Shown here: positions 1 to 64,000 of the stretch, piece by piece
Numbering within the stretch: the stretch's first letter is position 1
Layout: each line of letters starts with the position of its first letter
NCBI GenBank assembly: GCA_964016885.1
Contig: OZ024742.1
Coordinates: 310,744,001-310,808,000, forward strand
Reading direction: 5' to 3'
DNA: 64,000 nt
DNA from: Eledone cirrhosa
Lineage: Eukaryota
Position numbers and translations under genes: made by a program
The notes under the pieces: generated by a model
Databases searched by the model: none
Seen by the model: only the letters and a program-made list of their open reading frames with translations
Told to the model about the DNA's origin: nothing

Positions 1-1671
1 ATTTTGTTTTTGGAGGGGGAAGGAAGAGAATTTTTTCTTTTTTGGTTTCTTTTTTTTTCCGGATATCGTTTCCCACTCTTCGTCGTCACAATCTGTCTCC
101 AGTTGTGATAGGCCGGGGAGTGGAAAATCCTCCACACCCGTTAGTTTTGGTTGTGGTGTCGTGGATGGTGTAGGCGCTGGTGCTAGGTCTGAAGCGTTGG
201 GTGGTGGTGGTGTTGGTTTTGCTACTGTTGCTGGGGTTGTTGCTGTTATAGTTGCTTCTGTTGTTGCTGCTACAGTTGTTGCTGCCATCTCTGCTACTGG
301 TGGTGTTGATGGTTGTGTCACTGGGGTGGGTAGGAGAGGTGGCCTCAACCTTTTAGCCTGAGGGCAGAAAGCCCTTAGGTGGGTTCCTTCACCACAAACG
401 ACACACCTAGGTCTTCTGCCCTCGACAATTACCGTGAGGTGGCTGCCGTCAGTGAGGTCTATTACCTCTGGGATCTCCTCAATGCTTTTTTGGTCCGCTT
501 GGATCAGGAGCTCCATCCCAGATCCGGACCAGTTTTCCTGCTTTTCTTTTGCTATTGCTATTATTTTCGTGTTGGCTTCGATGCCGGCGAGGACAGCCGC
601 TATTAGCCAGGGAATTTCGATGGCCGGTGGAACGTGGGTCACCCTGATCTTTACGAGTCTCTGGCCACAATAGCTTGGGACGAGTGTGAAGTCGTCACTT
701 TTTAATGGGGCCATGGAGTGTTCTCTAGCCTCCTCTGGTGTTTCAAAGAACACATCCACAGTTCCATACTTTTGCCCACGTCAGATGTGGGTTTTTCTTG
801 CCCACACATGTCCCAAAGCTTTTTGGATTTGGGACTCGGATGCCCGTTCCACTCGGCGCGATTTTACATTTATTATTCGATACGACACTGTGCATAGGCG
901 CCGATGCTCCATTTTATTAGGTGGGGGGGGCTGACCCTGTACCCATCTTTCTTTACCATTTGTTTGGCATTTTCTAAATCCTCCTGGGTTACCGTAAACG
1001 CTTCGAACTGCTTTGCTACCCTGGCGAAACTGAGGTGGGGGGGGGGGTTATAATGTCATTGTTGTTGTTGTTGCTATCGTTATTTGTGTTAATATTAATT
1101 TTTGTTTCAGTTGTGGTGGTGGTGACGTCAGTCGTCTTTGGTGGGGAAGAGTCCATTTTGCTTGATTTCATTTCGACATCACGAGTTAATTTATTTTTTT
1201 CTTCTTTTGTTTCTGTTGTCGCGGTGGTGGTGGTGGTGGTGGTTGTCGCGGTGGTGGTGGTGGTGGTGGAGGGTTTAACACCTGCAGTCATTGGTAATGG
1301 CGGGAAATGAATGTCTGCCTGAGACAAATTTAAAATATTGCTACTGCTTATATTTTTTTTTGTGTTGGCAAACGTAGTAACATTTACAATGGTGGTGTCG
1401 GTGTGAGGTGTTATTTTGTGAGGAAGGCTTTCAGCTGCTTCGTGCAGAGGGGAATTAGCCATTTTTTTTCAAAGAAATTTTTGGATAATAATAAAAGTTA
1501 AAATTTTGGGCACAAGGCCCCAATCTTTTTGGGTGTCCTTTTCGGAAAACAATGTATGTGTGCTTATAAACAGTTTACAATAAAATTTTCCATAAATGGC
1601 AATTTTTAAACAAACGGAAATAACAAACCTTTGCGGAGCTCACGATAATACGATTTCCTACGTAGGTCGCC
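1..1671 (-). mobile_element. 5' part (5'UTR + disrupted gag-like ORF1) of an L1/Tx1-like non-LTR retrotransposon, running off the left edge
   Basis: ATG at 1462 on the minus strand. The reading continues across frameshifts in the G-runs (~1040, ~925) and one TGA (~783) into ...GRRPRCVVCGEGTHLRAFCPQ, a CX2CX4HX4C zinc knuckle at 364-405, then a Pro/Thr-rich region and EEWETISGKKKR. The 5' end abuts (AAT)n at 1672. Confidence 0.75.

Positions 1672-1719
<48 letters not shown>
1672..1719. repeat. (AAT)n microsatellite, left part of the Dong target site
   Basis: Perfect AAT run. Further runs at 5676-5696 and 6165-6203. Confidence 0.95.
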
Positions 1720-1723
<4 letters not shown>

Positions 1724-4700
1724 CCCCGTGACCAAGAAATACCGGGATGGCGGCCGGCGGGGAATAGCCATGTCTCTAGGGGAGAACGACCCCTCTAGTC
1801 TTGGTTGACACTCGTTCTAGAAGTGGTAACACGAAATGATTACCCCTTGGCGGATAAGGATAAAACGCGACAAAATAAAGTAAATGTCTAATGATAAAAT
1901 CTCATACCGGATCGGCCGTCACCCGGGTAAAAAAGGGCCGCGTCCCTCAGAGAGGAACCAGACTGGGGTCGAAAAATCAGCTAATGGTTCAAACCTTCCC
2001 ATCACTTCGGAGCTGGAGACCTCCCATAACCGGAATACTCCTACTGTTGGCCCTCCATGCTCACCACCAAGAAATCCAAAGAAAAAGAGAGAAAAATGGT
2101 CAAGGGAAGATAATAAAGAAGTCCTTGAGGCTTTCTACACTGCCATGTACTACCCATCAAATACATCGAATACAGAACAAACATATATCAACTGGAAAAA
2201 GAAACATCCCGAAAACAGAGACTATATTGACAGTAACAAACTAGCCAATATACGAAGAAATATTGTAAGAAAAAAGTTACTAACTGATATAGAAATTGAT
2301 CAGATCAAGCTAGTAGCACAAAGTCAGCGAAGGGAAAATGAAGCATGTGTCAGTGAAAACGAGGTAAACTGTAACACTTCGAATCCCAGGGTTGGGGCGG
2401 AATCACTGGCAACAGAACAAATTAAAGAAAGGAGCGAAAAAGTGGAGGGAGTGCATGCTCAGGATGAAACTCCAAATGAAAATAATGAGATCGTAAATGA
2501 TAAAGAAATGAATGAGAATGAACTTGCCAACTTGAAGGATGAAATTATGATCGAATGGATGAAAATGAAAGAATCTGACATGGAGCAACGAGACACCCTC
2601 CCTAAGATCCAGAACTCCAAACAGAACCAAAAGATAATACACAAGACTAACATAATTCTCAAAAACATTATCATCACAAACAAACTAAACATTACTGACT
2701 TAAATCATCTTTATTATGCATCGGCTAAAGTCACCACTCACTTATGTGGAGTGAAGATGAAAAAACAAAGGAATTCCAACAAGAAATCTACTTGGCAAGA
2801 TAACATCAATCGCCAAATAAACCTTCTCCGATCTGACATAGACATTTTAACAAACTATAAAGTAGGTGAACATGTTAAACAAACTAAACTTAGAAAATTG
2901 TAAAAAAAGTACAGTATAAGATCAACATGTGACATAGACATGCTGATAGAAACAATCAAGCAAAAAGTGTCGGCCAAAGCTGCTCGTATAAGGCGCTTTG
3001 AAAAACGATCTAGATTCTATAAGGACAATAATATGTTCAAAAACAACCAAAGAAACTTCTACAGAAAAATTGGTAAGTCAACAATAACTGCTAAATCAAT
3101 ACCACCCAAGGAGGAAGTGCAAGAATTCTGGGAAAAGATCTGGGCCGAAGAAAAAGTTCATAACATACATGCCCCATGGATAGACAGACAAATGAAAGAA
3201 ACAGCTCACCTTGAAGAACAAACATGGGAAAATATAACAGTTGAACAGTTGCGCTTGGCTCTAAGAAAAACCAACAAATGGAAATCCCCAGGAAAAGACA
3301 AAATACAAAACTTTTGGATAAATGCCTTCACAGAGTCTCATGAGCTGTTAGCCCAACTTTACAATGAAATAGTTAAGGAGCCAGAAAAGATACCATCATG
3401 GCTAGTTAACGGCATTACATTCCTGCTACCGAAGAATGATGAGACAAACAATCCCAAAAATTACAGACCGATAACCTGCTTGACCACAATGTATAAAATT
3501 TTAACATCAGTCCTAACTGAATACACATATGACCACCTGATAACAAATGACCTATTTCCCATTGAGCAGAAAGGGTGTAAACGAGGTTCATATGGCTGTA
3601 AGGATCAGCTTCTGGTTAACAAAATGATACTGGAAGATTGTCATAATAGACACAAAAATCTATCGATTGCTTGGATAGATTATAAAAAAGCATTCGATAG
3701 TTTGCCACACAGTTGGATTGAAAAATGTTTAGAGATTTTCAAAATATCCCCCGTTGTCAGGAGGTTTTTGTCATTCAGTATGAAGACATGGAGAACGACA
3801 CTCCTTTTGAATAGTGAAACAAAATCACTGGAAGCTGGAGAAGTTAATATTAATTGTGGAATTTTTCAGGGTGACTCTTTATCACCGCTTTTATTCTGCA
3901 TCGCACTTATACCATTAAGTAAAATGCTCAATGAAACAAAACATGGATATAGAGTCTATGACAAAACCATTAATCACCTGTTCTACATGGATGACCTGAA
4001 ACTATTTGCAAAAAATGATGAACAATTGCAAGGGCTATTATCCACTGTGGAAGCAGTTCAGTGATGACATTAAAATGGAGTTTGGACTGGATAAATGCGC
4101 CAAAGCAACGTTCACCAGAGGAAAGCTGCTGAAGAGTTCAGACATTAATCTTGATCGGGGGAACGTGATAAGAGAGTTTCATCAAGAACAAACTTACAAA
4201 TATCTAGGTGTTTGTGAAGGAGACGGAATCAAGCACTCGACAATGAGGGAAAGGATAAGGAAGGAATGTTACCGCAGAGTCAGAGCAATCTTAAGAACGG
4301 AATTGAATGCAAGGAATAGGATCGATGCCATAAACACGCTTGCCATACCAGTAGTAACCTACAGTTACAATGTCATCAACTGGTCAAGCACAGAGATCCG
4401 TAGGCTCGATACAAAAATCCGAAAATTCTTAACCATGCACAGAATGCATCACCCTAAGGCAGACATAGATAGAATATATCTCCCTAGGAAAGAAGGAGGA
4501 CGTGGGTTAATCCAGTTAGACATTGCGTTGAAAACTGCAACAATTGGATTATCCACATATCTAAGGGAATCACATGATTGGATGATCAAACTCGTTTTGA
4601 AACACGAAAGCACCAAAAGATCATATTCCATTACAAAAGATGCACAAAGATACAGTAATGGACTACAAATTTCAGAAGTCCCATTTACTGCTGAAATGGA

Positions 4701-5675
4701 AAACACAGAAAAAGCAAAGCAGGTAAAAGTAACTGCAAAGAAAGAACTGCTACAGAAACTGGCTAAGAAATGGCAAGAAAAGCCTCTGTATGGAAAATAC
4801 CCAGAGCGAGCTAACAATCCTGATGTTGACAAAACTTTAACCCATCAGTGGTTGGCATCCTCTGGACTGAAATCGGAGACTGAAGGACTGATTATATCGG
4901 CACAAGATCAGTGTCTGCCAACAAAAAATTACCAAGCCAACATAATAAAAAATGGGTGCAGCCCATTATGCCGTGTATGCAAAAAACAACCAGAGACCAT
5001 TGACCATATAATTTCAATGTGCAGTCCTATAGCTCCAACCGAATACCTAAACAGGCATGACAGAGCTGCACAATACATACATTGGATAATGTGTAAGCAT
5101 TTTGACCTGCCCCATCAAAAGAATTGGTGGGAGCATCAACCACCTCCCATACTTGAAAAAGATCACATCTCAATCTTGTAGAACTTTAGCATCCAAACAG
5201 ACCGAAAAATAGATGCAAATAGACCTGATATAATATTGAAGGACTTTAAAAAGAGGGTATGCCTGCTAATTGATATGTCTGTTCCAATAGACAAGAATGT
5301 ATCTATAAAAACATTTGAAACATTGAGCAAGTATAAGGACCTGGAGATAGAAATTGGAAAAATGTGGAAATTGAGAACTAAAACAATACCAGTGGTTGTA
5401 GGCGCTCTGGGAATGATACCTAAGGGGTCTAACGACTACTTATCGCAAATCCCAGGAAACCCGCGTATAGGAGAAATATAAAAGATAGTACTAATGGGAA
5501 CTGCCCATATACTAAGGAAGATCCTGTCAATATAAGTACATCACAAGTCTAAACACTAAGGATGCATGTGTGAATATGTATGTTCTTTCTTGAACATGGC
5601 GGACCTTGTTGTCTCTTGAGGTCACTGGTTGTGACTTGGTGATAACTCGTATGAACATAAAGCAAGATAAATGCA
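1720..5675 (+). mobile_element. Near full-length R4-clade (Dong-like) non-LTR retrotransposon, RT + CCHC finger + restriction-like endonuclease, disrupted
   Basis: ORF pieces 1884-2903, 2940-4064, 4006-5181, 5236-5481 join into one ORF. RT motifs: WIDYKKAFDS, GIFQGDSLSPLLF, YMDDLKL. C-terminus: CRVC..ETIDHIISMC, RHD, RPDII..LIDMSVP. Premature stops at 2901, 5179, 5479 and a frameshift near 4045. Flanked by (AAT)n on both sides. Confidence 0.92.
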
Positions 5676-5697
5676 AATAATAATAATAATAATAATG

Positions 5698-6162
5698 GAT
5701 GCAAATGGACCTGATATAATATTGAAGGACTTTAAAAAGAGGGTATGCCTGCTAATTGATATGTCCGTTCCAATAGACAAGAATGTATCTATAAAAACAT
5801 TTGAAAAATTGAGCAAAAATTGACCTGGAGATATAAATTGGAAAAATGTGGAAATTGAGAACTAAAACAATACCAGTGGTTGTAGGCGCTCTGGGAATGA
5901 TACCTAAGGGGTCTAATGATTACTTATCGCAAATCCCAGGAAACCCGCGTATAGGAGAAATACAAAAGATAGTACTAATGGGAACTGCCCATATACTAAG
6001 GAAGATTCTGTCAATATAAGTACATCACAAGTCTAAACACTAAAGATGCATGTGTGAGTATGTATGTTCTTTCTTGAACATGGCGGACCTTGTTGTCTCT
6101 TGAGGTCACTGGTTGTGACTTGGTGATAACTCGTATGAACATAAAGCAAGATAAATGCAACT

Positions 6163-6164
<2 letters not shown>
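5698..6164 (+). mobile_element. Second, 5'-truncated copy of the same Dong-like element (end of the endonuclease domain + 3'UTR)
   Basis: Near-identical to 5212-5675. Has CAA where copy 1 has the TAA stop at 5479. Followed by (AAT)n. Confidence 0.92.
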
Positions 6165-6202
<38 letters not shown>

Positions 6203-6205
<3 letters not shown>

Positions 6206-6470
6206 TTTCTTTATTGGCCACAAGGGCTGACATCAAGAAAAACATTACAGGCGGTACAGGACGGTACGATGTGGGTTTTGTGCGTGTAAATATTTTTATT
6301 ATTTATATTAGAAAAGAAAAAAAAAGACATAGAAACATATATATATATATAAACAATAAAAATAAAAATTGAAACAATGAAAAATTTCCCAATAGGGGGG
6401 AAACAGAGGGTTACTCGTGGCGAAAACCACACAAAAGACCACGGCCACCCCGACCACCGAAAGGATTCCT
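6203..6470 (-). mobile_element. 3' end of a LINE-like element with AATAAA and an (ATT)n tail
   Basis: Minus strand ends ...cccttgtggccAATAAAgaaatc(att)n, preceded by a pyrimidine-rich 3'UTR-like stretch. Confidence 0.5.
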
Positions 6471-6852
6471 AATTGCAAGGCAGGACCAGAGTCTACCTAC
6501 CAGAAACTACCAGAAGTGTATAATGAAACAAAGCACTATAAGTAACTGTAGAATATTTGGAGATAGGGACGAAACAATCAACCACATAGTCTCTGGATAC
6601 CCAGCACTAGCCAAAAAAACAATATATCCACAGGTATGATAGATTTGGGAACTTTATAGACGGGAAATTATGCCAGCATTATGAAATACCAACAGAAAAA
6701 AAGATGGTACAAACACACACCAGAAAAAGTGTAATAGAATGACAAAGCAACCATTCTCTGAGATATGCCAATACATACAGACAGAGAGATCAAGTCCAGG
6801 CGACCAGATATTATAGTAAAAAACCACAAAGAAAACAAATGCCTTAATTTCT
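6471..6852 (+). pseudogene. Decayed endonuclease-domain fragment of an older R4/Dong-family element
   Basis: With shifts and stops it translates to QDQSLPTRNYQ..CRIFGDRDETINHIVSG..RYD..KLCQHYEIP..RRPDIIVKN, collinear with the C-terminus of the 1720-5675 element. Confidence 0.75.
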
Positions 6853-7470
6853 TCCCTCAACCCTATTAGCTATTTTCTATAGACTAGTCAAGATCTTTTA
6901 ATAATTTTTTTTTCTTTTTTCCTTCTTCCCCACTGCAGCTTATAATTGATGAATTAATTGAAGACTGTATACCTTGGTCTCCAATACACTACCTAACATA
7001 TACTCTACCAATTTCACTTAACTTTCGCAGGTTATAATTTAATGTTGAGATTAGGCCCGTCCAGCGTCTTTTACAGCTATTGAGAGATAGAGAGTTGATA
7101 GTTTTATGAGGACGATAGCAGCGAGCGTGTTTTGGCTGCTTAATCTTCATATGGGGACAAAACTCTAGTGAGTGAACATCGTTAAATTTTATCCCTCATA
7201 TCAAGGATTTAAAGACAATTCATTCTCACCTGACAAGATCAGTGATAATCGATCATGGCCGCACAATCGATCTATTGAAACATGTGTCGTGATTAAAATG
7301 ATTGGAAATTTATACCATGCCTTCGGATCTTTATTTTTATACAAATACTCCGTTTAACATCATCTAGCTGTTCCCATAAATGGAATTGGAGATATACAAA
7401 AGCGTGGAGAACTTAATATTGCTAACAAAAGTTTATTGGACCGTATGACACAACCAATAATACACCTTAC

Positions 7471-7546
<76 letters not shown>

Positions 7547-7569
7547 TTTTATTATGGATAAATAGTGAG

Positions 7570-7612
7570 TCTTGTTACTCAGGTGTTTCGTCCACAGGGC
7601 CATCAGACAAGA
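7570..7612 (-). ncRNA. Degenerate type I hammerhead motif inside a ~90-bp fold-back (7565-7655)
   Basis: Minus strand: tcttgt CTGATG(g) ccctgtggac GAAA cacctgag TA acaaga. Stem I tcttgt/acaaga is perfect; the core lacks A9. Confidence 0.5.
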
Positions 7613-7701
7613 ACCCTGTGGTAAATAGGCGAAACTCCAGAGTAATAAGAGTCACTATTTAGCCATAATAAAATGAATATTTAAACTCTACTCTGTATTG
7701 A

Positions 7702-7778
<77 letters not shown>

Positions 7779-7888
7779 CATATATATATATATGGCAACA
7801 TGAATGATGGACCTGTTATTTTTATCTAAAGACATTTTTTCCAATTTCACCCCACCCATCCCTTCAATCTGTCTAATTTATCATTCTT

Positions 7889-7924
7889 TCTTCTGATGAA
7901 GGACTAGCGTCCGAAACGTTAAGA
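7889..7924 (+). ncRNA. Minimal type I hammerhead ribozyme (PLE-type)
   Basis: tctt CTGATGA a ggac tagc gtcc GAA ACGT T aaga. Intact cores, stem II ggac/gtcc, palindromic ACGT in stem III, stem I tctt/aaga. Confidence 0.75.
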
Positions 7925-7990
7925 CCCTCTTCCTACTATTTCAAGCGTTAACCTAATATATTTCTTCCATGTACTGTACCGATTGTGCTG

Positions 7991-8030
<40 letters not shown>

Positions 8031-8253
8031 AACTGGAACTAGCTGTTAAAATGTCAAGAGCTTAGCTGTCGGGGTCCCGACTCTTTCATGTTACTATGCT
8101 CTACTACCCCAAGTATCGAGTACTCTGGTGAGTAATGGTCTAACCAGTTTCTTACTGAATCCATTTACATAATTATATATATATATACATGTTATGTATA
8201 TATAATTATATATGTATATATATATATATATAGATGTTATGTATATATAATTA

Positions 8254-8296
<43 letters not shown>

Positions 8297-8314
8297 GTTA
8301 TGTATATATAATTA

Positions 8315-8370
<56 letters not shown>

Positions 8371-8659
8371 TGCACCATGCGATGATAGTCTGATAGACTG
8401 TATCTGCTTGATAATAATATTAATAATGTTTCTCTTAAATACCGCCAAGAATGTATATCATCACGATTCACTTGTTATGTCTTAAGTCGCCCCATTTTGT
8501 CTTAGCCCCACTTCTTTTTTCATTCGTATTTTTAAGCTTTGCTTTAAGACATATCAATCTTTCGGTTCGTTTCGGTTCTAGCTTCTCGTTTTTCCACTAA
8601 TTATTTTCTCACGTACTTGTTTTACACCCCATAAACGGTAACCACTCCCATTACTTACT

Positions 8660-8712
8660 TCTTTCTCTCTTTCTTCTTCTTGATCTCTCTCTCTATCTCT
8701 CTCTCCCTCTCT

Positions 8713-8766
<54 letters not shown>

Positions 8767-8866
8767 TCATTTTCATAATTAATATTTCAGAATATCACTA
8801 TTTACATCTCTATCTGTATTTCACAATTTCCATCCCACTCACTTTCTCTCAACATATTTCTCACTC

Positions 8867-8913
<47 letters not shown>

Positions 8914-9504
8914 CCCTCTCTCTCTCTCCCTCTCTCTCTTTCTTCCTCCCTCTCTCTCTCTTTCTCTCTTACTTTCGTAATCTCTCATATTCTGTTTCTC
9001 TTTTCTTCCTCTCTTTTATATGTTCTTTTTCTCTAACTACTCTCCTTCGCTATCCCTCTTCTCTCTCCCCCCTCTCTCTCTTCCCCTTCCCCTCCTCCTC
9101 TTTCTCTCTCTCTCTTCTCTCTCACCTCCTGTCCCCTGCTTCTCCCTCTTTCTCTCCTCCTCTCTTCTTTCTCTCTCCTCTCTCACTCTTCATTATATCT
9201 CCCCTTCTTTCTCCCCCTCCTCCTCTCTCTATCTTTCCCACACACAAATGTACACATACCCACTCACTCACAGAGGTTCAGTACGTCTCTTCTATAAATT
9301 TCTTAATGAGCCGTTGCTGGAATAGGTGACTTATGGCCGAAAGACTCTTTGGGATAATATCACTGATAGAATATTTTAATCTATTTTTTAAGTGATGGAG
9401 TTTCTTTTTTATATAAAATTGTAATGGAAGATATATGATAGAAGAACACTCAAACACACTCACATATATATATATGCATGTATGTGTGTAAGTATGTATG
9501 TATG

Positions 9505-9549
<45 letters not shown>

Positions 9550-9833
9550 GTGTGTGTGTGTGTGTACATATGTATATATACATATGTATATTTGTATATA
9601 TGTGTATATGTATATGTACATATATATATATATTTACATATGTATATATATGTAGATGTACATATGTGTATAAATGTACATATGTATATATATATATATG
9701 TATATGCATATATATGCATATGCATATATATGTACATATGCATATATATGTATATGTATATATATATGTATATATATATATGTATATGTACATGTGTATA
9801 TATGTACATACGTGTGTATATATGTACATATGC

Positions 9834-9875
<42 letters not shown>

Positions 9876-9905
9876 GTACATATATACACATATGTATATA
9901 TACAC

Positions 9906-9979
<74 letters not shown>

Positions 9980-10057
9980 ATACCTCACAACCGCCTCAAG
10001 GCATCGGATGGCTCAACAAGAACAACAACATAACTGTGTGTGGGTGGGTGTGGGTGT

Positions 10058-10102
<45 letters not shown>

Positions 10103-10200
10103 TCTGTGTGTACACACACACAGAGACACACACACACACAAACACACACGCACACACATACACACGCACACACACACACACACACACACAACACACACTG
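8660..10200. repeat. Compound microsatellite block (CT)n/(CTAT)n, (TA)n/(TATG)n, (GT)n/(CA)n
   Basis: Direct reading. Source of the spurious YIYI/CVCV ORFs. Confidence 0.95.
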
Positions 10201-10589
10201 TGCGAGTGCGTGTGTTTATTTAGGAGTTTGGCAATTAGTATGTTAGATCAATTCAGTACTCAACTTTTAGGATCCCGCAACGATGAAAAGTAATGTTTTA
10301 ACCTCAGTGTGATTTGAACTCAAAACTAAGAAAGCCAGAATAAATACCACAAGATATGTTGTTATATGCTAGACCTGGCATCTCTGTTGGTCCGATGAGG
10401 AGATCTCCCACCCACTTTAGTGAGGGTGAGAGATATCGTCTCTTGTGAAAATGGGTATAGCTTTCATTATGTAAAATCTCCCAATGTTGCCTCATTTCTC
10501 CCCATTGATCTCAGTGTGATTTGAACTCAGGAATTAAAGGGTGGTTACTAAATGCAACAAGACAATCTCTCTCGTTTCAAATTCTTTAA

Positions 10590-10800
10590 TATAATGGTTT
10601 CTGATATAGACACAAGGCCAGCAATTTGTTATTTTTTTGGTGGGGGGGGGTCGATTATATCGACCCCAGTACGTGACTGGTACTTTATTTTATCGACCCT
10701 CTTAGCAAACTAACCTCGACGGGATTTGAATATCAAAAGGTTTAAGACCGTAACTCAATGCCACGAAGCATGTTGTTCGACGCTCTACCGATACTGCCAA
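10590..10800 (-). mobile_element. tRNA-derived SINE (octopod-like family), older variant
   Basis: Reverse complement reads ttggcagtatcggtagagcgtcg...tcaaatcccgtcgagg...gtcgataaaataaagtaccag...ggccttgtgtc. Confidence 0.8.
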
Positions 10801-12107
10801 TGTACTGCATATAATGTAGAATTAATGTAGTTGATTGACAAAATTTGAACGTCAAGGTTTAATTAGTTATATTTCGCTTTGCCTTGAATTCAAATCTCGT
10901 TGAGACCAACATTACATATAACCAATCACTGCTATCCCTGTGAATGACTATATCCCTCGCCACATTTGATGTCTTAAAAGAAATGCTACATAAGAGTTTC
11001 AAGCGTTATATTTCACAATCCTTGGACCCTCGGACAAATATCTAAAGCCTGGTATTGGGTTACGTGGTTTTACCCTATTTCAAATTTCATCAATTTTGAC
11101 TTTTTCTTACGTACAATTCCGATAAAAACCAAAAACACTTAAATAGTCTATAGTGTTAATTGACTGTAGATCCCCATTAAACATTACTTTTATATAACCG
11201 TATTATTTCTTTGCGTGTGTGGGCAAATAAAACCTTACAGTTCTATTTCATTCTATACGATTCTTTTCACATGGTATTCTTCTACTAAAAGCACACTCAA
11301 CATTATTTATTATATGTACTAATATGTACTGATATCTTTTTTCAACGCGCAATTTTCATTTGACCCCTCCCCGACTCTACATAGCGCCTGCCGTAATCAT
11401 AAAGAAAATTAAAACTGAAATGGAAAAGTACTGAATTATTTTCTGTGGTTTATATCAATGTCATATACAAATACACAATTTTTCTAAACTATATATAGGA
11501 CAATAAAGCAATTGAATGTTCATCACCATCAACATATTAACGGTATTAGAAATAAACAAAATGAAAGACACACAGTTATATCTGGGATCTACAACGTAAA
11601 ATGAAAAATATTAACAATAGCTAAATCATACAATCATATATGGGCAACTGCAAACATTATAACTTATGTACATTTGAATGCTTAGAAATACGACGCACAT
11701 AACTCCACACAAAAAGATTCGCCTTCTTCCCCTTTCAAAAGACATATTAATTATGTTTGGCTGCGAGGCAAACCGGATGAGGGGAGGTAACGTTGCTCTA
11801 AGGAAGACTAGACACCCGAGAAAGTTGAATTTCATTTGATGATATCCCGTGGTGTTGGTAACTTGCATATTGTGCAATAGTGAGACCATTACCAAACCAG
11901 ACAGTCAAACTCACTCGAGTTCCCGGTCCACATTAGGTTCCGATGTTCTTCACAGAGGGGATGGAGGAGATAGATAAAAGGTAAACCAGGTCAGATGGGC
12001 AGTTCAAGTTTCGGCCTCCAAACTTCGCCAGAACTGACAAGTGAGTTCATCGCAGCGACGAATGGCGACGTCAATATTTCTATATACACATTTTTTTCTT
12101 ATATATA

Positions 12108-12501
12108 CAGACCTACCAACCTCGAAAAACCACAAACGGTGAGTGCCCTAAAAAACTGCCCCAAAACGGGGAGAAAGGAGGCAAAATGGGGAGGTTTTAA
12201 CATAATTGTTTCTACGTTAGGCACAAGGCCAGCAATTACCCAGTGCATTACTGGTACTTTATTTTATCGACCCCGTAAGGATGAAAGGCAAAGTCAACCT
12301 CGGCGGGATTTGAACTCAGATGGTAAAGGGACGTAACTATGCTGGAAAGCATGGCGTCCGATCCTCTACCGATACTGCCAATCCACCGCAGGTTTTAACA
12401 TAATGAAAGCTATACCTATTTTCATAAGAGAAGACATCTCTCATCCACTCCAAAGTGGATGGGAGATCTCCCCCGTCGGGCGGGGAGGGTTGACAGATCT
12501 G
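12108..12501 (+). mobile_element. hAT-like MITE (TIR CAGACCT...AGRTCTG, 6-bp TSD tatata) with a nested SINE
   Basis: TSD at 12102-12107 and 12502-12507. Related copies at 10370-10510, 13078-13477, ~23780-23972 and 32444-32604. Confidence 0.75.
12203..12389 (-). mobile_element. tRNA-derived SINE with a 15-bp TSD aggttttaacataat
   Basis: A-box TGGCAGTATCGG, B-box GAGTTCAAATCC on the minus strand. TSD at 12192-12206 and 12390-12404. Confidence 0.88.
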
Positions 12502-13077
12502 TATATAGGATGCTTGTGCATGAGCCACGCATCACGAGCTACTCATCTACTTCAACCCATATTGCTTTATTACCAACGCCTATTTTCTTCATTCTCTTAA
12601 TTCTTCCCCGTCACACTTCCAGACCCTTACTTTTATCCATTTTAGCGTATTTTATATATTGTATATTACTTTGAATCAACCTGTTATAATTATTCTAAAC
12701 AACCCGAAATTAATTTAATTTTTTAATTACTTAAGTTAAGTGCTTTAAATTATTTGCGTACAGATTCTAAAACATATCTGTGTGGGCCTCGTTTTTCGTT
12801 CATTTCTTAGTTAAGGTTAATTGTCATCCTTCTTTACAGATGAACAGAACATATTTTCCTCACTACTCCATTTTGCTATTTCTTTCTTTCTATAACATTT
12901 TACAATTTTAATTAGATTAAATAAACATAAATTTTTAAATGTATTTTGAAAAATATTTTAAATACACTTTTTACCTTGTACATTACTCGAATTACTTTAT
13001 TTGAAATATTTTTCATAACATTAAATTATTTTAATTATTTTAATGACTAGTTATAAGTAATACACTTTAAAATATAA

Positions 13078-13477
13078 CAGACCTGATAACTCTCTCCGTC
13101 CGACGGGGAGATCTTCCATCCACTTTGGGGTGGGTGAGAGATGTCTTCTCCTTATGAAAATAGGTATAGCTTTCATTATGTAAAATCTCTAGGGCAGTAT
13201 CGGTAGAGAGTATTGGCAGTATCGGTAGAGAGTCGGACGCCATGCTTTCCAGCATAGTTACTTCCCTTTACGGTCTGAGTTCAAATCCCGTCGAGGTTAA
13301 CTTTGTCTTTCATCCTTACGGGGTCGATAAAATAAAGTACCAGTAATGTATTGGGTAATTGCTGGCCTTGTGCCTAAAGTAGAAACAATTATGTAAAATT
13401 TGCCTCATTTCTCCCCGTTTTGGGGCAGTTTTTTTAATGGTACTCCCCGTTTGGATTTTTAGAGGTTACAAGGTCTT
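13078..13477 (-). mobile_element. Second hAT-like MITE copy (TSD atataa) with a nested plus-strand SINE at ~13193-13391
   Basis: TSD at 13072-13077 and 13478-13483. The SINE is flanked by attatgtaaaat on both sides. Confidence 0.78.
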
Positions 13478-14254
13478 ATATAAGTACTAGAAGAGATATG
13501 AACAATTAAATTAAGATGTTCTAGCATGGCCGTTGTCTAATCACTGAAACCATTAAAACAATAACATTTGAAAAGAATATGACGTGTACGCTACAACAAT
13601 TACAACAATAAAAAAATTGATGTTACCCTGATCTCCCATTCCACGTAGATGTGGAGTTTAACTGCTGTCCCGCCTCTCTTGCACCCATACTTCAACATAC
13701 ACTGCTTACTCACTATTTATTCTTCTCTTCTTCCTTTTCTTACCATCTACTCTTTCTTCTATCATTCACCTCATTCCTTTCACTGATTGTTAAATACATT
13801 TCATATCCTTAAATGATTCTAACTATTTAACAATTTAGGTTAGCATATTTGTAGTCAAATGCTACAGTTAGAGCTATAGTTTCAAACTAAGAGGTTAAGA
13901 ATGCATGTCTTCTAATGAACAGGCTAACTAGTTGTAAAACATTTTGCGTACGAAGAAAATAGTTAAGTTTGTTTGCATTTGTTCTTTGTCAATACTAAGC
14001 TGATAATTTAAATCTGCAGTTATACCTACATTACAGTTCTTTTAGAGGTCTTAATATACGCTGTTGTTTGCAGAACTCCAAAATTGTTGGTCTTGTATCT
14101 GAATTAGGAGCAATCATTTTTATTTTTATTATTTATCAGATTGTATTCATCTATGATATTATTTCAAATCATTGAGATTTTCCTATGAACTTATAGATTC
14201 AATTTTTGCTCACTTTTCCTTTCTTTCTCTTATATATATCACCATCATTTGTAC

Positions 14255-14465
14255 GTCGACATTTCTATGTTGGCATGGGTTGCTAGCATTTTTGAAGCAA
14301 TATTTTACAGCTGGATGTTCTTCCTGATTCCAAACTATTGCACAGAAGGATACGGTGTACCTATTCTAAACCGGATACAACGGGTTGGTGTCAGAGAGGC
14401 CGTCCGGCTATAAAATATTGCTTTCAAAAATGCTGACAACCCATGCCAGCATAAAAGTGTCGACG
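14255..14465. repeat. Inverted pair of SINE/LINE 3'-tail fragments
   Basis: 14255-14335 is an imperfect reverse complement of 14382-14465 (cccatgccagcat.aaa..gtcgac tail). Confidence 0.55.
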
Positions 14466-14698
14466 AAAAAATGATATTCATGAATAAAATCAAAATGTAT
14501 GTATATGTATGTAGAATAAGGAAATACAAAGTTTAGATAATAAAGTCCTATATTGATAAGGCTGTGATACATATTTCGATGACGACAGTGGCCACCCGAT
14601 TAGGCGTAGCACCCAGTGCCATGATCTAAAAATACTCCGTCATTCCTATGTGGAAAATGCACGTTGAGTTCTCGAATTGAATTACATCAATATTTTTA

Positions 14699-14773
<75 letters not shown>

Positions 14774-14934
14774 GTTGAGATGGTAACACACCAGAGAGAG
14801 ATATATAGTGCGTTATCAATAATACAGGGAAAAACCACCAGTGTATGGAATCTATAACCTATGAAAGGCAGACTATAGACACGATAATTAAAAATATAAA
14901 TTAAAGCGTAAATAAATACCTTTATAACTATATA

Positions 14935-15015
14935 ACACGCGTACAAATCCAAAGATATGTTTCACCAAAAAAATTGTTGAAAGAAATGGTCTAGTCTCGG
15001 TTCATCAGCGTGTGT
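14935..15015 (-). ncRNA. Type I hammerhead ribozyme (inverted copy of 15787-15867)
   Basis: Reverse complement of the plus copy; cores intact. Confidence 0.82.
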
Positions 15016-15786
15016 AAGGCCATACATTTCAGACAACACTAAGAGAATTTTACAATTGACTGTCCAGCTACACGTGGGAGAGAGAAGTCACAGCGTGTTT
15101 AAGGGCAGTGAACCAGTGGCCTCTGAGAGACGAACTGCTAGAAAGGGCAGCCCAAAGCCACTCAGAGAAGTGTGCTCAACCAAACAGAGAGGAAAGACTG
15201 TTATTAGGAGCGAAATATCACGATAAATTAACGGAGGCATAGGCCGTCGTTATTCCCTGTAAATAATGTGCTCAAAGGGGAAGAGATCCTGAGCCCTTTA
15301 AAATATAATATGTTGAGAAGGTAACACACCAGAGAGAGATATATAGTGCGTTATCAATTAATTTATATTTTTAATTATCGTGTCTATAGTCTGCCTTTCA
15401 TAGGTTATAGATTCCATACACTGGTGGTTTTTCCCTGTATTATTGATAACGCACTATATCTCTCTCTCTGGTGTGTTACCTTCTCAACATATTATATTTT
15501 AAAGGGCTCAGGATCTCTTCCCCTTTGAGCACATTATTTACAGGGAATAACGACGGCCGATGCCTCCGTTAATTTATCGTGATATTTCGCTCCTAATAAC
15601 AGTCTTTCCTATCTCTGTTTGGTTGAGCACACTTCTCTGAGTGGCTTTGGGCTGCCCTTTCTAGCAGTTCGTCTCTCAGAGGCCACTGGTTCACTGCCCT
15701 TAAACACGCTGTGACTTCTCTCTCCCACGTGTAGCTGGACAGTCAATTGTAAAATTCTCTTAGTGTTGTCTGAAATGTATGGCCTT

Positions 15787-15867
15787 ACACACGCTGATGA
15801 ACCGAGACTAGACCATTTCTTTCAACAAATTTTTTGGTGAAACATATCTTTGGATTTGTACGCGTGT
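15787..15867 (+). ncRNA. Type I hammerhead ribozyme, predicted cleavage GUA after 15860
   Basis: acacacg CTGATGA accgag...tttggt GAA acatatc tttg gatttgt A cgcgtgt. Stem I 6/7 bp, stem II closed by acc/ggt, stem III aca.atc/gat.tgt. Confidence 0.85.
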
Positions 15868-16144
15868 TATATAGTTATAAAGGTATTTATTTACGCTTTA
15901 ATTTATATTTTTAATTATCGTGTCTATAGTCTGCCTTTCATAGGTTATAGATTCCATACACTGGTGGTTTTTACCCTGTATTATTGATAACGCACTATAT
16001 ATCTCTCTCTGGTGTGTTACCTTCTCAACATATTATATTTTAAAGGGCTCAGGATCTCTTCCTCTTTGAGCACATTATTTACAGGGAATAACGACGGCCT
16101 ATGCCTCCGTTAATTTATCGTGATATATATATATATATATATAT

Positions 16145-16333
16145 ATAGGAGAAAGTATGACGCCGACGGCAGAGCTCAAGCCGTTTCGACGGCTTAGTCC
16201 AGAAATAGCCGACGAAACGGCTTGAGCTCTGCCGTCGGGGGTCATACTTTCTCCTATTACCCACTCTACTACTCTAAGTATTGAGTACTCTGGTGCGTTA
16301 TGGTCCATCTGATTCTTTACCACAACTTCTCCG

Positions 16334-16367
<34 letters not shown>

Positions 16368-16551
16368 CGAAGGAAGTGTGGTAAGGAAACAGGTGGACCA
16401 TAACGCATCAAAGTACTCGATACTTAGGGTAGTAAAGTGGGTAATAGGAAAAGAGTCAGGACCCCGACGGCTGAACTCCGGCCGTTTCGATAGCTATTTC
16501 TGAACTCAGTTCAGAAATAGCTATCGCAATGGTCGGGGCCCTGACTCTTTT

Positions 16552-16589
<38 letters not shown>

Positions 16590-16650
16590 AACGAGTAGGA
16601 CCCCGACGGCTGAGCTCAAGCCGTTTCGACGGCTAATTCTGGACTAAAAA
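16145..16650. mobile_element. Three short 3'-terminal fragments of the PLE family at 41857-43567, two of them palindromic, separated by (TA)n
   Basis: Share gaaacggcttgagctc.gccgtcgggg...gagtactctggtgcgttatggtcc with 41870-42000. A further diverged fragment lies at ~8030-8165. Confidence 0.75.
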
Positions 16651-16652
16651 AA

Positions 16653-16838
16653 GGGCGGTGGATTGGCAGTATCGGTAGAGGGTCGGACGCCATGCTTTCC
16701 AGAATAGTTACGTCCCTTTACGATCTGAGTTCAAATCCCGCCGAGGTTGACTTTGCCTTTCATCCTTACGAGGTCCATAAAATAAAGTACCAGTAATGCA
16801 CTGGGTATTTGCTGGCCTCGTGCCTAAAGTAGAAACAG

Positions 16839-16841
<3 letters not shown>
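16653..16841 (+). mobile_element. tRNA-derived SINE, full length
   Basis: gggcggtggattggcagtatcggtagag...gagttcaaatcccg...tgcctaaagtagaaacagtta. Confidence 0.88.
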
Positions 16842-16908
<67 letters not shown>

Positions 16909-16911
16909 ATA

Positions 16912-16960
<49 letters not shown>

Positions 16961-17007
16961 GTATATATATATATGTGTATATATATATATGTATGTATAT
17001 ATATATG

Positions 17008-17038
<31 letters not shown>

Positions 17039-17039
17039 G

Positions 17040-17162
<123 letters not shown>

Positions 17163-17189
17163 GTGTGTGTATATATATATATATATATA

Positions 17190-17612
17190 TTTCGTTTCTG
17201 AATTTGTTTAGCAAGATTCTTTATCTGAAAACGTGTGTTGAAACCGATATTGTTATACTTTGGGAGGGTCATGTTGGCAATGAGAAACACACGCACCAGT
17301 TGCTTTCACTTCAATTTATTATAATAAATTTATAAATTTAGGATTTATGTATGACACACACAGACAACAAGATGGCGTAGGACAGAACAAATGAGAGGCA
17401 CAAAAACAAAGAAAAGAATCCCCAGTCACTGAAGATGTCACAGCTTGTGTGACAAAAGAACTTTGACAATATATAAACAACCATCTGGTGGTGGAACCAA
17501 CCAACCAACCGGAAATCTATAAATTCCTAAATTTATAAATTTATTATAATAAATTGAAGTGAAACAAATGGTGCGTGTGTTTCTCATTGGCAACATGACC
17601 CTCCCAAAGTAT

Positions 17613-17618
<6 letters not shown>
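17190..17618. mobile_element. PLE 3'-terminal fragment with an internal inversion and an HHR motif at 17424-17467 (+); same family as 46728-47600
   Basis: 17247-17345 is the reverse complement of ~17520-17618. HHR: gtca CTGAAGA t gtcaca..tgtgac (a)AAA gaac TT tgac. Confidence 0.72.
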
Positions 17619-17687
<69 letters not shown>

Positions 17688-18704
17688 ATGGTATACGTAC
17701 ATACATATATACATATATGTATACAGACGTACAGTAGTATGTATATATAGATACATACATGCACACATATATATATATGTACATATGGATTCACCGAACA
17801 TTTATTATAATGCTCGGTGTGTTTGTAAACAAACATCCCGAATTAAGCCGTACAGTGTCTAGCAACCATCGTTGCTCATTTGTTCAACACTGACAAAGGA
17901 ACGCTGTTCTAGTTTCAAGCTTATTTGCTATCGACAGCAACGTATACCTTCCTGCCAGATAATTGAACATCTGAAAGTATATACTTTCTTTATGCATATT
18001 AATGGCTGAGCAGCCTAATTTGCATATCGAGTGAGTTAATCGGCTGGGCGCACCGAATACGATAAACGGAAAAAATGATACGAAATTTCATTTCTCACTC
18101 TTAGTACGGCTGTTACTTATATATACGTACATATATATATATGTGTGCATGTATGTATATATATATACATACTACTGTACGTCTGTATACATATATGTAT
18201 GTACGTATACATACTTATATTTAAGTAACAGCCGTACTAAGAGTGAGAAATGAAATTTCGTTTCATTTTTCCGTTTATCGTTTTCGGTGCGCCCGGCCGA
18301 TTAACTCACTCGATATGCAAATTAGGTTGCTCAGCCGTTAATATGCATCAGGAAAGTATATACTTTCAGACGTTCAATCATCTGGCAGGATGGTATACGT
18401 TGCTGGCGATAGCTAATAAGCTTGAAACTAGTACAGCGTTCCTTTGTCAGTGTTGAAGAAATGAGCAACGATGGTTGCTAGACACTGTACGGCTTAATTC
18501 GGGATGTTTGTTTACAAACACACCGAGCATTATAATAAATGTTCGGTGAATCCATACGTACATATATATATATATGTGTGTGCATGTATGTATATATACA
18601 TACTACTGTACGTCTGTATACATATATGTATGTACGTATACATACTTATATTTAAGTAACAGCCGTACCAAGAGTGAGAAATTAAGTTTCGTTTCATTTT
18701 TTCC

Positions 18705-18707
<3 letters not shown>
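17688..18707. mobile_element. ~431-bp tandem-unit element with an inverted arm and degenerate HHRs (17901-17943 minus, 18397-18439 plus)
   Basis: 18222 repeats at 18653 (period 431). 17690-18120 is the reverse complement. Motif: acgttg CTG(g/t)CGA tagc..gctt GAAA CTAG TA cagcgt. Confidence 0.7.
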
Positions 18708-18760
<53 letters not shown>

Positions 18761-18795
18761 GTGTATATATATATATATGTATGTATATATATGTG

Positions 18796-18862
<67 letters not shown>

Positions 18863-18908
18863 GTATATATATATGTATATAAATATATGTATATATATAT
18901 ATATATAT

Positions 18909-18970
<62 letters not shown>

Positions 18971-19057
18971 ATAAATATTTCGTATCTCCAAAGAAATACA
19001 GTTTTAGGAAGCCGTAGCTATGCAAACACCGGGTGATGTCCAGCAGAAGCAAGGGGG

Positions 19058-19151
<94 letters not shown>

Positions 19152-19152
19152 G

Positions 19153-19264
<112 letters not shown>

Positions 19265-19414
19265 TTTATGTGTGTGGGGGGTGTATATATATACATTTCG
19301 ATTTTTACAGAGTTCTTTAACTTTCACGTGTGTACGCCTATTTGTGCGCATGTATATAAGGAAGTTTGCGTGTATATAGTATTCAGATATCACGTGGGTT
19401 TCTCATATCTTCAG

Positions 19415-19530
19415 GCTCTAGTGCCAATGGTGTTCCGCTTCCTTTTCGGATTGATTTGTCGGCAGAAAGGAAATATGCGATACAAAACCTTAGTGCAGTA
19501 AACCAGAAGACTGATATTTTATCTCTTGAT
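19415..19530 (+). CDS. Candidate internal exon of an unidentified host gene
   Basis: Pyrimidine-rich acceptor ttctcatatcttcAG, 116 bp open (GSSANGVPLPFRIDLSAERKYAIQNLSAVNQKTDILSLD), consensus donor GTAAGT. No homology recognised. Confidence 0.35.
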
Positions 19531-19908
19531 GTAAGTTTGGTAAATCAATTTCTTGTTTTGGACATTCTTCCTCAATGTCATACGATGATGTCTGAACATC
19601 TATATTCTCAAGCAAGAGTTAAAATAACTGGCTAATTTAATGAGATATGCAGATAAAAGGAAACCTACATCCATATCTATCATTCAACCATTACCAGACA
19701 TATCGTCAACTCTGCAAGGCAAATCCGTATCAATTAAACCTAAGGAACCCATAGAGGCCAAGAAGTATGTGCAACCAACGATTCATCCATGTTTAACCTT
19801 TTTAAATAATTTCCATATGGAAGATGTGTTCATCTATTGATCACACTAAAGGGAGCGTAAATATGTGATTAATTTTTTTAAAATTTACTTTCAAATTATC
19901 CTGAGTTT

Positions 19909-19953
<45 letters not shown>

Positions 19954-20651
19954 CAAAGTAGAAAGTCTGTAAGTATTTAGGAGGCGAGAAATTGCAAAAC
20001 TGTGACATTCATTGCCTTTATTGAAGTATAAATAACGTGAATGTTAAGAAGGTACAGTGGCCAGTCTAGAGACCATGTCGTATAAAATATCACTGAGTGT
20101 CAACAGATTCAAGTTTGTGATATTCCAGTCACAGAATGGAAAGTAATCAGCTCGTAAAACATACCAACAAATTTTCTATACATCTAACAGGATAACTTGA
20201 GTCGATGACAAGTATATCCTACACTGGGTCGAAAAAACATGCTAAATATAAAATTCCAAATATTCATAAAATCAGATCACCCAGTCTTATAAAAATGAGA
20301 TGGTGACAGCTGGGAAGTCTGTGATTGTAGGTCTGCTTGGTCAACAAAACCACCCATTTAGCGAGTTTTTATGTCATTTTGATGGCAGAAATAGGAGCCA
20401 AACCTATTGTCTTAAATGAATTACACATTTGATAATGTAGTCTTAGTAATATTATTTCACATTTGGAATGTTCTATTAGAACTGATCTGTAGTAAACTAT
20501 TTATATCTATGTACACAGCATCGTTTATTAGAAAATATATAAAATATTTTCTGTTGGTGTAACGTTATTGTGAAAACATAAACAAATGTCAATACATATA
20601 TTATTATCTTCGTACACAGACAAATGTAAGGATTCCCTTCAGATGTTCAGT

Positions 20652-20922
20652 GACGGTGCGTGAATTAATAGTTAGGTTGTTGGACTAACGATCGTAATGT
20701 AGTGGGTTCGATTCTTGGCATGTTGTGTTCTTGAATGATACATTTCATTTCATGTTGCCTCCGTCCACTCAGCTGAAAACGAGTATTTGTAGCAACTGGG
20801 AGTTAACCCTGAAATGGAATGCTGTCCTGTCCAAGGAGAAGTCATGTACGCTCAAACCCTTATCACCAATGAAACCGGGATAAGTCCCGTCCTGATGAGC
20901 CTCCAGGTTTGGGACAGACTTT
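20652..20922 (+). mobile_element. V-SINE-like tRNA-derived SINE
   Basis: B-box gggttcgattc, tgttgtgttcttga, then gaaaccgggataagtcccgtcctgatgagcc, matching the V-SINE central/3' domain pattern. Related heads at 27115-27240 (-) and 40034-40140 (+). Confidence 0.6.
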
Positions 20923-21532
20923 AAATTGTTTATTATTTTTTTTTTTTAGAGTTTTTACTGTTTGACTAACAGGTCTGAAAATTAGACTGACTATCACATG
21001 TCTTTTACATAGCTGGACTAATCTTTCAGACCAAGCTGGAGGATAATCCACATTTTTACATTTATCCTGCTATAAAACAGAAACTATCTACAATTTGTAA
21101 TAATAATTAAAAAAAGGTGGGGACGGGGGAAAGAAAGAATAGGGAAATACAAAAAAAAAGAGAGAAGAAAAGAAAAAAAAGAACGGGAAGGGGAGGGAAA
21201 TAGCAAGAGCTCAGGTGTCGCAGAAGAGAGGGGATGGGTGAAGGGGGGTCTTTGGGCCTAGGGCAAGAGGGTAGAAGTGCTGCGCCCCCTTTACAAGACG
21301 ACAAAAGCATTCTCCCAGGTGATGGCAAGTGACACACTCAGCAACAACCACCCAACCTCGCGGGGCTCCTCTTCAGACCAACTGTTTAACTGTGCCAGTC
21401 AAGACTGCCAAAGAAAGTGCGAAAATAAATAACCTTTCGATAAAACATTGGTGTGATATTATAATTCAAAAAATTAAAGAAACGTATCACCTAGAAATAT
21501 TTAAATGATTTGGATATTCTTTTTTTTCTTTT

Positions 21533-21718
21533 GGTGGATTGGCAGTATCGGTAGAGGGTCGGGCGCCATGCTTTGACGCATAGTTATGGCCCTTGCCATT
21601 CTGAGTTCAAATCCCACCGATGTTAACTTTGCCTTTCATCCTTACGGGGTCGATAAAATAAAGTACCAGTAATACACTGGGTAATTGCTGGTCTTGTGCC
21701 AAAAGTAGAAACAATTAT
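21533..21718 (+). mobile_element. tRNA-derived SINE
   Basis: Same family as 16653-16841. Confidence 0.88.
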
Positions 21719-21904
21719 GTTACTTAGACAGCGTCTATGCTGGAGGACAGCACCGATTTAGTAGATCGTATTGACCGGAGTACTTCGTTTCAAGTCTGCT
21801 AATTATTTTAACGATTTCTTTTCTGTTGAACAGCTAAGTAACCGGTCATACTCACAAACGTAAACACAGACATGGATGACGTATATACGTACATTTATAC
21901 ACAT

Positions 21905-22055
21905 ATATGACCTTCTGCAGTTTCCCTCTACCAAATACTTCTCACAAATCATTTGTCAACCTGAGGATATAGTAGAATATACTTCTGTTTCCTCGCAGTG
22001 GTATTGAACCCAGAGTCAACTGGTTGCAAAGCAAAACCTTCAACAACTCCATCAT
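21905..22055 (-). mobile_element. Decayed SINE of a second (CORE-like) family
   Basis: cagtttccctctaccaaat...gaggatatagtagaa...gcagtggtattgaaccc. A decayed plus copy lies at ~30130-30265. Confidence 0.5.
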
Positions 22056-22248
22056 GTTTCTGCTTAAATATGTTGATGCTTATTTCTTTGTTTTTATTTT
22101 AACCCCAGGCCAAATATAATTTCAAAAGTATTTCAGGCTTCTCCCTCACTATATATAGTATATATATATATATATGTATGTGTGTGTATCCCGGGTTCAA
22201 TCGGGGGGTAACCACAGTAAGTAAGGTATAAATATTTAATATAGAAAT

Positions 22249-22298
22249 GGCTTCTACAGGACGAGAACTGTTTCATTCGGGAGAATTCATCAGGAAAA
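22249..22298 (-). ncRNA. Type I hammerhead ribozyme within a ~110-bp palindrome (22246-22355)
   Basis: Minus strand: tttc CTGATGA attc tccc gaat GAAA cag ttctcgtc ctg TA gaag. Confidence 0.8.
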
Positions 22299-22370
22299 GG
22301 GCTTTTCCTGATAAATTCTCTCGAATGAAACAGTTCTCGTCCTGTAGAACCCATTTTTATATTCTATATA

Positions 22371-22409
<39 letters not shown>

Positions 22410-22887
22410 CATTTACGAATCCAAGAGTCTGGTGAGCTATTGATTCCAGAGTTGGGTCCTATCGATACAGATTGAATCTTGAGTTGATCAATCGCAATAC
22501 GTGCGTCACACCTGAATAAACTTTAATGATGATACGCTGACACCTCGTTCCTACTTATTAATAATTATATATATAAGTGTATCGAACATAATATCTCTTG
22601 CTATGAATGTTTGAAGCTGTGATCAGTATTCTTGTCGGGTGAAATGAAATGCAACGATTAAGTAATACAACACCTCGCATGCTGGTTGACTGGCAGCAAC
22701 TGTTGCAACCAGTGACTCGACAAAAATCACACAAGCAGATAAAGGTATAGGGCTCTTCGCCGTACATTCATTTACCGTAACGTCCTTACTACGGGTAAAA
22801 ATAACGGCGGATACTTTTTCGACAGACATCGTAAAACGCTTGGAGAGGTTATAAGCTGAAACCACCCGTGCTCGCGCCTCTACCTCA

Positions 22888-22934
<47 letters not shown>

Positions 22935-24433
22935 TATATGTATGTATGTATTTTTGTGTATAGATACGTGTATTATGAATGTGTGTATGTGCATATGATG
23001 CAAATGTCGAAGTGATATTTTTTCAGATAAACAGTGATTTCCTGAACAGATTTATCGCAGTGGGTGGTTTCATCTGTACTTTCGTATGTCTAAACACTAA
23101 CTACTAGTCCCCTACCGTACCAATACACATTTGACATGTGACTCAATGATATAAACCATCTATTTCGTAGACACTGCTGACATGCCATTTGTTGTGATTG
23201 TATTCATAGAAGGTCTGTTTAATGCAACTCTAACAGATGCAGTCATCACAAATACGTTTAAGAGACAATTTAAGGTTGGTAGTCAACAGATACTCTAAGC
23301 TGATTTTTTTTTTTTTTTCAGATTTCAATGGACGCATACTCTTTCAAGCAAACGTCATATTTCATTCTGTTATTATTTTACAAGTGTCATTGATTAGTGT
23401 GTGATAACACCTTTCCTTAAGTATTTTCGTCAATGATATGAACTCAGAACATATTCGAGTCTAGTATCTGTTTAATGGATCTCTATGTATCGAATGGTTA
23501 AATTCACACGAGCTTGCTAAACGGTAGCTTTTTTTTATATATATAAAACCGCAGCTCACGTTTCACGAAGACATTCTCGCGCCTACGCCCGAACGCAAAG
23601 GACGCCTATTTGATCTGGTTAATAACTTCCGCAGTCAGGGTTATGTCACTAGAGATGATGCTCCTAAGATAGATTTTAAAGTAAGATTTTTTTTTTTTTT
23701 TTTTTTTACTGAAATTATGGGGGAATTTTCATGCTTGAAAGATGTTTGCTCTATAAGATTTGTTTACATCTGACGACATCAGATCTGCCAATCTCTAAAA
23801 ACCCAAACAGGGAGTTCCATGAGAAAAAGTGCCCCAGAACAGGGAGAAATGAGGAAAAATAAGGAGATTTTACATTATGAAAGCTATACCCATTTTCACA
23901 TCTCTCACCCACCCCAAAGTAGATGGGAGACCCCCCCCCCCCCCCGTCGGACGGAGAGAGTTGACAGGTCTGGATGGATTTTTAAAAAAAGGTGTGGCGT
24001 AAGACTTGGTTTTGGGGTGAAATGTTGGTGGAATTTTCATGCCTGAAAGATATTTGCTGTGTAAGATTTCTGTGTGCGTGGGTGTGTGTTTATCACAATG
24101 TTTACATCTGACGACAGGATTTATCCTGAGAAAAAAGGCGATATGAACTGAATGCTAAGTGAGAAAGATAATATGACGAATGACAGAACGGAACTAAATA
24201 GAGTAAGGGGACCATTGATTTGCAAAAAGAGCAAGACCTAAGATGAAAAATCGTATTAATAATCGTGTTAATAATTAATATGACGTATAAAGTTTCTCTT
24301 ATGCTAACTATTAATTAATCAAAACGAAAATTTCCCAGTTTGTATGACTGTTCATTAATTTTGGTGCCCTACAAACCCTCGACTTCAAAAATTAAATAGA
24401 TTCAACGATATTGCCGTCATATTGACAGAACTA

Positions 24434-24640
24434 ATTGGCAGTATCGGTAGAGTGTCGGACACCATACTTTGCAGCATAGAGTTACGGTCTGAGTTCAAAT
24501 CCCGCCGAGGTTAACTTTGCCTTTACTCCTTACGGGGTCGATAAAATAAAGCACCAATAAGGTACTGGGGTCGATTTAAAGGACTCCCCACATACCCCAA
24601 AAAATAAATTACTGTACTTGTGCCTCTATTAGAAATCATT
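24434..24640 (+). mobile_element. tRNA-derived SINE (variant with ggggtcgat insert)
   Basis: Same head and core as the other copies. Confidence 0.8.
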
Positions 24641-24950
24641 AATAGGTAAAACGTAAAAGTGAAAAGGCAAAGGGGTATGTTTAAAAATTAATGTTTTCTT
24701 AATCAGACATATTTCATAATTGTTACATTAAATGGATTGAAATTTTGTTGTTTTTTTTCCCAAAATATTAAACGGTTTCGGTTGGTATGTCAATCTTATT
24801 AAATATTTTTAAAAGATTATTTTCATGTTTTATGGGGATTTAGAACATATGCGAATTTTCTCTGACTTTCTTCTTATATATATATATATATATAATACAG
24901 AAATGGCTTCGACAGGACTAGAATTGTTTCATTCGGGAGAAATCATCAGG

Positions 24951-25002
24951 GGCTCTCCTGATGATTTCTCCCGAATGAAACAGTTCTAGTCCTGTAGAAG
25001 CC
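24951..25002 (+). ncRNA. Type I hammerhead ribozyme within a palindrome (24899-25008); same family as 22249-22298
   Basis: ggctctc CTGATGA tttc tccc gaat GAAA cag ttctagtc ctg TA gaagcc. Stem I ggct.tc/gaagcc. Confidence 0.8.
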
Positions 25003-27904
25003 ATTTCTATATTAAACATTTGTACTCTGCTCTGTATTGACTACCTTATTTTCTTACTGTGGCTACCCCCGATTGAACCCGAGATAAACATATGTTCTTT
25101 ATGAATGTGGGGTGATGAAGGTGGAAGTGTTTCGATAGGTCAGGGTTCGATTGATTTACTTAAATAAATGCTAACATTGAATATAACTTTAATTAAACAG
25201 AGGCAAGGTAGTAATTTAAAATCAAAACTTAGATAATCCGTTGAGAGCAGAAGCCTCTACTCGGGCTCACAAAATACACTCGTCTCTCATCTCCACATCA
25301 CCCATAGTCTCGCTCTTCGTGATTTGCACTAACCACTTTGCCCTCATCGCTTGAATTCCGTTCCTGCCTAAGTTTTCCCCGGTAACATCGTATTATCAAT
25401 ATTTAAATTGATCATCAAATGTATCAATCACACCAGATTGGGAGAGTTTGTCAATGTCATAGATATTTCCTTTTCCTTTTGATTAAATCATTGATATATC
25501 ACAGCACTGGTGACAGAAAATTACCCTTCATTCTTGAGAGGTCGATAAAATAAAGTACCAGTTACATATTGTGGTCGATATAATCGACTTCCGCCTTTCT
25601 CCTAAAGTGCTGGCTTTGTGCCCATGCTAGAAATAATTATCATTGTTGTTGTTGGGAATAGTTGTATCACATGATTGAGATTTAAGTCATTTCCTTGTAA
25701 AGTCGGACAAACTTGGAAAGAACTTCTTATAATTACTTATGAAGTTCCTATGAGAATATATGAAATAAGTGTGAACCATCTCAATCACGCGAAATTGGAT
25801 GGAAACATTCATTAAATATGTAATGATGATAAAGAAATACTCACTAAAAGCCTTTTGCAGATTAATGTTTATTTCTATGAGTTACGAGTTAGAGATTTTG
25901 AGAAATTGAGAAATGATTCTTTAAAACTAACTGAAATGCCGACGAGTCTTTACGGCTTTCACTTCAGATGAAAAGGTCAGTTGATCGGCTGCTGTAATGA
26001 CATTTCACAGCCATCTATGTAACATTAGTTCGATGATATAAATCAGTAAACAGACATTAATATTTAATAATCTCTTCACAACAACGTTATTTAACGAGCT
26101 CCAAAATAAAAACACTCGATGTTAATCCTAAAGGAAGTGTAAATAATTAATAACAAAATAGTAGATGATCATGGGTGAGTGCATTGTAAATGGCTGAGCA
26201 AATAAAGTGACGATCGACTTCTCAGTTGTTGAGAACGGGAGATGTTAGAAGAAGAATAAAGCCGATCGTATCGTATATGTGCGTGCGTCAAAGAGAAAGA
26301 GAGAGAGAGAGATCTAAGTAGTTGTCATAGATTTAAATCAAGTATTAGTAAAATAAAAATAAAAAATGACCCTATCTAGTTTTCAGTTTTGGCTGAACTG
26401 TTCTGTCACTGTTTACTTTTGTATTTGTTTTATATCACGTAACCTAGCGGTTGGACAAAAATGACCTCGATAAAATCTACAAGAGACTTAAAAAATAAGT
26501 ACTTGTACCGATATGGTTAACTAATTCAAGGCGGCACCCTTACATAGCAACTGTCTGATGGTTGATACATGTAGAAGTCCGACGAGCTTTTGATTCCACA
26601 CTTACTAGAAACTATGCATTTCGGACTTTAGTCCTCAATCAGAAGATAAAATGAGAAGTAAGTGAGGAAATAGAAAGATAAACGAGAGCAAGAAGAAAAG
26701 GATTGTTTTATCATTCTTTCCAACAACTACCACCATAACCACTATTCAAACAGAACTATAACAATAATCACGAACTGGAATGGCACTTCCAACGCATCAC
26801 CCTCAACATCCTCCGGATAAATGCCTTCTCTATTCTGTCCCCATTTGCTCATAATAGAGAGAGATGGGGAGAGCAGAAGAGAAGGAGATGGGGAGAGCGG
26901 TAGAGACAGAGGCAGTGACAGTGGGAGTTTTGGTTCTTTTGTGTTCAGACCTTGTATATGTGTATATGTTTCACGGACACATACTTTTGTATTACTTTAT
27001 AGCTACTTCCACAGGCTATAAATAATTGAAGGTGTCACATAGAATAGTAGCTGTACAAATATCGACAGTCGATCGCCTTTTTTGTCAAATCAGACCGAGA
27101 AAACAACTCCGGATAGAAGGAGCAACGTGAAATAATGTGTCTTGCTCAAGGACATAACGCATCGCCCGGTCCCCGGTCCAGGAATCGAACTTACAACCTC
27201 ATGATTGCGAATCCAATTCTCATACCACGCAGCCACGCGCATTCTCTTATCGAGGATAGTTTACACTGTCAAGTTACTTTAAATATTTCCCTTATCATAT
27301 CATCTCTTCATACCACTTGTTTATATGCAAAATATTTACATATGTTGCATATAAAGTAAAGATATGTATGTCACCCTCTATTATAACAACACTACAACGA
27401 CCATTAACAGTAACACCCATATAGATATCGTCTACCACCAACAATAAGAACTCTACCATCATCAATACTGCTACACATCTATTGTAACTACACATCAAAT
27501 AACATTATTCTTACCTATCACCAAACACATACTACCATTAAATACACGAACTAGCGAGAGAACTTCTATGATGTAGAAAATGCTAGAAATAGCCATTCAA
27601 ATTCCTCAAATCATTTAAAAGCAATGACTACATTGTGTAATGTAATACTAGATATACAAGATATGGGATAGCCATTGCTAGAGTCATTTAATCATAGGTC
27701 AGCTCAATAAAACAATAACTTTAACAATGTCGTTTAAACGACCCTTAACTGAAACAGTATCGCTAAAATAACAACAACAATATATATACACTGAGCTATA
27801 ATCTAAGCTATTCCCTTTATGTTTATATATTTAGCAGCACTAATAGACATAATCTATCTACTAATTAAAGGGTTATCTTAGTTTGTATATATATATATAT
27901 ATAT

Positions 27905-28085
27905 ACAGTGAAACACCGTTATACGAAAATTCACGGGATATAAAAATAAAATTCGCTGTAACGACAAATTCTTTATAATGAGATCGACCTGACACATCGA
28001 GCGTGTAGCCGCGGACTGAATAAGAAATTCCTTATACTGAAAAATTCGTTCTAATGGTATTCGTTATAACGGAATTTTACCTGTA
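27905..28085. mobile_element. Tc1/mariner (pogo/Tigger-like) MITE
   Basis: TA-flanked imperfect TIR cagtgaaacaccgttata / ttataacggaattttacctg. A related end begins at 38813; another TA-flanked TIR element lies at 39004-39333. Confidence 0.65.
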
Positions 28086-29189
28086 CTGAGCTAACGAAGG
28101 AGCCTCTTGACGGTCGTTCGGCTATCTAGAAAAGGACCCATGCTTCTCAAATTATGACGAAAACCTATGACACAATTTTGTTCGCGTCATAGAATATATA
28201 CAGTGCTGTATATATAGTGCTGTGGAAAAGTATCTTAGGGGAGCCATCTGCATATTGAACTGAAATATGGTAGGGTTTCATATGTAATATAGTCCGTTGA
28301 AAAACTAAGATAATCCTGTAATTATTAGATAGGTTGTAATTATTAGGAGTGCTAAATATATAAACATACGGGAAAATGTTGGATATTCATACACCCAATC
28401 TGGCAGAGTTTATCCACCATTCGACTTGTTAGAAATATCAGCCAAATTTCACTCAAGTCACATCCTACTTTAATCAAAATGGAAGGATACACATAATCAG
28501 TCTGGAAAAAAAGGACCAAATGATCATAGCTGGAAAATACTCGATCATAGTTCTACACGATCAGAGCAAGGCAATTTTCTAGATAAAAAAACACAAACTA
28601 CTACGACCATTATATGCACAAAGAAAAACACTATGTCTAAACCCATTATGAATACCAACAGTATCGCTGAAACCATTACTACATTAATAACATACATGGG
28701 AACGTCGATGACGAAACCAACCCTACCATCACTACTATTACAAGAAATGTGTGTTTCTTTGTGGGAAGAGAACACATACTGACTCTAGTTCTTGACTGGT
28801 ACTATATTTTAACGACAGTGGAAATATATATAATTAAGTTAGTTTCGGCAGGAATTGAACTCGGAACGTAAAGAGTCGTAAATATTATCAACCGTAGCAA
28901 GAGTATATACCACTATTACTACCATCGGAATCATCGTCGATACCACAGTATATACATTTCCGTACATGACTATCACAAGGACATCTTTGCATTTCTACTA
29001 ATACTACTATAATACAAATACTACTAATACTACTTCTGTTATAATACTGGTTTCTCATGTAGGCACAAAGCCAGTAATTTGGGGGGAGGGGAAAGTCGAT
29101 TAAATCGACCCCAGCAAAGAGAAAAATAAGGATAGTTTTCATTCGTCTTTCCAATTGTTAACAATTGTTTTACTTTTGGCAAATTCGGG

Positions 29190-29352
29190 AAATTACCCCA
29201 GTGCATTACTGGTACTTTATTTTATCGACCCCGTAAGGATGAAAAGCAAAGCTAACCTCGGCGGGATTTGAACTCAGAACGTAAAGGGCCGTAACTCTAT
29301 GTTGCAAAGCATGGTGTCTGAGGCTGTACCGATACTGCCAATACACCGCCCT
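29190..29352 (-). mobile_element. tRNA-derived SINE
   Basis: Same family; an extra 3' fragment lies at 29045-29115. Confidence 0.82.
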
Positions 29353-29587
29353 TACTTCTGCTATAATACTAACACTACTAATACTATTTCTGCTGCTGCT
29401 ACAACCAGCCAATAAACACTATTACATCACTACTATCATCTCTACCATTATTGCCATCACAGTCACAAAAGCAGTTACTAAACTCCTGTCACTGCATGCA
29501 AATTCCTTACCCATCAATAAAAAAAATAATTCTACAAACAACTTTTACATCAATAAAAACTTCTGGCAAACAACTAGAAACACAGCT

Positions 29588-29820
29588 ACGACAGCAACAA
29601 CAACAAAAATGATGACGATGACGACAACGATGAGGACAACGATGACGATGACGACAACGATGAGGATGACGATGATGAGGAAGACGATGACGGTGTCGAT
29701 GATGACGACGATGTCTATGTCGATGATGATGATGATGATAGCGACGACGATGACTATGTCGTTGATGACTATGTCGACAACGACGACGACACGAACGCCA
29801 CCACAACCACCACCATCATA
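29588..29820. repeat. Degenerate (GAT/GAC/CAA)n trinucleotide repeat
   Basis: Direct reading. Confidence 0.85.
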
Positions 29821-30403
29821 ATTTTTTTTAAGACGTGCATAGGCGCGTCAAAAATCTTTCATCTGAAAGATTTTTAAAAGACATCTGAACAATTGACGCT
29901 AAGGAAACTCAGTCGAGTGTATCGTTTTCACGAGAACGCTGCAAGACTTCTTCAATTAAACAGTTCGATAGTGTCTCTTCACATTTACCTGTTTATAGTT
30001 CACTGCTTGGATTAAACTATATTTTAATTACTTCAGCTCTAGACGTGCATCGTAAAATAAGTGGGTCGAATTGGAGATCAGCGCTGCAAGCTAAGTACTT
30101 ATCAGCGGTTCAAGACATAGTTGCGGCACAGGTATGGGCGTGAGTTTATAAATCAAATGTTCTGAGTTCGATCTTACAGCGCATCAATTTGCGCAAGTCA
30201 AAATAGGGATCAAATAAAGCTTTGTGAATGGAATTTGGTAAATTTAAACAGTATTGAAGCCCGTCAAAAGGATTATGCATGTAATTCAAAGGATTACCTC
30301 TAAAGAACAAATATGTGGAAGACACAGTCCTTATTATATAAATACACTAAGATGTTCCTTTGATCAAACAATTGAAAATTAGAATATAGCCGAAACCAAC
30401 GGG

Positions 30404-31360
30404 AGATCCGGTAGTTGTGAAGAGCATTAGTGGAGAGTGATGTAGTAAGCTCTCGACATATGATCCGGCAGTTGTGGAGAGTGATGTACTGAGCTCTCGA
30501 CATATGATCCGACAGTTGGAGCGTAGTGTAGTAAACTCTCGACTTATGATCCGGCAGTTGTGGAGAGTGATGTAGTAAACTCTCGACTTATGATCCGGCA
30601 GTTGTGGAGAGTGATGTACTGAGCTCTCGGCGTATGATCCGACAGTTGGAGCGTAGTGTAGTAAACTCTCGACTTATGATCCGGCAGTTGTGGAGAGTGA
30701 TGTACTGAGCTCTCGGCGTATGATCCGACAGTTGGAGCGTAGTGTAGTAAACTCTCGACTTTTGATCCGGCAGTTGTAGAGAGTGATGTACTGAGCTCTC
30801 GACGTATGATCCGACAGTTGGAGCGTAGTGTAGTAAACTCTCGACTTATGATCCGGCAGTTGTAGAGAGTGATGTACTGAGCTCTCGGCATATGATCCGG
30901 CAGTTGGAGCGTAGTGTAGTAAACTCTCGACTTATGATCCGGCAGTTGTGGAGAGTGATGTAGTAAACTCTCGACTTATGATCCGGCAGTTGTAGAGAGT
31001 GATGTAGTAAGCTCTCGGCATATGATCCGACAGTTGGAGCGTAGTGTAGTAAACTCTCGACTTATGATCCGGCAGTTGTGGAGAGTGATGTACTGAGCTC
31101 TCGGCGTATGATCCGTGTGGAAAGCGACCTAGTAAGCTCCCGATATGTAATCCGTCAGTTGTGGAGTGCCATCCAGTGAGCTCTCAACATCTGATCAGTC
31201 AATTATGGAGAGCGTTGTATTAAGTTTCCGACTAGATTTCCATGTGGAAAGCGATGTAGTAAGCTCCTGGCGATAGATTCATCAGTTCTGGAGTTCGATG
31301 AGCGATGTTGTAAACTCCTGGCATATAATCCGCCAGTTGTGGAGAGAGATGAGGTAAGAT
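30404..31360. repeat. GC-richer minisatellite of alternating 44- and 42-bp units
   Basis: tgatcc recurs at 30461, 30505, 30547, 30591, 30635, 30677, 30721... and decays after ~31115. Confidence 0.92.
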
Positions 31361-32883
31361 CACGCCATGTGGATTACCACAATTTGGAAAACGTTTGAAG
31401 AAACACGTAAATATCCAGACACAAGAAAACTATACACCCGGCGTCCTGTATAGCAATAATAGAATAAAACTTATACACCACAGCAGACAAATCAATAATA
31501 GCATCAAGAGACGGTAGAAATAATAGAATTGATTATAGTGTAGTGAATCGCATATAAAAGAGTTTAGATTTTGGTCATGACTCACTTGATCTTGCATTCA
31601 TGCAATTCGAATGTTCTGCTTATATTTAAAATCAGTCCATACATAATATTTCGTAGCTGAGGTGTTCATCCCAACATATCAACAGCAACATTACATTAAT
31701 GAAGTCTTCCGCTGAAACTGTTTGTTGTTTTGCCACTTGATTCCTTGTGCATGTTTGCAAACTCTGTCATTGGACAACCTGTTACAAGATTTGAATATGG
31801 ATCGATGATTAGGAGAAATAGGTTTACTTGCTCTTGGATTCAGTAATTCGAAACCAGACTGTTCTAATAGACATTATAAAGTAATTTCTCTTTTGAGTTT
31901 TCTCTACGTTTTTGCTCGATCCATTTTATTGAAAAGTTGTTTGTATTAACGAGATATAAAATGTTGCAAAGTGAAACCCACAAAATACATTGTATTTATA
32001 TTTACATATATAATAGGGTTTACTTTTACATTCCCATCAGTCCATGGTGTTTAGACTGCTTAGTCTAATTAGTGGAATAATATTTAATGCAGAAATTACA
32101 ATCAATCTGATTCAAAAGCAATATAAAGAATAATTTGGGTGTTTTGCAAAATGAGGACTGTCTAAATAAGCATAAAAACAACGGTTCATAAGTTCAGCGC
32201 GGAAGTTAATCAGTGCAGGATTAAATTAAATTCATTAAACGACAATATTGATTAGTAAAACATTAAACATACGTAGACATTAATAGAAACTAATTTTAAA
32301 TGTCATGCGGTTAATGTTGATGACTTGAAAATATACTTACTTTCGATAACAAGCTGATTATTATCAGCTAAACATGTGGTGTTGAGACCAGCGGATTTAA
32401 TAGTTCCAATCGCAATTCAATTGATGTTGTTGGAATGGATAAACAGACCTGCTACTCTCTAAAAATCCAAACGGGAAGTACCATGAAAAAAAGTGCCTCA
32501 AATCGGGGATAAATGAGGCAAAATTGGAAGATTTTACAAGAGAAGACATCTCTCACCCATCCCAAAGTGGGTGGGAGATCGCTCCATCGGAGTTGAAAGG
32601 TCTGGATAAAAAATGCATAGAGTGTAAGCTCCTAATGACAGTAAACGGTTTTATGTTGTTGCGACGAATAACGAAGCAACGTAACCAAAAGATTCATAAT
32701 TTGCAAAACAGTACAATCTGCAAATAAAATTGTCACAGTAATTTGTACACCCGTTCATGTTCTAGTGTTCTTGAAACTTGCCACCGTTGATTAAGTCTGC
32801 TTAACGAAAACATGTGTCTGTGTGACACGAAATAACTATAATACTGAGGTATTATATTGTTGTTACATGAGTAGTATGGCCTA

Positions 32884-33072
32884 TAATTGTTTCTATTTTA
32901 GGCACAAGGCCAGCAATAACCCAGTACATTACTGGTACTTTATTTTATCGACCCCGTAAGGATGAAAGGCAAAGTTAACCTCGGCGGGATTTGAACTCAG
33001 AATGGCAAGGGCCGTAACTCTATGCGTCAAATATGGTGTCCGACTCTCTACCGATACTGCCAATCCACCGCC
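32884..33072 (-). mobile_element. tRNA-derived SINE
   Basis: Same family; apparent TSD gtatggc(c)tataat on both sides. Confidence 0.85.
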
Positions 33073-34264
33073 CTGTATGGCTATAATGGAAGCTTTAATG
33101 TTAATTAGCCTGCATGACTGTTCCATTAGCTAGGGATGAGAATAATTTAAAGAGAAGTGACTTACAAGGCTGGCTACTTGCCTGTCTGAAGGTCAATCTG
33201 TAATGAGGCGAATGTCTGTATAGATGGCCAAAACCATAGAGGAGATGCTGTATGGAAAGATGAAAATCAATGGATTAAAAAGGTGAAAAAAGAAGAAACA
33301 AATTAATCTTTCTTTAATGTTATCAGTACAGCCTATTTTCGAATCAATTTATTTCGGTAGTGAATTATTCAATTTCTCCTATACCTGATGGTTCAACAAT
33401 AGATATTTGAAACAATTCTGCTCATATATCCTCTTACGAACGCGCCATGCGCAGTACATTTTAGATTTTTGAAAGCAATCAATTTCCATAGATACGATTT
33501 ACAGCTACAGTCCTGACTAAAACGTAGCCATCACTTTTATAAGCGCTTAACTGGAGATTCTGCTAAAATAATAGTCGTAGCTTTAACAATAATATCAAAA
33601 CAAATAATGGGCTAGAAAAATGTAAAGATCTGTTAAGGTATATTTAAGATAGAGAAATTAATTGAAAAATAAATTAAAGTTAGACTGAGAAATCAGATGA
33701 TGAGAATAAAAGCACCAATAGAGGGCTGTTATCCCAGAAGTCTCCCGATATTTAGCTCACGCTAAGGTACACAACAAGCCATTGATACCACTTCAACATA
33801 CAGCTACACTGAGTAAACGTTGGTAGAAACCACCTTGGATGCGACTGAAAATTCACGGGGACGGGATACGAGGAATAAGTAACGAATTATGAGACATGTG
33901 GAAGACGTGATCTAATATGGAATAAAATCAAGTTGAAAGAAAGGTATTCTAAGGAGAAAATTGCCTGGTAACGACGGGCTACTCTGCTACTATACTATAT
34001 AGTTTTGAGTGGAGAAATATAATGTACTACATTTATTTAGTGTAATGAAAATAGGAGAATAAAGTAATGAAAACATTAATGATGCTAAAATTAAACACTT
34101 CAAGCAACATGCCTTGTCATGTATTGTGAAAAGTTGAATCTCCCTGAGAACTACGTGAAGATTGCACGTGTTTGTGGAATGGTCTGCTACTTACAGGTTA
34201 AATTTACGAGCACACTGTTCGCTGTTTGAATCAACTGGTGCACCACTCATCTTCAGGTCCTAAA

Positions 34265-34348
<84 letters not shown>

Positions 34349-35217
34349 AAAAGAAAAGTAATTGAAAATGCAACTGGGGTCTTTTAAGAATATTTATGTG
34401 CATTGTCTCGAGATAAATCATAACAGAAACACAACCCTCCATCTCAATTTTACTTTTGAAAATCATAAAAACTGTGAAACCGGTAAAGTAAATAAATATT
34501 CTTAAAAGACCCCAGTTGCATTTTCAATTTCTTTTCCTTATATTTCTACCCGTGAGGGACATTTTAAAAAACATACTTTTATATATATATATATATATAT
34601 ATATAATGAATGTGTCTATGTACATATATATGTAAGTGTGTCTGTGTATGTGTGTGCATGTTTACGCATACTCCAAAAAGAGTCAGTGTTGCATGTGGTC
34701 GGTTCCCATGGTTATCAAGGGGTACAATCAGTGCACATCAGCAAATAGATATGCATGTTCTTGGATATGTCAACGACTGAGTGCAAGCGTGCACGTATAC
34801 ATAACTCTATGTGTTAGCAATTAACAGAGATTATGAGTATTTCTAATTAAATACTTTAAGTATGTTACTTAATGCAACCTAATATCTTTAATCTGCGATA
34901 CATTACATGCTGTCGGAATTTGTGATTTAATTATTATATTTTGTATGTTTTTTGTTTTGTTTTGTTTTTGTTTTACCAACCTTAAGCTGGTTAACATATC
35001 CCTTACTTTTGAAATAGTTGTAGAAAAACGTTTAAAAAGTTTAATGAGTTCACGAATTGATACCGAAATATAGACAATATCTGAACTATGTCATACTATG
35101 TGAAATAGAGTAATGTAAGAAAGATTGTCATTATTATCATAACGATTAAGGGGAAAGTAGAAAAATTGTATACATATTATTGATGCACGTGTAACAGAAT
35201 ATCTAATGTTGACCTGC

Positions 35218-35625
<408 letters not shown>

Positions 35626-35644
35626 ATATGTATATATATATATG

Positions 35645-35690
<46 letters not shown>

Positions 35691-35819
35691 TATATGCACA
35701 CATATATATATATATACATATATATGCACACATATATATATATAGATATATATATATATTATATACACACACGCGCATATATATTTATATACACACAGAC
35801 ATATTCATATATATATATA

Positions 35820-35855
<36 letters not shown>

Positions 35856-35911
35856 ACACACACACACATATATATATATATACACATATATACATATATA
35901 TATATATAGTA

Positions 35912-36098
35912 ATAATTGTTTCTACTTTTTAGCACAAGGCCAGCAAATACCCAGTGTATTACTGGTACTTTATTTTATCGACCCCGTAAGGGTGAAAGGC
36001 AAAGTTAACCTCGGCGGGATTTGAACTCAGTCCGTAAAGGGACGTAACTGTGCTGCAAAGCATGGCGTCCGACCCTCTACCGATACTGCCAATCCACC
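35912..36098 (-). mobile_element. tRNA-derived SINE
   Basis: Same family. Confidence 0.85.
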
Positions 36099-36120
36099 AT
36101 ATTATTACTATATATATCTA

Positions 36121-37330
36121 TCTACGGCGGGTAAAATTCCCGAGATCCATGGACGAGTTCTCTCCAGCGGTCTCTGTCCCTCATTATCGCTTCCATGTCC
36201 TGCGTCTCCAACAGACCAGTGTCTGTCCTTAACATACGTTAACCTTGTTCTTCCTCTTCTAGTGTGTCCATGTAGGGGCTCCCACAGGAACACTGAGTGC
36301 AATGTCAACTCTGGATGTCGGTGAGCATGTCCAGCTAACCTCAGTCTCCTCTGTGTCACTTTTGAACTGACTTTTGGGAGGCTCCCATACAGATCTGAGT
36401 TTTTCATCCTCAGTGTATACTGATTAATGTTCAGAGCCATCCTCAGCATTCTCGTGTAGCACCCATCCACCATCTGAGATGGAGAAGAAGCTCAGGGACA
36501 ACCAGAACGGCTTCAGAGAGGGAAGATCAACCACCAGTCACATCCTGATGCTGAGGAGGATATTAGAGGGAGCTAGAGCAAAGTGCCTTCCTGCGGTTAT
36601 GGTTTTCATTGACTTTAGGAAGGCCTTTGATTCTGTGGACCGTTACTGCCTGATGAAGATCTTAATGGCTTATGGAATCCCCAAGAAGATAGTAGACCTG
36701 ATATCACTGCTCTACACCAACACCAAAGCCCAAGTCGTTACACCTGATGGGATGACAGAGTTCTTTGAGATACTGGCTGGAGTGCTCCAGGGAGACACAT
36801 TGGCTCCCTACCTTTTTATCATCGTAGTGGACTATTGTATGCGCCTTGCACTGGAGAATCACCAGGACTCTGGCTTTACTGTAGCACCGACTCAGAGCAG
36901 GAGAGTTAAGGCGAAAAGGGTATCAGATGCTGAATTTGCCGACGACATAGTTTTGGGGACAAATACAGTGAAGGAGGCAGAGGATTTGATGCGGGAGGTT
37001 GAGACTGTGTCGATGAGTGTGGGGCTGAGAATGAATGAGACTAAAACAAAATATCTGGTAGAGAATGTTGAGAAGCCAGAGGGGATCACTAATGTAGGCG
37101 GGAAGCCGCTCGAATTGGTTGAGGGCTTCCTGTATTTGGGAGCAAATATTGGGAATACGGAAGATGATGTGTTTGAGAGGAAGAGCAAAGTCTGGGCGGC
37201 GTGCCACAGCTTGAGATCCGTGTGGAAGTCGGACCTTCGTAAAGATCTGAAAATCCGCCTCTTCGTTGTTGTAGTGGAGTATGTGCTGCTGTACGGGTCT
37301 GAGACTTGGACACTGACCAAGAAACTCACT
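36121..37330. mobile_element. RTE-like LINE with a 5' inversion: 3' part minus (36121-36477), upstream RT part plus (36474-37330)
   Basis: Both parts match 51359-52910. The plus part ends at aaactcact, exactly where the minus part (cagatggtg) resumes. RT motifs QGDTLAP and FADD. Confidence 0.9.
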
Positions 37331-37459
37331 ATATATATATATATATATAGTAATAATAATAAATTTGAAGACTAAAATCCAAAGAGGGCTCGATAAGGAT
37401 AAATATATATCAAATATATAAGAACCCTAGAGCAAATATTTATTAAAATAACAGATTAA

Positions 37460-37510
37460 AGTTTAAGCATAGAATCGCTGCTTTCACCCTTAACGGGATC
37501 TTCTGAAACT
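37460..37510 (-). ncRNA. Type I hammerhead motif with one core substitution
   Basis: Minus strand: agttt CAGAAGA t ccc gttaa ggg t GAAA gca gcgattcta tgc TT aaact. Stems I, II and III all pair; U4 is replaced by A. Confidence 0.6.
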
Positions 37511-37587
37511 AAAAAAGTCAATCTGTGAACGCAGAAGTAAATATTTCGAAAAACGTTGCAACCGAAGGAAAACAGGAAGACAATACT

Positions 37588-37870
37588 TTGGTTCGTGGAG
37601 ACAATCCCTGGCAATGAACGGACAAAAGCGAAGATAATACGTCATTATTTGGAGCGGTGAGAACAATTACACGCAACGACAAAACCACGTTTATGGTATA
37701 AATGAAGTCGTAGACTAATATTCTATATAGGTGGTTCGTGGAGACGTTCCCTGGAAATGAACGGGAAAAAGCGAAGGTAATACGTCATTATGTAGACCGA
37801 GGAGAACAATTACACGCAATGACAAAACCACGTTTATGGTATAAATGAAGTCGTAGACTAAAATTCTATT
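37588..37870. repeat. Two ~144-bp tandem copies
   Basis: ggttcgtggagac...gtcgtagacta repeated. Confidence 0.8.
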
Positions 37871-37998
37871 TAGGAAACCGAATAACAAGTATATTACAGA
37901 GCCGAAATACTTTATAAATAACAATCGAAGAGTGTTTAAAACATTTAATCACTTACGATCGTTTCATCCTAGCACAAGGCCGTTAACCATCGGAGTAT

Positions 37999-38366
37999 AT
38001 AATTGTTTCTACTTTTGGCACAAGGCCAGCAATTATCCCAGTGTATTACTGGTACTTTATTTTATCGACCCCGTAAGGATGAAAGGCAAAGTTAACCTCG
38101 GCGGGATTTGAACTCAGAATGGCAAGAGCCGTAACTCTTTGCTGCAAAGCATGGCGTCAGACCCTCTATCGATATTGCCATCCACCAAGGTAATAATTGT
38201 TTCTACTATTGGCACAAGGACAGCAATTACCCAGTACATTACTGGTACTTTATTTTATCGACCCCGTAAGGATGAAAGGCAAAGTTAACCTCGGCTGGAT
38301 TTGAACTCAGAATGGCAAGGGCCGTAACTCTATGCATCAAAGCATGGCGTCCGACCCTCTACCGAT
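37999..38366 (-). mobile_element. Tandem pair of SINEs
   Basis: Copies at 37999-38186 and 38192-38366. caaggtaataat occurs at the junction and again after the second copy. Confidence 0.85.
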
Positions 38367-38617
38367 CAAGGTAATAATGTTGAATAAGTATACTCAGCAA
38401 AATAAAAATCAAATATAGATTGAAGTGTTATTATTATTAATCAAACCATCCAAAGGAATTAATGTTGAGTAAATATAATCAGCGAAGTAAAAATCCAATA
38501 TAGATGTAAGTGTTATCAACAGAAAAGCACACATATTTGAATAGAGGGGAGAAATTCATATATGCTTCAGCATAAATAACTCCATCGTTTCATAGAGTTT
38601 GAAAATTTATCTTTAAT

Positions 38618-38800
38618 GTCTTCCCACGCTTCTTCGTCCGACCGCGGGTTTCCAGAGCACAAGTTGTGATGCTATATCTTCTGGATGACGGATGCAGTGC
38701 CCAGCCAGTTTCATTCGTCTGCAGACAACTTTTTTTTAGACTGGTGGTAGTGATCTGTATAGTTCTTTATTTGTCAGCTTCTGCTTCCAAGAAATGTTGG
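38618..38800 (-). pseudogene. C-terminal fragment of a divergent RTE-like LINE
   Basis: NISWKQKLTNKELYRSLPPV...RRMKLAGHCIRHPEDIASQLVLWKP..GRRSVGR, collinear with the RTE C-terminus at 52590-52780. Confidence 0.7.
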
Positions 38801-57300: not shown

Positions 57301-59017
57301 ACCACAAGAATTCTTTCACAGATCCAAGCAAAAAATCTTCAACAGCACTATCAGGCGTACTCTGGCAACTTAAGCTAGATAACGTTAGATATTCGACGGC
57401 TTGGAATATAGTCTCAAGAGGGATTCCTTTTAATTCATCCTCTGAGACATGTGACCTCTGCGCAGAGGAGATATTCTTTATACTAAAATCTAAAAATTCC
57501 CTTAATCTACGGACAAATTTATTCAGTTGCTGCAAACATAGATTAAACTCAACTTTTAAATATAAATTTAAATTTAAAATGTAGTATATTTAGTTTGATT
57601 TATAATTATTTGGGAAACTAGCCGATAAATCTTTCGATTTCTTCTTTTTATTCTTCTTTTTTATTTTTATTTTTATTTAAACATTCTTCATGAAAATTAA
57701 ACTACCCTAAAAGTTGATGCTCCAAATATTTCGAATAAACGTTACACTAGATAAACTTCTATATTAAATATAAGAACACATGTAGACCAAATGGGCATCC
57801 TAAACTTTTTGAAATGATTTTTGCTAGACGCGACTTGATAAATAATTTTTAGCTTTATCTGTTTTCGACTCTGATGCTTATAATGAACTTGGCAATATAT
57901 TGTCAATTAATTTTGAAGGGTTGATCTTTGTGGTTTATTTTTATTGTTGTAATATTTTCTAATATTTTTATTTTTAATATGTAATATTTTTTGTAATATT
58001 TTTTATTTTTTAGTTTTCTATTTTATTATTATTTATTATTATTATCATTATTATTTTTTGTTTTTGTTTCTGATATTTTTTATTAATATATTGAAATCTG
58101 TTCTCTATTTCTGCTTGATAGATAATCACGTAGAGTAAAGACAAGAATAGTATTGTTAAAATTAATATAGACTCTATATATATGTGTATATATATATACA
58201 CATATATGTATGCTTAAATTTTTATAGCACAATGAGAATGTTCTCCGTGTGAAATAGGGGTTTGCAGAATTGATCACGTAAATTCACATCGATGTTTGTA
58301 GTTATCATATAAACATATGAATTTTTTAAAACTAAACATAAGATCATTACTTTTCACACATTATGGATACGTGTCTCATTCAGGAATACTGATATTTACA
58401 TTATAGCGCCTGGTTTTTATACGTACTAATACTTCTACATTAAAACATAGGGTTTTTAAATTATGCCTCGCCTATGTCTGGTTACTTTTCATTTTTCTCT
58501 CTATATAACGTCTGGTTTCTTTCCTAACCACATATATCATTAATACTAGAGCTAAATAAATAAATAAATAAATAAATGTATCATTGATACGCTCATTCAA
58601 CGGATGTCCAACTACCTACTTTTCTCTATATATATCTATCTCTATCTATTTCCTCTCTCTATATATATCTCTCTCTGTTTCTTTACATGAAGTTCTTCTC
58701 TTTATCTATCTTTCCATATCTCTATTTTGTTGCATGCATTTCTTCTTTTTTCTTCTTTTTCTTCGTTTTCTTTCTTTCTTTTCTTTCTTTCCTTCTTTCT
58801 CTCTTTCTTTCTTTTTGTTTACAATTTTTCACTGCCAAATCAACTTTTTCAAATACAAGTCGATGTTGAACGGTATGTCAAATCTATTTATCTATAAAAC
58901 TGTCTATATTGTATTTTGTCTGAGGAAGGCATAACATATTGTTAATATGATATCCCTGAAATATATATAATGAAATAAATATGGTTTTATAAATATAGTT
59001 TCCATTTATTTAATATC

Positions 59018-59020
<3 letters not shown>
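54317..59020. mobile_element. Penelope-like (Neptune-like) element as a 4.7-kb inverted structure
   Basis: Plus 56549-59020: VNFLD, SNHP, WFAPP, CNCRDRSKCPL, IIY..YVGST, CDLCAEE, then a 1.4-kb 3'UTR. 54317-56361 is the reverse complement of 56944-58982. 56361-56548 on minus encodes FDITMGSSDSAQVTDLVGLFL. Confidence 0.9.
58912..58977 (+). ncRNA. Type I hammerhead ribozyme at the PLE 3' end (inverted copy at 54320-54385)
   Basis: tattttgt CTGAGGA agg...cct GAAA tatata TA atgaaata. 8-bp stem I with two GU pairs; palindromic loop III. Confidence 0.7.
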
Positions 59021-59099
<79 letters not shown>

Positions 59100-60098
59100 G
59101 TAAGCTATCGCTGTATTTTGACTAAAGATATTAAAGAAAATTATTTACCAATGATGTGTTGGTGTTGGTGTAATGGTAGCACAGTGGTCTGGTTTACCAA
59201 AGATGTGGGTTCGACTCCCATGCACGTCAATACTCATCTTTTTCCATTTCTCCGAGGGTTCTTAACCCCACTATCAGGCTAAATAATTTTCTTTAATTTC
59301 TTTAGTCAAAATACGGCGATAGCTTACATTTATAATTTCAAACTTGCTCGCTGTTTCGAAAATATTTTTACTTGATATATATATTTTATATATAATGTAT
59401 GTATATATATATATATAATGTATGTATATATATATATATAAATATATATATATACATACATTATATATCGACACACGATTTCATATCAAAAACCTTGCAA
59501 AACATTATATATATATTCTTCAAGACTATACAAATCATTTGAAGTTTTTTCCAAATTGAAGGATGAGTATTTTAAACTTTGTTTTATCATGAGTTAAGGC
59601 TCTATTGATTTTTCCCTGGATTTCATTAAATTCTGTTGGATGAATCTATATCCAGATTCTTTTTGAGTTGAGTTTGAATTATTTTTCCCACATCTTACGT
59701 TAACTATTTTCCCATTTTGACGCTATAGTCACTTATATATTATGGAATACTGTTGGCTTTTTGCTACAATATTTTCTATACCTTTCATTTATATATTTAT
59801 ACTCGGATTTCTTTCCTAGAGTGCTTAAATTATTTGTGACTAATCCCGGTATTTTTTTTTTATGAAAAAAACCGCGATAATATTGCTTTTTGTTGAACTC
59901 CTTATTGTAGAGTTTTTTTTCGGAATATTTTTGACTGTTGTTTCTTGTAAACAAACATTCGTCTCATTCTGACGTCACCAGCCCTGTCTTTCCACATGTG
60001 CGTTTTATTTTTCATAATCACGCATGATGGCGAACTAGCCTGCTTTTAATTCCCTTTTTGGCATATTAATCAGTGAGAAATTTTGGGTATCGAGTTGA

Positions 60099-60178
60099 GC
60101 TCTGCTGAGGATCGAATTCCAAACGTGACAATCTCCACTGAAATTTTTCGTGAAATAGTCTTCAAGACTATACAGAGC
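60099..60178 (+). ncRNA. Intact type I hammerhead ribozyme; cleavage AUA after 60172
   Basis: gctctg CTGAGGA t cgaa...ttcg t GAA atagtc ttcaa gactat A cagagc. Perfect 6-bp stems I and III. Confidence 0.88.
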
Positions 60179-60753
60179 ATTTGAAGTTTTTTCAAAATTG
60201 AAGGATGAGTATTTTAAACTTTATTTTATCATGAGTTAAGGTTCTATTGATTTTTCCCTGGATTTCACTAAATTCTGTTGGATGAATCTATATCCTGATT
60301 CTTTTTGAGTTGAGTTTGAATTATTTTTCCTACATTTTACGTTAACTATTTTTCCCATTTTGACGCTATAGTCACTTATATATTATGGAATACTATTGGC
60401 TTTTTGCTACAATATTTTCTATACCTTTCATTTATATATTTATACACAGATTTCTTTCCTAGAGTGCTTAAATTATTTGTGACTAATCCCGGTATTTTTT
60501 ATTTTTTATTTTTTATTTTATAAAAAACCGCGATAATATTGCTTTTTGCTGAACTCCTTATTGTAGAGTTTTTTTCGGAATGTTTTTGACTGTTGTTTCT
60601 TGCAAACAAACATTCGTCTCATTCTGACGTCACCATCCCTGTCTTTCCACATGTGCGTTTTATTTTTCATAATCACGCATGATGGCGAACTAGCCTGCTT
60701 TTAATTCCCTTTTTGGCATAATAATCAGTGAGAAATTTTGGTTATCGAGTTGA

Positions 60754-60833
60754 GCTCTGCTGAGGATCGAATTCCAACCATGACCATCTCCACTAAAGAT
60801 TTTCGTGAAATAGTCTTCAAGACTATACAGAGC
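60754..60833 (+). ncRNA. Intact type I hammerhead ribozyme; cleavage AUA after 60827
   Basis: Same stems and cores as 60099-60178. The differences fall in loop II. Confidence 0.88.
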
Positions 60834-61540
60834 ATTTGAAGTTTTTTCAAAATTGAAGGATGAGTATTTTAAACTTTATTTTATCATGAGTTAAGGCTCT
60901 ATTGATTTTTCCCTGGATTTCACTAAATTCTGTTGGATGAATCTATATCCTGATTCTTTTTGAGTTGAGTTTGAATTATTTTTCCCACATCTCACGTTAA
61001 CTATTTTTCCCATTTTGACGCTATAGTCACTTATATATTATGGAATCCTGTTCGCTTTTTTGCTACAATATTTTCTCGCTCTCTCTCTCTCTATATATAT
61101 ATATATATCCCTATGCACATCCATCGACGTTGATTCCGCTGTGGAGCCGTGCGTGGTGATGATCAGTGAGAGAGACGTGGAGTTCCGAGGGGTTGACACT
61201 AAAGAACAGGGTCTTCTTTTTAAATTTACCTGTGACAGAGTGCCTGGACACACACACACCCTTAGCTGTTTTTGCATCAGTAGACCAGTAAGATGGAGAA
61301 CCTCTACCACTTCGATGACAAGAAATACCTCCATAGAAAAATGGAGTGGTGGACCGCAGCCATGCGGACTCCAGAAAATCATTATCAGGTAACAAAAGTG
61401 ATCATACATGCGATGTTACTATTCAATAACAAAACATACAACCAAGAAGAGGTGACGGCCATCAGCGTCAGCATCGCTGGCGACGTGGCCAACTATATAT
61501 TTTCGCCTGTCTCAAAGTCCAGCAGTAGGAAGAGGGAAGC

Positions 61541-61584
61541 ATTGTCCTGATGGGGGCCATTTAAGTTCGAAATGTATAGACAAT
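61541..61584 (+). ncRNA. Hammerhead motif (A9G variant) overlapping the stop codon of an 85-aa ORF
   Basis: attgtc CTGATGG gggc catttaa gttc GAAA tgta TA gacaat. Perfect 6-bp stem I. Confidence 0.65.
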
Positions 61585-61715
61585 TATCCCCCTTTCTTCT
61601 GCTGGACGCCGCTCGGCGGCGCTGACCGCCAATCTTCTATACATAAGTGTGACTTTCAAAATGTTTATTTATAAAACATACCGTATATCTTTAGATATAC
61701 GAAATTCACACACAC

Positions 61716-61792
<77 letters not shown>

Positions 61793-62242
61793 GACACACA
61801 TATATATATGTATATTTATATAACCTTCCTTCTGGTGACCGAACTAGACGTATGTTAATATTGTCTAGGATCCTGAAACCTTTGGTAATGGAGTAGTTAT
61901 ATACTGTGTTGTTCACTTTCTAATTATATATATATAGGGCGGTGCCCCAGCATGGCCTCAGCCGGATGGCTGAAACAGGTAAAAGAGTAAAAGAGTATAT
62001 ATATATATATCTGTATATGTATATATATATATATATACACACACCCTTCTTCTCGTGGCATAATGTGGAAGGACACATTCATATGACCTTTCATACACAC
62101 ACCAACCAACAAAGACGTACTCGAATAAGCACACAAACATGTTGTCATGTTTCTGGTCACAGAAACACACATAATCGCACCTAACTAAGCACACAAACAT
62201 AGCCAGACACACACACAGTCATGCATTAATTAATACACAGAA

Positions 62243-62978
62243 ATGCTAATTGGGAGAGGAAATGGTATATATTTTATCTAATAATTCTAAAGACATGATT
62301 TATGATATATTGCTCTGATTATTTAATTTATTAATTCTTCATTGAGCCACAACGTGACCGGTTGCAAAACACATATATATTTATGACTTTATGTTTATGT
62401 ATATGTAAATCTTTATATTTAATAATCTCCCGTTAGGTTGAGATACAATTGGGCGATATTGGGCTGCGCTTTCTAGCAACAAGCCTACCCGCCGTAAGCA
62501 ACTAATCACATTCTTTCTAACTTGACCACTGCCACGACACGATTCTTAGCCATTTTTTAATCTATTTTTGGCGCGATCACTTTGGAAAATTAAATGTCTA
62601 ATTTTGAGTTCGCTCCCGATAGTCTGATACTCTGGACGTATCCTATTATTGGATGTCTAAAAATACGGACGAAACCATGGTAGAGATATAATTACGGTAT
62701 GTACACATTTCTTCTAAGTTTGAATTTACACCTAATTGTGTATGGTTGACGGTATATTTAGTCAATTTCTACATGCCGTTGAAATGTTGGATAAATACTC
62801 TATCTAAGGGCCACCGCGAAGAGGCCGCTTTCGGTTATTTGTCGGAAATTTCTTCATAGGAGCCTTTATTCTTATAGCTTGGTCTAATTGATTTTTTTAT
62901 ATGGTTAATTATGCTAATTGGGAGAGGAAATGGTATATATATTATCTAATGATTCTAAAGATATGATTTATGATATAT
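62243..62978 (+). mobile_element. ~668-bp tandem-unit element with a decayed HHR (62613-62685), truncated by an RTE insertion
   Basis: 62243-62310 repeats at 62911-62978. Motif: ctc ccgat-a gtctg...cggac GAAA ccatgg TA gag. Confidence 0.55.
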
Positions 62979-62982
62979 CTAT

Positions 62983-64000
62983 CTAAGGCGGGTAAAATTC
63001 CCGAGATCCATGGACGAGTTCTCTCCAGCGGTCTCTGTCCCTCATTATCGCTGCCATATCCTGCATCTCCAACAGACCAGTGTCTGTCCTTAGGGCATCA
63101 ACATATGTTAACCTTGGTCTTCCTCTTCTAGTGTGTCCATGTAGGGGCTCCCAAAGGAGCACTGAGTGCAATGTCAACTCTGGATGTCGGTGAGCATGTC
63201 CAGCCAACCTCAGTCTCCTCTGTGTCACTTTTGAGCTGACTTTTGGGATGCTCCCATACAGCTCTGAGTTTTTCATCCTCAGTGTATACTGATTAATGTT
63301 CAGAGCCATCCTCAGCATTCTCGTGTAGCACCCATCCACCATCTGAGTGAGTCTCTTGGTCAGTGTCCAAGTCTCAGACCCATACAGCAGCACAGACTCC
63401 ACTACAGCAATGAAGAGGCGGATTTTCAGGTCTCTACGAAGGTCCGACTTCCACACCGATCTCAAACTGTGACACGCCGCCCAGGCCTTGCTCTTCCTCC
63501 CAACCACATCATCTTCCGTATTCCCAATCTTTGCTCCCAAATACAGGAAGTCCTCAACCAATTCCAGCGGCTTCCCGCCTACATTAGTGATCCCCTCTGG
63601 CTTCTCAACATTCTCCACCAGATATTTTGTTTTAGTCTCATTCATTCTCAGCCCCACACTCATCGACACAGTCTCAACCTCCCGCATCAAATCCTCTGCC
63701 TCCTTCACTGTATTTGTCACCAAAACTATGTCGTCGGCAAATTCAGCATCCGATACCTTTTTCGCCCCAACTCTCCTGCTCTGAGCCGGTGCTACAGTAA
63801 AGCCAGTGTCCTGGTATTTCTCCAGTGCAAGGCGCATACAATAGTCCACTACGATGATAAAAAGGTAGGGAGCCAATGTATCTCCCTGGAGCACTCCAGC
63901 CAGTATCTCAAAGAACTCTGTCATCCCATCAGGTGTAATGACTTGGGCTTTGGTGTTGGTGTAGAGCAGTGATATCAGGTCCACTATCCTCTTGGGGATT
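62983..64000 (-). mobile_element. RTE-like LINE, third copy, running off the right edge
   Basis: Open 333-aa RT ORF, nearly identical to 51460-52911. Confidence 0.93.

Follow-up and report, generated by a model that had tools for sequence, protein, structure and literature searches.

The tandem array at 59517–61076 of the window (the whole stretch of Eledone cirrhosa DNA analysed, 64 kb in length) is most probably a non-LTR retrozyme, i.e. a non-autonomous element that probably descended from the 3' pseudo-LTR (pLTR) of a Penelope-like element (PLE) and was probably inserted by a PLE RT/GIY-YIG enzyme. We assign a probability of about 0.72 to this assignment. The first-pass annotation had already proposed a non-LTR retrozyme, and the array agrees with the published definition, as it is tandem and non-coding and has two complete type I hammerhead motifs. 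Head-to-tail units, lack of coding capacity, a GC content below 50% and unit size are all retrozyme features found here. The array also carries a type I motif with an MFE below −5 kcal/mol in two consecutive units, which is the test used by Li et al. (2026), run here with a purpose-written descriptor rather than with the RNABOB model of that study.

The array extends over 1.56 kb and consists of head-to-tail repeats of about 650 bases (Table 1). Self-BLAST of the window aligned positions 59513–60420 with 60155–61076 (94.5% identity) and 59513–59777 with 60810–61076 (95.5% identity), in agreement with the approximately 2.4 direct repeats reported earlier. Measured from cut to cut, the units are 642, 655 and then 249 nt long and about 95% alike, and they differ by 25 substitutions over 641 columns, plus indels. 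The GC content of the 655-nt unit is 31% (203 of 655 nt). The self-BLAST revealed no LTR layout, with no unique middle separating the repeats, and no further copies of the array in the 64-kb window, save one AT-rich match of 37 nt.

Table 1. Positions of the tandem array, its units, hammerhead motifs and flanks in the window.
Feature	Positions	Strand	Remarks
Whole tandem array	59517..61076	+	2.4 units, non-coding
5' remnant	59517..59530	+	3' part of hammerhead stem III to the cut position; without catalytic core
Unit 1	59531..60172	+	642 nt; first 6 nt (stem I 3' strand) with 2 changes
Unit 2	60173..60827	+	655 nt, 31% GC; predicted monomer from two cuts
Partial unit 3	60828..61076	+	249-nt 3' tail; candidate reverse-transcription start point
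Hammerhead motif 1	60099..60178	+	type I; stem I 60099-60104/60173-60178; core from 60105
Hammerhead motif 2	60754..60833	+	type I; as motif 1 save 6 loop II positions; core from 60760
Left flank	59506..59516		short (TA)n
Right flank	61077..61109		CG(CT)n(AT)n microsatellite

Exact identity with the unit sets in at 59517, and the first cut position (59530) follows 14 nt later; the array start had rightly been placed close to a cleavage site, although the distance is 14 nt and not about 13 nt. The ATA at 59513–59515 matches the unit and the flanking (TA)n alike and may represent microhomology with this flank. Beyond the right end of the array, the unit sequence continues with ATA, and the flank at this point is CG(CT)n(AT)n; this end may correspond to a junction into (TA)n, followed later by CT slippage. 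No target-site duplication, which in retrozymes exceeds 4 bp where there is one, was readable at the array, both flanks of which are microsatellites. Each unit contains a TGACGTCA palindrome (approximately 59971–59978 and 60626–60633, identical in both), which we take to be CRE-like, together with a short inverted repeat (59997–60027), also unchanged in both units; these elements are located 130–100 nt upstream of the hammerhead. The palindrome or the inverted repeat could possibly be an internal promoter element.

The two complete motifs are described here with the standard hammerhead numbering and the general core consensus. Both have a 6-bp stem I (GCUCUG/CAGAGC) followed by CUGAGGA and a U, a 4-bp stem II (CGAA/UUCG) with a 30-nt loop II followed by U and GAA, and a 6-bp stem III (AUAGUC/GACUAU) closed by a 5-nt loop, then the AUA cut triplet. 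The base of stem II is a U-U pair rather than the usual G-C. As claimed before, the motifs differ in loop II alone, at 6 of its 30 positions. The cuts are predicted to occur after 60172 and after 60827, and the 655-nt monomer proposed by the first-pass annotation was recovered from the motif positions as the predicted product of these two cuts. However, of the three junctions, two were confirmed to hold a full type I hammerhead; in the first one the 5' half is missing, the stem I strand has two changes and, as there is no catalytic core, this junction cannot cut in cis.

A strict hammerhead descriptor, composed after the motif had been seen but encoding the general hammerhead consensus, found exactly two sites in the window, both of them the array motifs, and no match in 200 block-wise dinucleotide-shuffled windows or in 20,000 shuffled units. 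The covariance-model check suggested earlier was negative, as Rfam yielded no hammerhead over the array, either at the gathering score or at E≤10. The lack of an Rfam match speaks for the motifs being a chance or dead look-alike within an ordinary minisatellite or a local assembly duplication, and the predicted cost of the active fold points in the same direction. However, all the core positions and the three stems are correct twice, shuffled sequences gave no descriptor match, and 25 substitutions in 641 columns, together with the indels, are too many for a simple mis-assembly; we therefore consider this explanation very improbable. That this unusual ribozyme build is missed entirely by Rfam suggests that such ribozymes are under-counted in genomes of this kind.

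Folding predictions were less favourable. The two motifs had an MFE of −20.4 and −23.8 kcal/mol, and the MFE fold was not the active fold. In a 120-nt context, the local minimum was 2.9 and 9.3 kcal/mol more stable than the active fold, and in a 500-nt context, with nearest-neighbour folding, the active fold lay 7.2 and 9.4 kcal/mol above the ensemble, with a pairing probability of about 0 for stem II. The activity of the array motifs is thus doubtful according to these models, which do not include tertiary contacts and Mg and so do not exclude it. Of the mismatches possible at the base of stem II, U-U is compatible with cutting and allows more activity than the others (Perreault et al. 2011, PMC3088659), and the axolotl HHR_Amex2, with U-U at this position, was cut to 22% in 1 h as a monomer (PMC7229834). 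Conversely, eight of nine predicted-active retrozyme dimers from Xenopus (frog) remained uncut in vitro (preprint 10.64898/2026.07.22.740005). We consider measurable cleavage in vitro by the array hammerheads slightly more probable than its absence, and the formation of a circular monomer in vivo by this retrozyme family is proposed more tentatively, at somewhat under even odds. No change was found between the two motifs over the 50 nt of ribozyme, which has a probability of 0.21, and the intact cores are therefore no evidence of present selection at this locus.

Retrozyme monomers are characteristically highly self-paired, and the 655-nt monomer here is predicted to be 58–61% paired. Its folding had a z score of −4.3 against dinucleotide shuffles, and of −2.7 and −1.5 against local shuffles; four control stretches gave values of +1.0 to −3.6, a range spanning the latter two, so that the folding of the monomer did not go beyond that of the controls. 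In four tests looking for a pseudoknot or a blocking helix, pairing of loop II with the upstream flank gave p values of 0.016 (motif 2) and 0.22 (motif 1), and pairing with the downstream flank gave 0.54 and 0.87.

The array lacks a credible ORF, as previously noted: no ORF of at least 120 aa was found inside it, and none of its six frames, read with X at stops, gave a Pfam match at the cut-off, the sub-threshold match being to DUF5757 (E = 0.005; 17.6 bits vs. 25). Comparison with 58 Penelope-like (Hydra-like) proteins gave a best tblastn E value of 0.08 and no HMM domain, and on this basis we rejected the idea, prompted by a by-eye likeness to PLE N-termini, that the minus strand carries the decayed remains of PLE coding sequence. 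These results also bear on whether the array might be the pseudo-LTR of an autonomous PLE from another clade (Neptune, Poseidon or Nematis), with the ORF lost here and kept in other copies. PLEs occur as partial tandems in which a tail extends beyond the hammerhead, the ORF of PAc has its start within the ribozyme, and the direct protein comparison covered Hydra-like proteins only. However, the units of the array adjoin each other directly without an intervening ORF, the six frames gave no Pfam match to RT or GIY-YIG, and the comparison of one plus frame with 231 candidate proteins, a weak test, revealed no homologues. Furthermore, stem III is usually short and palindromic in the hammerheads of metazoan PLEs, unlike that of the array. 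An origin of this kind therefore appears improbable.

The window contains PLE fragments at 42814–45171 and 55763–57542 that match the PLE profile (HMM, E values of 3e-148 to 1e-17) and fit the description of the Hydra clade; an identity with Naiad was rejected in favour of Hydra on the basis of the C-terminal endonuclease, RWK/DKT and CxCX5C. The ORF at 43963–45201 has 58 relatives in a protein search, of which the single one with a species name is from Octopus bimaculoides, and its RT motifs closely resemble, by eye, those of Hydra-1_Obim from this species. In the region 42814–45642, two Hydra-clade fragments lie in tandem on the minus strand, and their 3' end is also present as an inverted copy (43568–44007 vs. 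45167–45642). Another Hydra-clade PLE (56541–59018) lies just upstream of the array and has an inverted, 5'-truncated copy (54192–56361 vs. 56944–59102, 98.4% identity over 2171 nt). PLE and copy together span 54192–59102. The 3' region of this upstream PLE is unusually long, about 1.4 kb, and bears a minimal hammerhead (core at 58920 on the plus strand, mirrored at 54377 on the minus strand) 49 nt before (TA)n. In this hammerhead, which was also missed by Rfam, stem III is an AU palindrome and loop II contains an extended hairpin. The neighbouring PLE thus has a 3' end and hammerhead of its own, different from those of the array.

A second PLE-type hammerhead is present in three copies (46555–46628, 47780–47853 and about 50975–51050), the copy near 50980 having a changed stem II. 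This hammerhead (at 46563, 47788 and near 50980) has a CUGACGA core, an A-G mismatch at the base of stem II, a loop II of about 30 nt and a 3-bp stem III, and after a short tail comes (TA)n, 33 nt downstream in the two copies measured. It may be linked to the Hydra ORF at 43963–45201, by position only. The window holds five or six copies of PLE-type hammerheads, those on the plus strand being located 33–49 nt before (TA)n.

The remainder of the window is AT-rich, with many microsatellites, SINE-like repeats and LINE-type RT fragments. A LINE-type element with an RVT_1 domain lies at 1884–5181, ahead of a 484-nt tandem pair and (TAA)n. Another LINE-type family with RVT_1 is represented by three near-identical copies (94–98%) at 36099–37330, 51259–52919 and 62961–64000. 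A tandem array with periods of 43/86/130/216 nt at 30424–31357 is GC-richer than its surroundings. Between the upstream PLE and the array, a tRNA-like sequence (59161–59229; Rfam tRNA, 37.3 bits; not called by ARAGORN) is enclosed by 55-nt inverted repeats (59093–59147 and 59280–59334, 96% complementarity), with (TA)n directly before them. The region 59093–59334 resembles either a small mobile element that bears a tRNA or the head of a SINE within a fold-back element.

The hammerhead at 46563/47788 and the array motifs share a CGAA...UUCG stem II that is mismatched at the base, and their loops II are of similar, long size, but this likeness is architectural only. The scores of the unit against the four 3' regions of the window PLEs were reached by 42, 92, 41 and 3 of 100 local shuffles, and none of the four stood clearly above local and block shuffles; the homology suggested by a z score of about 5 against dinucleotide shuffles vanished with local shuffles, and we rejected it as a compositional artefact. 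The likeness of the hammerheads alone was reached by 7–25 of 500 shuffles, and some likeness is expected from the shared core. Hydra-clade PLEs use (TA)n as their target (Craig et al. 2021, PMC8557442), as do Naiad and Neptune, and the array insertion site is likewise (TA)n, although TA repeats are very common in the window and this agreement is hence weak. The U-U pair, with the CUGANGA-U ... U-GAA pattern, was counted by eye in 14 of the 26 Hydra-clade rows of File S2 of Craig et al. (PMC8557442), but it is also found in axolotl and is therefore not specific to Hydra. None of five terms for the array motifs matched the supplement text of Craig et al., in which line breaks or cut runs could hide a match. 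The presence of Hydra-clade PLEs in the same window and their (TA)n target make them candidate helpers for the array. A candidate helper clade nearby bears on the questions of which enzyme moves retrozymes and of whether a circle is the template.

A solo PLE 3' end (pseudo-LTR plus hammerhead) might instead have landed once and then been duplicated at the DNA level, with no mobility of the unit and no circular RNA. This is the birth route proposed by Li et al. (2026; 10.64898/2026.07.22.740005), PLE insertions being mostly 5'-truncated single ends according to the same preprint, and it is consistent with the single array locus in the window and with the lack of detectable selection on the ribozymes (p = 0.21). 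However, the solo PLE ends in the window stop 33–49 nt past the cut, whereas the array repeats with a period of about 650 nt, cut-site sequence is present at three junctions of the array, and no parent PLE with the array's 3' region was seen in the window. A recent local duplication would also not predict the excess of differences in loop II described below. We consider this scenario unlikely, if somewhat less so than a PLE of another clade. It should be noted that retrozymes have themselves been argued to be pLTR derivatives (10.64898/2026.07.22.740005), so the two origins posed as alternatives by the first-pass annotation are not opposed in that preprint.

For the retrozyme assignment that we favour, the published steps are transcription, self-cleavage to monomers and circularisation, for the most part by RtcB; an autonomous element, with PLEs favoured, has been proposed to carry out more-than-unit reverse transcription (PMC7229834). 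Here, some copy of the family would give rise to a multimeric plus-strand transcript, the hammerheads of which would cut after AUA, probably slowly or with the help of a protein, given the weak stem II. With a stem III of 6 bp, each hammerhead would be able to act as a monomer and not as a dimer. The 655-nt monomer, with a 5'-OH and a 2',3'-cyclic phosphate, would be closed by a host ligase of the RtcB type. A (TA)n-targeting PLE enzyme, for which the Hydra clade is the nearest candidate, would then nick the TA repeat, and the cDNA would start inside the RNA about 249 nt downstream of the cut site, run through more than two unit lengths and stop at stem III.

The cDNA would have crossed three cut positions, implying either a circle or an uncut multimer as template, or growth of the array at a later time at the DNA level. 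In the green anole, the PLE enzyme cleaves DNA that is AT-rich, begins cDNA synthesis at fixed positions within the RNA, downstream of the hammerhead, and has uncut RNA as its main template (PMC11167929). The mid-unit 3' end of the array therefore need not be arbitrary, and circular and linear multimeric templates cannot be told apart from one locus. The ends of the array do fit rolling-circle reverse transcription, as had been suggested, but they fit the copying of an uncut multimer by a PLE enzyme equally well (PMC11167929). Differences between the units are concentrated in loop II (6 of 30 positions vs. 19 of 611 elsewhere; Fisher p = 6e-4, scan statistic p = 0.055). A single pass round one circle would produce identical units, followed by even drift, but there are more differences between the loops II than would be suggested by drift after insertion. 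This excess leans weakly towards units that differed beforehand, i.e. a multimer or mixed templates, and we therefore lean slightly towards an uncut multimer rather than a circle as the template of the array.

A bolder reading would make this the first cephalopod and the first Hydra-tied retrozyme, with a monomer-cutting Hydra-type ribozyme, a 655-nt circular RNA in octopus tissue and copying by a Hydra enzyme into (TA)n from a fixed internal start that lies 249 nt beyond the cut. The ribozyme, of Hydra type in its long loop II and its CGAA/UUCG stem II closed by U-U, would then have gained a stable 6-bp stem III. We regard the combination as unlikely; if true, it would provide a defined enzyme-template pair for a direct test of rolling-circle retrotransposition.

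The retrozyme assignment would extend the class to cephalopods, for which our literature search, with subscription papers, Repbase and key supplements largely outside its scope, found no report; the terms 'octopus' and 'cephalopod' gave no match in the main text of PMC7229834. Animal retrozymes are a known class, with species-specific families of which new ones are to be expected wherever there are PLEs, so that one more is a modest result. No relatives of the array were found in metagenome contigs with two patterns, and the 3 and 25 pattern matches in viral contigs showed no BLAST similarity to the unit. One of these 25 matches passed a loose hammerhead stem test (viral contig L012, at about 1501), probably by chance.

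The array resembles the non-LTR retrozymes described in its head-to-tail non-coding units with a type I hammerhead per junction (PMC7229834; 10.64898/2026.07.22.740005), its GC content below 50%, its few units and its presence together with PLEs, and it differs from them in its 30-nt loop II, 6-bp stem III and cephalopod host. Its unit of 655 nt is longer than those of invertebrate retrozymes (about 170–400 nt; 350–390 in mussel) and lies outside the 150–450 bp given in the 2020 paper (Cervera & de la Pena 2020, PMC7229834). However, the consensus lengths in the later preprint are 51–972 bp, with a mean of 650 bp in ray-finned fish (10.64898/2026.07.22.740005), and the description of the unit as unusually long could not be maintained.

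Like the array, the Hydra-clade PLE hammerheads, including that of Hydra-1_Obim, are on the sense strand, are followed by a tail and are associated with (TA)n targets (PMC8557442). In contrast to the array, they follow an RT/GIY-YIG ORF and have a near-palindromic stem III and short tails (PMC8557442); the tail of the array, at 249 nt, is much longer than the 33–49-nt tails of the window PLEs. In the 26 Hydra rows, stem III is 3–4 bp and loop II 3–10 nt long, against 6 bp and 30 nt in the array (PMC8557442).

Plant LTR retrozymes are also non-coding, with two hammerheads bounding a monomer of 600–1000 nt (Cervera et al. 2016, PMC4918200), but they have type III ribozymes in LTRs, a unique middle, a 4-bp TSD and a Gypsy partner, none of which is found in the array. 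A plant-type LTR retrozyme was therefore rejected, given the type I topology of the array and its lack of an LTR layout. The axolotl Rtz_353, with HHR_Amex2, is similar to the array in its tandem units, weak stem II and U-U pair at the stem II base (PMC7229834). Its unit is of 350 bp, with about 60,000 motifs, as against 655 nt in the array, and the 2-bp stem III of HHR_Amex2 acts best as a dimer, whereas stem III of the array has 6 bp (PMC7229834).
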